DNA of 64,000 nucleotides from an uncultured SAR116 cluster alpha proteobacterium (GCA_902590245.1 CACIWG010000001.1:1747-65746), one strand, 5' to 3'; positions 1 to 64,000 are shown, counted from the stretch's first letter. Translations and numbers: made by a program. Notes: generated by a model not told the origin, from the letters alone.

Positions 1-2
1 CT

Positions 3-83
3 GCAGCCTCAAGATCTAGACTACATGCTAGATTAGGCGGATTAGAAGAAAAAGATATTGTTGGTAATGACGGTTTAAGATAA
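3..83 (+). CDS. 3' end of an ORF entering from upstream of the window; product not identifiable
   Basis: Frame is open from the window edge and reads ...ARLGGLEEKDIVGNDGLR, then TAA at 81-83. Only ~26 codons are visible. Confidence 0.3.
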   Translation, partial: AASRSRLHARLGGLEEKDIVGNDGLR

Positions 84-144
84 CTTTAATGTGAAACATT
101 GAAAGCAATTTTGTTTTTTTGTAAAATAAAATTATTATATTTTT

Positions 145-792
145 ATGATCACGGAGAGTTTATTGGGTACTGATTTTTTAATCAAAAACGCAAAAGAAAT
201 CCAAGTTGTTATAGATAATAATGCATCTGAAATAGAAAAATTAGATCAAGAAATTGGTGATGGTGATCATATATTTAATGTTCAAAGAGGAATTAAACTT
301 GTAATTGAGTCAGAGCCAATAATTAAACATTTATCAATGTCAAAAGCTTTAAATCAAATAGCTATGAAAATTTTATCAGGTATTGGAGGTTCTTCTGGTG
401 CTTTGTTTGGTACACTATTCATGACTATGTCAAAAGTTAGCAATATTGATGACGGTGTTGATTATAAAAAAGCGATAAATATGTTTGTAGATGGTGTAGA
501 GGCGGTTAAGCAAAGAGGTAAGGCTGATGTAGGAGAAAAAACAATGATGGATGTTTTGATACCAGTTGCTAATTGCTTAAAACAAGGAATTGAGAAAAAC
601 AAAGATCTTAAAGATTTAATGAGGGAAGCTATAGAAGAAGCTGAAAAAGGGATGTTATCAACTAAGGATTTATTAGCTACAAAGGGTAGAGCTTCTTTTT
701 TGGGTGAGCGTTCTAAGGGACATATTGATCCAGGCGCTCGCTCTTCACAGCTAATGATTAGATCAGTGTGCATGTCAATATTAAATACTTAG
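145..792 (+). CDS. dhaL: Dihydroxyacetone kinase, ADP/ATP-binding subunit DhaL (Dak2 domain)
   Basis: 215-aa ORF with EIGDGDH and GGSSGALFG Dak2 signatures. Ends 9 bp upstream of dhaK. Confidence 0.85.
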   Translation: MITESLLGTDFLIKNAKEIQVVIDNNASEIEKLDQEIGDGDHIFNVQRGIKLVIESEPIIKHLSMSKALNQIAMKILSGIGGSSGALFGTLFMTMSKVSNIDDGVDYKKAINMFVDGVEAVKQRGKADVGEKTMMDVLIPVANCLKQGIEKNKDLKDLMREAIEEAEKGMLSTKDLLATKGRASFLGERSKGHIDPGARSSQLMIRSVCMSILNT

Positions 793-801
793 GAGAAAGA
801 T

Positions 802-1794
802 ATGAAGAAATTTTTAAACTCAAAAGATGACTTTTTGAAAGAGAGTTTGCAAGGATTTGGTGCTGCACATCAAGATATTATAACCTGTCATTATGATCCA
901 AATTTTATAACTAGATCTGAGGCGACTAAAAGGGGAAAAGTAGCTATAATAAGTGGTGGAGGAAGTGGCCATGAACCGATGCATGGTGGATTTGTAGGGT
1001 ATGGAATGTTAGATGCTGCTTGCCCAGGATTTATTTTTTCATCTCCATCTCCAGATCAAATGATTGCAGCTTCTGAAAAAGTTGATGGTAGTGCAGGAAC
1101 TTTGTTTATCGTTAAAAATTATTCTGGTGATATAATGAATTTTCAAATGGCATCAGAAATGATGACTGGAGTTAGTGAAACTGTTTTGATTAACGATGAT
1201 GTAGCTGTTGAAGATTCATCTTATACGACTGGACGAAGAGGTGTTGCCGCCACTGTAATTGTTGAAAAAATTGTTGGTTCTCTTGCAGAGACAGGAGGTA
1301 GTCTAAAAGAGTGTAAAATTCTAGGAGATAAAGTTAATAGAAACTCAGGTTCTATGGGAGTGGCTTTTTCGAGCTGTACAGTACCTGCTGCTGGAAAACC
1401 CACTTTTAAACTTGGTCCTGATGAAATGGAATTTGGTGTAGGTATTCATGGAGAGCCAGGTAGGAGAAGAGATAAAGTACAACCTGCACAAGAAATTACA
1501 AATGAGTTATTAGGTGTAATAATTGAAGACTTAAAATTAGAAAACAATGGTGAGATTTTATTATTTGTTAATGGTATGGGTGGTACACCTCTAACAGAGT
1601 TGTATCTTCTCTATGATAATGCAAAAAAAACTCTTGATAATAAAAACATAAAGATTTCAAGATCACTAGTTGGAAATTATTGTACATCCTTAGAGATGCA
1701 AGGTGCCTCTTTCACCATTACTAAGCTTGACCAAGAATTAAAAAAGCATTGGGATTCACCTGTTCACACAGCTGCTATGAGATGGGGTTTATAA
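802..1794 (+). CDS. dhaK: Dihydroxyacetone kinase, substrate-binding subunit DhaK (Dak1 domain)
   Basis: 330-aa ORF with the GGGSGHEPMHGGFVGYGMLDAA Dak1 motif. AGGAGA lies just upstream of the ATG. Confidence 0.9.
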   Translation: MKKFLNSKDDFLKESLQGFGAAHQDIITCHYDPNFITRSEATKRGKVAIISGGGSGHEPMHGGFVGYGMLDAACPGFIFSSPSPDQMIAASEKVDGSAGTLFIVKNYSGDIMNFQMASEMMTGVSETVLINDDVAVEDSSYTTGRRGVAATVIVEKIVGSLAETGGSLKECKILGDKVNRNSGSMGVAFSSCTVPAAGKPTFKLGPDEMEFGVGIHGEPGRRRDKVQPAQEITNELLGVIIEDLKLENNGEILLFVNGMGGTPLTELYLLYDNAKKTLDNKNIKISRSLVGNYCTSLEMQGASFTITKLDQELKKHWDSPVHTAAMRWGL

Positions 1795-1902
1795 AAAAAT
1801 CTAAACCCGAATTACTATTAAATAATAAGTATTGGAAGTAACCAATTGTAAGTATGTAATTTTATAAAATATTTTTTTAGGGGCAAGATTTGCACTTACA
1901 AA

Positions 1903-2457
1903 CTAAGGGGAGAGCCATTCTCCTTTCCAATTATTTGTCTTTTTGTAATTAGCACGAATATGTTCAACCCCTAAAAGCAATAGCTGAATTGATTCTATAT
2001 GACATATCAAAACGGCAAAACGTTTATGATCTGGGGCATGATCATAGGCAAAAGGACTTTCAATGACGCTACCAGGGTTAGGAATAGTTCCATAAGCAAC
2101 TCTAGAGTTAGTTGGAACATTTTTCCAAATTGGAATAATAGTGTCCCCAACCTTAATTTCAATAACAACATCCATTTGAATTTGTAATTTGACTTTTGGT
2201 AGCCAAATATGAATTCCAGCACGAGGGTTTCTTTTGAGATCTAACATTTTTGAAGAAGCGGTATCAGTATGGAACTCTATCTGGTTATTTTTCCTATCGC
2301 TCCGTCTCATTACTAAAGTACGTGCATTTGGAATACCATCATGACTTGATGTTACAAAAGTAGGGTGTCTTGCAGGTGATTTTTTGTCGAACTTTCCGCG
2401 ACAGATCTGTGCCCAACCAAAGTCCAAAAAATCATCTAATTTTTGAAAAAATTTCAT
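1903..2457 (-). CDS. Pyridoxamine-5'-phosphate-oxidase-like FMN-binding family protein
   Basis: 184-aa ORF with overall resemblance to PNPOx-like split-barrel proteins (ARTLVMR...IEFHTD). Family-level call only. Confidence 0.65.
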   Translation of the reverse strand: MKFFQKLDDFLDFGWAQICRGKFDKKSPARHPTFVTSSHDGIPNARTLVMRRSDRKNNQIEFHTDTASSKMLDLKRNPRAGIHIWLPKVKLQIQMDVVIEIKVGDTIIPIWKNVPTNSRVAYGTIPNPGSVIESPFAYDHAPDHKRFAVLICHIESIQLLLLGVEHIRANYKKTNNWKGEWLSP

Positions 2458-2573
2458 TTATATAATACTTAAAATTGAATCTTTGAATTGTAAACTAGAA
2501 TTATTTAATGCATAAAAACATTCCATAATTGTATATATAGATTATTATATTCATGTTAGAAAAGGAAGTATAG

Positions 2574-2810
2574 TTGTTTAAAAGAAATTCACATTGTGAT
2601 GAATGTAATTGTCCTTACAAAATAGTTTGGAATTGTAAGAAAAATATATTTGAAAAAGATTGGTTGTATTTATGTTACAATTGTATTCGATTAAACAAAT
2701 ATCTTTATGGAAAATATTTCAAATCACAATTTCAAAACATAAAAAGTTTTAGACGGTGTAAGTTAAATTTATCTAAAGTAGTTTTGCCATTACTTAAGGT
2801 AAATATATGA
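2574..2810 (+). CDS. Small Cys-rich hypothetical protein (possible zinc-ribbon)
   Basis: 78-codon ORF in otherwise empty spacer. TTG start is preceded by AAAGGAAG at ~5 nt. Cys pattern is CxxCxC...C...CxxC. Confidence 0.3.
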   Translation: MFKRNSHCDECNCPYKIVWNCKKNIFEKDWLYLCYNCIRLNKYLYGKYFKSQFQNIKSFRRCKLNLSKVVLPLLKVNI

Positions 2811-2826
2811 TAAAAATATCTTCTTT

Positions 2827-4641
2827 TTAAATATGTCCATTTATTAAATCTATAAACAATTCACCATATTTTTTAAATTTTGTTGGGCCGACACCATCTA
2901 TTTCGAGCATATCTATTTCGTTTGTGGGTTTGTTTTGTGACATTTGAATCAATGTGCTGTCATGAAATACAGCGTATGCAGGCAATCTTCGTTGTTTTGC
3001 AATATCTAGTCTTAATGATTTCAGCTTGTTTAATAAAATATTGTCATCCTTAGACAATTCTTTATTTAAATATTTTGTTGGTATAATAATATCTTTTACT
3101 TGTTTAGTTGGAATTTCTTTATACATAAACTTTTGTACATTTTTTAAAACTTGTATGCCTGTATTAGTTATCTCAATAGCACCATATTTTTGGAAATTTA
3201 TTTTGAGGTGGCCATAAGCAAGCATTTGTCTTAAGAAAGATTGCCAAAATTCTTTTGTTTTATCCTTACCTAAACCATAAACTGATAATTTTTGATGGCC
3301 TTTATCTAAAATTTTTTTATCTTCCGAACCCCTAAGCACATTGATTATATGTACCTGACCATAAAACTGACCAGTACGGTATACTGTAGAAAGAAGTTTT
3401 TGAGCTAAAATAGTGCCATCAATTAAAGAAGGGGGATCAATGCAATTATCGCAATTATTACAATTTTCTGATTCCTCATCAAAATATGATAATAAAACTT
3501 TTCTTCTACATTCAGGTGTTTCACAATATGATAATAAATAATCTAATCTCTTATTTTCATGAAATTTGAATTTATCTTCAGAACTATTTTCTTCTATCAT
3601 TCTTCTGCGAACAACCAAATCATCTAGTCCATAAATTAACAATGTATCTGAAGCATTTCCATCTCTGCCAGCTCTACCAATCTCTTGAGAGTACGCTTCT
3701 ACACTTCCAGGGAGGTTTAAGTGTATAACAAATCTAATATCTGGCTTATCAATGCCCATCCCAAATGCAATTGTAGCTACAACTATGTGAGCCTGTTCAG
3801 TCATAAAAGCGTCTTGAACATTCTTTCTAACCTGTCCATCTAAACCTGCATGGTATGTGCTTGCATTAAAGCCTTTATCATTTAGTAGTGAGGTAACCTC
3901 TTCTGTTTTTTTCTTTGATAAACAATAGATTATACCTGATTGTGATTTTCTATCTCTTAAATAGTCAAGTATTTGAGACTTCCAATTTGTTTTCTGGGTT
4001 ATAGAAAGACTTAGATTTGATCTATCTAAACTTGAAATAAATACATTAACGTTTTTATTAAAAATTTTCTCAAGAATATCTAGTCGAGTTGTTTGATCTG
4101 CTGTTGCAGTAAAACCGATAATATTACTATTTGGGAATAAACTTTTTAATTGAGATAGTTGATTGTAATCAGGTCTAAAGTTATGTCCCCATTTAGAAAC
4201 ACAATGTATTTCATCAATAACAAATAAACCGATATCTAAAGTTTTTAATTGATTTAAAAAATCTTCTGACATGATTTTTTCTGGAGATAAATAAATAATT
4301 TTTTCTTTTCCATTTTTAAAATTATTCCATGATGAAGAACGTTCATCAAAAGTCATGTCGGAATGTATTTTTGCTGCTTGGACACCACATTCTTTTAAAG
4401 CAGAGACCTGATCATCCATAAGTGAAATAAGTGGTGAAATAACTACAGTTTTTTTGGAAGAAATAATTGCTGGTATTTGGTAACATAAAGATTTACCTGC
4501 TCCAGTTGGCATTATTGCAAGAGTATGATTTCCTGACAAAACACTATTAATAATTTTTTCTTGTTCATACCTATAAGATGAGTAACCAAAAGTATTGTTT
4601 AATACATCGAAAGCTTTTTTATTTAACTCAGTAATCAACAT
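2827..4641 (-). CDS. recQ: ATP-dependent DNA helicase RecQ
   Basis: 604 aa. Helicase motifs MPTGAGKSLCYQIP and DEIHCVSKWGHNFRPDY, RecQ Zn-binding Cys cluster (CETPECRR...CNNCDNC) and a C-terminal HRDC-like region. Confidence 0.95.
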   Translation of the reverse strand: MLITELNKKAFDVLNNTFGYSSYRYEQEKIINSVLSGNHTLAIMPTGAGKSLCYQIPAIISSKKTVVISPLISLMDDQVSALKECGVQAAKIHSDMTFDERSSSWNNFKNGKEKIIYLSPEKIMSEDFLNQLKTLDIGLFVIDEIHCVSKWGHNFRPDYNQLSQLKSLFPNSNIIGFTATADQTTRLDILEKIFNKNVNVFISSLDRSNLSLSITQKTNWKSQILDYLRDRKSQSGIIYCLSKKKTEEVTSLLNDKGFNASTYHAGLDGQVRKNVQDAFMTEQAHIVVATIAFGMGIDKPDIRFVIHLNLPGSVEAYSQEIGRAGRDGNASDTLLIYGLDDLVVRRRMIEENSSEDKFKFHENKRLDYLLSYCETPECRRKVLLSYFDEESENCNNCDNCIDPPSLIDGTILAQKLLSTVYRTGQFYGQVHIINVLRGSEDKKILDKGHQKLSVYGLGKDKTKEFWQSFLRQMLAYGHLKINFQKYGAIEITNTGIQVLKNVQKFMYKEIPTKQVKDIIIPTKYLNKELSKDDNILLNKLKSLRLDIAKQRRLPAYAVFHDSTLIQMSQNKPTNEIDMLEIDGVGPTKFKKYGELFIDLINGHI

Positions 4642-5180
4642 CTATAAATTTTAATATCTGTGACAAATAATATTAGAAATATTCATATTAATTTATATTA
4701 CAATTAATGCGAATTAATTATAAATTTTTATTAAAATTTAATTGATTTGAAGGACAGGATGTCAGCCAAAGTATTTTGTAAGCAATTGTTTTGATTTATT
4801 AAATTATGAGGTAATTTAATCTTATTTCATAATTTGCCCCACATAAAAGTAAAATAATATTAAATATATATCCTTTACTATTAACTCCAGTCTTTCAAAT
4901 ATATCGAGATAATCAAAACTTTATTTAAAAAAATACGTAATGTAGTATTCGATTTTTTAGAATTACAAGTTTTACATATTTATATTTCATCAGATTAAAG
5001 CTAAATAAGTTAATTTATTTTTAATTTTCAATTTCTGCCTCAAAATTTTTCCCACAATTTTACCGTAGGTTGAAACTGACAGCAATAGACAATTTAATTA
5101 AGTATTAGTTGTAAATTATTGTAATTATAAAATAATTTATTACAATTTATAATTTGAAAAATATAAAGATTTTATTGATA

Positions 5181-5270
5181 TGGCGGATGGGGTGGGATTC
5201 GAACCCACGAAGGGCTTTCACCCTTGCCGGTTTTCAAGACCGGTGCTTTCAACCGCTCAGCCACCCATCC
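5181..5270 (-). tRNA. tRNA-Ser (anticodon UGA), CCA encoded
   Basis: Cloverleaf read by hand on the minus strand: acceptor GGATGGG/CCCATCC, anticodon stem CCGGT/ACCGG with loop CTTGAAA, long variable arm, T-arm GTGGG-TTCGAAT-CCCAC, 3' GCCA. Confidence 0.93.
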
Positions 5271-5369
5271 AATTGATATAAGAAATAACAACAAGAATAA
5301 TTTAAAGCAAGTTATAAATTTATCATTTTAATTGTTTAATATTTTATATATTTATATTACATTTTTAAA

Positions 5370-6455
5370 ATGTCTCAAAATATTAATCCTGATGAAATTG
5401 TCTCACTTCAAGAATTTTATCAATTTGCTAAAAAAAATACTCCAGTTGAAACATGGGATTATATTATTGGTGCTGCTGATACTGAAACAACCTTTAAAAA
5501 AAATCGATATTCATTAGATAGTTATGCCTTTAAACCAAGAATTTTAAGAGACGTTGAGCATGTGGATACAAGCATTGAATTATTTGGATATAGTTTTTCA
5601 CTTCCGGTTTTTTATGCACCAATAGGATCTATGCAAGATTTTGTTAAAAATGGTGCATTGAATTCAACATTATCTGCATCAGATAAAAAGATATTTCATA
5701 TGCTTAGCTCTACTTGGTCTGGTGGTGTGGATATCATTGGAAAATCTGTAAATTATCCTAAGATTTATCAATTGTATATTCGTGGAGATGAAAGCTGGGT
5801 TGACGAACAGATTTCAAAAGCAATTGATAATGGATTTATTGCTCTATGTTTTACTGTTGATTTAGATGCGTATGGAAGAAGAGAGAGAGACCTTTTGAAA
5901 AGATATAAAACAACATCTAGAAAAACTGCCACTGGCCCAGAATATCAAATGAAGTTTTCATGGAAAGATGTTAGAAGAATTAAAAACAAATATAATTTAC
6001 CAATTATTTTAAAAGGAATTGCAACAGAAGAAGATGCTAAAATCTGTGTTGATGAGGGAATTGATGTAATTTACATATCTAATCATGGTGGAAGACAATT
6101 AGATTATGGAATTGGGGGAGCAGATTTAATTCAATCAATATCAAAAGTTGTTCAGAATAAATCGAAAATTTTTTTTGATGGTGGTATCTGCCGTGGAACA
6201 GACGTGGTTAAGGCGCTTTCCCTAGGGGCTGACAGTGTTGGAATAGGGCGCTTGCAATGTTATGCAGCTGCAACGAATGGAAGAAAAGGATTAAATAAAA
6301 TGATTGATATTTTAACACATGAAATATTAATATGTTTGAGGTTATTAGGTGTAAATAATTTAAATGATCTTAATGAAAATTATATTAAAAAAGATATTGC
6401 AATAGCTGAACCATCATTAACAAGTGCATTTCCATTAATAAGAGAAGGATATTAA
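5370..6455 (+). CDS. FMN-dependent alpha-hydroxy-acid dehydrogenase/oxidase family (lactate/glycolate-oxidase-like)
   Basis: 361 aa with family motifs ISNHGGRQLD and GADSVGIGR. Confidence 0.85.
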   Translation: MSQNINPDEIVSLQEFYQFAKKNTPVETWDYIIGAADTETTFKKNRYSLDSYAFKPRILRDVEHVDTSIELFGYSFSLPVFYAPIGSMQDFVKNGALNSTLSASDKKIFHMLSSTWSGGVDIIGKSVNYPKIYQLYIRGDESWVDEQISKAIDNGFIALCFTVDLDAYGRRERDLLKRYKTTSRKTATGPEYQMKFSWKDVRRIKNKYNLPIILKGIATEEDAKICVDEGIDVIYISNHGGRQLDYGIGGADLIQSISKVVQNKSKIFFDGGICRGTDVVKALSLGADSVGIGRLQCYAAATNGRKGLNKMIDILTHEILICLRLLGVNNLNDLNENYIKKDIAIAEPSLTSAFPLIREGY

Positions 6456-6457
6456 AT

Positions 6458-7477
6458 TTGTATAATAATACTCTAAAAATTAGGTACTTTAATAAAAAAC
6501 TTTTTTTATTCCAAAAATTTAAAATATTTATAATATTTATTTTCTTTTTGAATTCTAATTCATATTATTCGTTTGCTAATGATAATTTTAAATTATTTTT
6601 AAACAATTTTTTAAATGAAAAGGTTTCAGTAAATTATGATAAAACAATAATAAATGATCTAAAGAAAAACTCATATTTCATAAAAAGGGTTGTTGAATTA
6701 GATAGATCACAACCTGAATTTACATTAACTTTAAATCAATACCTTAATAAAGCAGTATCTGCCAATCGTATAAATAAAGCTAAAAAACTCTATAAAGAGA
6801 ATTATTCACTTTTAAAAAAAATTGAAAAATATTATAAGGTCCAACCTCGATTTATTGTAGCCTTGTGGGGCATTGAAACTGATTTTGGTCGTTACACTGG
6901 TTCATTTAAGGTCATACCATCTTTATTAACATTAGTTTATGATGGTAGAAGGGCAAAGTATTTTGAAAAGGAGTTTTTCTATGCTCTTGATATTATAAAA
7001 GACGGTCATGTGTCAATGAATAACATGTATGGTTCTTGGGCTGGTGCCATGGGACAATGTCAATTTATGCCATCAAGTTTTGTTAAATATGCACAAGATT
7101 GGAATAAGGATGGGAAAAAAGATATTTGGAAAACTAAATCTGACGTTTTTGCATCCGCTGCAAATTATCTTAAAAAAACTGGTTGGAATTATAATCAAAC
7201 ATGGGGAAGAAAAGTTTATATTAAAAACTTAACAAAAAAAATTAATGAAAAAAAAAAATATAAGTTATCTTATTTAAAAAAAATAAACATGTTAAATTTT
7301 GATAAAAAACCATTACCAAATTCTGATGTAACTGCAAGAATTATTTTTTTAAAAAATGAAAATGATTTTGGGTACATTGCATATCAAAATTTTGATAATA
7401 TTTTAAAATGGAATCGTTCAAATTATTTTGCGATTGCAGTTGGAAGTCTCTCTGATTATATTTTATATGGTAAATAG
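6458..7477 (+). CDS. Lytic murein transglycosylase (MltB/SLT_2-like), secreted
   Basis: 339 aa with TTG start and an N-terminal signal-like segment. Motifs LWGIETDFGRYTG and GQCQFMPSSF. Confidence 0.85.
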   Translation: MYNNTLKIRYFNKKLFLFQKFKIFIIFIFFLNSNSYYSFANDNFKLFLNNFLNEKVSVNYDKTIINDLKKNSYFIKRVVELDRSQPEFTLTLNQYLNKAVSANRINKAKKLYKENYSLLKKIEKYYKVQPRFIVALWGIETDFGRYTGSFKVIPSLLTLVYDGRRAKYFEKEFFYALDIIKDGHVSMNNMYGSWAGAMGQCQFMPSSFVKYAQDWNKDGKKDIWKTKSDVFASAANYLKKTGWNYNQTWGRKVYIKNLTKKINEKKKYKLSYLKKINMLNFDKKPLPNSDVTARIIFLKNENDFGYIAYQNFDNILKWNRSNYFAIAVGSLSDYILYGK

Positions 7478-8426
7478 TAGAATGATTAAATTTTTACTAA
7501 CATTATCTTTATTTTTTTTTTCATCATGCACATCAGTTGAATTAGCTGCAAACTTAGGAAAAAAAGTTGTCTTTCAAAAAGATAAATTTAATAAAACTAA
7601 TAGTATTTATAAAATTGGAAATCCATATGTTGTAGATGGTAGAAAATATTACCCTAAGAAAAATTTGAATTATGACGAAAAAGGTATTGCTTCATGGTAT
7701 GGTCCAAAATTTCATGGGAAACTTACAGCGAACGGAGAAATTTTTAATCAATATAAATTAACTGCTGCACACAAAACACTGCCAATTCCTTCAGCAGTAA
7801 AAGTAACTAATCTTAAAAATAATAAATCATTGATAGTTAGAATTAATGATAGAGGACCATTTGTTAATGATAGGATTATAGATTTATCTTATCAATCAGC
7901 AAAAAAACTTAGTTTATTGAAATCTGGTACTGGCTATGTAAGAGTTCAAATTCTTAGATCTGAAAGTATCTTATTAGAAAAATTAGCAAAAAAAGGTCAA
8001 TTTCCTGAAATTGATGAAATTACAAAAAAAACTACACCTCCGATCAATCAAGTAAGTTATTCTAATGTATCAATTAAAAAAATAGGTGAAAATAGTGTAA
8101 GTAACAATAGCGAAAAAACCTATAAAAAAAATGAAAATGAAACACAAATTGAAAAAGTACAAAAAAGGGTTCAAGTATTAAAAATAAATGGAAAAAATTA
8201 TAAAATTTGGATACAAATAGCATCTTTTTCAACTCAAAAATCAGCAAATATATTGATGTCAAAATTTAAATCGATTCAAAAAATTAATATAAGAAAAACT
8301 AATATTAGTGGTAAGTCTTTTTACAGAGTTAGAGTAGGGCCCTTTAACGAAATTGAGGAAACTAAAGAAATTTATAACTTTTTAATTAATAGTGGTATGG
8401 AAGGAACAAAAATTTTTGTTGAATAA
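7467..8426 (+). CDS. rlpA: Septal-ring lytic transglycosylase RlpA-family lipoprotein with C-terminal SPOR domain
   Basis: DPBB motifs ASWYGPKFHGKLTANGE...RINDRGPF, lipobox FFSSC, and a C-terminal SPOR-like IQIASFSTQKSA...YRVRVGPF. Start is ATG 7467 or 7482; the TTG at 7428 from the track is unlikely. Confidence 0.85.
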   Translation: MVNSRMIKFLLTLSLFFFSSCTSVELAANLGKKVVFQKDKFNKTNSIYKIGNPYVVDGRKYYPKKNLNYDEKGIASWYGPKFHGKLTANGEIFNQYKLTAAHKTLPIPSAVKVTNLKNNKSLIVRINDRGPFVNDRIIDLSYQSAKKLSLLKSGTGYVRVQILRSESILLEKLAKKGQFPEIDEITKKTTPPINQVSYSNVSIKKIGENSVSNNSEKTYKKNENETQIEKVQKRVQVLKINGKNYKIWIQIASFSTQKSANILMSKFKSIQKINIRKTNISGKSFYRVRVGPFNEIEETKEIYNFLINSGMEGTKIFVE

Positions 8427-8430
8427 TATT

Positions 8431-9579
8431 ATGAAAATTAAAACTATTTTAACTTTAATTTTAATGATTATCCCTTTAAATGTTAATGCAAATTTTTTAA
8501 AATTAAATACTCCAGCAAAACAGGTAATTTTATATGACCATGAACTTAAACAAGTTTTATTTGAAAAAAACTCTAATGATCTTATGAAACCAGCCTCCAT
8601 GGCAAAAATTATGACCGCATATATAGTTTTTGATAGATTACAAGAAGGTAGCTTAACTTTAGAAGACAAATTTGTTGTAAGCAAAAATGCTTGGCAAAAA
8701 GGTGGTTCTAGAACTTTTCTTAAACTTAATTCTGAAGTAACAATCAGTGATTTATTAATGGGTTTAATTGTACAATCAGGAAATGACGCTGCTATAGTGC
8801 TTGCAGAGGGTATTGCCGGTAGCGAAGAAGATTTCGCGCTCCAAATGAACCAATATGCAAATTCTTTAGAAATGAAAAATACTTTTTTTACAAACTCCAC
8901 CGGATGGCCTCATGAAAAGTTAAAAACGACAGCTTATGACTTAATAATATTAACAGATGCTCTTATTAAAAATTTTCCAAAGTTATATAAACTATTTTTA
9001 GAAAAAGAATTTACATTTAACAATATTAAGCAGCCAAATAGAAATCCTTTACTAATTGGTCGTTATAAAGTACCTGGTGCAGATGGATTAAAAACAGGTC
9101 ATACTAAGGAGTCTGGATACGGACTTATAGGTTCAGTTGTTAGGAAGGATAGAAGAATTACTCTTGTGGTAAATGGTCTTAATAGCATGCGACAAAGAGG
9201 AAAAGAAAGTAAAAGATTAATTGAACTAGCATTTAGAGAAACTTATTTACTAAATGTTTTTCAAAGAGAGCATTTTTTAACTACAGCTAATGTATGGCTT
9301 GGAGACAAATCTAAAATTAATTTAATGGCTGAAAAGCCATTAAAAATTCTTGTTGATAGATCATCATTAAGAATGATTAAGACAACAATTTTATGGAATG
9401 ACCCAATTAAAGCGCCAATTAAAATTGGTCAAAAAATAGGAGTAATTAATATTAAGATACCAGGTAGAAATACTTTAAAACTAAATTTAGTTTCAAAAGA
9501 CAATGTGAATGGATTGGGTCCAATTGATAAAATAAAATCTGCAATTAATTATTTGATCTTTGGTGGAGATGTAAATTAA
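8431..9579 (+). CDS. D-alanyl-D-alanine carboxypeptidase (PBP5/6 family)
   Basis: SxxK (SMAK), SGN (QSGNDAA) and KTG (KTGHT) motifs. ATG at 8431 gives the signal peptide MKIKTILTLILMIIPLNVNA. Confidence 0.9.
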   Translation: MKIKTILTLILMIIPLNVNANFLKLNTPAKQVILYDHELKQVLFEKNSNDLMKPASMAKIMTAYIVFDRLQEGSLTLEDKFVVSKNAWQKGGSRTFLKLNSEVTISDLLMGLIVQSGNDAAIVLAEGIAGSEEDFALQMNQYANSLEMKNTFFTNSTGWPHEKLKTTAYDLIILTDALIKNFPKLYKLFLEKEFTFNNIKQPNRNPLLIGRYKVPGADGLKTGHTKESGYGLIGSVVRKDRRITLVVNGLNSMRQRGKESKRLIELAFRETYLLNVFQREHFLTTANVWLGDKSKINLMAEKPLKILVDRSSLRMIKTTILWNDPIKAPIKIGQKIGVINIKIPGRNTLKLNLVSKDNVNGLGPIDKIKSAINYLIFGGDVN

Positions 9580-10237
9580 AAGTATTCTTTCAAAAAAAAC
9601 GATTGATAAAGGAATATTCATAACTTTTGAAGGTGGAGAAGGATCTGGTAAATCTACGCAAATAAATTTTTTATCAAAGTTTTTAACTGAACAAAATATT
9701 GCACATCTTACAACTAGAGAGCCAGGAGGCACAGATTTTGGGGAACAAATTAGAAAAATTTTAGTCCAAGGCAATGTAGATAAACTTGATTCTTATTCAG
9801 AGTTTCTTTGTTTTGCAGCTTCAAGAAGAGAACATTTAAAAAATATTATTTTACCCGCGTTATCTGATAATAAAATAGTTTTATGTGATAGATTTATAGA
9901 TTCTTCAATAGTATATCAGGGAATGGTTGGTGGCTTAGATGAAGAAATTATATTGAAGGTTCATAATAATTTTTGTTTTAAAAAATATCCAGATTTAACT
10001 ATATTGCTCAATGTAAATTCAAAAACTGGATTAGCAAGAAAAAATAAAACAAAATTAGTTGAAAATAGGTTTGAAAATTTCAAAGAAGAATTTCATGAAC
10101 TTGTTCAAAAAAAATTTTTAGAGTTAGCAATTAAGCATAATGACAGATGTCGTGTCATTGATGCAAATAACGATAGAAACTTTATATTTAATGAAATTAT
10201 TGATCAAATAAAACATTTCTTTTCAGTCAACGCATAA
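9575..10237 (+). CDS. tmk: Thymidylate kinase; start codon unresolved
   Basis: In-frame stop-free region from 9575 encodes GIFITFEGGEGSGKSTQ (P-loop), TREPGGT and DRFIDSS. The first ATG/GTG/TTG in frame is only at 9923, after these motifs. Confidence 0.85.
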   Translation: MKSILSKKTIDKGIFITFEGGEGSGKSTQINFLSKFLTEQNIAHLTTREPGGTDFGEQIRKILVQGNVDKLDSYSEFLCFAASRREHLKNIILPALSDNKIVLCDRFIDSSIVYQGMVGGLDEEIILKVHNNFCFKKYPDLTILLNVNSKTGLARKNKTKLVENRFENFKEEFHELVQKKFLELAIKHNDRCRVIDANNDRNFIFNEIIDQIKHFFSVNA

Positions 10238-11232
10238 TGAATGAAATTTTCTGTTCAAAAAAAATAAAAATATCTATTGAAAAAATTTTAAATCAACACA
10301 ACACTTGTGCCTTTATTTTTCATGGTCAGGAGGGTGTCGGCAAAAGATCATTTGCAAATTATTTATCTAACAAGATATTACAATCAAAAAAGGAAAATAA
10401 TTATTTTAAAATTGAAACGTTTTTAAAACTTAATCAGTTGCAGAAAAAAAATGAAAATCTTTTCTTTAATAGCACTCACCCTGATGTATTTATACTTGAA
10501 GAACAAAATAATAGATCTATAAAAATAGATAAAGTAAGAGAATTAAAAAAATTTTTAGGTCAAACACCATCTATTTCAGAATATAAAATAATCATTATAG
10601 ATACTATTGAACAATTAACTATAAACGCAAATAACTCTTTATTAAAAAGTTTAGAAGAAACAAATCATAATACATATGTCTTTTTAATATCACACAATTT
10701 AGAAAATGTTATTAAAACCATTCAATCCAGAGTTTTTAAATTTTATTTTAACCCAATTTCAAAAGAAGAATTCATTTCTTTATTAAGTAATAAAAAAAAA
10801 TTTAGCTTCAGCAATGAAGAGTTAATTTTAGTCAATAACTTATTTAATTTTAGCCCAGGTAAATTTATTCAATTTTACACTAAAGAAAACTCTTTAATAA
10901 ATGACTATGTTCAGTTTATAGAAAATTTTACAACTAAAAATTCCTCACCAGAGAGAAAATCATGCATTATCAATATTGACCTGAATTTAAAAATATTATT
11001 TATAAATAATTTTATAAAGAACATTCTATCTTACTTTGTAGACAAAAAATTTAGTAGTTTAACAATTAATTTTGAAAAAGAAATTATTAAAAACTTAAAT
11101 TTAAATAGCGTTTTAGTAGATAAAATATATAATGAATATAACTTGTTTCAGTCACTTCTGAGAGATGCTTTAGTATATAATTCAAACATAGATGATTTAA
11201 TAGAAATTTTTTTAAAAAAAATTGATTTATGA
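10237..11232 (+). CDS. holB: DNA polymerase III delta' subunit
   Basis: 331 aa with AAA+ clamp-loader-like FHGQEGVGKRSFA and IIIIDTIEQL. Sits in the conserved tmk-holB-metG-tatD order. Confidence 0.8.
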   Translation: MNEIFCSKKIKISIEKILNQHNTCAFIFHGQEGVGKRSFANYLSNKILQSKKENNYFKIETFLKLNQLQKKNENLFFNSTHPDVFILEEQNNRSIKIDKVRELKKFLGQTPSISEYKIIIIDTIEQLTINANNSLLKSLEETNHNTYVFLISHNLENVIKTIQSRVFKFYFNPISKEEFISLLSNKKKFSFSNEELILVNNLFNFSPGKFIQFYTKENSLINDYVQFIENFTTKNSSPERKSCIINIDLNLKILFINNFIKNILSYFVDKKFSSLTINFEKEIIKNLNLNSVLVDKIYNEYNLFQSLLRDALVYNSNIDDLIEIFLKKIDL

Positions 11233-12743
11233 AAAACTTTTATATAACTACACCAATTTATTATGTAAATGACTCTCCACATATTGGCCATGCTTATACG
11301 AGTTTATGCTGTGATTATATTGCAAGATTTAAAAAGTTAGATGGCTTTAACGTTAGATTTTTAACAGGAACAGATGAACATGGTCAAAAAGTTGAAAATG
11401 CAGCTAATGCTAAACAAATAGAACCGAAAGATTTTGTTAATGAAGTTTCAAAAAATTTTTTAAAATTAACTGATATCTTAAATTTATCAAATTCAGATTT
11501 TATAAGAACTACTCAGCAAAGACATTTAAACACTTGTGAGCACTTATGGAAAAAACTTTATAGTGAAGGTCACATTTATTTAGATAAATATTCTGGATGG
11601 TATTCTGTTAGAGATGAAGCTTATTTTCAAGAAAGTGAGCTAGTAGATGGCAAAGCTCCAACAGGAGCTGAAGTTGAATGGGTTGAAGAACCTTCATATT
11701 TTTTTAATTTGTCAAAGTGGCAAGGTAAATTATTGGACTTTTATAAAAAAAACCCTGATTTTATACTTCCACAATCTAGAAAAAATGAAGTCCTAAATTT
11801 TGTTAAAAGCGGGTTAAAAGACTTGTCAATAAGTAGAACTAGTTTTAGCTGGGGCATAAAAGTTCCAAATGACCCAAAACATATAATGTATGTATGGTTA
11901 GATGCTCTGACTAACTATATAACTTATTCGGGATACGGAGCTAATGAAAAAGAATTTAAAGTTAATTGGCCTGCTGATCTTCATGTTGTTGGAAAAGATA
12001 TTTTAAGATTTCATGCTGTTTATTGGCCAGCTTTTTTAATGGCAGCGGATTTACTATTACCAAAAAGAGTTTTTGCACATGGATGGTGGACTAATGAAGG
12101 AGAGAAAATTTCAAAATCTCTTGGAAATGTTATTGATCCTTTTAAATTGATTGAGCAATATGGCTTAGATCAAGTAAGATATTTTTTATTAAGAGAGGTG
12201 CCGTTTGGAAATGATGGTGATTTTTCTAGATCACATTTAGTTCAGAGGATCAATAGTGAATTAGCTAATAATCTTGGAAACTTAGTCCAAAGAGTTGTAT
12301 CATTTTGTATGAAAAACACTCTTGCAAAAGTTCCGGATCATAAAAATAACTTTAAAAAAGATGATTTGGAAATCATCAATTCTTTTGAAACTGAAATTTC
12401 TTCTTTGAGAAATTTAATAGATAAACAAAAATTAGATGAATCATTAAAAGAAATTTGGATTAAAATTTCCAAATCTAACAAATATATTGATGAGCAAGCA
12501 CCTTGGAATTTAAAAAATGATAATATTGAAAGAATGAATGTTGTTTTATACTGTTTGCTTGAAAGTATTCGTCAAATTGGCATATTGATACAACCTATAA
12601 TGCCCAATTCTGGAAATAAAATCTTAAATATTTTCGGCTTAGATAATAATCAAAGATTTTTTAATCAACTTGGATCAAAATTAGTGGTTGGAACAGACTT
12701 AATAAAACAAGATGTGATGTTTCAAAGAATTGAAAACCAATGA
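11229..12743 (+). CDS. metG: Methionyl-tRNA synthetase
   Basis: 504 aa with HIGH (PHIGHAYT) and KMSKS-type (KISKSLGN) class I motifs. Confidence 0.95.
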   Translation: MKNFYITTPIYYVNDSPHIGHAYTSLCCDYIARFKKLDGFNVRFLTGTDEHGQKVENAANAKQIEPKDFVNEVSKNFLKLTDILNLSNSDFIRTTQQRHLNTCEHLWKKLYSEGHIYLDKYSGWYSVRDEAYFQESELVDGKAPTGAEVEWVEEPSYFFNLSKWQGKLLDFYKKNPDFILPQSRKNEVLNFVKSGLKDLSISRTSFSWGIKVPNDPKHIMYVWLDALTNYITYSGYGANEKEFKVNWPADLHVVGKDILRFHAVYWPAFLMAADLLLPKRVFAHGWWTNEGEKISKSLGNVIDPFKLIEQYGLDQVRYFLLREVPFGNDGDFSRSHLVQRINSELANNLGNLVQRVVSFCMKNTLAKVPDHKNNFKKDDLEIINSFETEISSLRNLIDKQKLDESLKEIWIKISKSNKYIDEQAPWNLKNDNIERMNVVLYCLLESIRQIGILIQPIMPNSGNKILNIFGLDNNQRFFNQLGSKLVVGTDLIKQDVMFQRIENQ

Positions 12744-13543
12744 ATGATATAAGAATTATAGACACCCATTGCCATCTAGACTTTAGCGAATTAAAAACAA
12801 GATTAGATGAAGTTATAAAAGATGCTAAAACTAATAATGTCACTGATATGGTAACTATATCTACTAACTTAAGCCGCATTAATGCAATTAAAGATATTTC
12901 AGAACTATATCAAGAGATTTTTTTTACAGTTGGCGTTCATCCAAATGAAGCGCATAAAGATAAGCAATTTAATGACCATAATTTTATGGAAAATTATTCT
13001 AAACATGAAAAATGTGTTGGAATAGGAGAGGGTGGTTTAGATTATTATTACAACAAGAAAAACATGAAATTGCAAAAAAGGTCATTAGAAGTTCAAATCA
13101 GTGTTGCTAGATCCACTAATTTACCAATGATAATTCATTCAAGAGATGCAGATGACGACATGATAGAAATACTTCAAGCAGAATATAAAAATGGTCCTTT
13201 CAAAGGAATTCTTCATTGTTTTAGCTCTGGAGAAGAATTAGCATATTGTGGACTTGATTTAGATTTTTTTATCTCATTTTCAGGAATATTAACTTTTAAT
13301 TCTGCCAAAAATATTCAAAAAATTGCAAAGAACATTCCATTAAGCAAAATATTAGTTGAAACTGATGCACCTTATTTGGCACCTTCACCAGTAAGAGGAA
13401 CAGTAAATGAGCCTAAAAACTGTCTACACACTGCCCAATTTCTATCTAAACTGAGAAATGTCAACTTTTTTGAGTTAAGTGAGACTTTATATAATAATTC
13501 ACTTACCATCTATGATAAAATTAAACTTTGGAAAGATAAATGA
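12740..13543 (+). CDS. tatD: TatD-family metal-dependent deoxyribonuclease/hydrolase
   Basis: 267 aa with IDTHCHLD, GEGGLDYY, IHSRDA and ETDAPYL motifs. ATGA overlap with metG. Confidence 0.9.
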   Translation: MNDIRIIDTHCHLDFSELKTRLDEVIKDAKTNNVTDMVTISTNLSRINAIKDISELYQEIFFTVGVHPNEAHKDKQFNDHNFMENYSKHEKCVGIGEGGLDYYYNKKNMKLQKRSLEVQISVARSTNLPMIIHSRDADDDMIEILQAEYKNGPFKGILHCFSSGEELAYCGLDLDFFISFSGILTFNSAKNIQKIAKNIPLSKILVETDAPYLAPSPVRGTVNEPKNCLHTAQFLSKLRNVNFFELSETLYNNSLTIYDKIKLWKDK

Positions 13544-14316
13544 AAATAACATTGTTAGGAACTGGGACATCAGTTGGCATACCTTCATTGGGTCAACTAG
13601 GATGGGGAAAATGTAACCCACAAAATCCAAAGAATAAACGGCAAAGATGTGCAGTTTTAATTCAATCTAATAATACAAATGTCTTGATTGATGCTGGGCC
13701 AGATATTAAGAATCAACTAATTAGTCATAAATTACCATCATTAGATGCAATAATCATCACACATGAACATGCAGATCATATATCTGGCTTAGATGAATTA
13801 AGACCTTTCTATTTTCCTAAACAAGAAAAGATAAACATTTACACTATTGAAAGAACTGCAACATTTTTATTAAATAGATTTAACTATCTTTTTAAAAAGG
13901 ATGAAAAATCACAATCTTATTTCAAACCACCAATGAATTTAAACATATTAAATTATTACGATGAAATTAATTTCAATGATATTAATATTAAAACAATTAA
14001 ACAACACCATGGTGCCATAGATACAATTGGAGTCATTATTAATGATAAATTTGCATATTGTACTGATGTAGTTGATTTTCCCAATGATAGTTTTCATCAT
14101 CTCAAAAATTTAGATACTTTAATCATTACAGGGTTAAGGTCTAAACCTCATATTGCTCATGCACATTTTGATTTAACATTTAGTTGGATTAATGAACTTA
14201 AGCCTAAAAAAGCATATTTAACACATTTAAGTCCTGATAGCGATCATGATCATGTTTTAAGTTTATGTCCTGATAATGTTGAACCAGCATATGATAATAT
14301 GTATTTCAATATATAG
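13540..14316 (+). CDS. MBL-fold metallo-hydrolase (PhnP/GPMB-like)
   Basis: 258 aa with the ITHEHADHISG (HxHxDH) motif. ATGA overlap with tatD. Confidence 0.8.
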   Translation: MKITLLGTGTSVGIPSLGQLGWGKCNPQNPKNKRQRCAVLIQSNNTNVLIDAGPDIKNQLISHKLPSLDAIIITHEHADHISGLDELRPFYFPKQEKINIYTIERTATFLLNRFNYLFKKDEKSQSYFKPPMNLNILNYYDEINFNDINIKTIKQHHGAIDTIGVIINDKFAYCTDVVDFPNDSFHHLKNLDTLIITGLRSKPHIAHAHFDLTFSWINELKPKKAYLTHLSPDSDHDHVLSLCPDNVEPAYDNMYFNI

Positions 14317-14421
14317 ATTTACTTCATAATATATATTATGCGACAAATATGTATTAAATAATAATAGAGGTAAGATAAAGTTAAGTATAAATAACAATAC
14401 CTTACCCTATAAATATTAATA

Positions 14422-14610
14422 TTAATCCTTAAATATCTTTTCAAACTTTGGTGCAGATAAATTGCAAGGTTTATACCAGGCTGCTTTAGACTTATCTACA
14501 GGTTTTGAGCACATTTCAGCCCAACTCGGAACCATTTCATTATAGGATGCACAACTAGATAAAAATAAAGAACTAAACCCAATTGTTAAAAATAATTTAA
14601 TTTTTTTCAT
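14422..14610 (-). CDS. Small lipoprotein, hypothetical
   Basis: 62 aa with signal peptide and lipobox LFLSSC. Lies 11 bp downstream of the cupin gene on the same strand. Confidence 0.5.
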   Translation of the reverse strand: MKKIKLFLTIGFSSLFLSSCASYNEMVPSWAEMCSKPVDKSKAAWYKPCNLSAPKFEKIFKD

Positions 14611-14621
14611 ATAATCTCCTT

Positions 14622-14999
14622 TTAAAGTTTTATTGTTTCGAATTCTGATGGGCTTGTTATTTCAATTAATTCTAAATCATCTGAGTGTTCTATTTCTCTG
14701 TGGTGAATCTCAGGAGGCTGATAAATCACGTCACCTGGATAAAAAGTAAATTCTCCATGCCCTTTATATTCAAATTTAACTGTTCCATTAAGAATGTAGA
14801 CCATTTGAAAATCAACTTTATGATAATGCCATTCACCATTGGCATGTTTACCTTCAATTGCTCTAATTACATTTGCACCAAAATTTCCAGATGTAGCTTC
14901 TTCAATGCCTAAATTTTTATATTCAAAAAAACCTCTTAATCCAGATTCAAATTTATTTTCATTTGCTCTAGTAATTTTAAATTTCATTTCATTCTCCAA
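14622..14999 (-). CDS. Cupin-domain protein
   Basis: 125 aa with a cupin-like GEWHYH...P.EIHHREIEHS pattern. Confidence 0.7.
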   Translation of the reverse strand: MENEMKFKITRANENKFESGLRGFFEYKNLGIEEATSGNFGANVIRAIEGKHANGEWHYHKVDFQMVYILNGTVKFEYKGHGEFTFYPGDVIYQPPEIHHREIEHSDDLELIEITSPSEFETIKL

Positions 15000-15012
15000 T
15001 ATAAAGGTTGTG

Positions 15013-15228
15013 CTAATGAATTGAAGGCGTTATTTCATTTGCAAATCTATCAAGCCCTTTGATGCCGCCTCCATTATAAACCAGATGTATATAATTAACT
15101 CCCCCTTCTTTTTAATTCATAAAGCCTATTAATATTGCACTATCTATATCTGAATTTATAGGTACTGATTTAACACTACCAAATAAACCAAATTTCGTAA
15201 TATTTAGTATAATAAAAAATAATTTAGT
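15013..15228 (-). pseudogene. Possible gene remnant (protein-like frame with one in-frame TAA, no start)
   Basis: Minus frame reads ...KFGLFGSVKSVPINSDIDSAILIGFMN*KEGGVNYIHLVYNGGGIKGLDRFANEITPSIH*. Locally more GC-rich than the flanking spacer. Confidence 0.25.
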
Positions 15229-15247
15229 TCATAGAACAAAATCATTT

Positions 15248-16348
15248 ATGGTAGAATTAAATAGAAATTCTTTGGAGGAAATTGTGGAATTAAGGCCTTA
15301 CGGACCTACTGCTGGTCGTCAAAACTCAGATAAAAAAGTTAATTATACATCAAACAAAACAATTGATGCTCATTGCCATTTACATGTTCAAGAAGCAGCA
15401 GACTTAGTATCAGATTTGTTTGACCCAATGCAAGTGCCTGCTTTTAAAACAACGAATGAAATAACATCAAAACAAAATCAACAACAAGCCAAAGACAGAG
15501 CTTTGCATTTAACAGATTTAGATCAAAGACTTAGAGACATGGATAGGCAAGGTATAGATATACAATTACTAATTCCAGTTCCATTTCAAGCCTATTATGC
15601 AATTAGAAATGACAGAGGTCATAAAGCCATTCAAATTATTAATAATACCTTATCCAAAACAGCTGAAAAAAGACCTGATAGATTTTTAGCTCTTGGCACA
15701 CTTCCTATGCAAGATGGGGATGCTGCTGCACGTGAAATGGAGAGAGGTATTAAAGAACTTGGTTTAAAAGGATTTCAAGTTTTAGGTACTGTTGATGGGC
15801 ATGAGCTTTCAGATCCAATTCATGACCCTGTCTGGGAAATGGCTGAAAAATATGACACTCTCATTTTTTTGCATCCTAATGGATATCCTCAGGGCGATAG
15901 AATTAAAGACCATTACTTTAACAATGTTATTGGAAATCCATTAGATACAACCGTAGCTCTTCATCATTTAATTTTTGATGGCACATTAGAAAAATTTCCA
16001 AATTTAAAAATATTTGTTGCTCATGGTGGTGGTTATTTACCAGCTTATTCTGGAAGAATTGATCATGCATGGGGCGCGAGACCTGATTGTCGTTTATTAA
16101 TTAAGGACCCCCCTACTTCATATTTGAAAAAATTATATTTTGATACAGTTGTATTTAGTTATGAACAGCTGAAATATTTAGTTGATACATTTAGCTCAGA
16201 TAACATAATTATGGGAACAGACTATCCTTATGATATGGCTGAAGATAATCCAGTACAACATGTTATAGAAACTGTTGGTTTAACAGATGAAGATAAAAGA
16301 AAAATTACTGGTGAAAATATAGCTAAATTACTGAAAATTAATATTTAA
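15248..16348 (+). CDS. Amidohydrolase-2 family protein (ACMSD-like decarboxylase/hydrolase)
   Basis: 366 aa with IDAHCHLH metal ligands, VAHGGG and MGTDYPYD. Confidence 0.8.
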   Translation: MVELNRNSLEEIVELRPYGPTAGRQNSDKKVNYTSNKTIDAHCHLHVQEAADLVSDLFDPMQVPAFKTTNEITSKQNQQQAKDRALHLTDLDQRLRDMDRQGIDIQLLIPVPFQAYYAIRNDRGHKAIQIINNTLSKTAEKRPDRFLALGTLPMQDGDAAAREMERGIKELGLKGFQVLGTVDGHELSDPIHDPVWEMAEKYDTLIFLHPNGYPQGDRIKDHYFNNVIGNPLDTTVALHHLIFDGTLEKFPNLKIFVAHGGGYLPAYSGRIDHAWGARPDCRLLIKDPPTSYLKKLYFDTVVFSYEQLKYLVDTFSSDNIIMGTDYPYDMAEDNPVQHVIETVGLTDEDKRKITGENIAKLLKINI

Positions 16349-16381
16349 AATATTAAGTAACAATTAAATCTAATTGGGTTA

Positions 16382-17422
16382 ATGATGATCAATCAAATTA
16401 ATGTTGGTGTTATTGGAACTGGATGGTGTGGTGGCATACGGGCAAACGCATGCCATGACAATCCTTTAGTGAATAAATTATTTTTAGCTGAAACAAACAC
16501 TAAAAGACTCAACGAATTAAAAAATTCTTTGGACATAGAAGGCGCAACAGAAAACTGGAAAGAATTAATAAATAATGATGAAATTGATACCATTATTATT
16601 TCAGCGACACCTGAAACCACTCATTACCCTATGGCATTAGCTGCTTTAGAGGCAGGAAAAAATGTATTTTTAGAGAAGCCTATATCTACTACTTTAGAAG
16701 AAGCAGAAGAATTAATAAATGTGTCGATAAAAAATAATTTAAAATTCACAATTGGTTATTCTCAAAGATTTAATGCAAAATATGCATATGTTAAAAAATC
16801 TCTACAAGAAAATATTATTGGTGAACCAGTCACATGTTTAGTTAGCAGACATATAACTCGAGAATTAGGTGAAAAAATATCTGGAAGAACAGCTCTATCC
16901 CCTGCGGCAATGGAATCCACGCATGATTTAGACTTTTTGTTGTGGTGTTTGCAACCAAGAAAGCCAGTAAAAGTTTATAGCCAGACGGCTGGAAAACTTT
17001 TTTCTAAAAAAAGTAATACTCCTGACCATCAGTGGATTATAGTTACTTTAGATGATGGGATGACTATAACTGTTGGTGGAGGATGGATATTGCCACTTGG
17101 TTATCCAAATTATTCTCATACTTGGATAGAAGTTATTGGTACAGATGGATCATTATTTATTGATGACAGTCATAAGGATGTACATTTGAATACTGTTAAA
17201 GATGGAATTAGATACCCTATGTCTTCCATGCCTGGAGAACCTGTTGAACATACTCATGCTGGTCCAATGCATGAAGAAACAATGCATTTTATAAACGCAG
17301 TAGCAACTGATAAACCTGTTCTAGTTAAGCCAGAAGAAGCTAAAGCAGTTATGGAATTGTATATTGCAGCAGATTTATCTGCTGAAAGAGGAGAGCCTAT
17401 AACTTTGCCAAGGAATAAATAA
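16382..17422 (+). CDS. Gfo/Idh/MocA-family NAD(P)-dependent oxidoreductase
   Basis: 346 aa with N-terminal Rossmann VGVIGTGWCG and the EKP motif (FLEKPIS). Confidence 0.85.
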   Translation: MMINQINVGVIGTGWCGGIRANACHDNPLVNKLFLAETNTKRLNELKNSLDIEGATENWKELINNDEIDTIIISATPETTHYPMALAALEAGKNVFLEKPISTTLEEAEELINVSIKNNLKFTIGYSQRFNAKYAYVKKSLQENIIGEPVTCLVSRHITRELGEKISGRTALSPAAMESTHDLDFLLWCLQPRKPVKVYSQTAGKLFSKKSNTPDHQWIIVTLDDGMTITVGGGWILPLGYPNYSHTWIEVIGTDGSLFIDDSHKDVHLNTVKDGIRYPMSSMPGEPVEHTHAGPMHEETMHFINAVATDKPVLVKPEEAKAVMELYIAADLSAERGEPITLPRNK

Positions 17423-17511
17423 TGAAATTTAATAAATTTTCTCCAAATTTATTAAGTGGTTTAATTAGTATTTTATTTGGGATTTTCATCTATTCTAAAG
17501 TTCTTGTATAA
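17422..17511 (+). CDS. Candidate 29-aa single-TM small protein
   Basis: ATG overlaps the oxidoreductase stop (TAATG). Encodes MKFNKFSPNLLSGLISILFGIFIYSKVLV. Confidence 0.25.
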   Translation: MKFNKFSPNLLSGLISILFGIFIYSKVLV

Positions 17512-17576
17512 AAAATTAAAATGATTTTGACATTATCTAAAAATTAATTTAATAAATGTAAAATTTTGTAAATAAG

Positions 17577-17939
17577 TTGGGTAAATATATGCAAAAAATT
17601 ATATATAATTCTTGGAACATTGTTATGAACCATAACATAAATCCTCTTAGAAATATTACAAATACGCACGTAAGACATATAGTTATGCAAATCTTAGCTC
17701 TGATGTGGTGTGTAGCATTTTCTATGTATTTTACTAGCATTTGGTTATTTGGAATAACAACAATTGCTCATATAATTTTATTGAGTGCGGTTGCATTTAC
17801 TGTAACAACCTTTGAAACCGCTAAAAGAAATCCTAGATTTTTTGGTAATTACTACACACCCAGTAGGAGTCGTGCAATTTATGTAAATGGAAAAAGAATA
17901 GAATTAGATCCAAATGATAAAGGTGGAGAACACGAATAA
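17577..17939 (+). CDS. Hypothetical membrane protein (2 predicted TM segments)
   Basis: 120-aa ORF with hydrophobic stretches ILALMWCVAFSMYF and ITTIAHIILLSAVAFTV. Start uncertain (TTG 17577, or ATG 17589/17625). Confidence 0.5.
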   Translation: MGKYMQKIIYNSWNIVMNHNINPLRNITNTHVRHIVMQILALMWCVAFSMYFTSIWLFGITTIAHIILLSAVAFTVTTFETAKRNPRFFGNYYTPSRSRAIYVNGKRIELDPNDKGGEHE

Positions 17940-18030
17940 ATTACTATTAAGGTATATAATAAATGAGTTCTTAAATTTTTTTTACCACCTACTTAATAAT
18001 AAATTACTAGTTTATTAAAATTTTTTTTAA

Positions 18031-18273
18031 TTAAATAATACCTCTTAACATTGAAAAGTACGGAATTATTTTAGATATAATTGTTTGAAATAGTGTAAAA
18101 GGATTAAGTCCAAACCTTGGTAAAATAAAAAACAAAATACCTACAATTATCAATGTGAATGCAATAGGAATAATAAACTTTACAAGACCATTTTGTCTTT
18201 TAGACATAATGAAATTCGTAACAAAATATATAATTGTAAAAATTAGAACTAAAAAAATAATAATTTTTAACAT
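18031..18273 (-). CDS. Hypothetical small membrane protein
   Basis: 80 aa with two strongly hydrophobic segments. Confidence 0.45.
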   Translation of the reverse strand: MLKIIIFLVLIFTIIYFVTNFIMSKRQNGLVKFIIPIAFTLIIVGILFFILPRFGLNPFTLFQTIISKIIPYFSMLRGII

Positions 18274-18287
18274 TCAATAAATTACTC

Positions 18288-18608
18288 TTATTGTTTTAAA
18301 TTATTTTTAAAATCGTCAGACATAATTATCTCTGATTCCCCTCCTACAGCAGTCATGATCGCTCCCATATCATTAAATTCTCTAGATGTTTTTTGCCAAT
18401 CTTTTCTACCTTTATCAAAATGTTTTTTTGATATCCAATACTTTACATAAATAATACTAGTCTCAGATGCATCAACAGTAGTTTGTTTTATAAGACCAAC
18501 TTTCAATTGTTCTTCTGTGACTTCTTTATTTAATAACTTAAAAGCTTTTTTGGCTCTTTCATTAGGGCATTTTATAGTAACTATTCTTATAAACATTTTT
18601 AAATTCAA
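18288..18608 (-). CDS. Hypothetical protein
   Basis: 106-aa ORF with no motif I recognise. Confidence 0.45.
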   Translation of the reverse strand: MNLKMFIRIVTIKCPNERAKKAFKLLNKEVTEEQLKVGLIKQTTVDASETSIIYVKYWISKKHFDKGRKDWQKTSREFNDMGAIMTAVGGESEIIMSDDFKNNLKQ

Positions 18609-18870
18609 TCTACTTTTTTAATGTCAGATATACTTATACTTCAATATAATAAATAAAAATTCAATAGTTTAAAATTATTACATGCAAGAAAGTCTAGTAT
18701 CAAACCTATAACGTATTTAGAATCTGTTAATGAACTTGAAACATTAGAGCATGATGGTGAGCTTATAACACCTAATATCATCAAGTTTCTGGAGAAAAAA
18801 TTTAATTAGACCAATTAAATTTTCTGGTTTATTCTTTCTTTAAATTTTTAACCTAATATTATTTTTTAAA

Positions 18871-20019
18871 ATGAAAATAGACCCTTTTAAAATATCCTTT
18901 CCCGAGCAAAGAATTTTGGAAATCAAAGAAAAAGTTGAAATTTTTCCATGGCATGAAATGCCTAAAGAAGGTGGCTGGTCATTTGGAACAAATATAGATT
19001 ACATGAAGAATTTAGCTGATTATTGGACAAAGAAATATAAATGGGAAACTGAAGAGCTTAGATTAAATCAACTGCCTAATTATAAAACAAAAGTAGATGA
19101 CATTGATATTCATTTCATTTTCAAAAAATCTTCCTCCTCGAAGTCTATTCCATTAATTTTAATTCATGGATGGCCTGGCTCAATAGTTGAATTTCTGAAT
19201 ATTATTGAACCACTTTGTGAACCAGAAAAATATGGAAATAAAGACGAAATTTGTTTTGATATTATTGCTCCCTCTATTCCTGGGTTCGCATTTTCTGGGA
19301 AACCAGCTAATCCGATTGGACCAAGAAAAATTGCTGAGATTTTTAATAAACTTATGACGGAAAACCTTGGTTATGAAAGATATGTTGCTCAAGGAGGTGA
19401 TTGGGGAAGTGCAATTTCCACATGGCTTGGTTTTGATCACTCAAAAAATTGTAAAGGTATTCATATTAACATGCTTCCAGCAAGACATATTGATGGACCA
19501 AAAACAGAAGAAGAAAAAATTTGGGATAAGCAATTTAATATAGATTATTTCTCACAAAGTGGATATTTTGCTATACAAAGTACAAAACCTCAAACGCTTA
19601 GTTACGCTATGATGGATAGCCCATTAGGTGTTGCTGCTTGGATAATAGAAAAATTTTACCATTGGACTGATTTAAAAGATGGAAGTCTTGATTTGACTTA
19701 CAAAAAAGATGATTTATTAACCAATATTATGATTTACATTTTAACTAAGACATTCAATACGTCATCTTGGATTTATTATGGCAGAGTTAAAGAAGGAGGA
19801 CGGATACTTTCGAAGGAAGGTAGAAAAGTAGAAGTTCCAACTGGATGTGCTGTTTATCCAAAAGAGTTTTTAACATGGCCTCCTAAATCATATGTTGAAA
19901 GACTTTTTAATTTAGTTCATTGGACTGAAATGAAGAAAGGTGGTCATTTCGCAGCTCTTGAACAGCCCTCTTCTTTAATAAAAGACATTCAAAATTTTTA
20001 CAAAAAAGTTGCTATATAA
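18871..20019 (+). CDS. Epoxide hydrolase (microsomal-type, EHN N-terminal domain plus alpha/beta hydrolase)
   Basis: 382 aa with LIHGWPGSIVEF, QGGDWGS (nucleophile) and GGHFAALEQP. Confidence 0.85.
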   Translation: MKIDPFKISFPEQRILEIKEKVEIFPWHEMPKEGGWSFGTNIDYMKNLADYWTKKYKWETEELRLNQLPNYKTKVDDIDIHFIFKKSSSSKSIPLILIHGWPGSIVEFLNIIEPLCEPEKYGNKDEICFDIIAPSIPGFAFSGKPANPIGPRKIAEIFNKLMTENLGYERYVAQGGDWGSAISTWLGFDHSKNCKGIHINMLPARHIDGPKTEEEKIWDKQFNIDYFSQSGYFAIQSTKPQTLSYAMMDSPLGVAAWIIEKFYHWTDLKDGSLDLTYKKDDLLTNIMIYILTKTFNTSSWIYYGRVKEGGRILSKEGRKVEVPTGCAVYPKEFLTWPPKSYVERLFNLVHWTEMKKGGHFAALEQPSSLIKDIQNFYKKVAI

Positions 20020-20062
20020 AATGGGGAACGAGGAGGCTCTCTCTTATTAACTAAAACATTAT

Positions 20063-20776
20063 TTAATTGTTTTTAAAAACGGCAACTGCTCTAATTGGAC
20101 TGCCAGTCCCTCCTCTAATCCTTAAAGGTAGACCTATAAATTTAAACCTTCCTTTTCCTATTAATTTATTAAGGTTAGCTAAACCTTCAATATGCGTAAA
20201 ACCCATATCTCTGCAAACATTATGAACTTCAAAATTATTTTTCCCAGGGGTTCCAGGACTGACAGCCTCAACACCAAAACTTGTTATACTTTTTTTTCCG
20301 AGCCACTCTGCAGATTCCTTAGTTAAGCCAGGAAAATCAGTTAAAAATTTATCTGTTCCGTACGTTCTTTCATAATGTGCCATGTATAATAAGACAGTAT
20401 CCTTAGGTCTTATTTCTAACTTATCTCTACTTAGTGCATTTTCTAAATCTTCAATGGATATATTTGACTTTAAAGGCTTATGAGATAAATCAAGACAAAT
20501 CCCATCTGTATAAAAATTTTCAAGTGGCATTTGGTCTATCGATTGAGCTTTAGGGTCTGGATCAAAATGGTTAAATGCATCTACATGTGTTCCTGTATGT
20601 TCTCCCATAGACATATACATAGATGCACATGAGAACTTCACTCCTTCAGCTTCTCTGATTGTCTTATGAGTCTGATAATCTGATAAGACCATAGGAGGAT
20701 GGTTAGGAAGAGTTGGACATTTTTGATAAATGTCTACAGATAAATCAATTAATGTTTCATTCAATTTGTTCTCCAT
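20063..20776 (-). CDS. Cyclase-family hydrolase (kynurenine/aryl-formamidase-like)
   Basis: 237 aa with the GEHTGTHVDAFNHF metal motif. Confidence 0.8.
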   Translation of the reverse strand: MENKLNETLIDLSVDIYQKCPTLPNHPPMVLSDYQTHKTIREAEGVKFSCASMYMSMGEHTGTHVDAFNHFDPDPKAQSIDQMPLENFYTDGICLDLSHKPLKSNISIEDLENALSRDKLEIRPKDTVLLYMAHYERTYGTDKFLTDFPGLTKESAEWLGKKSITSFGVEAVSPGTPGKNNFEVHNVCRDMGFTHIEGLANLNKLIGKGRFKFIGLPLRIRGGTGSPIRAVAVFKNN

Positions 20777-20815
20777 ATGAAATTGCTATAAAGTTATAAT
20801 AGCAAAGGAATAATT

Positions 20816-21703
20816 ATGAAAAAGCTAAAAATTGCTGGTTATCAAGGTGATGGATCTGTTCATACTAGATCAGTAAATTTTTTTATAAATAAAGTGTCTA
20901 ATTATTTTAATATCTCATTTGACCAAGACATAACTGAGAAAGGTAAAAAAGCAGCATCTTTGATTGAGATGACTATGAACAACGAAATTCAAATATCATA
21001 TTTATGGTCAAGCTACTATGAAAAGTATATACCTGAAATTAAACTATTAGATTTACCTTTCTACTTTAAAAATAAAAATGAAGTTAAAAGTTTAATTAAT
21101 AATAACTTACAAGCATATGTTTCAATTGAATTAATTAAAAAAAATAATTTAAAACTTCTTGGGTTTTGGGATAATGGATCAAGGCATATTAGCACAAATA
21201 ATAACATTATTAAAAATCAAAAATCTTGTGAAAATTTAAAAATAAGAACTACCCCAAGTCCACTTCATATAGATATCTTTAATAAATTAGGATTTATATC
21301 AACTCCACTAGATGTTAGAGATTTTAAAATTGCCCTAAAAAATAATGATATTGATGCACAAGAAAATCCACTAACAAACTATTGGAATTTTGGTGTTCAA
21401 CATAAACAAAAATATCTAACTCTTTCATCTCACTTGTTTGGATTTTGTTTGTTTGTCATTAATGACACTTTTTTCAATGGACTTTCCAATCACGAAAAAA
21501 AAATACTTACCAAGGCATCAAAAGATACAACAGTATATCAATATGAATTAGCGGAACAAGATGATAAAAAATTAATAGACTTGATTAAAAAAGAAAATGT
21601 TCAAATCTATGAGTTGACCCAACATGAAAAAGAAGAACTTCTAGATAAAGTTAAACATTTTCATGATGAGTTTTTTGAAAAATATCCCAAAATGAAATTT
21701 TAA
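20816..21703 (+). CDS. DctP-type TRAP solute-binding-protein homolog lacking a signal peptide
   Basis: 295 aa with DctP-like LDLPFYF, GFWDNGSRHIS, KIRTTPSP and DAQENPL. An in-frame stop 8 codons upstream of the ATG excludes a leader. Confidence 0.8.
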   Translation: MKKLKIAGYQGDGSVHTRSVNFFINKVSNYFNISFDQDITEKGKKAASLIEMTMNNEIQISYLWSSYYEKYIPEIKLLDLPFYFKNKNEVKSLINNNLQAYVSIELIKKNNLKLLGFWDNGSRHISTNNNIIKNQKSCENLKIRTTPSPLHIDIFNKLGFISTPLDVRDFKIALKNNDIDAQENPLTNYWNFGVQHKQKYLTLSSHLFGFCLFVINDTFFNGLSNHEKKILTKASKDTTVYQYELAEQDDKKLIDLIKKENVQIYELTQHEKEELLDKVKHFHDEFFEKYPKMKF

Positions 21704-22902
21704 AAATATGCTTCACCCGGTTTAATTGTTGGCTTCCACTCACATTTGCCAAAAGGTCCATCACCTTTATTACTAACATAAGCTATTCTCTTATCATTAG
21801 TTTTACCTTCTACGAGTGCACGTTGCAGCCAATCCATAATATAATGGTGACAATCTAATTTACCTAAGTTTGGAATTCCCCATAAAGGGTGAAACTGATC
21901 TTCTATAACCCATAATTCTTTTTTACAGGTTAAGTCCTCATAAACTTCAACAGCATCCTCTAATGGACAAAGTGGATCAAATTCACCGGTTGCTAATAAA
22001 GTCGGACATTTTACTTTATCAGCATACCCTTTCACAGTCATTTTCTCTGCCATTTCATCAAATTCATCTTCATTATCCATACCTGCCATATACATGAACA
22101 TTTGTTTAAATCTAGGCGAAGAAACAGAAAAAATAGTGTTATTTGGATTAAATGTTGCAACACCACTTGCAAGTGCAGCTGGTCTATTATCATAACTTGC
22201 AAGTCTAAGTGACCAATAACTTCCCATACTTACTCCATAGATACCAATTTTGTCAGAATCTACTTCTTCTCTTTTTTCTAAATAATCAATTACAGCAGCT
22301 CCTGCTCTCTCATAATTATCTGCAACAGCTCTGATTTTTTGAATATTGGAATTTCCTTGTCCAGGACCATCCATAGAAATAACATGCATTCCCCTATTAA
22401 CACCTAAACTATTCATAACTCTTGGAAAATACTCTTTAGTTTGATCCATCCCAGGAACATAAATAACACATGGTGCTTTTCTTCTATCTGGCAGAAGGTG
22501 TAATAAACATGATATCGTTTTTCCATCATCAAATGGAACTTCAACTCTTTCTATTGGGTATGGAGCTAATGCACTTCTTCTATCTACCATTTCCTTCAGT
22601 TTATTAGTTAAATATATTTTTACTGGATTATCATCAAAGTAGATGGGATGTTGTGCCATTCTATAAGATTCAACAGCATGATCATAGTGCTCTAATGCAG
22701 TCATTTTAAAACCATTTTTTTCAGCTGTTTTGGCTAATGCCTCATCATGTTCAGCTTTTTTTCGCCACATCTTAGGAAGCATTCTATAATTATGTGCTCT
22801 TGTAGGCGTTTCAGGATCATCTCTTTCAAAGTTCTGTACTCTTCCTCTCATATTGAGAGCCAGATCTAACATCCATTGTTGATTATCTCTTTTTGTCCTC
22901 AT
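21700..22902 (-). CDS. Alpha/beta-hydrolase family protein
   Basis: 400 aa with nucleophile elbow GVSMGS and a C-terminal GEFDPL...H pattern. Confidence 0.75.
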   Translation of the reverse strand: MRTKRDNQQWMLDLALNMRGRVQNFERDDPETPTRAHNYRMLPKMWRKKAEHDEALAKTAEKNGFKMTALEHYDHAVESYRMAQHPIYFDDNPVKIYLTNKLKEMVDRRSALAPYPIERVEVPFDDGKTISCLLHLLPDRRKAPCVIYVPGMDQTKEYFPRVMNSLGVNRGMHVISMDGPGQGNSNIQKIRAVADNYERAGAAVIDYLEKREEVDSDKIGIYGVSMGSYWSLRLASYDNRPAALASGVATFNPNNTIFSVSSPRFKQMFMYMAGMDNEDEFDEMAEKMTVKGYADKVKCPTLLATGEFDPLCPLEDAVEVYEDLTCKKELWVIEDQFHPLWGIPNLGKLDCHHYIMDWLQRALVEGKTNDKRIAYVSNKGDGPFGKCEWKPTIKPGEAYF

Positions 22903-22913
22903 AAAATGATCTC

Positions 22914-24098
22914 CTATTTGAAATTAATATTAATTTTTGGTTCTAAAGCCTCGGATAATGTTGCGTGTAGATAACAAGTTCTTTCAGACATATCTATTAA
23001 CTTTTCATTATGTTCATCACTTGCTGTTCCGTTCATATAGAGATGCGTGTCTAATGGTAACATCTCAACTTTACCGTCAGAATTTTCTCTAAATGATGCA
23101 TATTGAGACATTCTCAATCCTTCAATTGAAAATTTTTGATGGTGGATATATCTATGTGTTTGAGTCAGAAAACAAAATGAAATAGCTGCACCCATTACGT
23201 TTACTGGAGATGGCGCTATAATGCCGTCTATATCACTACTTATCACAAAATGTGTCATGCCAGGTAGTCCGAGAACTGTATCAACTTCGATTATCTTACT
23301 ATTAGGATTAGTTGAACTTTTACCTACAATTGTTCTAATTATTTTATTAAATGTTGGATTCTCTACATTACCACTATCACCTTTTGGTACGTTATATCCA
23401 TCAACAGGTTGAACAGTACCAGCTGAAACCTCACCTGTTTTAACAATCATTCTATCTGAAAACTCATCACTTTTAGATGGTGAAGGCTCAACTTTATATT
23501 GTTGATACGGATCTTCAGCATCTGTTTTTGAACTTTCATTTAAATTTGATAAAACTTTCCTTCTACCATTAGCATATAATGCAAACGTATTTTTTAATGG
23601 AGTTCTTAATCCAGCAAGAACAGGTGACATTTTTGATGCTTTTAGAATTAAGCTTTTAATGTCCTCATGATTTTCAGATGTACTTACATCTAGATTTATA
23701 GTTGTTGGTTCTGCATGACCTTTACCATCACCTTTTACAAAGGATCCCGTCAGATAATAAGAATTCAAAACTTCACAATCAATATTGTCAATCTTCAATC
23801 CGTTTAATCTGGCTTGTTTCATCACAGTACCAACAATGTCTCCATGAATGGATGCATTAAAAAAGCCTAAAGGAAATGGTGCTAAGTCAGTACCATTTAA
23901 ATGTTTGCCTTCGTCAGAAGTTAGTCTAAATGATGAAGAGTTCAAATCTCCTTCGTAACCAATTGTTTCTTTTTGGAGTATATCCATCTGCCTTGTATGA
24001 GATGTAAATGTTCTATTAAAATTTTTTGAACTATCTTGCACTTTTTTAATTAAAAAACCTAAAGGATATCCATTCTTACTTATATCTTCGTATTTCAT
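22914..24098 (-). CDS. Tandem OsmC-like domain protein
   Basis: 394 aa with two halves that each look OsmC-like (SDEGKHLNGTDLAPFPLGFF...; APSPVNVMGAAISFCFL...ERTCYLHATL). Confidence 0.5.
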   Translation of the reverse strand: MKYEDISKNGYPLGFLIKKVQDSSKNFNRTFTSHTRQMDILQKETIGYEGDLNSSSFRLTSDEGKHLNGTDLAPFPLGFFNASIHGDIVGTVMKQARLNGLKIDNIDCEVLNSYYLTGSFVKGDGKGHAEPTTINLDVSTSENHEDIKSLILKASKMSPVLAGLRTPLKNTFALYANGRRKVLSNLNESSKTDAEDPYQQYKVEPSPSKSDEFSDRMIVKTGEVSAGTVQPVDGYNVPKGDSGNVENPTFNKIIRTIVGKSSTNPNSKIIEVDTVLGLPGMTHFVISSDIDGIIAPSPVNVMGAAISFCFLTQTHRYIHHQKFSIEGLRMSQYASFRENSDGKVEMLPLDTHLYMNGTASDEHNEKLIDMSERTCYLHATLSEALEPKININFK

Positions 24099-24113
24099 TA
24101 TAACTCCCTGTTT

Positions 24114-25817
24114 TTATTTTAAAAATTGAAAGTCTACACCTTCGTCAGCTTGAGTAACTTCATTCATATAAAGTTTATTATACCCTCTTCTCTTAATCTT
24201 ATCATCTGATAATAAAGATATTCTTTTATTTATTTCTTCTTCTGATATAAGAAGGTCTATCTTTCTATTAGGAACATCTAATTTTATTTGATCACCATTT
24301 TGAACAACAGCAAGTGGTCCTTTTTCGAAAGATTCAGGCGTGACATGAAGAACAATCGTGCCTGAAGCTGTACCACTCATTCTTCCATCTGATATCCTTA
24401 CCATATCTTTAACACCTTGCCTTGCTAACTTTTTAGGAATTGGTATTAATCCTGCTTCTGGCATGCCAGGTCCACCTTTTGGACCAATACTTTTTAATAC
24501 AAGAATATCATCTTTTGATACGTCTAATTCTTCAGTATCAACTCTATTTGCTAAATCTTCTAAATTTTCAAAAACTACTGCCTTACCTTCATGAACAAGT
24601 AAATCAGGCGATGCTGCAGACTGTTTTATAATGGCGCAACCAGGGGCTAATGTTCCACTTAGCACAGCTATGCTTCCACCTTTAAAAACTGGATTATCTT
24701 TTGTAGTAATTATATTTTGTTTCCAGTTAGAAGCTTTTTGTATTTCCTCACCAATGGAATTCCCGTTGACTAATTTTGCATCTAAATGAAGAAAATCTTT
24801 TAATTCATTAAATATTCTAATTGAGCCGCCTGCTTTATATAAATCCTCCATATATCCTATTCCTGAAGGTTTTAAATCAACAATCATTGGAAGATTTTGA
24901 GTATGCTTATCAAAATTCTTTAAGTCAATATTCACCCCAAGACGACCAGCCATAGCTGTAAGATGAACAACGCCATTTGTTGACCCACCAATTGCAGACA
25001 AAACCGTTAATGCATTCATAAAACTTTTTTCATTTAAAAATTTAGAGGGGTTTAGATTTTCATTAGCAATTTTAACAGATGTCTCTCCTGTTTTCTCCGC
25101 AATACGTTTTCTGTCTGCAGATACAGCTGGAGCGCATGCACTATTCGGCATCATTAACCCGAGCGCTTCAGTAGTAATTGCCATAGTGCTTGCGGTACCC
25201 ATGACACCGCATGTACCTACTGTAGGTACTAGCTGATTATTTACCTCTTCAATATCATCATCATTAAGATCTTCCGCTCTATAACTTGCCCAAAATCTTC
25301 TACAATCAGTACATGCCCCTACTCTTTCGCCTCTGAATGATCCTGTAAGCATTGGCCCTGTAACAAGCTGGATTATGGGTATATCTGCACTAATGCCACC
25401 CATTACTTGCGCAGGTACAGTTTTATCACATCCTCCTATAAGTATGCATGCATCCATTGGTTGAGCTCTTAACATTTCTTCTGTATCCATAGACATAAGG
25501 TTCCTTAAATACATTGATGTTGGGTTGGCAAATGATTCATGAATTGTAATTGTTGGAAATTCCAGGGGTATTCCACCATTAGCAAGGATACCTGCTTTAG
25601 CACTTTTAATTAAATCTGGAACGTTACCATGGCATGGATTGTAATCACTAAATGTATTTGTAATACCAATAATTTTTTTATCAAGCATATCATCCGAGTA
25701 CCCAAGCCCTTTTATGAATGCTTTTCTTAAAAAGATGGAAAATCCCGTATCACCATAATTAGTAAGGTTTTTTTTCATGCCAGTTTTATTTTTGGACACT
25801 TTATCCTCTCCCAACAA
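24114..25817 (-). CDS. IlvD/Edd-family dehydratase (sugar-acid or dihydroxy-acid dehydratase)
   Basis: 567 aa with GGCDKTVPAQVMG, GTCGVMGTASTM and SDGRMSGTASG. Confidence 0.9.
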   Translation of the reverse strand: MLGEDKVSKNKTGMKKNLTNYGDTGFSIFLRKAFIKGLGYSDDMLDKKIIGITNTFSDYNPCHGNVPDLIKSAKAGILANGGIPLEFPTITIHESFANPTSMYLRNLMSMDTEEMLRAQPMDACILIGGCDKTVPAQVMGGISADIPIIQLVTGPMLTGSFRGERVGACTDCRRFWASYRAEDLNDDDIEEVNNQLVPTVGTCGVMGTASTMAITTEALGLMMPNSACAPAVSADRKRIAEKTGETSVKIANENLNPSKFLNEKSFMNALTVLSAIGGSTNGVVHLTAMAGRLGVNIDLKNFDKHTQNLPMIVDLKPSGIGYMEDLYKAGGSIRIFNELKDFLHLDAKLVNGNSIGEEIQKASNWKQNIITTKDNPVFKGGSIAVLSGTLAPGCAIIKQSAASPDLLVHEGKAVVFENLEDLANRVDTEELDVSKDDILVLKSIGPKGGPGMPEAGLIPIPKKLARQGVKDMVRISDGRMSGTASGTIVLHVTPESFEKGPLAVVQNGDQIKLDVPNRKIDLLISEEEINKRISLLSDDKIKRRGYNKLYMNEVTQADEGVDFQFLK

Positions 25818-26547
25818 ATGGCATATTTGTAGCCATTATTGTCATGTTTAAGATATTAGTTCCTTCTGGTAAACTGGCAATATAAGCAACTGCTTTACCA
25901 CAATCTTCAGCTTCAAAGACTGGTTCCACCATAACTTCACCATTAGCCTGCGGTACGCCCGATTTAAAACGCGACCCAATAGCTGTATCTGCGTTTCCAA
26001 TATCTAATTGAGAACATGATATATTGAAATTTCTTCCATCTAAAGCAATAGATTTTGTTAAGCCATTTACAGCATGCTTTGTGGCTGTGTAGGCAATAGT
26101 ATCTGGTCTTGGAGAGTGTGCCGATACAGAACCATTATTTACTATCCTTCCCCCTTGCGGAGATTGATTTTTCATTAACTTTATAGCCTGCTGTGAACAA
26201 AGAAAGGAACCTGTTAAATTCACATCAACAGTTTTTCTCCAATCTTCTTCCTTTAAATCTTCAATTGGAACTCTAGGTGCTCCCATCCCTGCATTATTAA
26301 AAAGTAAATCTATTCGCCCATGATCAGATTTGATTTTATCAAATAAAGCAATAACTTGAGAGCCAATTGTAATATCAGTTTTAATAGGAATGATTTTATG
26401 ATTATTATTTGTTGCTAGTGATGAAGTTTTTATTAATTCTTCTTCACGTCTTCCAACAACATAAACAGTAAAATCAATTTTGTTTAATTCTAAAGCAGCA
26501 GAACGTCCTATACCTGAACCACCACCTGTCACTAAAGCAACTCTCAT
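25801..26547 (-). CDS. Short-chain dehydrogenase/reductase (SDR)
   Basis: 248 aa with TGGGSGIG, NNAG and YTATKHAV (YxxxK). Confidence 0.9.
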   Translation of the reverse strand: MRVALVTGGGSGIGRSAALELNKIDFTVYVVGRREEELIKTSSLATNNNHKIIPIKTDITIGSQVIALFDKIKSDHGRIDLLFNNAGMGAPRVPIEDLKEEDWRKTVDVNLTGSFLCSQQAIKLMKNQSPQGGRIVNNGSVSAHSPRPDTIAYTATKHAVNGLTKSIALDGRNFNISCSQLDIGNADTAIGSRFKSGVPQANGEVMVEPVFEAEDCGKAVAYIASLPEGTNILNMTIMATNMPFVGRG

Positions 26548-26557
26548 TACTCAATAC

Positions 26558-27466
26558 TTAAAATGAATAAAATTTTTCAGGATTGGTAACCATGATTTTT
26601 TGTCTCATATTATCGTCTGTTACCCATTCACCAAATGCATCAACCAAATCGCCATCATTGGGATTAACCTCATACTTATTTGGATGTGGCCAGTCTGTGC
26701 CCCACATAATATTATCTGAATTTGCTTCTATCAGAGCTCGTGCCATTGGCATAACATCATCATATGGAGGAAGATCAGTTTCACTAACTCTATTCGCTCC
26801 AGATATTTTAATCCATGTATTACCATCACGCACTAAGTCCAACAATGTTTTGAAACCTTCAGAATTAATTCCATTTGTTGCGGGTTGATACGCAAAATGT
26901 GCAATTGAAATTGGAACAGATGATTTTTTAAAAATAGGAGCTAACTCAACGATATCCTTTCCTGGGAAAAGATATTCCACATGCCAACCTAAATCTTTTA
27001 TCCTTGCTTCAAGTGTTGGTATCTCATCTAAGCCTATAGGCATGCCACCAATATTGTCCATGTTCAATCTAACACCTTTTATGCCTTGTTTATCAAGATT
27101 CTCTAAAAAATCATCTGACACATCCATCTTAATTGCACAAACACCTCTAGCTCTACCTGGTGTTTCGTCATTCATAACCTTCATTCCTTTCAATATTGCG
27201 GAGTTATCCACTCCATAAGGAGAAGGTTGAGTATAAACCACCCGACTCACTCCAAGTTGAGAATGTAAATGTTTTAAATCATCAAGTGTTGAATCTGGAG
27301 GATTATAGCCTCTTCCTTCAAAAAGTGGGTACTGACTCTCAAAAATATGCACATGTGTATCAATTGAACCTTCAGGCAACCTAATACCTGGAACTTTTGG
27401 GTTTCTATCTGGAGCTATACAGTCTCTAATAGTCGTCATTTGCAATCCTCCTCTAACAAATTCCAT
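26558..27466 (-). CDS. Amidohydrolase-2 family protein (LigI/lactonase-like)
   Basis: 302 aa with IDTHVHIF, IAHFA and WGTDWPHP. The start may instead be the internal ATG (MTTIRD). Confidence 0.8.
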   Translation of the reverse strand: MEFVRGGLQMTTIRDCIAPDRNPKVPGIRLPEGSIDTHVHIFESQYPLFEGRGYNPPDSTLDDLKHLHSQLGVSRVVYTQPSPYGVDNSAILKGMKVMNDETPGRARGVCAIKMDVSDDFLENLDKQGIKGVRLNMDNIGGMPIGLDEIPTLEARIKDLGWHVEYLFPGKDIVELAPIFKKSSVPISIAHFAYQPATNGINSEGFKTLLDLVRDGNTWIKISGANRVSETDLPPYDDVMPMARALIEANSDNIMWGTDWPHPNKYEVNPNDGDLVDAFGEWVTDDNMRQKIMVTNPEKFYSF

Positions 27467-27793
27467 AAAAGATTAATAGAATTTAGATCAAAGTTAAAAT
27501 GATAAATTCAAATAATTTAAATCATTTTATTTGATTTATATATTGAGTTACAAATTTTAATAATTTTTTGTTTCTTAATAAAATAACCTCTAATTATTAA
27601 TTAAATTTAACTCTAGCATGAGATTAACAAATTAATTTTTTAAATAACTAATTGTAAACTTTTTCATTATTAGTATGATTTAATTTAAATAGCAGAGATT
27701 ATTATTTTAAAATCATCAAAAAATTTAGAGAACTTAAATGTAAATGAACATTTAGCAAGTTTATATGACAGGACTCGTAATCAGTCATTACAT

Positions 27794-29938
27794 TTGTCAG
27801 AACCTCTTAGTGAAGCAGACCAATGTATTCAATCAATGCCTGACGCAAGTCCAACTAAATGGCATTTAGCGCACACAACATGGTTTTTTGAAACGTTCAT
27901 TCTAAAACAATTTGTAAAAAATTATAAAGAGTTTCATGATGACTTTAATTTCTTATTTAATTCTTACTACAATAAGATAGGCAATCGTCATGCTAGAGCT
28001 GAAAGAGGTATGATTACACGTCCTTCATCAACTGAGGTAAACGAATATAGAACATATGTTGACAACAAAATGAGGGATTACTTTAAATCAAAGCCAACAT
28101 CTGAAGTACTAAAATTAATAGAGCTTGGAATAAATCACGAACAACAACATCAAGAACTTTTAATAACAGACATTAAACATGCTCTTTCAAAGAATCCATT
28201 ATATCCAGCTTACAGCGAACAATTGCCAGTAAAAGGGTTGAGTGTAAGTAAAAACAGTTGGGTAGATCATCCTGGAGGGCTCGTTGAAATTGGATATTCT
28301 GGGAAAGAATTTATTTTTGACGCTGAAGGTCCAAGACATAAAGTTTGGATAGAGCCTTTTTATTTAGCAAAACATCCAGTATCAAATCGTGAATTCATAA
28401 ATTTTATTGAAGATGGTGGTTATAAAAAGGCGGAGTTTTGGTTATCTGACGGATGGGCATTATGCCAGAAAGAAAAATGGAAAGCTCCCATGTATTGGCA
28501 TAAAAATGACGATGGTAGTTGGTCTTATTATACAATGAGTGGTTTAATACCAATTAAACTAAATGCGCCAGTTTGCCATGTAAGTTATTATGAAGCTGAT
28601 GCCTTTGCTCGATGGTCGGATGCTAGATTACCCAGAGAAACGGAGTGGGAAGTCATTGCTAAATCATTAGATGTTGAAGGACATTTCGCTGATGCTAATC
28701 TATTTGATCCACAACCTTCAACTAAAGATGGAATTACACAAATTTATGGAGATGTTTGGGAATGGACACAAAGTTCTTTTAGCGCTTATCCAGGATATGA
28801 AATAGCTGAAGGCGCAGTGGGAGAATATAATGGTAAATTTATGTCTGGACAGATGGTTTTACGAGGTGGTTCATGTGCCACACCTCTTGACCATATTAGA
28901 CCTTCTTACCGAAACTTTTTTCCTCCGTATGCTCGATGGCAATTTTCAGGAATTCGTCTAGCTAAAGATAAATTCGTTCCTATTTCTTTCTTCCACGCTA
29001 ATGACAATAATAACAAAGATATATTTTTTAATGATATCATTTTAGGATTAAGTTCCATACCAAAACATATATCATCAAAATATCTTTATGATAATAAAGG
29101 CGCACAACTATTCGAGAAAATTTGTAAACTTGAGGTTTATTACCCTACAAGAACAGAAATAGGTATTCTGAAAAATAATGCTGATGAAATTGCAAAAACT
29201 CTTGGTCCGAACGTAACACTTATTGAATATGGCTCTGGAGCTCTTGAGAAAGTTCGTATACTCCTAGACACATTGATTAACCCAAGTTCACTTTGTGCAA
29301 TAGATATCTCTGAAGAACAGTTAAAAAATTCTGCCAGTATTTTACGCAATGCCTACCCAAATATTGAAGTTTTAACAGTTGCTGCTGATTTTACTAAAGC
29401 AGTAAAAATACCAAAATCACAACGCGAGACAAAGTCTAAAATTGTGTTTTTCCCTGGCTCAACTATTGGTAATTTTGAACCAGATGAGGCTAGAGCATTT
29501 TTACAAAATATTTGTAAAACAATTGGTAAAAACGGAAAATTACTAATAGGCGTTGATTTAAAAAAGGATTATGAACGTCTTCTTAAAGCATATGACGACA
29601 ATGATGGCATAACTGAAGCTTTTAATAAAAATCTTTTATCTCGTATAAACCAAGAATTAGGCGCTGATTTTAATCCAAATTTGTTTCGTCACATTGTTCG
29701 GTTCAACACATTCAAAGGTAGAATTGAAATGCATCTTGAAAGTTGTATAGATCAGTCTGTTAATATTGGAAAAGAAAAATTTTTCTTTACAGCTGGAGAG
29801 ACAATCCATACCGAAAATTCATATAAATATCATATTCATGAATTCATAGAATTGGCTGATTCATCTGGTTTAGATAAACTATCAACATGGACGGACAAGG
29901 ATAATCTCTTTGCTGTCATTTTATTTAGAGTAAGGTAA
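27794..29938 (+). CDS. Fused EgtB-like sulfoxide synthase (DinB_2 + FGE-sulfatase domains) and EgtD-like histidine N-alpha-methyltransferase; true start probably upstream (frame open from 27689)
   Basis: N-terminal half has SPTKWHLAHTTWFFE, INHEQQHQELLITD, GDVWEWTQSSFSAYPGY and RGGSCATP. C-terminal half has SSKYLYDNKGAQLFEKICKLEVYYPTRTEIGIL, LIEYGSGALEKVRILL, FPGSTIGNF and GETIHTENSYKY. Confidence 0.85.
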   Translation: MSEPLSEADQCIQSMPDASPTKWHLAHTTWFFETFILKQFVKNYKEFHDDFNFLFNSYYNKIGNRHARAERGMITRPSSTEVNEYRTYVDNKMRDYFKSKPTSEVLKLIELGINHEQQHQELLITDIKHALSKNPLYPAYSEQLPVKGLSVSKNSWVDHPGGLVEIGYSGKEFIFDAEGPRHKVWIEPFYLAKHPVSNREFINFIEDGGYKKAEFWLSDGWALCQKEKWKAPMYWHKNDDGSWSYYTMSGLIPIKLNAPVCHVSYYEADAFARWSDARLPRETEWEVIAKSLDVEGHFADANLFDPQPSTKDGITQIYGDVWEWTQSSFSAYPGYEIAEGAVGEYNGKFMSGQMVLRGGSCATPLDHIRPSYRNFFPPYARWQFSGIRLAKDKFVPISFFHANDNNNKDIFFNDIILGLSSIPKHISSKYLYDNKGAQLFEKICKLEVYYPTRTEIGILKNNADEIAKTLGPNVTLIEYGSGALEKVRILLDTLINPSSLCAIDISEEQLKNSASILRNAYPNIEVLTVAADFTKAVKIPKSQRETKSKIVFFPGSTIGNFEPDEARAFLQNICKTIGKNGKLLIGVDLKKDYERLLKAYDDNDGITEAFNKNLLSRINQELGADFNPNLFRHIVRFNTFKGRIEMHLESCIDQSVNIGKEKFFFTAGETIHTENSYKYHIHEFIELADSSGLDKLSTWTDKDNLFAVILFRVR

Positions 29939-30048
29939 TTAGATATCTAATTATTCTATTTGATATATGTTTAGTTATCAATTTTAATAATTTTAGTTAT
30001 TTAAATTTATAATTTAAAAAAAATAATAAAAAGCATTAATTTATATAA

Positions 30049-30810
30049 ATGTATAATTTATTACAATTGCCAGACTTTTCCCATCTGCAATTTTTTTTAA
30101 CTTGCTTGGTTGCATTTGGTGGCGGATTGATAAGAGGTTATACAGGTTTTGCCGGTGCCCTTTTGCTTCTACCTGGGTTTGTTCTTATTATGGGACCATT
30201 GCCAGCATTAAATGTCGTGATCATTTCAGGTATGATCGGGCAATTAATAATCCTTCCTAATGCAGTCAAAAGGGCACAAAAAAATGTAGTTTTATCTTAT
30301 GGAGGTGGAATATTTGTAGGTGTCTATCTAGGATTGTATTTTTTATTTCAAAGAGATATTGCTGACATTACCTTTTTTATGGGTATATTTATAATATTAG
30401 CGACTTTAATTTTGATTTCTGGCTGGAAATATCAAGGACCGATAAATAATTATACTTCGGGTTCGTTTGGAACTGGAATTGGTTTTTTTGCTGGTTTTTT
30501 TGGAGTGCCAACAGGGCCTTTAACAGGACTTTTTTTCTTATCCTTAAAAGAAGATATAAAAATTATTCAAGCAAACATACAATGTATAGTAATTTTAACA
30601 GTTTTTGCATTTTTTACTTATTTTTATTTTATTGAAGGCTTTCGATCTGACTATTTATTATTAGGTTTAATTATGTCTCTTCCTCTTGCAGTAGGTTTAA
30701 AAACTGGTCAATATTTGTTTAACTTTTTGCCAGAGAAAGTGTTTAGACCTATAACATATATTTGCCTTATATCTTTAGGTTCATCATTATGTTTTAAAGC
30801 ATATAATTAG
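30049..30810 (+). CDS. TauE/SafE (DUF81) family anion exporter-like membrane protein
   Basis: 253 aa, polytopic, with an N-terminal FGGGLIRGYTGFAGALLLLP motif. Confidence 0.75.
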   Translation: MYNLLQLPDFSHLQFFLTCLVAFGGGLIRGYTGFAGALLLLPGFVLIMGPLPALNVVIISGMIGQLIILPNAVKRAQKNVVLSYGGGIFVGVYLGLYFLFQRDIADITFFMGIFIILATLILISGWKYQGPINNYTSGSFGTGIGFFAGFFGVPTGPLTGLFFLSLKEDIKIIQANIQCIVILTVFAFFTYFYFIEGFRSDYLLLGLIMSLPLAVGLKTGQYLFNFLPEKVFRPITYICLISLGSSLCFKAYN

Positions 30811-30818
30811 GAATTAAA

Positions 30819-31235
30819 ATGAATGAAATTATTAAAACAGATAAAATAGATCATATTGGAATTGTTGTGCCAAATATTGAAAAAGCACTAGAACATTATA
30901 AGAATGTTTTTAATAAAATTGGAAGTAAACCTATAATATCAGAAACACAAAATGTAAAAATATCATTTATACAGTTTTCAAATGTCAAATTAGAATTGAT
31001 AGAACCATTAAGTGAAAAAAGTCCTATATCTAACTTTCTTAAAAAAAATCCTTTAGGTGGTATGCATCATGTCGGATTAGAAGTAGATGATTTAAACAAT
31101 ACATATTCTGATGCTAAAAACAATGACCTTGAACCCTTATCAAAACCAGTGAAAGGCTATCATGGTAGAGATTTATTTTTTTTACACCCAAAAAAAATGA
31201 TGAACACATTATTTGAAATCTTATCTAAAAATTAA
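30819..31235 (+). CDS. VOC/glyoxalase-fold protein, methylmalonyl-CoA-epimerase-like
   Basis: 138 aa with IDHIGIVVPNIEKALEHY and GGMHHVGLEVDD. Confidence 0.7.
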   Translation: MNEIIKTDKIDHIGIVVPNIEKALEHYKNVFNKIGSKPIISETQNVKISFIQFSNVKLELIEPLSEKSPISNFLKKNPLGGMHHVGLEVDDLNNTYSDAKNNDLEPLSKPVKGYHGRDLFFLHPKKMMNTLFEILSKN

Positions 31236-31247
31236 AGGAGAAAAAAA

Positions 31248-32108
31248 ATGAGAACTGATTTTAAAGAAATATTATTTGAAATTAAAGAAAATGCAGCATG
31301 GATTACTATAAATCGTCCGGAAGTAAGAAATGCATTTCGAGAGCAAACACTTGATGAAATGAGAGAAGCTGTGCTTCAAACCAAAGAAGATGTAACCATT
31401 TCTTGTATAGTTTTCACAGGTGCTGGCGATGAAGCATTTTCAGCTGGTGGAGATTTCTATGCAATGAAAAGATTAAACTGGTCTAATGCTTCTCATTGGA
31501 ATGATAGAATGTTAGGATTAGCAATGGCTATTAGAGGTGTTTCTATTCCTGTAATAGCAATGGTAAATGGCTGGTGTATGGGAGGTGGCCATGAACTAGC
31601 ATTGTGGTGTGATATGGTCATTGCTTCTGAAAATGCTACATTAGGTCAAACTGGAGCAAGAGTTGGTGCCTGCCCTACAGTTGGTGCAACACAATACCTA
31701 CCTAGAATTGTGGGTGAAAGAATAGCTAGAGAAATGATATTTTTATGCAGAACCTTTAAAGGTCAAGAAGCAGTTGATGTTGGTTTGATCAACAAATGTG
31801 TTCCTCAAGATCAACTGTATGACGAAACCATGAAGTGGGTTAAACAAATAAATAGTTATAGTGGTCAGACTATAAGGCAAACTAAAAAGTCATTAAATGC
31901 GGAATCTGATGAATTGTACGCTTCATGGCAACACGGAATGGAATTACTTGCACATGTGTGGGGTTCAGAAGAATCTCTTGAAGGAATGCATGCATTTATT
32001 GAAAAAAGAAAGCCAAACTTTTTTAAATTTAGAGAAAAAAATGCAAATATTGTTAAAGAATATTTAGATGGTTTGGAAAAGGATGAGAATGTTAAACCTA
32101 AAGGATAA
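31248..32108 (+). CDS. Enoyl-CoA hydratase/isomerase (crotonase) family
   Basis: 286 aa with FTGAGDEAFSAGGD and GWCMGGGHELALWCD. AAAGGAG Shine-Dalgarno (SD) sequence upstream. Confidence 0.9.
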   Translation: MRTDFKEILFEIKENAAWITINRPEVRNAFREQTLDEMREAVLQTKEDVTISCIVFTGAGDEAFSAGGDFYAMKRLNWSNASHWNDRMLGLAMAIRGVSIPVIAMVNGWCMGGGHELALWCDMVIASENATLGQTGARVGACPTVGATQYLPRIVGERIAREMIFLCRTFKGQEAVDVGLINKCVPQDQLYDETMKWVKQINSYSGQTIRQTKKSLNAESDELYASWQHGMELLAHVWGSEESLEGMHAFIEKRKPNFFKFREKNANIVKEYLDGLEKDENVKPKG

Positions 32109-32110
32109 TA

Positions 32111-33316
32111 ATGAGTAAAGTTTATCCACTAACAGGCATTAGGGTCTTAGATTTAACTAGAATTCTTGCAGGACCCTTATGTACTCAGTATTTAGGTGAT
32201 TTAGGTGCTGAAATCATTAAAATTGAAAACCCCAAGGGTGGTGATGATACCCGAGCTTGGGGTCCCCCTTTTTCAGGAACTGAGTCAGCTTATTATCTCG
32301 GCATAAATAGAAACAAAAAAAGTATATGTTTAGATATAAAAACAAAAGAAGGTTTTAAAATATTAAAAAACCTTATTAAAAAATCAGATGTAGTTATAGA
32401 TAATTTCAAACCAGGTTTTTGGAATAAAATTGGTCTGCCTGATAACTGGTTTAATAAAAATGTTAAAAACGTAGTTAGAACTTCTATTTCTGGATACGGT
32501 ATAAAAGGGCCTCAGGGAGGTTTACCAGGATATGATTTCTTAATGCAAGCTGAATCAGGTTTAATGAAAATTACTGGAGAAATTAATGGTCAACCCATGA
32601 AATTAGGAGTAGCTATTGTAGATATTGTAACAGGATTAAATGCAGTAATTTCAGTACTTTCTGGTCTTTTATTAAATAAAAAATTAAAAAATAAAAATAT
32701 ATTAACGGAAGTTAATTTATACAACTCTGGAATTTTTTTACTTGCTAATGTTGCCTCTAATACACTTGTTTCTAATAAAGATGCCGAAAGATATGCAAAT
32801 GGTCATCCTAATATCGTTCCGTATAATTTATTTAAAAGTAAAAATGGTGAGCTAGCAATAAGTGTTGGAAATGATAATCAATTTAAAGTTTTTACAAAAC
32901 TACTAAAAAAACCAGAATGGGCTCTAGATAAAAGATTTGCTAAAAATGCAGATAGAGTTAAAAACAGAACTTTAATTGAAAAAATGATTAATAAAGAATT
33001 ATCAAAAAAAAATAGAAGCTATTGGTATAATCTATTTTTAAAAAATAACATACCATCAGCAATTGTAAGAGGCGTTAAAGAAGCATTAAATCATCCTCAA
33101 ACAAAAGATAATGACATGACTTTGAAATTAGATAAGAAAAACACAAAAGGTTTAGAGACATTAAATACACCAATCCAGATTAATAACCAAAGAGGATTAT
33201 CCAAACCTAAATACCCTCCTTCTCTAGGAGAAGATACTAGTAAAGTATTAAAAAATATTCTTAATATAGATGATGGAGAAATAAAAAAATTAATCTCACT
33301 GAACGTTATTAAATAA
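32111..33316 (+). CDS. Family III CoA-transferase (CaiB/BaiF)
   Basis: 401 aa with PLTGIRVLDLTRILAGPLCTQYLGDLGAEIIKIE and VDIVTG. Confidence 0.9.
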   Translation: MSKVYPLTGIRVLDLTRILAGPLCTQYLGDLGAEIIKIENPKGGDDTRAWGPPFSGTESAYYLGINRNKKSICLDIKTKEGFKILKNLIKKSDVVIDNFKPGFWNKIGLPDNWFNKNVKNVVRTSISGYGIKGPQGGLPGYDFLMQAESGLMKITGEINGQPMKLGVAIVDIVTGLNAVISVLSGLLLNKKLKNKNILTEVNLYNSGIFLLANVASNTLVSNKDAERYANGHPNIVPYNLFKSKNGELAISVGNDNQFKVFTKLLKKPEWALDKRFAKNADRVKNRTLIEKMINKELSKKNRSYWYNLFLKNNIPSAIVRGVKEALNHPQTKDNDMTLKLDKKNTKGLETLNTPIQINNQRGLSKPKYPPSLGEDTSKVLKNILNIDDGEIKKLISLNVIK

Positions 33317-33331
33317 CACAAGGAAAAATAT

Positions 33332-34462
33332 ATGTTTAAGTTAACTAAAGACATACTCATAAAAGAAGTAGAAATTTATACATTAAAAATTCCTTTAAAC
33401 AAACCTATTAAAATGGCCGGAATAGTTGTTGATAGTGCTGAAAATCTTTTTGTAAAAATAATAAGTCAAAATGATACGTATGGATGGGGTGAAGCTTCTT
33501 CTGCCCCAACAATGACGGGAGAATTCTCAAATGGCATGTTCTCAGCTGCTTTATTTTTAAAAAATTTTTTGATCAATAAAACCTTAACATCATTAAACGA
33601 TCTAGATATTTTAAAAAAATCTCCTCTTTATGAAAACAAAGGAACTAAATCAGCATTCGAAATCGCTCTATTAGATTTAATGGCAAAAGAAAATAATATA
33701 CCATTATTTCAATTATTCGCTTCTCAATCAAAGAGACATTCAATACCAATTATTAAAATGGTTGCAGGGAAAACCATTTCAGAAGAATTAGATGATTTTA
33801 AAAAAGCCCTGGATGAAGGATTTACAAAGTTTAAGATTAAAGTAGGATCAAATGACGCAAAAACAGATTTAAATAGATGTTCTTCAATTTCAAAAATTGG
33901 ACATGATAAATGTTTTTTTTCTGCAGACGCTAATGAAGGTTTTTCCCATGAAGATGCTGCAGAGTTTGCTAAAAAAGCAAAAGATGCAGGAATATCTTTT
34001 TTTGAACAACCTATAAAGGCCTCTGAAAAAAACATGATCACTGAAATAACAGCGTTAAGCAGTGTTCCTACTTGTTCTGATGAAGGTGTTCATTCTATAA
34101 ATGATGTTATTGAAATTGGAGAGAACTCAATCACTTCTGGACTAAGTTTAAAAACAATTAAACTTGGAGGAGCTTATGAAGCTTATAAATGTGGAGAGAA
34201 AGCTAATGAATTAGGTTTAAATATAAATCTCTCAGGCAAAGTTGCTGAAACAAGTATTGCCAGCTTTGCAATTTCACATGTTGCACAAGCAATTACTCAA
34301 GCTAACTGGGATTTAAGTATTACCAATCAATATTTAGTTGAAGACCCTGTTACAAAGAATTTAAAAATATCCAATGGTCAAATTAATTTTCAAAATACTG
34401 TTGGATTAGGAACTGAACTAGATATTTCTAAAGCTTCAAAGTTTATTCAACAATCAAATTAA
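33332..34462 (+). CDS. Enolase-superfamily enzyme (mandelate racemase/muconate-lactonizing family)
   Basis: 376 aa with KFKIKVG, ADANEG, FFEQP and CSDEG metal/acid-base positions. Confidence 0.8.
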   Translation: MFKLTKDILIKEVEIYTLKIPLNKPIKMAGIVVDSAENLFVKIISQNDTYGWGEASSAPTMTGEFSNGMFSAALFLKNFLINKTLTSLNDLDILKKSPLYENKGTKSAFEIALLDLMAKENNIPLFQLFASQSKRHSIPIIKMVAGKTISEELDDFKKALDEGFTKFKIKVGSNDAKTDLNRCSSISKIGHDKCFFSADANEGFSHEDAAEFAKKAKDAGISFFEQPIKASEKNMITEITALSSVPTCSDEGVHSINDVIEIGENSITSGLSLKTIKLGGAYEAYKCGEKANELGLNINLSGKVAETSIASFAISHVAQAITQANWDLSITNQYLVEDPVTKNLKISNGQINFQNTVGLGTELDISKASKFIQQSN

Positions 34463-35989
34463 TTATATTAAAACTAATTGATCTGTTGTTTTTTTAGTTC
34501 TGACGGTTTTGACTTTTTTTCTGCTACCATGTTTATTGTAAACATTTTTAGATTTTGATTTATAATTATCATCTTTTCTTACTTTGGAAATTTTCTCTCG
34601 TGCCATTCTTACTGCCTCTTTATGATCAACAATAGGCAAAGGGTAATGCTTTCCTAATATACAACTATATTTTGTTTGTTCTTCTAAATTCATTTTCCAA
34701 GGTTCGTGTATAAATATTGATGGAACATTTTTTAATTCAGGAACCCATTTTTTTATAAACTGACCTTCTTTATCATGTTCAATTGATTGCTTGATAGGAT
34801 TATAAATTCTAAGAGTATTTATGCCCGTTACTCCTGATTGCATCTGTAATTGGCTATAGTGTATACCAGGCTCATAGTCAGTAAATAGTCTTGCCAAAAC
34901 ATAACCGGATTCCCTCCAATCAATCCATAAATCATAACTTGCAAAGCTAGTTAGCATTGCTCTCATACGAAAAGTTATCCATCCATTATGAGTTAAACTT
35001 CTCATGCATGCATCTACAAATGGAAACCCAGTAAATCCAGTTTCCCATGCTTTAAGTTTATCTATATTTGATTTTATTTCTCGCATCCCTTCATAGCTTG
35101 AGTGCATGCATTTATTTTCAATTGATGGCTGATCTTCTAATTTTTGAATAAAGTGACATCTCCAAGATAATCTCGAACTAAATGCTGATAATCCTCTTTT
35201 ATTATATTTTAGGCCTTTCTTTTCACATTTATACTTAAAATCTTTAAGTTTTTTGTAAACCTCTTTAACTGAAAGAGTTCCATAGGTAAGATGTGGAGAG
35301 AGCCTTGAGCAATACTTATCTGAATTATTAGGTCCAGAAATATTTTGTAAATAATTATCTAATTTATCATCTAAAAATTTATTTAATAATATTAAACCTT
35401 CTCTTCTTCCACCTTTTTGATATATAAAATTGTCGTCTTTAGAAAATAGGTTATTTTCCTTAGTAAGGATGTCAGACTTAATATCATGATCTAATTTTTT
35501 TAATATTTTTGGAGTTTGAAAAATGTTTTTTGACATTCTCTCATTCCTCAATCTAGACCATTCATTTCTGTCATTTAATTTTCTAATAATACCATTTGTT
35601 GGGAATTGAAGAAAATTAACATTATTCTTATTACACCAATTCGTTACATTAATATCTCTTTTATATGTCCAGTGGTTTGAAGTTTCTTCATGTGAATAAA
35701 TTGAAATCAATTCAAATTTGTTTTTAATAAGTTCAAGAAAATTAATAATATCACTATTTAAAAGCAAAAGTTCAGATTTAATTGATTTGATATCTTTTTT
35801 CAGATCTATAAGACTATCATGAATAAAATACCAATGTCTTTTAGAAGCAAAAGGTTGCTTCCAATAATCAGTTTCAAAAAAGTAAACTGGTATTGTAGGG
35901 ATATTTGTTTTAGAAGCTTCTAATAAAGGTCTATGATCGTTAATTCTTAAATCTTTCTTAAACCAGACAATTTGACACTCTTGTTTCAT
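34463..35989 (-). CDS. Cryptochrome/photolyase-family flavoprotein
   Basis: 508 aa with N-terminal VWFKKDLRINDHRPL and FAD-domain TGFPFVDACMRSL...GWITFRMRAM. Subfamily not assignable by eye. Confidence 0.85.
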   Translation of the reverse strand: MKQECQIVWFKKDLRINDHRPLLEASKTNIPTIPVYFFETDYWKQPFASKRHWYFIHDSLIDLKKDIKSIKSELLLLNSDIINFLELIKNKFELISIYSHEETSNHWTYKRDINVTNWCNKNNVNFLQFPTNGIIRKLNDRNEWSRLRNERMSKNIFQTPKILKKLDHDIKSDILTKENNLFSKDDNFIYQKGGRREGLILLNKFLDDKLDNYLQNISGPNNSDKYCSRLSPHLTYGTLSVKEVYKKLKDFKYKCEKKGLKYNKRGLSAFSSRLSWRCHFIQKLEDQPSIENKCMHSSYEGMREIKSNIDKLKAWETGFTGFPFVDACMRSLTHNGWITFRMRAMLTSFASYDLWIDWRESGYVLARLFTDYEPGIHYSQLQMQSGVTGINTLRIYNPIKQSIEHDKEGQFIKKWVPELKNVPSIFIHEPWKMNLEEQTKYSCILGKHYPLPIVDHKEAVRMAREKISKVRKDDNYKSKSKNVYNKHGSRKKVKTVRTKKTTDQLVLI

Positions 35990-36044
35990 TTTAATGATTT
36001 AAGATCAAAAAAGAAAAAAAAAAGGAATAATAATAGATTTTTAT

Positions 36045-37943
36045 TTATTCAAATCCATACTTTTTTAAAGAATTAATTATGTATGGGTAGGTAGTTAGAT
36101 GTTGATTTTGCTTTTTTAATGCAAATTTAATTTTAGATAAATGATTTTCTTTTAAAAACATTTTTACAAAATCTAAATGCTTTTTAGCAATATTAAATTT
36201 TTCTAAAGAATCATATGCTAAACCTAAATGAAGATTCCACCAGACAAATTTTTTGTGTTGCAAAGGCTCTAAAACATCAATTACTTTTTTCTTTTCTCCA
36301 CTTGTTTGATAACATTGAGCTAATAAATAATTATCCCAGGTTGCATAATTTCCAGTGTCCAATTCATAAGCTTTTTTACCTATTTCCCAACATCCTCTTT
36401 GAAATTGACATCTATTCTTTTTTACAGTTTGAAATTTTTCTGAACTTTGAAAAACATCCTTTTTCTCACATTGTCCACCAAATGCTAAACTATATCCAAT
36501 TTTACCAAGTAAATGAGGTCTCTCACCAGCTAATTTATAAGCCTTTTCAACAACATTAAACATTTCTTGCCAGTTTTTGTTAAAAAATTCAATCTGCAAT
36601 TTTGTAGCATAACCGAATGCATTCTCAGGATCTAAAATCAAACCTTGATCAATCTCTTTAGAGGCATCATTAAGCATGTATTTGAATTCGTCAGTAATTG
36701 AAAATGAAGAATATTGTGCCCGTTTTCGATCTGCTAACCATATCCATGCATCAGCATAATTAGGGTCTTTTTTAATTGATTTTTCTAAACATTCAATTGC
36801 TTTTGGATTTAAAGTTGGAGTTACAGCGCCTCGAGCAAAATTAATACATTCATAAATTGATATATCATCAGTTGCTGAAGTCGCTATCTTTTGATTTATA
36901 TCTTTAGAGAGCACTGCTCCAGCTCCTACCAATTCATTAATAATTTTTTTAATTATTTCATCTTGCAAGGCAAAAATATTTTTACCTGTCAAATCTCTGT
37001 CATATGTTTCAGACCAAATATTTGATATGTTCTTACCATCAATCAAATCAACCTTGACTCTAAGCATGTTATCAATTTGCATGATGTTACCATCTACAAA
37101 ATAAGAAGCGTTTGTTTTTTTTGATACTTCACTTAAATCTTTTGGAATTTTTTTTAAATTTAATATATTCAATGCTTTAGAAGACTTTGTTAGTTTTGAC
37201 CCTAAGTCTTGAGATATACCAAGAGCTAAAAGTTTTTCTTTTTTTGTGTCACTTAAACTTTTAAAAGGAAGTACAACTATTTTACTGGTATCAAGTTTTT
37301 TCTCAGTTTCGAAAATTCCAGTAAAAAATAATCCTATAAACACTGCAGCTATAGCACCCCCTACTAGTCCAATAAGTTTTGCCTTTGATGATTGAGTTTT
37401 TAATTTTCTTTTTTGTGAAGGGTCTAGTAACAAGTCATATGCATGAAATGTATTTTCTTTGACCTTCTGCTCACCAAGATCATTAAATTCATACTTTGTT
37501 TTCTTAGCAACCAAGTCATAAACATTCTTAGCTATTGTTATCCCACCAGGCTGTGCCAAGGCCTCTAAACGAGCGGCAATGTTTACACCATCGCCCATAA
37601 GGTTCTTATCACCTTGCTTTACAACATCACCCATGTTTATACCTATACGGTATTCTAATTTGACCTGTGTTGTTTCTTTGGCATTACGCTCTTTAATTTT
37701 CTTTTGGAACTCTACAGCCATATTGATAGCTGCTACAGCGCTTGGAAATTCTGCGAAGACAGAGTCTCCACCTGTATTAAATATTCTACCCTTCTGCTTT
37801 TTTATGATGGGCTCAATTATATTATTACATTCATTGAGACTTGCTAAAGTAGCATCTTCGTCTTTTTCCATATGTTTACTGTAGCCAACAACATCCGTGG
37901 CAAATATAACAGCAATTTTACGGTCGGTATCTTGAGTAGACAT
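36045..37943 (-). CDS. Class III adenylate/guanylate cyclase (N-terminal catalytic domain, one TM, periplasmic TolB-N-like plus TPR-like sensor region), paralog A
   Basis: 632 aa with IFATDVVGYSKHME, NTGGDSVFAEF and GDGVNIAARLE. TM segment is LIGLVGGAIAAVFIGLFFTGIF. Confidence 0.85.
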   Translation of the reverse strand: MSTQDTDRKIAVIFATDVVGYSKHMEKDEDATLASLNECNNIIEPIIKKQKGRIFNTGGDSVFAEFPSAVAAINMAVEFQKKIKERNAKETTQVKLEYRIGINMGDVVKQGDKNLMGDGVNIAARLEALAQPGGITIAKNVYDLVAKKTKYEFNDLGEQKVKENTFHAYDLLLDPSQKRKLKTQSSKAKLIGLVGGAIAAVFIGLFFTGIFETEKKLDTSKIVVLPFKSLSDTKKEKLLALGISQDLGSKLTKSSKALNILNLKKIPKDLSEVSKKTNASYFVDGNIMQIDNMLRVKVDLIDGKNISNIWSETYDRDLTGKNIFALQDEIIKKIINELVGAGAVLSKDINQKIATSATDDISIYECINFARGAVTPTLNPKAIECLEKSIKKDPNYADAWIWLADRKRAQYSSFSITDEFKYMLNDASKEIDQGLILDPENAFGYATKLQIEFFNKNWQEMFNVVEKAYKLAGERPHLLGKIGYSLAFGGQCEKKDVFQSSEKFQTVKKNRCQFQRGCWEIGKKAYELDTGNYATWDNYLLAQCYQTSGEKKKVIDVLEPLQHKKFVWWNLHLGLAYDSLEKFNIAKKHLDFVKMFLKENHLSKIKFALKKQNQHLTTYPYIINSLKKYGFE

Positions 37944-37966
37944 AGATGAGTTAACTATACATATTT
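36898..37966. repeat. Direct repeat copy 1 (1,069 bp, reads as identical to 42431-43499)
   Basis: Line-by-line comparison by eye at offset 5,533 bp. The encoded proteins are identical for ~349 residues and the nested antisense ORFs are identical. Confidence 0.9.
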
Positions 37967-37989
37967 AATGCTAATTGAAAATATTTAAT

Positions 37990-38178
37990 TTAACTAAAAT
38001 TTCCAGAAATTAGTTTTGCACTTTTGAATTCTATTTTTTTTGGTTTTTTTCCATAAAATCGAGATATTCTTAGTTGGTCTTTGGCTTCGTCTGTAGCTTC
38101 TTGCAGTGATCCTTTAATTGGTCTACTCGACCAATCTCTACCATCTACTACAAATGTTATAATATATGTTGTTTCCAT
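37990..38178 (-). CDS. Hypothetical small protein
   Basis: 62-aa ORF co-directional between the MBL lipoprotein and cyclase A. Confidence 0.35.
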   Translation of the reverse strand: METTYIITFVVDGRDWSSRPIKGSLQEATDEAKDQLRISRFYGKKPKKIEFKSAKLISGNFS

Positions 38179-38214
38179 AATATTTACCTACAAATAATTA
38201 AATTACCTTTTTAT

Positions 38215-39363
38215 TTAATCAATTAATTTTTTCCACCAATTATATAATTTTGGTTTTGATTTTAGATCAACACTTTCACCAATCATTGGTATTAATAAAT
38301 CTATGTTCTTATTTTTAGCCCTTCTTTCAATTTCAACTGGTGGATCATACCAATCATGCATAGCTAGTGTGAACATACCCCATCCAATTGGCACCAAATA
38401 TTTTCCTTTTAAATCTTCAAATCCCTTTATAACTTCATTAGGCATATTGTGTGCAGCTCTCCACCTTTCGTTATATTGTCCACTATCCATAAAAACGATA
38501 TCAAATGGTCCAAATTTTTTTCCTATATTTTGATAATGATCAGCATAACCAGAGTCACCACTAAAAAATATTGATTTTTTATTGGATCTAATTACCCAGG
38601 ATGACCACAATGTCTTTTGTGAATCAATAAAACCTTTTCTTCCGGAGAAATGTTGTGCAGGTGTGCATATAAAATGTAAATCTTCAATAATAATTTTATC
38701 CCACCAATCTAATTCAATAATATTATTATTTGGAACTCCCCATTTAAGTAAGTGAGATGAAACACCTAATGGTGCAATAAATTTTGCATTTTTATCAATA
38801 AAATACTTAATTGTATTTATATCTAAATGATCATAGTGATCATGAGATATCAATATGTAATCAACATGAGGCAATTCATCTAGAACATATACTGGTTTTT
38901 GATATCTTTTTATAAACCAGCTAAAAGGAGAAGCAGATGGTGAAAAAACTGGATCAGTTAAAATTATTTTATTATTTATAGATATCATTAGGCTTGAATG
39001 ACCAAACCAAACAAATTTAATATTATTTAATGATTTTTTGAAATCCTCATTTATCAGATTTTTTTTCTCTGGCAAAAATACCTTTGGATTTGTCTCATTA
39101 GAACTAAAAAACCAGTTATTTTTGAGGTTTTTTAATGGTTTTTTCCAAAAACTTCCCTCTTCTTTCATTTTTTCAATAATACCAATTTCTTCATTAACGA
39201 ATTTATCTTGATTTAAATCATAATTCTCTGATTTAGTTAAAGATAATTTATATTCACCAGATGGTATATTCCCAAATTGTTCACAACTTGTAAGAAATAA
39301 AATGCTTAAAATAGATAATAATGAAACTATCATAAGACATAAATATAAAATTTTTTTAAACAT
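38215..39363 (-). CDS. MBL-fold metallo-hydrolase lipoprotein (NAPE-PLD/COG2220-like)
   Basis: 382 aa with lipobox FLTSC, ISHDHYDHLD and the later FSGDSGY. Confidence 0.8.
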   Translation of the reverse strand: MFKKILYLCLMIVSLLSILSILFLTSCEQFGNIPSGEYKLSLTKSENYDLNQDKFVNEEIGIIEKMKEEGSFWKKPLKNLKNNWFFSSNETNPKVFLPEKKNLINEDFKKSLNNIKFVWFGHSSLMISINNKIILTDPVFSPSASPFSWFIKRYQKPVYVLDELPHVDYILISHDHYDHLDINTIKYFIDKNAKFIAPLGVSSHLLKWGVPNNNIIELDWWDKIIIEDLHFICTPAQHFSGRKGFIDSQKTLWSSWVIRSNKKSIFFSGDSGYADHYQNIGKKFGPFDIVFMDSGQYNERWRAAHNMPNEVIKGFEDLKGKYLVPIGWGMFTLAMHDWYDPPVEIERRAKNKNIDLLIPMIGESVDLKSKPKLYNWWKKLID

Positions 39364-39370
39364 ATTTTAA

Positions 39371-41536
39371 TTATTTTTCAGAATATTCTACGATTGGTGA
39401 CCAATTTTTAATTAAAGTTGTTTTTTTAAGTAAATTTTCACATCTACTTTTGTATAAAAAATTGATGTGATCATCAGGATTAATATCAAAAATTTTATTA
39501 AATAATTTCGAAGCATTTTTAAATTTTTTATTATGATACTGTTCAATACCTTTTTCAAAGTCTTTAATTGTATCTTTTTTTAGTTTATATAAATCGCTCG
39601 CATTACTATCGACAACTTCATATATCGAAAATGACTCGGATTTCCCTTTAACTTTTACTATATCAACGAATCTAGTAAATAAATTTTTTTGCTTTATTTT
39701 TTTCTTTGTGTCTTCGCTAATTAAAATATCAGATTTGTAAACTTTCGTTAAACTTTCTAATCTTGATGCAATATTTACTGCATCACTTATTACAGAGCCT
39801 TCCATTCGATTAGATTCACCTAGTGTGCCTAACATCATCTTTCCTGTATTTATACCTATGCCAATTTTAATTGGGTCTTGTCCACTTATTAAGGATTTTT
39901 GATTATAAGAATTTAAACTTTTGTGCATTTCAATAGCTGCAATAATTGCATCTTTCTCAGATGTTTTAAACAAAGCCATAACACCATCACCCATGAATTT
40001 ATCAATATAACCATTATTTTTTCTTATTAACGGTCCAATATTATTTAAATAAGAATTTACAAATTTAAAATTTTCTTCTGGTGACATTTTTTCTGATATA
40101 GAGGTAAAAGATCTAATATCAGCAAACAAAATACTCATGTTAATACTAACCTGGTCTCCAAGCTTAACATCTAAAATACTATCCTTTCCTAAATATTCTA
40201 AAAGTTGCTTCGGAACAAATCTTTGATATGCTTTTGTTAGTTTTACCTGTTGTTCAAAAAGTGAATTTTTCATGTCATTTAGTTGCTGTGCCACAGCAAA
40301 ACCAAACGTAATGAACATTGCTATAAATAAAACACCTACCGAGGAAGATATTATAAACCAAGTTACCCAAGTAAAATCTAAAATAAGGTAAGATATCAAA
40401 GACACTGGAACAGATAGAAATGGTAGAAGAAATGAAACAAACAAGTATTTAGAATATTTGCTACCTTTTTTCCATAATTTATATGATAAAATTGCTGAAG
40501 TTAGTAATAATAATAAAAAAGGTATTGTTAAAAACTTCATCTGGATAATACCAGGACCACCTCGATCAGGAGGATAATTCACCAAATCAATATATTTTTC
40601 AGTTGGCCAATTCAATGAAGTAAAAAAGTTAATTATGACCATTAATAAATAAAATATGATTATAAATATATATATCTTGTCAACTTTTGGAAAAGTTATT
40701 CTTAAATTCATTGATGACCTAAAAAATTGTAAAAGTAGAATAAATAAAATTGAAATCTGACATAATGAAAATTCGCTATGATAAACCCAACGATCTATAG
40801 ATAATACTTTACCTATTACTAGATTTGTTGTTGATAATATTGATAGTTGGAACAAGCTCAATGACAGCCAAATATATGGGCCCTTAGAGACTATAAACAT
40901 AAACAAATAATAAAGTGCAAAAGAAAATACGATTGATATAGTAGCTATATTTGACAATATACTTAGATATTGTTGGAAACGAACAGTTTCCCAAGTTCCA
41001 ATGCCAATTCTATCTAGGCCATTTGTCTTTCCCATGTACCTATCTAAAGGATTATTTCTAAAATAGTTATAAACTATAGTTACTTCATTTTTAGGTAATA
41101 AAATTTTATATTTGTCTAAAACCCTTCCTTCATCAATCCATCTATCAGTTTCAAAATTCCAATAGGAATACATCTTTTCTAATCCATTAAAATCAGTAAA
41201 AACCTTTTTTTCAGTATTCCAATTATGAAAAAGACCTATTTCATTTGTATTAAAATTATTTAAAATTTTAAATCTAATCCAATATCCATCAACTATAGAT
41301 TGGTAATTTTTTAGATTCTTTTTCCAACTTCCTTTTTTGAGTTCTTTAAGAGTTGCATTATGATCGTACCCTTCTAAATACTCAAAGTGTTTGTATGGAA
41401 TATTTTCTAAACTTTTTGAGCCAATTGTAAATGGTGCTAAAATTTGATCATTACTTTTAGCTAAGGATAATTTTTGAAAAAAAAATAAATTAGAAAAAAA
41501 AGAAAAGCATATTAGTGAAAAGGATAGAAATTTCAT
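39371..41536 (-). CDS. 7TM-DISM receptor (DISMED2-like extracellular domain plus 7 TM) fused to a class III nucleotidyl cyclase
   Basis: 721 aa with a signal peptide, an ~160-aa extracytoplasmic domain and ~7 hydrophobic helices. C-terminal motifs are ILFADIRSFTSISE, KFMGDGVMALF and SDAVNIASRLE. Confidence 0.85.
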   Translation of the reverse strand: MKFLSFSLICFSFFSNLFFFQKLSLAKSNDQILAPFTIGSKSLENIPYKHFEYLEGYDHNATLKELKKGSWKKNLKNYQSIVDGYWIRFKILNNFNTNEIGLFHNWNTEKKVFTDFNGLEKMYSYWNFETDRWIDEGRVLDKYKILLPKNEVTIVYNYFRNNPLDRYMGKTNGLDRIGIGTWETVRFQQYLSILSNIATISIVFSFALYYLFMFIVSKGPYIWLSLSLFQLSILSTTNLVIGKVLSIDRWVYHSEFSLCQISILFILLLQFFRSSMNLRITFPKVDKIYIFIIIFYLLMVIINFFTSLNWPTEKYIDLVNYPPDRGGPGIIQMKFLTIPFLLLLLTSAILSYKLWKKGSKYSKYLFVSFLLPFLSVPVSLISYLILDFTWVTWFIISSSVGVLFIAMFITFGFAVAQQLNDMKNSLFEQQVKLTKAYQRFVPKQLLEYLGKDSILDVKLGDQVSINMSILFADIRSFTSISEKMSPEENFKFVNSYLNNIGPLIRKNNGYIDKFMGDGVMALFKTSEKDAIIAAIEMHKSLNSYNQKSLISGQDPIKIGIGINTGKMMLGTLGESNRMEGSVISDAVNIASRLESLTKVYKSDILISEDTKKKIKQKNLFTRFVDIVKVKGKSESFSIYEVVDSNASDLYKLKKDTIKDFEKGIEQYHNKKFKNASKLFNKIFDINPDDHINFLYKSRCENLLKKTTLIKNWSPIVEYSEK

Positions 41537-41577
41537 ATATTTAAATATATTTTAAAAATCTTTGAAATAATCAGACA

Positions 41578-43476
41578 TTATTCAAATCCATATTTTTTTA
41601 ATACTTTTTCATATACTGGGTAGCTTAATTTTTCATTATTATATTTTTTAAATATATCATAAATTTTAGTTAATTTATTTGTCTTAATAGCTAGTTTAAC
41701 ATTTTCAAAATGACCTTCTGCAGTTTTAAATTTATTCTCAAAATGAGATGCTACACCAGAGTGTATTTCGTACCAAAATTTCTTTTGATGAGGCATTGTA
41801 CTCATCATCTTTAATGCACTTTTTCCATCTTTCACAATATTATAACATACAGCTAACATATAATTATCCATAACTACAAAATTCCCTGTGTCCATTTTAT
41901 TAGCAATTAACCCCATTTCCCAACAACCACGATGAAACTGACATTCATTATTTAATGTATCCTTGGGTTGTTCATTGGAACTACTTACATTGTCTAATGT
42001 ACAATTACCTCCAAATGCAACATTCATTGCTAAATTACTAAGTACGTTTGGATCTCCTGAGTTTTGTTCAAATGCTTTATCAGCTGAATTAAACATTTGT
42101 TCCCAATTTTTTTTGTGAAATTCTATCTGAGTTTTAACCATAAGACCTGTTGATGATTTAGGATCAAGTCTTAAGGCATTTTCAATATATTTTGATGCGT
42201 CCTTCAACAAATGATTATTTTCTTGATCAGGATAATCTGCATATAAATTTCTGGTTCGCGCAGCTAACCATACCCAGGCATCAGCATAATTAGGATCTTT
42301 TTTAACAGATTCCTTTAAACAATTTACTGCTTTCATTCTATCTTTTAAAACTATTTCTGAATTTCGTGCTAGATTTATACATTCATATATCGTTATATCA
42401 CTGGTTTTACTACTTGCTATTTTTTTATTAATATCTTTAGAGAGCACTGCTCCAGCTCCTACCAATTCATTAATAATTTTTTTAATTATTTCATCTTGCA
42501 AGGCAAAAATATTTTTACCTGTCAAATCTCTGTCATATGTTTCAGACCAAATATTTGATATGTTCTTACCATCAATCAAATCAACCTTGACTCTAAGCAT
42601 GTTATCAATTTGCATGATGTTACCATCTACAAAATAAGAAGCGTTTGTTTTTTTTGATACTTCACTTAAATCTTTTGGAATTTTTTTTAAATTTAATATA
42701 TTCAATGCTTTAGAAGACTTTGTTAGTTTTGACCCTAAGTCTTGAGATATACCAAGAGCTAAAAGTTTTTCTTTTTTTGTGTCACTTAAACTTTTAAAAG
42801 GAAGTACAACTATTTTACTGGTATCAAGTTTTTTCTCAGTTTCGAAAATTCCAGTAAAAAATAATCCTATAAACACTGCAGCTATAGCACCCCCTACTAG
42901 TCCAATAAGTTTTGCCTTTGATGATTGAGTTTTTAATTTTCTTTTTTGTGAAGGGTCTAGTAACAAGTCATATGCATGAAATGTATTTTCTTTGACCTTC
43001 TGCTCACCAAGATCATTAAATTCATACTTTGTTTTCTTAGCAACCAAGTCATAAACATTCTTAGCTATTGTTATCCCACCAGGCTGTGCCAAGGCCTCTA
43101 AACGAGCGGCAATGTTTACACCATCGCCCATAAGGTTCTTATCACCTTGCTTTACAACATCACCCATGTTTATACCTATACGGTATTCTAATTTGACCTG
43201 TGTTGTTTCTTTGGCATTACGCTCTTTAATTTTCTTTTGGAACTCTACAGCCATATTGATAGCTGCTACAGCGCTTGGAAATTCTGCGAAGACAGAGTCT
43301 CCACCTGTATTAAATATTCTACCCTTCTGCTTTTTTATGATGGGCTCAATTATATTATTACATTCATTGAGACTTGCTAAAGTAGCATCTTCGTCTTTTT
43401 CCATATGTTTACTGTAGCCAACAACATCCGTGGCAAATATAACAGCAATTTTACGGTCGGTATCTTGAGTAGACAT
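41578..43476 (-). CDS. Class III adenylate/guanylate cyclase, paralog B (same architecture as paralog A)
   Basis: 632 aa. The first ~349 residues are identical to paralog A, the remainder is diverged but collinear, and both end in KKYGFE. Confidence 0.85.
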   Translation of the reverse strand: MSTQDTDRKIAVIFATDVVGYSKHMEKDEDATLASLNECNNIIEPIIKKQKGRIFNTGGDSVFAEFPSAVAAINMAVEFQKKIKERNAKETTQVKLEYRIGINMGDVVKQGDKNLMGDGVNIAARLEALAQPGGITIAKNVYDLVAKKTKYEFNDLGEQKVKENTFHAYDLLLDPSQKRKLKTQSSKAKLIGLVGGAIAAVFIGLFFTGIFETEKKLDTSKIVVLPFKSLSDTKKEKLLALGISQDLGSKLTKSSKALNILNLKKIPKDLSEVSKKTNASYFVDGNIMQIDNMLRVKVDLIDGKNISNIWSETYDRDLTGKNIFALQDEIIKKIINELVGAGAVLSKDINKKIASSKTSDITIYECINLARNSEIVLKDRMKAVNCLKESVKKDPNYADAWVWLAARTRNLYADYPDQENNHLLKDASKYIENALRLDPKSSTGLMVKTQIEFHKKNWEQMFNSADKAFEQNSGDPNVLSNLAMNVAFGGNCTLDNVSSSNEQPKDTLNNECQFHRGCWEMGLIANKMDTGNFVVMDNYMLAVCYNIVKDGKSALKMMSTMPHQKKFWYEIHSGVASHFENKFKTAEGHFENVKLAIKTNKLTKIYDIFKKYNNEKLSYPVYEKVLKKYGFE

Positions 43477-43499
43477 AGATGAGTTAACTATACATATTT
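42431..43499. repeat. Direct repeat copy 2 (1,069 bp, reads as identical to 36898-37966)
   Basis: See copy 1. Identity ends at 43499/43500 on the leader side and 42431/42430 on the CDS side. Confidence 0.9.
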
Positions 43500-43522
43500 T
43501 AGCAAAATTAGAAATAAGTAAT

Positions 43523-45340
43523 TTAATCTATTAATTTGATACCTCCACCGTTTTCAGAACCTTGAGAATGAATCCTTAATGTATTAAAAATATTTCTTCC
43601 AAAAGATTGGTTTTTTTTCATATCTTTTAAAAGTGAATTTTTTCGTTTACTTATGTCAGTTAAAATATTTAATTTACCATTATTTGCATCTATTTCAATT
43701 TCATCGTCATCTTCAATTTTTCCTATAACACCATTATCAATTGCTTCAGGAGTTACATGGATCGCTGCAAGAATTTTACCTGAAGCACCAGACATTCTTC
43801 CATCAGTTAATAACGCAACTTTAAATCCTAAATCTTGAACATTTGATAACATCGGTGTTAATGAATGTAATTCTGGCATTCCATTAGCTTTGGGTCCTTG
43901 GTTACGAACAACAATAATAACATTTCTATTCAATTTTCCTTTTTCATAAGCTTTTTTTACTTCTTCTTGATCGTCAAATACCAATGTTTTTGCCTTAATG
44001 TATCTAAACTGTTCTTTGACAGCTGAAATTTTTGCAACACATTTACCAATATTTCCATTTAACATTTTTAAACCACCATCATTTTGATGTGGTTTTTTTA
44101 CATATCTAAGAATATCTAAATCAAAGGACTTAACCTCACTTTTTTTCCAATTTATTTTAGAGTTTATTAGTGTTGGTTCATATACATAATCAAATAAATT
44201 TTCTCCCCAAATTGTTTGAGCAGATCCGTCTAATAATCCATTATTTAACAATTCACCAATTATAAAACTAACACCACCAGCTGCATGAAATTGATTTATA
44301 TCAGAACTACCATTAGGATAGACCTTTGATAATAGTGGTATGATTTTTGATAAATCATCAAAATCTTCCCATAAAAGCTTTATACCAGCCGCCGCTGCCA
44401 TTGCTGGAAGATGTAAGGTATGATTAGTTGAACCACCAGTAGCAAGCAAACCTATTATTGCATTAACAAAACTTCTTTCATCAATTATTTTTCCTATTGG
44501 CCTAACATCTCTTCCTTTACTATTTATTTTAACAGCTTGTTCAACGGCAAGAACATTATAGGCATGTCTTAAATCACTGTTTGGATGAACAAATGCCGCC
44601 CCTGGAATATGAACACCCATAATTTCCATTATTATTTGGTTAGAATTAGCTGTTCCATAAAATGTACAAGTTCCTTCACCATGATATGCTTTGCTTTCAG
44701 CTTTTATTAATTCTTCTCTACTAACCTCACCCTTTGCAAAGGCCTTTCTTACATTTGCTTTTTCTTCATTTGGAAGTCCGCTTGACATTGGGCCCGCTGG
44801 CATGAATATAACTGGCAAATATCCAAAAGATAAAGCTCCTATAAAAAGTCCTGGGATAATTTTATCACAAATTCCTAAACAAATTGCAGAATCATAAACA
44901 CCATGACTTAATGCAATTGCAGTTGACATGGCGATGACATCTCTTGACATTAAAGATAACTCCATACCTACTCTACCTTGAGTAATTCCATCACACATAG
45001 CGGGAACACCTCCAGCCATTTGAGCTGTTGCTCCATATTGATGAGCTATTGATTTAATAAGACTTGGATAATTTTCATAAGGCTTATGAGCGGATAACAT
45101 GTCATTATATGAAGAAACAATCCCTATATTTGGCTTTTTATTCATTAATATATTTAATTGATCATTCTTTGGTGAAGAGGCTGCTACATGTGCCATGTTT
45201 GAGCAGGAAATTGTATTTCTATCAATTTCACTACTATTTTCCATATCATTAATATTATCTAAATATTTTTTTCTAGTATCTTGACTTCGGTCAATGATTC
45301 TTTCTAAAACTTTCTTTATTTCTGGATGCAATTCAGTCAT
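43523..45340 (-). CDS. edd: Phosphogluconate dehydratase (Entner-Doudoroff)
   Basis: 605 aa in the IlvD/Edd family, with CDGITQGRVGMELSL, TDGRMSGASG and an Edd-type N-terminus. Directly follows pgl. Confidence 0.88.
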   Translation of the reverse strand: MTELHPEIKKVLERIIDRSQDTRKKYLDNINDMENSSEIDRNTISCSNMAHVAASSPKNDQLNILMNKKPNIGIVSSYNDMLSAHKPYENYPSLIKSIAHQYGATAQMAGGVPAMCDGITQGRVGMELSLMSRDVIAMSTAIALSHGVYDSAICLGICDKIIPGLFIGALSFGYLPVIFMPAGPMSSGLPNEEKANVRKAFAKGEVSREELIKAESKAYHGEGTCTFYGTANSNQIIMEIMGVHIPGAAFVHPNSDLRHAYNVLAVEQAVKINSKGRDVRPIGKIIDERSFVNAIIGLLATGGSTNHTLHLPAMAAAAGIKLLWEDFDDLSKIIPLLSKVYPNGSSDINQFHAAGGVSFIIGELLNNGLLDGSAQTIWGENLFDYVYEPTLINSKINWKKSEVKSFDLDILRYVKKPHQNDGGLKMLNGNIGKCVAKISAVKEQFRYIKAKTLVFDDQEEVKKAYEKGKLNRNVIIVVRNQGPKANGMPELHSLTPMLSNVQDLGFKVALLTDGRMSGASGKILAAIHVTPEAIDNGVIGKIEDDDEIEIDANNGKLNILTDISKRKNSLLKDMKKNQSFGRNIFNTLRIHSQGSENGGGIKLID

Positions 45341-45950
45341 TTAATAACTCAATATGAAGGTTGTTTTTTCTATTATTCAAGAGATAATACAATGGTATAT
45401 TTTTATTAGTATAAGCATCTTTTAAAACTTCCTGTTTTATTTTTCCTTTAATTATAATTATGATTAACTTAGATGATAATATTAACGGCAAGTTCATTGA
45501 GATTCTTGGAACAAAGGGATCACCATTAGCTTTTATTTCATTAATATTTAGTTTAGATTTAGGATCTAAAGTATTGGTATTATTTATCATATTCGGGAAT
45601 AAAGATGCAAAATGACCATCACTTCCTATACCTAATAAACATATATCTAAAGGAAATTTAAAATTATTGTCTTTATAAAGATTTTTATTTAAAGGAATGA
45701 AATTACTTATTTGAGCTTCATTTTTAAGTAAATGATTTCTTATCAATTTTTGATTACTATGATCATTTTCTGTATCAACTAATCTATCATCAACAAGAGT
45801 AATTTGAACCTTTGACCAATCTAATTTTTGTTTTGATAATTCATCAAAAATTTTAATTGGACTTGTTCCACCAGGAACTGCCATTGAAGCACTTTCATAT
45901 TTATCAATGCTTAAAGAAAGATTTTTAACTATTAATTCAATTACGTCCAT
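45333..45950 (-). CDS. pgl: 6-phosphogluconolactonase
   Basis: 205 aa with PGGTSP, VDDR and LLGIGSDGHFASLFP. Confidence 0.8.
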   Translation of the reverse strand: MDVIELIVKNLSLSIDKYESASMAVPGGTSPIKIFDELSKQKLDWSKVQITLVDDRLVDTENDHSNQKLIRNHLLKNEAQISNFIPLNKNLYKDNNFKFPLDICLLGIGSDGHFASLFPNMINNTNTLDPKSKLNINEIKANGDPFVPRISMNLPLILSSKLIIIIIKGKIKQEVLKDAYTNKNIPLYYLLNNRKNNLHIELLND

Positions 45951-45953
45951 AAG

Positions 45954-47402
45954 TTATTCTTTCGGGTCAATCCATTCGTGATTATTTCTGATTAAAATTT
46001 TATCTTCTGGACCCATTGTTCCAGATCTATACAACTGGGGTGGATTTGACTGAACTTTATCAACAATAGGATCAATAAAATCCCATGCAGCTAAGACTTC
46101 ATCTAAGCGCATAAATAAGGTTTGGTTTCCTCTAGCTACATCCATTAGTAATCTTTCATAAGCATCTGGCAATCTTTCAACAAATGTTTCATTAAATGAT
46201 AAATTTAATTCCGAAGGAAAGAATCTCATTCCACCTGGACCTGGCTCTTTAGATGTTAACTTTAATCTTAGACCCTCATTCGGCTGAACTCTTATTATAA
46301 GCATATTAGGTTTATCATTATTTTTATCAAAATCTCTTAATTTAGAAAAAATATTATGTGGTTTATTTTTAAAAGTTATTATAATTTCACTTGCTCTAGT
46401 CGATAATTTTTTTCCAGTTCTGAGATAAAAAGGAACTCCTGCCCACCTCCAGTTATCAATACCAACTTGCAATGCAATAAAAGTTTCAGTATTAGTTGGC
46501 TTTCCAAATTCATTTTCATAGCCTTGATATTGGCCAGTTTGTATATCACTGTCACTTAATGATCTTAAAGATTTTAATATACGAAGTTTCTCGTCCCTTA
46601 CTTGATTTGCATCAAAATATGAAGGTGGTTCCATAGCAACTAAACAGAGTAACTGAAGCAAATGATTTTGAACCATATCTCTAATAGCGCCATATTCATT
46701 ATAATAAGAAATTCTATCAGCAACCCCAATTTCTTCAGCTACAGTAATTTGAACATTTTCAATATTTTTATTATCCCATTGGTTTTCAAAAAAAGTATTT
46801 GCAAACCTCAAAGCCATTAGATTTTGAACCGTTTCTTTTCCTAAATAATGGTCAATTCTATAGATTTGTTCTTCCTTAAATGTTTTGTATAAATTTTCAT
46901 TGATCTCTATTGCAGATTGTTTATTAAATCCAATTGGCTTTTCAACAACCACTCGACTATGAGTAAAATTTAATTTTGATTTTCTTATTAAATTACATGT
47001 TGTTTCAAAAAGATTGGATGATATAGCAAGATAAAAAATACATATTTGTTTTTTTTTTAAATTTTTATTTAATAATAAAATTAGATCATTAATTCCTTCA
47101 CCAGTAACTAAATCGAGCGTTATAAGCGATAAAAGTTTGTGAAAATTTTTCCAATTATTTTGTAAAGTTTTACTCAAATAAATAGAATTAAAAGTATGTG
47201 GTTTTATTAAATTTAAGATTGTTTCTAATTCTGTTTTTTTGTGTAAGCAAATAATAATATTTGATTGACTATCAATTTGCTTATCTACAAATCTCCAAAA
47301 TAAAGCGGGAATTATTTTTCTTATAGAAAGATCACCTCCACCTCCAAAAATTACAAAATCAGTAGGACTTATTTTTGCAGCATTTGGAATAGAATTTTTC
47401 AT
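45954..47402 (-). CDS. zwf: Glucose-6-phosphate 1-dehydrogenase
   Basis: 482 aa with FGGGGDLSIRKIIPAL and the active-site RIDHYLGKE. Confidence 0.95.
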   Translation of the reverse strand: MKNSIPNAAKISPTDFVIFGGGGDLSIRKIIPALFWRFVDKQIDSQSNIIICLHKKTELETILNLIKPHTFNSIYLSKTLQNNWKNFHKLLSLITLDLVTGEGINDLILLLNKNLKKKQICIFYLAISSNLFETTCNLIRKSKLNFTHSRVVVEKPIGFNKQSAIEINENLYKTFKEEQIYRIDHYLGKETVQNLMALRFANTFFENQWDNKNIENVQITVAEEIGVADRISYYNEYGAIRDMVQNHLLQLLCLVAMEPPSYFDANQVRDEKLRILKSLRSLSDSDIQTGQYQGYENEFGKPTNTETFIALQVGIDNWRWAGVPFYLRTGKKLSTRASEIIITFKNKPHNIFSKLRDFDKNNDKPNMLIIRVQPNEGLRLKLTSKEPGPGGMRFFPSELNLSFNETFVERLPDAYERLLMDVARGNQTLFMRLDEVLAAWDFIDPIVDKVQSNPPQLYRSGTMGPEDKILIRNNHEWIDPKE

Positions 47403-47535
47403 ATTAACCTATCTACATTTATAAATACTTAAAGAGATATTATGAAATAAATGTCTTGTAAAATGGAATTTATTTAACCTATTGCCTGTTTTTGGATCAA
47501 ATATGAACTTTTTATAAATTAATAAGTGAATTAAA

Positions 47536-48144
47536 TTACAATACTTCACCCTTGATAAGATCTAATACTTCAATTTTACCAATCTTAGAGATTAAATCTC
47601 TCAAAGTTATTCCTTTAGCCTTAGTTTTTGGAGGAGCAAGGTATTCTGCTATTGGCTCAATAGATAAAAATCTTTTTCTTTCTTGAGGATATTTCCGTGA
47701 ATGAAATACTGGAATAGTGTCTGAATCTAATTCAATAAAATCCTCTGGATGATCTTGTAGATTAATAACTGATTTTGGTGGAATTTGAACATTAAAGTTT
47801 TGTTTACAGTAATCAGGTTGTATCATGAAAATATTATTGTGGTAGTTTGTATGATCAACTGCTATACAAGAATAGCAGTTTTTACAATATATTCTGGTAG
47901 AACTTGCATCTTCTTGTAAATGAGTAACAACCATACTTTCTAAACCAAAATAATTTAATATATCAGAACGGAAATAAACTGAATAAAGAATATTTTTTGG
48001 TTTTTTACCTCCATTCTTTTCAGCCCAACTTAATGCTTGTCTACAGTCCTCACATGCACACATTACTGAATATTTAGGAGATGTGTCATTTAATTCTATT
48101 CCACATTTACCACAAGAGCATGAAATTTTATTTTTAATCTCCAT
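47536..48144 (-). CDS. GFA-family protein (glutathione-dependent formaldehyde-activating-enzyme-like)
   Basis: 202 aa. Cys pattern CSC...CACEDC...CKNCYSC matches the two Zn sites of Gfa-type proteins. Confidence 0.6.
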   Translation of the reverse strand: MEIKNKISCSCGKCGIELNDTSPKYSVMCACEDCRQALSWAEKNGGKKPKNILYSVYFRSDILNYFGLESMVVTHLQEDASSTRIYCKNCYSCIAVDHTNYHNNIFMIQPDYCKQNFNVQIPPKSVINLQDHPEDFIELDSDTIPVFHSRKYPQERKRFLSIEPIAEYLAPPKTKAKGITLRDLISKIGKIEVLDLIKGEVL

Positions 48145-48216
48145 AATATAACTTTAAAAAAAAAATTAAATTTGAAATATTTTAATTTTTAAAAATTAAG
48201 AGTGCTTATAAGATAA

Positions 48217-49551
48217 TCACAATCCCTTCCATTCTTTTCCTAGTAAGCACAAAAACATTCCTGCCCCTGTTATTATGAGACCAAAACTAACTGAATATAA
48301 AACGTAATCTATAGACAAATTTCTGGATACTGCAAGATACCCAAATAAGACCACGCATGAAAATCTTAAAATCCCAACTAAAATCGGCTTTATCATTTTA
48401 CCAGTTCCTTGACTTGAAAAATAAATAGCCTGACCAAAACCAAAAAGACAATAAAACGGTGTTACAATTAAAATATATTTTAAACAATATTTAATTACAT
48501 CAGGGTTCGAAGAAAAATTTTGGTATAAAAATTGAGGAAAAAGATTAATAAAAAGTCCAATAAAACCAATAATCAAAAAACATACAATTCCTCCAGTAAA
48601 AGCTATCTTTCTTGCTCTGGCAAACTGTTTAGAACCAAAATTAATACTAACAGATGCTGTTAAAGCTGCACCTATTCCAAATATTATAGGTGTTAAAATT
48701 AACTCTAATCTTGCACCTATGCCATATCCTGCTAGAGCATTTGGACCAAAATTTCCAATATAACCCGTCATAACACCTACTGTCAGCGCTATAGTAATGC
48801 TATTTAAAAGACCAAGACCTCCAACTTTCATAATATCAATGAAGATTAAATTTGAAAATTTATGAAATTTAACTTTTAAAATACTTTGCTTAAAAATTAA
48901 ATAATAAAACAAATAAGCCATCATAATTATATGGCAAATAACTATCGAAATAGCGGGACCAAGAATACCGAATTTAAAACTGTCATAGATACCAAATGTA
49001 AAAACATATGATAAAATTATTTGACATAAACTTCCAATTACAATCGCCTTTGAAGGGATATAAGTATTTCCTAAACCTCGAATTATTGAAGCTAATATAT
49101 GAGTTAGCCAAAAGAAAATTGAAAATGCAAAAAACACTTTTGAATAATTAATAGCCCCAACTAAAATTATTTCAGTTGCACCCATAAATTTAAAAATATT
49201 TTTTGAATATAATAAAAATATTATCGTAAAAATTAATGCCATTCCAAATGCAACTAAAATCGAATGAAAACAAGATGCTTCAGCTCTTTTAATATCTTTG
49301 CTACCGACCGCTCTTCCAACTGAAGAAGTTACTCCACCACCAATAGCTCCTGCAGCCATCATTAACATGAGCATTTGAAATGGAAAAATTATGGCTATTA
49401 TAGCTAAAGCTTCAGTACCTAAAAAACCAAGAAACATAGCATCTGCAAATGTTGCTATTGTCCAAGCAATCCAAGCAAATGCATTTGGAAGACCAAGCTT
49501 CCATATTATTTTTAAAATTGATCCATTTAAGATTAGAGGTATGTTTGATAT
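48217..49551 (-). CDS. MATE-family efflux transporter; start codon unresolved
   Basis: Polytopic, MATE-like. The first ATG (49437) lies inside TM1. The frame is open upstream to 49572 and encodes ...SILKIIWKLGLPNAFAWIAWTIATFADA. AAGGAG sits 6 nt before an ATA at 49551. Confidence 0.75.
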   Translation of the reverse strand: MSNIPLILNGSILKIIWKLGLPNAFAWIAWTIATFADAMFLGFLGTEALAIIAIIFPFQMLMLMMAAGAIGGGVTSSVGRAVGSKDIKRAEASCFHSILVAFGMALIFTIIFLLYSKNIFKFMGATEIILVGAINYSKVFFAFSIFFWLTHILASIIRGLGNTYIPSKAIVIGSLCQIILSYVFTFGIYDSFKFGILGPAISIVICHIIMMAYLFYYLIFKQSILKVKFHKFSNLIFIDIMKVGGLGLLNSITIALTVGVMTGYIGNFGPNALAGYGIGARLELILTPIIFGIGAALTASVSINFGSKQFARARKIAFTGGIVCFLIIGFIGLFINLFPQFLYQNFSSNPDVIKYCLKYILIVTPFYCLFGFGQAIYFSSQGTGKMIKPILVGILRFSCVVLFGYLAVSRNLSIDYVLYSVSFGLIITGAGMFLCLLGKEWKGL

Positions 49552-49601
49552 TTTAGTCTCCTTAAACTTTTTTCAAAATAGCAATTTTAAATACAATTTA
49601 A

Positions 49602-50027
49602 TTACTTTAATGGATAAGTCGATGTAGCATGACACAGAACATCTCTATTTTCTTCTGAGTAGACCTTAGTCTCACCAATAGCTATAGAACTTCCAAATCT
49701 TTGAACCTCGCTTTCAATTATAAAATAATCTCCAAATGCTGGCCTTATAAAATTATTATTTTGAGACAAAGTTCCTCTTTGCGATTTAGTTGAAGTGTTC
49801 ATGGCAATAGACATAACTGTATCTATTACTGACATTAAAATTTGTCCTGACAAAGCTCCTGTTACAAATTGATAATCTTTAGAATTTTCTAATCTTGCAA
49901 CAACTTTACCTTTTTTGATACTTAAGAATGACAACTTTAACTGCTTAACATATGGAGCAAAAACATAATCATATATCTTTTCCACATTTTCCATTGTTAT
50001 TGTATCTTCAGGTAATTTTGGGTTCAT
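49602..50027 (-). CDS. PaaI/hotdog-fold thioesterase family protein
   Basis: 141 aa of typical size, with a hotdog-like central pattern (GALSGQILMSVIDT). Confidence 0.7.
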   Translation of the reverse strand: MNPKLPEDTITMENVEKIYDYVFAPYVKQLKLSFLSIKKGKVVARLENSKDYQFVTGALSGQILMSVIDTVMSIAMNTSTKSQRGTLSQNNNFIRPAFGDYFIIESEVQRFGSSIAIGETKVYSEENRDVLCHATSTYPLK

Positions 50028-50137
50028 AAATTAAAGCTATAAAATTTTTAAAATTAAACAAATAATAATCTAAATAAAATAAGTTTATATAAAAATTAAT
50101 ATTTTTGGTATGATTTATTAAATTTAAAGGAGAAATT

Positions 50138-50455
50138 ATGGCTACATATTTAATACTTGGAACATATTCAAATAAAGGTGCAAAAGGGTTAGTGGAAAAA
50201 GACTCTGATCGTAGAGAGGCCATGAAAACTTTGGCAGATAGTGTCGGGGCAAAGTTTCTAGATTATCATATCACTAGAGGTATTTATGATTTTTGGATTT
50301 TAATTGAAGCCGAAAGTTTTGATCAAATTGCTGCAATTAACCTTAAAGCAAAATCTGCAGATACAATAGATAAAGCTGATGTTTTAGAAACAGTTGATAT
50401 CAATAATATTAGAAAACAAGCTAAACAGGTTAACTACATTCCACCAACAGAATAA
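50138..50455 (+). CDS. GYD-domain protein
   Basis: 105 aa with N-terminal MATYLILGTYS and the later GIYDFWILIEA. GGAG SD sequence upstream. Confidence 0.7.
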   Translation: MATYLILGTYSNKGAKGLVEKDSDRREAMKTLADSVGAKFLDYHITRGIYDFWILIEAESFDQIAAINLKAKSADTIDKADVLETVDINNIRKQAKQVNYIPPTE

Positions 50456-50488
50456 AGCAGTTAAAAAATTAAATAATTTTAAAATGTT

Positions 50489-50791
50489 TTATAAAATTAT
50501 TTCAAATCCTTCAAACTCTGGATGTCCTAGATAGACATCACTATGTTGTCCAGCTCCTTTATGTGCTTTTCTAAAAGCCTCTGATTTTGTCCAATTGATA
50601 AAGTCTTCTTCAGTTTCCCACAAACTATGAGAAGCATAAAGTCTGTAGTTTTCTTGCTCACTACCCTTTATTAAATTAAATTTTTTAAAGCCAGGTACAT
50701 TTTCTAAATGTGTATCACGACTTTTCCATATTTCTTCAAAAGTTTCTTCTTTACCAGAAATTATTTTAAATCTATTCATTGCTATATACAA
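50489..50791 (-). CDS. Antibiotic-biosynthesis-monooxygenase (ABM/ferredoxin-like) domain protein
   Basis: 100 aa with MYIAMNRFKI...FEEIW...PGF...W.....F..W. Confidence 0.75.
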   Translation of the reverse strand: MYIAMNRFKIISGKEETFEEIWKSRDTHLENVPGFKKFNLIKGSEQENYRLYASHSLWETEEDFINWTKSEAFRKAHKGAGQHSDVYLGHPEFEGFEIIL

Positions 50792-50926
50792 TTAACTAAC
50801 TCCAATATTAACGTATTTTTTATTAAAAAAATCATAATAGATTACATTAGTAACATCATTCGTACCAAGATAAAATATTGGATTTTGAAAAAATATATTT
50901 TATGCAAGAAAGCTTTCCGAAATTAA

Positions 50927-51234
50927 TTATACACTATCAAAAGTCTTTTTAATATATAAGCTATCAAGTAAATCTCTTACATAATTTAATGCCATATAAG
51001 TATTTTCACACTGGAATTGATATAGTATTTTTGTAATTTTTTTTTCAGTTTCGTCAATATAACAGCAGTCATGTTTTCTAAAATCATAAATTTTTACTGA
51101 CGATAAGGATATTGATTTTATTAAATCATCAAAAGGAACTATAATATCATTTATTCTTATAATGATTATAAAATTATTTAGTTTAAAGTTTTTAAAAACA
51201 TGCTTAATATCTACTAATAATTTGGAGTTTATGA
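50927..51234 (-). CDS. Candidate unannotated ORF without canonical start (or recent pseudogene)
   Basis: Minus frame is stop-free from 51301 down to the TAA at 50927-50929 (~124 codons) in very AT-rich spacer. Reads ...RINDIIVPFDDLIKSISLSSVKIYDFRKHDCCYIDETEKKITKILYQFQCENTYMALNYVRDLLDSLYIKKTFDSV. Confidence 0.3.
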
Positions 51235-53088
51235 ATGAAAGATGATTACCTAATTGAAGTAAACAATTTAAAAGTATACTTCCCTCTAAAAGATAATACC
51301 GTTAAAGCTGTTGATGATGTATCTTGGAACATAAAAAAAGGTGAAACTTTAGCTGTCGTTGGAGAATCAGGATCAGGTAAATCAGTCACAGCAATGTCAC
51401 TTATGAGATTAACAGATTACTCTGGAGGAGATATAGTTTCAGGCTCAATAAACTTTAATAGAAAAAATGGGGATACATTAGATATCACTCAACAAAATCA
51501 AGATACAATGAGAGAAATAAGAGGAAACGATATATCAATGATATTTCAAGAGCCAATGACTTCTCTAAATCCAGTATTTACAATAGGTATGCAAATTTCT
51601 GAAGCAATTATAAAGCATCAAAATAAAACTCCTGAAGAAGCCCGTGAAATTTCATTAGAAATGCTTAAATTAGTTAGAATACCAGAACCAGATAAACAAC
51701 TTGAACAATACCCACATCAATTATCTGGTGGAATGAGACAACGCGTAATGATTGCAATGGCATTAAGTTGCAAACCATCACTTTTGATTGCTGACGAACC
51801 AACTACTGCATTAGATGTTACCATACAAGCTCAAATACTCGATTTAATTAAAATGTTACAAAGAGATATTGGAATGTCAGTCATGTTTATTACACATGAT
51901 ATGGGCGTAGTTGCAGAAGTTGCTGATAGAGTTGTTGTTATGCTTAATGGAAAAAAAGTGGAAGAAGGAACAGCAAAAGAAATTTTTTTAAAACCAAAAC
52001 ATCCCTACACAAAAGCTCTACTTTCAGCTGTCCCAAAACTAGGAAGTATGAAAGGTCGTAGATTACCAGCCAAATTTGCCAATATAGACGTAAAAAGAGC
52101 TGAAGGTGACGAAGTTAAAGATATTAAAGACGGACATCAACTTCAAGATATAAAAGATCAGGTCAACTATAAATCTCCTCCCTTGTTAAAAGTTGAAGGA
52201 TTGACAACACGTTTTGAAATAAAACAAGGGATGGGAGGGAAAAAAGGAATAGTGCACGCTGTTCAAAATATTGACTTTTCAATGCAGCCAGGAGAAACCT
52301 TTGGATTAGTTGGTGAGAGCGGTTGCGGAAAATCAACAACTGGAAGAAGTATTCTTAGGCTTACTGAACCCACAAGAGGAAATGTAATTTTTGATGGCGT
52401 AGATCTGTCATCTTTAAATATAAAAGAATTAAGAACTTATAGAAAACAAATGCAAATGATATTTCAAGATCCATTTGCTTCACTTAATCCAAGAATGATG
52501 GTAGGAGAAACAATTGCGGAACCTATTTACGTTCATGGATTAGCTAAGGGAAAAGAAGTTACAGATCGTGTTGAAAAACTATTAGATAGAGTTGGACTTA
52601 CGCCAGATTATGCTGTGAGATATCCTCACGAATTATCTGGTGGACAAAGACAAAGAATAGGTATTGCAAGAGCTTTAGCATTAGAACCAAAACTTATCAT
52701 TGCTGATGAAGCTGTTTCTGCGTTAGATGTATCAATTCAAGCTCAAGTTGTTAATCTTATGATGGAATTACAAGAAGATCTTGGGTTGTCATATTTATTT
52801 ATAAGTCACGATATGGCTGTTATAGAAAGAGTAAGTCACAGAGTTGGTGTAATGTATCTAGGAGAAATTGTTGAACTTGGACTAAGAAGTCAAATTTTCG
52901 AAAACCCTCAACATCCTTATACTAAAAAGTTAATGTCTGCAGTACCAGTTGCTGACCCGAGAAAAAGAAAAACTGAACTTAATCTAATGACTGATGAAAT
53001 ACCTAGTCTGGTTAAGCCAGTAGATTATGAACCTGAAAAAATACATCTTACAAAAGTTGATGAAGGTCATTATGTAATGCCTCATTGA
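51235..53088 (+). CDS. Peptide/glutathione-type ABC importer ATPase with duplicated ATP-binding domains (GsiA-like)
   Basis: 617 aa with two Walker A motifs ([16 protein letters not shown]), two signatures ([16 protein letters not shown]) and oligopeptide-type C-terminal extensions. Confidence 0.9.
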
Positions 53089-53209
53089 GTATATCAGAAA
53101 AGATGATTTTTATTATTAGATATTATAATTTAATGTTTTTTGATGTATAACCTAACCTATAATTAATATTATGTTAAATAAATTAACTAAGTTTTTAGGA
53201 GGAATAAAT

Positions 53210-54790
53210 ATGCTTGGTTTCATAAAAAACTTAGTTGGAGGATTAGCTCTGATTTCCTTCACCGTTGTTGGTGGTATTGCGAATAGTGCATCTTGCCCCA
53301 AATCAGGTGGAATTTTAAAATATGGTGTTAAAGCTGAACCGCCAACTTACGACATGCATGGAACGAATTCATACGCAGTTATGCACTTCGTTGCGCAGCA
53401 TTACTCAACATTATTAACATTTGATTGGAATAAATTTCCAAAACTTGAAGGTGATGTTGCAGATAGTTGGAACGTCTCATCCGATGGATTGACTTATACT
53501 TTTAAAATAAAAAAAGGTATAAAATTCCATGATGGTACTCCATTAACATCAAAAGATGTTAAAGCAACCTATGACAGGTTAAGAAACCCACCTGAAGGTG
53601 TTATTTCAGTAAGAAAAGCACTCTTCTCATCGATTTCTGGAATTACAACGCCTGACGATAATACAGTTGTCTTTAAATTGAGTTCTCCAGATGCATTTAT
53701 GCTTGATGGATTTGCATCACCATTTAATGCGATTTACTCAGCAAAAGACATTGCAAAAGATCCAAAATGGCACTTAAAAAATATAAATGGTACTGGACCA
53801 TATAAGTTTGTTGCTCACAAAAAAGGTGAAAGCTGGAAAGCTGAGAAGTTCGCAGACTTTCATCATGGAGATAACTGCTTAGATGGAACAGAGTCTTTTA
53901 GAATTAAAAAAGTTGCTGAACCATTAATTGGTGGTCAAATAATGGCTGAGTGGAGAGGAACTGCACCACCTGAAAGAGTGTTATTGAAAAAAGAAATGGG
54001 TGATAATGTTTCATTTCAAGCTAAAACATTGATGACACTATGGGTAGTAAGTTTAAACAGTAAAACTAAAGCTTTCCAGAACAAGAAAGTAAGACAAGCG
54101 ATCAATATGTGTATTGATAGACACACAGGATTAAAAAAGTTAGCTAAGATTACTTTTACAGCTCCAAGACCTTCTGGTTATTTACTATATGATACATTCT
54201 ATGCATTACCAGATGAAGAATTATATAAAATTCCTGGTTTTCAAAAAGATATTGCTGCTAGTAGAAAAAAAGCGATGCAAATGCTTAAAGAAGCTGGTGC
54301 TGAAGGCTTAGAATTTACATACAGTAACAGAGCTGTATCTCATCCATATGATCATATAGCTATTTGGCTAATGTCTGAGTGGAAGAAATGTGGATTAAAA
54401 CCAAAAATGATTACTAACCCAACTTCAAAATTTGTAAAAATTAGAAGAGAAGGTGGTTTCGATGCTACAATCGATTGGGCTCCATCATTTTTACCAGATC
54501 CAACATTAATGCATTTTAAATATATATCAGCTGATAGAACAGCATCTAACTACTCTAAAAATACAGATAGAGGATTAGATAAAATTTTTGATGCTCAAAA
54601 AGGTGAAGTTGACAAGAATAAAAGAAAAGCTCTTGTTCATGAATTTGAAAAAACTGCACTTGAAAATGCATGGGTATTACCAATTACCTATACAGATCGT
54701 GTGATAGCACTAAACAGTAAGGTAAAAGGATATGTGATTGCAAACTCACATATATTAAATAACACCTGGAGAGGTGTCTATTTAGACTAA
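53210..54790 (+). CDS. ABC transporter substrate-binding protein, family 5 (peptide/nickel/glutathione type)
   Basis: AGGAGG lies 7 nt before the ATG at 53210, which is followed by a signal peptide. SBP_bac_5-like throughout. The track start at 53171 is in frame but less likely. Confidence 0.9.
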   Translation: MLGFIKNLVGGLALISFTVVGGIANSASCPKSGGILKYGVKAEPPTYDMHGTNSYAVMHFVAQHYSTLLTFDWNKFPKLEGDVADSWNVSSDGLTYTFKIKKGIKFHDGTPLTSKDVKATYDRLRNPPEGVISVRKALFSSISGITTPDDNTVVFKLSSPDAFMLDGFASPFNAIYSAKDIAKDPKWHLKNINGTGPYKFVAHKKGESWKAEKFADFHHGDNCLDGTESFRIKKVAEPLIGGQIMAEWRGTAPPERVLLKKEMGDNVSFQAKTLMTLWVVSLNSKTKAFQNKKVRQAINMCIDRHTGLKKLAKITFTAPRPSGYLLYDTFYALPDEELYKIPGFQKDIAASRKKAMQMLKEAGAEGLEFTYSNRAVSHPYDHIAIWLMSEWKKCGLKPKMITNPTSKFVKIRREGGFDATIDWAPSFLPDPTLMHFKYISADRTASNYSKNTDRGLDKIFDAQKGEVDKNKRKALVHEFEKTALENAWVLPITYTDRVIALNSKVKGYVIANSHILNNTWRGVYLD

Positions 54791-54803
54791 ACTTTATGAA
54801 ATA

Positions 54804-54850
54804 AAGGCAATCTAATAATAATTTAGATTGCCTTCCCTTTTATTTTTTTT
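54804..54850 (+). terminator. Intrinsic terminator/attenuator hairpin between the SBP and permease genes
   Basis: Perfect 12-bp stem AAGGCAATCTAA / TTAGATTGCCTT with a 7-nt loop, then CCCTTTTATTTTTTTTT. Confidence 0.75.
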
Positions 54851-54863
54851 TAAGAATAAATTA

Positions 54864-55820
54864 ATGTTAAAATACGCTATTAAAAGAATTTTATTAATGA
54901 TACCTACCCTTTTGGCGGTAGCTGTCATAGTCTTTTTAGTTTTAAGAGTTGTTCCTGGAGATATTGTCGAATTAAAGTTAACTGCTGAAGGCGGTGAAGT
55001 ATCTCTAGAACAAATAGAGGCTGAAAAAACAAGATTAGGCCTGAATGATCCACTTCACGTTCAATTTATAAAATATATGAGCGGATTACCTCGTGGCGAT
55101 TTGGGCATTTCATTATGGACTGAAGAGCCTGTCTCAGCAGAAATTGCTGCACGTATTGGTCTATCTTTCGAGCTAGCTTTATTATCAACTATATTAGCCG
55201 TTATAATTGCATTTCCTCTAGGCACTCTATCTGCCCTATTTAGAGGAACGATATTAGATTATATAATAAGGATTTTAACTATAGGTGGTATTGCTGTCCC
55301 CTCTTTTTGGCTAGGAATGTTATTAATCATGCTAGTTCTTGCCACTATAGGAACGTTACCGCCACTAGGAACTGTTAGTTTATTTGCAGATCCTTTAGTT
55401 AACTTACAACAGATGATATGGCCTGCAATTTCAGTTGGTTATAGATATAGTTCAGTTGTAGCAAGGATGCTTCGTTCATCAATATTAGAGGTTTTATCAG
55501 AAGATTATATCAGAACAGCTAGGGCAAAAGGTCTATATGAAAAAATAGTTATAGTAAAACATGGTATGAGAAACGCCCTATTACCAACTGTAACAGTAAT
55601 AGGTCTTGAATTTGCTTTTTTGTTAGGTGGATTAGTTGTTACAGAGTCAGTTTTTAATTTAAATGGTATTGGAAAACTATTTGTAGATAGTGTTGTTAGA
55701 AATGATTTAAATCTTTTACAAGGATTAGTACTAACAGTTGCAACTGCATTTGTAGTTGTGAATTTATTAATAGATCTTTTTTATGCAGCATTAGATCCTA
55801 GGATAAGATATCAGTCATGA
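54864..55820 (+). CDS. ABC peptide-type permease (DppB/GsiC-like)
   Basis: N-terminus MLKYAIKRILLMIPTLLAV is typical. The track's TTG at 54828 lies inside the terminator stem. Confidence 0.9.
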   Translation: MLKYAIKRILLMIPTLLAVAVIVFLVLRVVPGDIVELKLTAEGGEVSLEQIEAEKTRLGLNDPLHVQFIKYMSGLPRGDLGISLWTEEPVSAEIAARIGLSFELALLSTILAVIIAFPLGTLSALFRGTILDYIIRILTIGGIAVPSFWLGMLLIMLVLATIGTLPPLGTVSLFADPLVNLQQMIWPAISVGYRYSSVVARMLRSSILEVLSEDYIRTARAKGLYEKIVIVKHGMRNALLPTVTVIGLEFAFLLGGLVVTESVFNLNGIGKLFVDSVVRNDLNLLQGLVLTVATAFVVVNLLIDLFYAALDPRIRYQS

Positions 55821-56707
55821 GTAAAATGAATATCGCAAAACCAAAAAGAAGAACAGTTTGGGATTTTATAAAACAACAACCACTTGGTTTTATAGGATTA
55901 ATTTTAATATTAATAATGTCTATTGCTGCTATTTTTTCACCGGAAGTTGCTCCATACCATCCAGAAGATGTTGATTTTGAAGCTTCTCCTGCACTTGGAG
56001 GTGGGCAACCATCTTGGGATCATCTACTAGGTGCTGATGCGTTTGGAAGAGATATATTATCAAGATTGATATATGGCGCCAGGACAGCTTTATCTATTGG
56101 TTTTTTATCAGCATTTATAGGCTGTACAGTTGGAGCAATAATAGGAACTACATCTGCATATTTTGGAGGTAAAATTGACTTGATAATTCAAAGACTAATA
56201 GATCTAATGTTATCATTTCCTATCGTTGTTTTAGCAATTGTTGTAATCGCAGTTTTCCCAAAGACTGTCGTTGCCGGAATTGATATAAACGTTATCATTG
56301 CTATTGCAATACCATTTACACCAAAAGTTGCTAGAGTTATAAGATCACAAGCCTTAACAATAGTAACTTTACCATATGTAGATGCAGCAAAATCTGCCGG
56401 TTTCTCTGCAACTAGAACGATATTTAGACATATATTACCTAACGTTACAGCACCATATCTTATAATGCTTACTGCATTTATAGGGCAAGCTATATTACTT
56501 GAGGCCAGTTTATCTTATCTTGGATTAGGAGTTGTCGAACCAACACCTTCGTGGGGTTTAATGCTGTCAGGTGTGAACAGTGATTATTATAGAACAGCAG
56601 CATGGATGATTATTTATCCAGGATTAGCTGTAAGTATAGCAGTATTTTCATTCAACTTATTTGGTGATAGTTTAAGAGATTGGTTGGATCCTAAGTTAAA
56701 ATTATAA
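55817..56707 (+). CDS. ABC peptide-type permease (DppC/GsiD-like)
   Basis: 296 aa with a BPD_transp_1-type core. ATGA overlap with the previous gene. Confidence 0.9.
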   Translation: MSKMNIAKPKRRTVWDFIKQQPLGFIGLILILIMSIAAIFSPEVAPYHPEDVDFEASPALGGGQPSWDHLLGADAFGRDILSRLIYGARTALSIGFLSAFIGCTVGAIIGTTSAYFGGKIDLIIQRLIDLMLSFPIVVLAIVVIAVFPKTVVAGIDINVIIAIAIPFTPKVARVIRSQALTIVTLPYVDAAKSAGFSATRTIFRHILPNVTAPYLIMLTAFIGQAILLEASLSYLGLGVVEPTPSWGLMLSGVNSDYYRTAAWMIIYPGLAVSIAVFSFNLFGDSLRDWLDPKLKL

Positions 56708-56711
56708 ATTT

Positions 56712-57557
56712 ATGAATAAGAATTCAAATATTGGATTTGTTGGTCTTGGAAATATGGGAAAGCCAATATTTGATAATCTAAATAAAGAATTTTCTAACGT
56801 TTTTTGTTTTGATAAAGATACATCCAAATTAAAAATAAATAATTTCTCCTCTTCTCTAAATGAAATTTTTGAAAAATGTAAAATTATAATTTTTTGTATT
56901 GAATCAAATGAACAAATTATTGATATCATTAAAGAAAACGCAATAAAGAAAAATACAATTATTATTGATTTAACAAGTTCACTTCCAGAGTTAACAAAGC
57001 AAATTTCATCTTACTTAAAAATATTTGAATCACATTACATTGACGCAGGTATGTCAGGAGGTGCTTCAGGAGCATCAAATGGCACATTAACTTTAATGCT
57101 TGGTGGCAGTAAAACTATATGTAAAAAGATTGATTTTATTTTAAAAACATTCGCGAAGAATATATTTTATCTTGGTAAATCAGGAAATGGTCATCTGATG
57201 AAATTATTACATAATTCAGTATGTCATAGTATTTTTTTAATAAATTGTGAAATTCTAAATATAGCTAAATCATATGGAATTACTGACACTGACGTAATTA
57301 ATGTATTTAATAAATCTAATGCTAAAAGTTATATTAGTGAGAATAGATTTCCAAATAATATTTTAAATGGAAAATTTAATGGAAAATCAACAATTAAAAA
57401 TCTAAAAAAAGATTTAAAAATGATGAATTCAATTTTAAAAAATTCAAAAAGTAAAAAAAAATATACCGAATTAAGTAATGAAATTTTAAGTAAAATAGAT
57501 GATAAGTTAAATATGGAAGATTTCACAAATATTTATAAGATGTGGGACAAAATTTAA
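56712..57557 (+). CDS. NAD(P)-binding 3-hydroxyisobutyrate/6-phosphogluconate-dehydrogenase-like oxidoreductase
   Basis: 281 aa with N-terminal IGFVGLGNMG and the later GMSGGASGA. Confidence 0.7.
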   Translation: MNKNSNIGFVGLGNMGKPIFDNLNKEFSNVFCFDKDTSKLKINNFSSSLNEIFEKCKIIIFCIESNEQIIDIIKENAIKKNTIIIDLTSSLPELTKQISSYLKIFESHYIDAGMSGGASGASNGTLTLMLGGSKTICKKIDFILKTFAKNIFYLGKSGNGHLMKLLHNSVCHSIFLINCEILNIAKSYGITDTDVINVFNKSNAKSYISENRFPNNILNGKFNGKSTIKNLKKDLKMMNSILKNSKSKKKYTELSNEILSKIDDKLNMEDFTNIYKMWDKI

Positions 57558-57570
57558 TTTAAGTCCTTAA

Positions 57571-58011
57571 TCAATCTTTTAATTTTGCACCTGCTAAAAT
57601 ACTGATTTTTCCAGCTACAGGTATCATTGTTCTTATTTGCAAACCCCAATGGCCATTCTTTTTTGTTGAAACCCAGATACCAGTTGCAGTTGCATAAATT
57701 TCGTTATTTTCTAATCTTCTGTTAAATTCTACTAAACATTGAACGGCATTCTCTGACTTGTTAATGACTTCAACTTTATCTAAAGTTGATTTATTCCAGT
57801 TCTCTTCCTTTTCTAATTTATTTAAAAGAAACCCTATATATTCCCACATTTCTTCTTCATTTTTATATATTGTTGGGTCGTTATTATCTGATTGCGCCAT
57901 ATGTGGATAGTTAAGACAATTCAATATTTTGGATTTATCTCTTTTATTAAAATAGTATATAAAATCGTGCAAGCATTGAACTGCCCTATTTTCTTCTTCA
58001 GTGCTTATCAT
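57571..58011 (-). CDS. NTF2/SnoaL-like fold hypothetical protein
   Basis: 146 aa. Weak resemblance in size and pattern (F....N..D...i...) only. Confidence 0.4.
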   Translation of the reverse strand: MISTEEENRAVQCLHDFIYYFNKRDKSKILNCLNYPHMAQSDNNDPTIYKNEEEMWEYIGFLLNKLEKEENWNKSTLDKVEVINKSENAVQCLVEFNRRLENNEIYATATGIWVSTKKNGHWGLQIRTMIPVAGKISILAGAKLKD

Positions 58012-58118
58012 TATAATTCCTTCAATATAATAAAATATCTCAGTTTATATTAAAATACTATGAGGATATTAAAATTTTATTAAAAAACTTTTAATATATG
58101 GATTTAATTTTCAATCCA

Positions 58119-58820
58119 TTATTTTGCTAAATTTATGAAAACATCACCCATTCCAGATTGAATTTGATCAAGTGGAGTTCTATTTCTAATACTGCATTGT
58201 CTTCCAGTTATTCTATTAGCATATATCTTCCTTAAATCTGATGAAGAGCAATATTTTGCATCATGTAAAACACCTATAATTAATTTATCATCTGTTACAG
58301 AAACTTGTTTTTTATCAAGCTTGTTATTTTTGCAAAAATAGTTTTTATTCACTTTTTTTGGAAAATCTAGTTTATTACATGGATCTTTTATCAACAGTAC
58401 AAAGTATTCTTTTATTCCATTTTTAAAGGTTTTTTTAACCTTTTTTACTGAAGCATATTTCATTAAATCACAAACACAAGGCCAACAACACTTATAATAG
58501 TATCCACAAACTTTTTTATCTGAATCTTCTTCATTTAAATATACATAATGAGGTGTTGAATTTGGACGAATTAATGATCCAGAAACTGCACAATAAAGTT
58601 TGTTAACTTCTTTGAAATCTTCATAGTTTGTATATTTTTTTAAAATATGATTATAAAACTTAGGTCCAGCAGCATTTCTATTTGAGTCAGGAAAAATTTT
58701 TGGCCAATCCTTAACTAATTCATTATAAAATTTTTCACTTTCAGAATATGAAGAGCTAGTTGAAATAGTAAAAACAGATAATAGAAATAGAAGTAATAAA
58801 TTTAAGTTCAGCTTAATCAT
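58119..58820 (-). CDS. Secreted Cys-rich hypothetical protein
   Basis: 233 aa with a signal peptide and clustered Cys residues (CAVSGS, CGYYYKCCWPCVCD). Confidence 0.5.
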   Translation of the reverse strand: MIKLNLNLLLLFLLSVFTISTSSSYSESEKFYNELVKDWPKIFPDSNRNAAGPKFYNHILKKYTNYEDFKEVNKLYCAVSGSLIRPNSTPHYVYLNEEDSDKKVCGYYYKCCWPCVCDLMKYASVKKVKKTFKNGIKEYFVLLIKDPCNKLDFPKKVNKNYFCKNNKLDKKQVSVTDDKLIIGVLHDAKYCSSSDLRKIYANRITGRQCSIRNRTPLDQIQSGMGDVFINLAK

Positions 58821-58828
58821 AAAATTTA

Positions 58829-60244
58829 CTAAAGACCTTTTCTGAACACATATGTTTTATTTAAATCATTTACTTTATATTCATTTATAGAGCCATCAGT
58901 CCATTTAATTATAATATTTTTTATGATCTCATTTTTCCTAAAGCCATAGTGAGCAACAGGTTCCATTTGGCATAAATATCCTGAGCCAGCATCAATAGTT
59001 TTTGCATGTTTTCTTTTGTTCGTTACAAGAATTACAGTTGCTCCTCTAGCAGGTGCTCCATATGTAGTTTTAGGAGCTATCCTAAGAAATTTTTTATTCT
59101 TAATATTTGATTTAAATAATGACAAAGGTTGTGGCCCAGATTCTCCATGTGAAATTAATAATTCTAAAATACCATCATTATCAATGTCAGCTACAGCCGC
59201 GCCAGTACCTAAGCCGTTTTTTTCCAAAGCATTTGAAATTTTCATTTGAGTAATCTTACCATTTTCTAAAATTTTAAAAAGCTTATTAGGCTCTCCTATA
59301 TTATTCATAAAAATTTCATCGTAACCATCATTATCAAAATCAGCTGATATTATTGTTCGAATTCGAGATGGTTTTCTAAATTCTTTACTGGCCATATCAT
59401 TGAAAGTAGTTTCATTATTAACAAAAATTCTATGAAAACCTTCCCAATTACCATTTATTATGTCTAAACTCCCCCTATATAAAAAATCTGATAAAGTCGT
59501 TCCTCTACCATTTTGCAAAACATCATCAGTATTATATTCAGTAGATACATTATAAAATTGATCTTTCTCATTTAAGTATAAAAAATTTGGCCCTCTCTCA
59601 TTTGCAGCAAATATGTCCATTTTATTACTTAAAATATGACCAGCTACTACAGCCCTTCCCCCAGTGATTTTATCAATTTTTAAATCTGGAGCTATGTCAC
59701 GAATTAAATCATTATTTAGTTCGTAAAATCGTGTTGGGCCACCATAATTGGCAACGTAGAACCCATATTTGCCATCGCCTTTTCTATCAACACAGACGAC
59801 CGAACGCCCTGCAGTTAAATTCAAATTCTTTTGGTTTTTTGGTAATTCAAATAAATCAGTTATATCTTTATTAAAATTTAACAAACGATCAGAATATTTT
59901 TTTTCTCCGCTATATGTGTCAGTATTTAAGAAATATACCTCTTCCATTCCATCTTGATCTATGTCACAAGAGGCAACTCCAATAGTGGACCTTTTTTGAT
60001 CAGAAAAAATTGAATTATTGATTAAATTTTTTAAAAATCCATCTTTAAATCCTAATGCTAAATTTGGATATCTAAAACCTGCAACTATAAATTCGAACTT
60101 ATTATCATTATTGATATCAGCAACTGAAACGCCATAACTCAACCTATCAGAATTATTTTCAATTAAATTAGTAATATTTTTGAAAAAATCACTCATAGCC
60201 ATTTTTGAAGTTAGAATTAATATAGATATTATGATGTATTTCAT
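58829..60244 (-). CDS. Secreted FG-GAP/VCBS-repeat protein with C-terminal ASPIC/UnbV domain (CRTAC1-like)
   Basis: 471 aa with repeated D.DNDG/D.DQDG Ca-binding-like motifs. The C-terminus GATVILV...DAGSGYLCQMEPVAHYGF...IIIKWTDGS is typical of UnbV_ASPIC. Confidence 0.8.
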   Translation of the reverse strand: MKYIIISILILTSKMAMSDFFKNITNLIENNSDRLSYGVSVADINNDNKFEFIVAGFRYPNLALGFKDGFLKNLINNSIFSDQKRSTIGVASCDIDQDGMEEVYFLNTDTYSGEKKYSDRLLNFNKDITDLFELPKNQKNLNLTAGRSVVCVDRKGDGKYGFYVANYGGPTRFYELNNDLIRDIAPDLKIDKITGGRAVVAGHILSNKMDIFAANERGPNFLYLNEKDQFYNVSTEYNTDDVLQNGRGTTLSDFLYRGSLDIINGNWEGFHRIFVNNETTFNDMASKEFRKPSRIRTIISADFDNDGYDEIFMNNIGEPNKLFKILENGKITQMKISNALEKNGLGTGAAVADIDNDGILELLISHGESGPQPLSLFKSNIKNKKFLRIAPKTTYGAPARGATVILVTNKRKHAKTIDAGSGYLCQMEPVAHYGFRKNEIIKNIIIKWTDGSINEYKVNDLNKTYVFRKGL

Positions 60245-60430
60245 AATTAATAACTAAAGCTATTTTTTTTTTATTCAATACATCAATTAAAAGATATTTT
60301 ATCAGGAACCAAATTAACTATCCATAATACTAATACTGGAAATTTATTATTAAAAAATAATTTCTATTTAACTAAATAAATAATTGAATTTATTGCTTTA
60401 TTTTTTTTAAATGATTCTTTTGTTTGACTC

Positions 60431-60444
60431 CGAAAGCGTTTTCG
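60431..60444. promoter_or_regulatory. Candidate LacI-family operator (imperfect palindrome centred on CG)
   Basis: CGAAAG-CG-TTTTCG, 5/6 symmetric half-sites, ~17 bp upstream of the lacI-family ATG. Lies between TTGACT (60424-60429) and GAAAAT (60447-60452). Confidence 0.45.
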
Positions 60445-60460
60445 TTGAAAATTTATATTG

Positions 60461-61492
60461 ATGTCAAATTCATCGCTTAAATCAATCGCAGAAAAACTTA
60501 GTTTGTCTGAGTCAACTGTCTCACGTGCTCTGAATAATTATAAGGATATTTCACAAAGCACTAAAAAGTTAGTTAATGAGACTGTAGTTAAGTTAGGATA
60601 TCAGCCAAATATTTTTGCTCGAAGACTAGCATCTGGAAATCCTGAGTGTTTGGGTTTTGTTATCCCATGGCGTGATGGTCAACTAAATGATCCATTTTTA
60701 GGTGAACTTATGTCAGGAATGTCAACTGCTTTAACAAAAATTGGATGGGATCTTACCGTGCTTGTTGCAAAAAGTTTTGAAAATGAAGTTGAACTTTTTA
60801 AAAAATTATCCATGTCTAAAAATTTAAGTGGATTAATTATATCTCGAACACTCAGAAATGATAAGAGATTTAAAATATTAACAGATTTGAAAATTCCTTT
60901 TGTTGCTCATGGAAGATCTATTAATTGCAGTACTTCATCATGGCTAGATGTAGATAACGAAAGTGCATTTTTTAATATGACAAAACATTTTGTTTCATTA
61001 GGTCATAAAAAAATTGCTCATATATGTGGTCCAAATGTTTATAATTTTTCTATACAAAGAATTGAAGGATGGAAAAAAGCCCTTTTAGAATCTGGTATAC
61101 AGATTAAAAGTGAATTTTTACAAGTTGCAGATTTAAGCTTTGATGGTGGTAAAATAGCTATGGATCAGCTTTTAAAGTTAAAAGACTTACCCACAGCTGT
61201 TAGTTGTGTTTCCGATACAGTGGCTATGGGAGCTATGCAATCAATGAGAAACCATAATTTGTCTCCTGGTAAAGAAATATCTTTAATGGGTTATGACGGA
61301 TTAGAATTAGGTGCCTGGATTGACCCTCCTCTTTCTACAATGACGCAACCAATACAAACTGTTGGAAAGAACCTTGCAGAAATGCTCGTTGATCTTGTAA
61401 ATGGCAAAAAAAAACCATCAGATCTTCAAAAGCTTGTTCGTGCTAATATTTTAAGAAGAGGAACTGATAATTCACCAATGACAACATATTAA
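60461..61492 (+). CDS. LacI-family transcriptional regulator
   Basis: HTH segment SLKSIAEKLSLSESTVSRALNN plus a periplasmic-binding-protein-like effector domain. Confidence 0.9.
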   Translation: MSNSSLKSIAEKLSLSESTVSRALNNYKDISQSTKKLVNETVVKLGYQPNIFARRLASGNPECLGFVIPWRDGQLNDPFLGELMSGMSTALTKIGWDLTVLVAKSFENEVELFKKLSMSKNLSGLIISRTLRNDKRFKILTDLKIPFVAHGRSINCSTSSWLDVDNESAFFNMTKHFVSLGHKKIAHICGPNVYNFSIQRIEGWKKALLESGIQIKSEFLQVADLSFDGGKIAMDQLLKLKDLPTAVSCVSDTVAMGAMQSMRNHNLSPGKEISLMGYDGLELGAWIDPPLSTMTQPIQTVGKNLAEMLVDLVNGKKKPSDLQKLVRANILRRGTDNSPMTTY

Positions 61493-61513
61493 AATTAAAA
61501 GGAGGAGTATAAT

Positions 61514-62857
61514 ATGAAAAAATTATTAAATTATCTAATCTACAGTTTGATCGTTACTTTTTTTGTAAGTAACGCGTCTGCTGAGACAATTAGATTTTGG
61601 ACTACTGAAGAACAGCCAGCCCGATTAGCAAAGCAACAAGCTATGGCTGCTGATTTCAAAAAGAGAACTGGACACTCTGTGGAGGTGATCCCAGTTTCTG
61701 AAAAAGACTTAGGTAAAAGAGCTACAGCAGCATTTGCGGCTGGTGATTTACCTGATGTTATCTATCACACCTTACAATATGTCTTACCTTGGTCAGAAGC
61801 TGGTATTTTAGATGTAGAAATTAATGATGACATTGTAAACTCGCTTCAAAAAAGTACATTTGCTCCAGGAGCAATTTCAATGGCTCAATTTAATGGAAAA
61901 ACAGCAGCAGTACCAGTTGATGGATGGACACAAATGGTCGTCTACAGAAAAGACCTTTTTGATAAAGCAGGTTTAGCTGCTCCAACAAGTTATGCAAATA
62001 TAGAAGCCGCAATTGAAAAATTACATAACCCGCCAAACATGTATGGTTTTGTTGCTGCTACAAAAGTTGACGAAAACTTTATGAGCCAGGTGTTAGAGCA
62101 TGTATTTCTAGCAAATGGAGTTTCTCCAGTAAACAAGAGTGGGTTTTCAAAATTAGATGAAAAAGCAACTTCAGAGGTTTTGAATTTTTATAAAAAAATA
62201 GCTAAAGCATCACCAGCTGGTGAACTTTACTGGAAACAATCTCGTGCAATATATTTTGCTGGAAAAGCTGCAATGATTATATGGTCTCCATTTATTTTAG
62301 ATGAGCTAGCTGGTTTAAGAAATTCAGCTCCTCCAACAATAAATGATGATCCTACATCAAAAGAACTAGCTCAAAAAACTGGTATAGTGACAACTTTTGG
62401 TGGACCCTCTAATCCATCAGGAGCTGCTTGGGCTGATATAAGATATTTTGGAGTTACTTCTGATGCTAATACTGATGTTGCTTCAGAATTTGTAAAATAC
62501 TCAATGAAAGATGGTTATACAGCTACACTTTCAATAGCACCTGAAGGTAAATTTCCAGTAAGAAGAGGCGAGCCATTAAACACATCAAAATATGTAAAAG
62601 CTTGGTCAAAATTGCCTGTTGGAGTTGATAGAAAAGCACCACTTTCAGAGTTGTACTCACCTTTAACTATTGATAAAATAGTTGCTGGACTTGAAACTGC
62701 TGATCGCTGGGGAGTTTCAGAAGGTCAACTGTCTTTAGCATCAAAAATTATTAACTCCCAAGTTATTAATCGTATTGTTCGTGAATATATTGACGATCAA
62801 ATTGATGTAAAAGCAGCAGTTGCAAAAATGAATAAAGAACTTTCATCAATTAAGTAA
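61514..62857 (+). CDS. Sugar ABC transporter substrate-binding protein (family 1)
   Basis: 447 aa with AAAGGAGG SD sequence, a signal peptide and SBP_bac_1-like features. Confidence 0.88.
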   Translation: MKKLLNYLIYSLIVTFFVSNASAETIRFWTTEEQPARLAKQQAMAADFKKRTGHSVEVIPVSEKDLGKRATAAFAAGDLPDVIYHTLQYVLPWSEAGILDVEINDDIVNSLQKSTFAPGAISMAQFNGKTAAVPVDGWTQMVVYRKDLFDKAGLAAPTSYANIEAAIEKLHNPPNMYGFVAATKVDENFMSQVLEHVFLANGVSPVNKSGFSKLDEKATSEVLNFYKKIAKASPAGELYWKQSRAIYFAGKAAMIIWSPFILDELAGLRNSAPPTINDDPTSKELAQKTGIVTTFGGPSNPSGAAWADIRYFGVTSDANTDVASEFVKYSMKDGYTATLSIAPEGKFPVRRGEPLNTSKYVKAWSKLPVGVDRKAPLSELYSPLTIDKIVAGLETADRWGVSEGQLSLASKIINSQVINRIVREYIDDQIDVKAAVAKMNKELSSIK

Positions 62858-62867
62858 CCATTAGATA

Positions 62868-62908
62868 ATTACAGACGGTACAAATGTATCGTCTGTAATT
62901 ATAATTTT
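62868..62908 (+). terminator. Hairpin (terminator/attenuator) between the sugar SBP and permease genes
   Basis: Perfect 10-bp stem ATTACAGACG / CGTCTGTAAT, extendable by several pairs, followed by TATAATTTT. Confidence 0.55.
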
Positions 62909-62928
62909 GATGCTTTAAATATTTTATA

Positions 62929-64000
62929 ATGAAAAAAAATGTTAAAAGAAAAGAGAGCATCTTATCAATAAGAGAAAAAAAACTTGCTTATTCTTTGATT
63001 TTACCAACAATAATTTTGGTTTTATCTATAGTTATTATTCCACTTTTAGCAAATTTTTGGATATCTTTTAAACCAATTTCACTAGGTGATTTAAGACCAC
63101 CTAAGCTTATTATAAAAGAAAGTGTAAGAAGTAAGTTATCACCTACAAATGACTTTGCAAAAATTCATTACAGATATAGAAATAGTTCATTAAAATATGA
63201 ATTAAATGAAGTCGCTTTTAGTGACATAATTCCAAAAGGTATAACTGTTACCAAAATTAAATCTAAACATGAATGTAAAATAGAAAAGAATGAAATAGTT
63301 TGTAAACTTGGAAAAATTAAACCTAAAGTTTTTGGCAAAATAATATTAACAATTACAAAAAATGAATTTTGGAATGATGATGACAATCCTGAATCTCAGA
63401 AACCTAAAGCATCGTATAAAAGTACTAACATTTTAACTTCATTAGAATTTACATTTGAGAATTTTAAAAAAATCTTTTCTGCAAGTGAATTTTGGGATGT
63501 ATTAAAAGTTTCCATCTACTATACTTTTTTTGGAACAGCTGGTGCATTATTAATTGGCTTATTCACGGCACAAATTGTAAATAAATCTTTTAAAGGTCGC
63601 CCATTTATAAGAGGTTTGCTTCTTTTTCCTTATGTATCACCCGTCATTGCAGTAGCATTTTCTTGGGTGATATTATTTGATCCATATTCTGGAATAGTTA
63701 ACTCCCTATTTATACAAATGGAAATTATTGAAAAACCAATTAACTTTTTTGGTCAAAAATATACTCCTATAAATATATTTGGATACGAATTTAATTTTCC
63801 TTTAGCTTTATCAATGGTTATAATATTTGAGATTTGGAGATATTTTCCATTATCATTTTTATTTATTCTGGCAAGGATACAATCAATACCACAAGATATA
63901 TATGAAGCAGCTGAAATTGATGGTGCTACTCCTTTACAACAATTTTATTATTTATCAATTCCATTTCTAATAGGAATAATAGCTGTTTTATTTTTACTTA
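62929..64000 (+). CDS. Sugar ABC transporter permease (MalF-like, with large periplasmic insert), 3'-truncated by the window edge
   Basis: Frame is open from ATG 62929 to the window end. Has a BPD_transp_1 core including the EAAEIDGATP motif. It is not in the ORF track because no stop is reached. Confidence 0.85.
   Translation, partial: MKKNVKRKESILSIREKKLAYSLILPTIILVLSIVIIPLLANFWISFKPISLGDLRPPKLIIKESVRSKLSPTNDFAKIHYRYRNSSLKYELNEVAFSDIIPKGITVTKIKSKHECKIEKNEIVCKLGKIKPKVFGKIILTITKNEFWNDDDNPESQKPKASYKSTNILTSLEFTFENFKKIFSASEFWDVLKVSIYYTFFGTAGALLIGLFTAQIVNKSFKGRPFIRGLLLFPYVSPVIAVAFSWVILFDPYSGIVNSLFIQMEIIEKPINFFGQKYTPINIFGYEFNFPLALSMVIIFEIWRYFPLSFLFILARIQSIPQDIYEAAEIDGATPLQQFYYLSIPFLIGIIAVLFLL

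Follow-up and report, generated by a model that had tools for sequence, protein, structure and literature searches.

The window analyzed here is a single stretch of 64,000 nucleotides of DNA from an uncultured alpha proteobacterium. An initial annotation of it had drawn its comparison with genomes of the SAR11 type; however, the nearest genomes are labelled SAR116 cluster, and these relatives are low-GC, streamlined SAR116 and not SAR11. Two genes, A and B, encode cyclase proteins of equal length in this window, and their front halves lie within a long direct repeat. The features of the locus, all on the minus strand, are the following.

34463..35989, minus strand: photolyase gene; it flanks gene A downstream and forms the fixed right-hand border of a variable slot
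36045..37943, minus strand: gene A, 632 aa; cyclase, transmembrane (TM) helix, juxtamembrane domain and type CA helical sensor
36045..36897, minus strand: CA sensor half, with 44% protein identity to CB
36898..37966, minus strand: repeat copy 1, a 23-nt leader plus codons 1-349 of gene A; probable conversion recipient
37990..38178, minus strand: conserved 62-aa ORF (s), next to gene A on its upstream side
38215..39363, minus strand: metallo-beta-lactamase-fold (MBL) protein with a lipobox-like LTSC motif, between the repeats
39371..41536, minus strand: cyclase with a 7TMR-DISM-like membrane region, between the repeats
41578..43476, minus strand: gene B, 632 aa; N module as in gene A and type CB helical sensor
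41578..42430, minus strand: CB sensor half, with 95-100% protein identity to CB in contigs L017, L019, L053, L055 and L065
42431..43499, minus strand: repeat copy 2, a 23-nt leader plus codons 1-349 of gene B; probable donor
43523..45340, minus strand: ILVD/EDD-family dehydratase, last in a zwf-pgl-edd block and upstream flank of gene B

In the gene orders given below, N stands for the front half of such a cyclase gene, s for the 62-aa ORF, M for the MBL gene, T for the 7TM cyclase and P for the photolyase. The dehydratase had been named ilvD, but its place in the zwf-pgl-edd block makes edd more likely. The collection has the exact 62-aa protein in 117 blocks, and in most of the contigs that were read an N-type cyclase lies downstream of it. 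The interval between the repeats, 4,464 bp long, does contain the 7TM cyclase, the 62-aa ORF and the MBL gene, as had been proposed, and the 3' sensor half of gene B lies there too. A promoter and terminator scan returned fewer sites than in shuffled sequence and is silent on transcription units, and the Rfam search gave a single match, a distant tRNA.

Judged by profile, fold and catalytic residues, A and B are predicted membrane class III nucleotide cyclases. In the product of gene A the N-terminal cyclase domain spans aa 8-163 and is followed by a TM helix at about aa 190-211, a juxtamembrane alpha/beta domain (aa 218-340) and a helical sensor (aa 350-632). The cyclase domain matched PF00211 in Pfam at 51.9 bits (cut-off 21.9) and PDB entry 3mr7 in a sequence search (E = 5e-30), and Foldseek comparisons with 3mr7 and 1ybt/1ybu gave TM-scores of 0.88-0.89, normalised to the target. 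The metal-binding aspartates D17 and D60 and the transition-state pair N121 and R125 align with those of 3mr7 and do not vary among 31 homologs. The substrate-specifying positions are N56 and N114, also invariant in the family, and the canonical Lys/Asp (ATP) or Glu/Cys-type (GTP) residues are absent. For the sensor half, the AlphaFold model shows a helical hairpin stack of 15 helices across aa 363-628, with pLDDT mostly between 85 and 96. TPR profiles of Pfam matched at aa about 380-405, all under their gathering scores, and the whole-model fold search, which was dominated by the cyclase domain, returned cyclase domains only and no TPR structural match. For the juxtamembrane domain, the Pfam matches (FlgO and FlgT) were all sub-threshold, and no NCBIfam family exceeded its cut-off. 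Four invariant Cys residues are compatible with a periplasmic location of the sensor. The earlier assignment of a cyclase, a TM helix, a juxtamembrane domain and a helical TPR-like sensor holds.

An exact pairwise comparison of positions 36898-37966 with 42431-43499 (offset 5,533) revealed 0 mismatches in 1,069 bp, and the match is maximal, since neither end can be extended by even one base. The initial annotation had described the block as 23 nt upstream of the ATG plus about 349 codons; this is what the alignment gave, with 1,069 of 1,069 positions matching, and the scattered mismatches that ordinary old paralogs would carry were looked for and found to number 0. Residues 1-349 of the two proteins are identical, and the identity ends as sharply as described: the remainders are collinear, 44% identical and terminate in KKYGFE in both. 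At the same offset, 50-nt windows showed about 46-70% identity deeper in the genes (36050-36700); beyond the upstream end of the block, from 37967 onward, the value drops to about 20-40%. The identity steps are located at -24 and +1047. Weak homology between the leaders of A and B persists to about -50; the upstream end of the exact block therefore falls within a homologous leader. The downstream end, at codon 349, lies inside a low-confidence linker of the AlphaFold model (aa 340-356). This pair is the sole long repeat within the 64-kb window, in which no inverted repeats were found. Chance is excluded as an explanation: where other genomes have an unconverted pair, about 20% of the block positions differ, which puts the probability of no mismatch at about 1e-101.

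Purifying selection could in principle keep a catalytic half identical, and the N half is strongly constrained, with dN/dS of about 0.06 in pairs without conversion as opposed to about 0.4 between the sensor halves of the A and B types; the two sensor halves of the window have a dS of about 1.0. Nevertheless, the identity in the block extends to all synonymous sites and to the 23 non-coding bases, whereas the unconverted pairs (AG-898-B14, AG-390-L20 and AAA536-G10) are synonymously saturated, with N dS of 1.2-1.6 and dN of 0.07-0.13. Since such pairs reach these values at about 80% identity, an identity of 100% goes beyond what purifying selection provides. As sole cause it was rejected, since the pairs of the window, L053 and AG-899-E11 have a dS of about 0 and those of other genomes one of 1.2-1.6, and we regard it as extremely improbable.

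A local footprint of replacement appears when the window is compared with the SAG contig L064, arranged M-s-N-CA-P. The two sequences differ at 42 of the 1,069 positions of the block (first mismatch at 37938, last at 36927) but at only 5 of 734 positions in the upstream flank and 1 of 853 in the CA half (Fisher P = 1e-11 against the block). Two further genomes, a second strain (L053) and an unrelated single-cell genome (AG-899-E11), have a near-identical pair of their own. The gene order of the window recurs, at 96% identity, in the metagenome contig L053, whose two blocks differ at a single site between -23 and +1061. In this comparison 24 sites have one base in both window copies and another in both L053 copies, and no paralog-specific site was found. 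In AG-899-E11 one contig carries A and B, 50 kb apart and in unrelated surroundings. Between -17 and +1106 the two differ at a single site, yet their block shows only 88% protein identity to that of the window. The A and B blocks are thus 100% identical in the window and 99.9% in each of the L053 and AG-899-E11 pairs, with the nearest ortholog at 96%.

Across the clade, nucleotide identity in the N region is the same within and between types (A-A 82.2%, B-B 81.8%, A-B 81.9%), whereas in the C region it is 57.3% between A and B and 79-85% within a type. Neighbor-joining trees are incongruent accordingly, the N region having no A/B structure and the C region splitting A from B. The L064 patch, the two other homogenised genomes and the incongruent phylogenies bear out the earlier proposal of recent gene conversion or recombination rather than recent whole-gene duplication, and we consider it quite probable that the front halves of A and B are identical through recent gene conversion while the sensor halves are old and distinct. 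The idea of one output module shared by two different periplasmic sensors is likewise supported. A breakpoint near +1075 between the B genes of AG-899-E11 and AG-892-I13 was also considered as a conversion footprint and rejected: the upstream flank has diverged too, and the site is a recombination junction.

A recent duplication of the whole of gene B, followed by replacement of its 3' half with a foreign CA allele, would account for the collinearity, equal length and KKYGFE ends of A and B, and allelic replacement of the sensor half is known from the CA and CA' alleles of strains otherwise 96-97% identical. Yet the N halves of the A and B types are anciently diverged in several genera (dS 1.2-1.6), which makes the duplication old; the upstream context of A (62-aa ORF and leader) is unlike that of B and is common to single-copy relatives; and, judged against L064, what changed recently is N and not the sensor half. 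We hold this origin to be very unlikely.

The locus is also a hypervariable slot that exchanges sensor halves between strains, a point absent from the initial annotation. Depending on the strain, the interval between the 62-aa ORF and the photolyase holds N-CA, N-CA', N-CB, a Sel1-repeat gene or nothing. The CA half, a single base away from that of L064, shows 96% protein identity to the A gene of AG-899-E11 but only 82% identity to the CA' allele of those otherwise near-identical strains. Close relatives are single-copy at the locus as assembled (L002, L003, L017, L018 and L019), and the two-copy arrangement is therefore not universal.

This variability lends some credit to a partial duplication, in which the 5' half of B was pasted before CA, or to the import of a complete N-CA from a strain with the same N. 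The cargo of the slot differs between strains, and in comparisons with distant lineages dS is 0.34 for the shared CA half but 2.2, at saturation, for the N halves, a difference which indicates that sensor-half import does occur. However, L064 already has s-N-CA-P with flanks near-identical to those of the window and N alone different, so that replacement of N in situ is the simplest change. Moreover, the resident paralog matches the window N exactly, whereas the N blocks of the other strains sampled include none identical to it and differ by at least 8 mismatches, and the pattern is repeated in L053 and AG-899-E11. Duplication or import of a cassette is accordingly quite unlikely; that DNA of another strain independently replaced the N segment is formally conceivable.

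If the change was a conversion in situ, its direction would probably be from B to A. The window N differs from the B-linked N blocks of other strains by 8-9 mismatches (the two L065 copies), 19 (L055) and up to 25, and the distance of copy 2 to those blocks is in line with the divergence of its flanks. Because the window N is closest to B-linked N blocks, B is the likelier donor; alternatively, L064 may have been converted by a second copy of its own.

An assembly artefact would offer a different account, in which the two copies are really one, or two strains (edd-N-CB-T-M-s-P and s-N-CA-P) were joined by a shared graph edge, or true differences were collapsed or polished away. Both single-copy haplotypes do occur (L055 for the one, L002 or L064 for the other). 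Contig L065 goes round the loop twice and L066 is a closed cycle of 5,661 bp (5,533 + 128), which indicates that assemblers treat the repeat loop inconsistently. A short-read assembler may use one repeat edge twice, forcing identity and masking a few true differences, and the ambiguity of the loop also touches L053, L065, L066 and the contigs L074 and L008. The latter two bear on the claim that the segment between the repeats can be deleted: they show the predicted edd-N-CA junction, but loop-skipping by the assembler could yield the same contigs. Many SAG contigs break in the N region, which again fits an artefact. The same breaks had been considered as proof of long repeats there and were rejected as such, since the ends have only brief stretches in common (52 nt in L039/L047, for instance) or show diverged sequence; they hint only weakly at long repeats.

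Against an artefact, T-M-s-N-CA linkage is found in independent contigs and M-s-N-CA-P in a single-cell genome (L064, L069, L073), and T always follows an N-C gene (L003, L018, L053, L055, L065, L066). These overlaps in unique sequence indirectly support two copies on one chromosome. The single-cell assembly of AG-899-E11 has both genes on one contig, and the one mismatch kept in each of the L053 and AG-899-E11 pairs argues that one edge was not simply reused. A true difference of 3.9%, with SNPs about every 25 bp, would presumably not be popped as a bubble, and a single 113-kb NCBI contig is the recorded source of both exact proteins. An artefact is therefore unlikely.

Returning to gene conversion, the history of the locus was probably as follows. 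A and B are old paralogs, each predicted to have its catalytic domain in the cytoplasm, a single TM helix, and a periplasmic part made up of the juxtamembrane domain and the TPR-like sensor. One copy, probably A, recently had its 5' 1,069 bp overwritten by the other, probably B, through non-reciprocal homologous recombination between direct repeats 5.5 kb apart, possibly by RecA-type gap repair. The converted tract takes up the part of the two genes that already resembled each other enough for pairing, and it ends where the density of mismatches climbs steeply: upstream at -24, in the weakly homologous leader, and downstream at +1047, at the start of the CA allele, in the predicted low-confidence linker between juxtamembrane domain and sensor. 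Independent conversions in other lineages have kept the front half evolving in concert clade-wide, while the sensor types (CA, CA', CB and others) persisted and were moved among strains by recombination. Conversion may bring some selective benefit.

Recombination probably has two opposite effects at this locus, erasing the differences between signalling halves and circulating distinct sensor halves. We tentatively suggest, with considerable doubt, that the front half, which conversion holds nearly the same in paralogs and closely alike across strains, serves as a population-wide constant region providing the homology for swaps of sensor halves between loci and strains. If so, the variable slot next to the photolyase, bounded on its other side by the 62-aa ORF, would be a landing site, and a streamlined planktonic lineage would keep its sensor repertoire in the population and not in each genome. 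Since their dimer-forming catalytic halves are identical, A and B could also pair into mixed dimers integrating two signals. In practical terms, such repeats break or loop the short-read assemblies of these genomes, presence or absence calls from metagenome bins are unreliable at this locus unless long reads are used, and gene trees of the whole protein would mislead.

Among known systems, the cyclase domain resembles those of Silicibacter pomeroyi 3mr7 and Mycobacterium tuberculosis Rv1900c/LipJ (1ybt, 1ybu) in its class III catalytic fold, and it conserves the metal-binding Asp pair and the Asn/Arg pair of 3mr7. Unlike in those proteins, it is N-terminal and followed by a TM helix and periplasmic domains, and unlike in canonical class III enzymes, Asn56 and Asn114 replace the substrate-specifying Lys and Asp. 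Rv1900c likewise has Asn at the first of these positions.

As to its evolution, the locus illustrates a known process cleanly and in nature, and is not a new kind of system. It is a clear and datable case of domain-limited gene conversion, and the host is an uncultured, streamlined bacterium of the ocean; such bacteria are commonly said to have few paralogs and repeats. The tufA/tufB genes and the rRNA operons are bacterial paralogs in concerted evolution by gene conversion. Long-lasting cases in prokaryotes have been surveyed (PMC6053082), and conversion rates of rRNA operons are the subject of another paper (PMC8022953). As in those families, paralogs within a genome are closer here than orthologs between genomes, and the exchange, here probably non-reciprocal, is homology-dependent and recurrent in several lineages. 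However, the gene is here homogenised only in part (the leader and 349 of 632 codons), the rest remaining as two old types, and the genes involved are accessory signalling genes in a variable locus and not part of core translation. Segmental conversion is known from the Helicobacter pylori outer-membrane paralogs babA/babB and sabA/sabB. Conversion hotspots in the antigen families of M. tuberculosis are the subject of a preprint (PMC13061034). Those cases share with ours mosaic genes in which homogenised segments stand beside divergent ligand-facing ones, and repeats that mediate both chimera formation and deletion. They concern host-interaction surface proteins under presumed immune selection, whereas ours is the inner-membrane cyclase of a free-living oligotroph, for which phase or antigenic variation is not implied. 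Finally, in the mammalian TLR1 and TLR6 genes, which like A and B are neighbouring receptor paralogs, gene conversion limits divergence (PMC2077338); TLR1/TLR6 are eukaryotic.

Pairwise alignment of region 36898-37966 with region 42431-43499 bore out the initial annotation, which had read them as two identical 1,069-bp copies offset by 5,533 bp. The copies match at 1,069 of 1,069 positions without a mismatch, and no base of extension is possible at either end. At the same offset, 50-nt windows show about 46-70% identity inside the genes beyond the block and only about 20-40% upstream of it. No other long repeats or inverted repeats were found in the 64-kb window. Until the reads are checked, "identical" is treated here as "identical or nearly so". 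The genes concerned are:

36045-37943, minus strand, cyclase gene A, 632 aa
41578-43476, minus strand, cyclase gene B, 632 aa
37990-38178, minus strand, 62-aa ORF
38215-39363, minus strand, MBL-fold protein gene

Residues 1-349 of the A and B proteins are identical, while the other 283 are collinear and 44% identical, both proteins ending in KKYGFE. The block also includes 23 non-coding bases 5' of the ATG. Farther upstream the two leaders are recognisably homologous as far as about -50 relative to the ATG, with 17 mismatches from -24 to -60.

The related loci, 52 in species-representative genomes, all come from single-cell or metagenome-assembled genomes, and nearly all are labelled SAR116 cluster, a few just Alphaproteobacteria or Paracoccaceae. 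The G+C content of the window (29.9%) matches the streamlined low-GC SAR116 subclade of Roda-Garcia et al. (30.55 +/- 0.87%; PMC8547437). The lineage is not SAR11, and the earlier SAR11-type framing does not hold.

Profile searches and structure prediction agree with the domain order first proposed, namely cyclase, transmembrane segment, membrane-proximal domain and TPR-like sensor. Residues 8-163 score 52 bits with the class III cyclase profile PF00211, for which the cut-off is 21.9. Among solved structures the Silicibacter pomeroyi cyclase 3mr7 is nearest (E = 5e-30); the predicted fold gives target-normalised TM-scores of 0.88-0.89 with 3mr7 and M. tuberculosis Rv1900c. The metal-binding aspartates D17 and D60 and the Asn/Arg pair N121 and R125 are present and invariant across 31 homologs. 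The substrate-specifying positions, normally Lys and Asp, are both Asn (N56 and N114) and also invariant, so the product nucleotide of the predicted cyclase is uncertain. Asn is kept at codons 56 and 114 in homologs as distant as 37% identity. A hydrophobic segment at about residues 190-211 is the sole transmembrane candidate. It is followed by a predicted alpha/beta domain (residues 218-340), for which profile searches gave FlgO-like matches, all sub-threshold, by a stretch modelled with low confidence (340-356) and by 15 confidently modelled stacked helices (363-628), where TPR profile matches were below threshold only. The sensor half contains four invariant Cys. The block ends at codon 349, within the predicted linker that joins the helical sensor to the juxtamembrane domain.

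The most direct evidence on the origin of the block came from L064, a single-cell contig (GCA_902547715.1) carrying the MBL gene, the 62-aa ORF, the common front half (N), the sensor half of gene A (CA) and the photolyase gene. Within the 1,069-bp block it differs from the window at 42 positions, which run from 37938 to 36927; the CA half (853 bp) shows a single mismatch, and the 734 bp upstream of the block show 5 (Fisher P = 1e-11). Such a 3.9% divergent patch, matching the repeat between near-identical flanks, is the expected trace of segment replacement in one lineage. Over 16.6 kb the metagenome contig L053 keeps the gene order of the window and is 96% identical to it, and between -23 and +1061 the two blocks of L053 differ from each other at a single site. 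There are 24 sites at which the window copies agree on one base and the L053 copies agree on another; no site separates A-linked from B-linked copies in these two sequences. The unrelated single-cell genome AG-899-E11 carries A-type and B-type genes 50 kb apart on one contig, with flanks unrelated to those of the window. Between -17 and +1106 these two genes differ at one site only, and their block shows only 88% protein identity with that of the window. Across the clade, front halves are equally similar within and between types at the nucleotide level (A-A 82.2%, B-B 81.8%, A-B 81.9%), whereas sensor halves are 57.3% identical between types and 79-85% within them. Neighbour-joining trees gave the same pattern, the sensor half being split by type and the front half not.

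Three genomes (AG-898-B14, AG-390-L20 and AAA536-G10) have unconverted A/B pairs, in which the front halves show dS values of 1.2-1.6 and dN values of 0.07-0.13; this makes the duplication old. Judging by these pairs, constraint accounts for about 80% identity and not for 100%, and selection alone was discarded. The best explanation of the identical block, and in our judgement a likely one, is gene conversion. The recent conversion or recombination proposed from the sequence is supported by the L064 footprint, by the near-identical blocks that L053 and AG-899-E11 each possess, and by the discordance between front and sensor halves.

An assembler could also have produced two identical copies, since short reads of a simple loop can be assembled with one repeat edge used twice, which would force identity and hide a few real differences. 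This origin of the window's copies appears very improbable: T-M-s-N-CA linkage (7TM cyclase, MBL gene, 62-aa ORF, front half and CA) recurs in independent contigs, L064 links the MBL gene through CA to the photolyase gene in a single cell, an N-C gene (front plus sensor half) always precedes the 7TM cyclase gene, both genes lie on one contig of a single-cell assembly, and one mismatch was kept in the L053 pair and another in the AG-899-E11 pair. Moreover, a true 3.9% difference would presumably not collapse. Many single-cell contigs start within the front half at residues 211-235 (L030-L035, L038 and L011) or end within it at residues 47-123 (L041, L048 and L050-L052). These recurring positions suggest that paralogs in those genomes share shorter exact repeats, and they explain the fragmentation of short-read assemblies at this gene family.

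Concerning the limits of the converted tract, A/B shared sequence reaches +1061 in strains with CA', the alternative A-type sensor half. In the window the CA allele begins at +1047, with mismatches every few bases beyond, and on the upstream side leader divergence starts at -24. With identity ending at -24 and +1047, the tract occupies the entire stretch capable of pairing and stops where mismatch density climbs. It may have been laid down via RecA-type gap repair, heteroduplex extension being limited by mismatch density. The window block differs from B-linked blocks of other strains at 9-25 positions, in keeping with the window flanks, and the A-linked block of L064 has at least 27 mismatches from every sampled block; the direction suggested by sequence comparison is from B to A. 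The CA allele is akin to that of the AG-899-E11 A gene (sensor-half dS 0.34), with front halves saturated (dS 2.2).

It had also been predicted that the segment between the repeats could be deleted or duplicated. Recombination between them would leave edd, a B-type leader, N, CA and photolyase. Exactly this order, with the CA allele of the window, was found in the Tara scaffold L074, and the single-cell contig L008 has it with CA'; both are suggestive of deletion products. L065 traverses the repeat unit twice, and the whole of L066 (5,661 bp) is one 5,533-bp unit with 128 further bases, a closed N-CB-T-M-s cycle (CB being the sensor half of gene B); these are suggestive of a tandem array or of the reciprocal product. 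The prediction thus found matching contigs, but an assembler skipping or looping a graph cycle is another possible origin for all four of them. L066 itself may represent a cycle in the assembly graph, a circle that was excised or a tandem array. The palindromic scaffold L070 looks like an artefact.

Gene orders around the locus in the window and related contigs (X, zwf-pgl-edd block; Y, block 47536-50027; s, 62-aa ORF; T, 7TM cyclase; M, MBL gene; P, photolyase)
Window: Y X N-CB T M s N-CA P
L053: Y X N-CB T M s N-CA' P
L055: order as in L053 and the window, without gene A
L054: Sel1-repeat gene where A would be
L002: Y s N-CA' P
L017: Y s N-CB P
L003, L018: X Y s N-C T M P
L056: T M P

Between the 62-aa ORF and the photolyase gene is a slot that holds a Sel1-repeat protein gene in L054 (1985-3675) and is empty in L055 (11371-11507); it behaves as a cargo site and not just as a cyclase locus. 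In the close relatives L003 and L018 the zwf-pgl-edd block lies on the opposite side of the three-gene block 47536-50027 (the two blocks together fall within window 43523-50027), a local rearrangement beside the cyclase locus. Given its place in the zwf-pgl-edd block, the gene first called ilvD is probably edd. The 62-aa ORF is a genuine small gene and is conserved. A public collection has its exact protein in 117 blocks, without a family match, and the ORF lies immediately 5' of an N-type cyclase in most contigs read, or else forms the left border of the slot. The MBL-fold protein has a signal-like N-terminal segment ending in LTSC, a plausible lipobox consistent with its earlier label as a lipoprotein.

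Sensor halves are also exchanged between strains. CA is identical in the window and L064, and L053 has CA' instead (dS 1.25) between flanks 96-97% identical; sensor halves move independently of their surroundings. L069 matches window gene A exactly as far as about +1250 and then carries a different allele. Of the 12 A-type proteins nearest to that of the window, 7 (P0003-P0008 and P0012) have an unchanged sensor half and 1-8 amino acid changes in the front half, the opposite of the deep-time pattern, which suggests that CA recently spread onto varied front halves. A third paralog, absent from the window, is present elsewhere in the clade (L006 12121-13167; L010 17477-18526; L012 19774-20823; L015 17476-18525; L040-L043), often within a few kb of an A-type gene. 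It resembles A and B at residues 1-338 only (57-63% identity), and its C-terminal part is unrelated. It is conceivable, if rather doubtful, that the front half acts as a constant region through which sensors can be swapped at the population level, perhaps with mixed dimers too.

A limited literature search found no published description of the A/B case. In bacteria, tuf genes and rRNA operons are well-documented examples of concerted evolution through gene conversion, and Helicobacter outer-membrane paralogs undergo segment-limited conversion beside divergent ligand-facing parts. The likeness to the latter is that a converted segment adjoins a divergent ligand-facing part. Published examples include rRNA operons (PMC8022953), long-lasting cases (PMC6053082) and hotspots in M. 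tuberculosis (PMC13061034); TLR1/TLR6 is a eukaryotic receptor analogue (PMC2077338). The A/B pair is a further case of this known bacterial process, and what is particular to it is that the tract boundary falls at a predicted linker between domains, that the host is an uncultured streamlined plankter and that the sensor halves also circulate between strains at the same locus.
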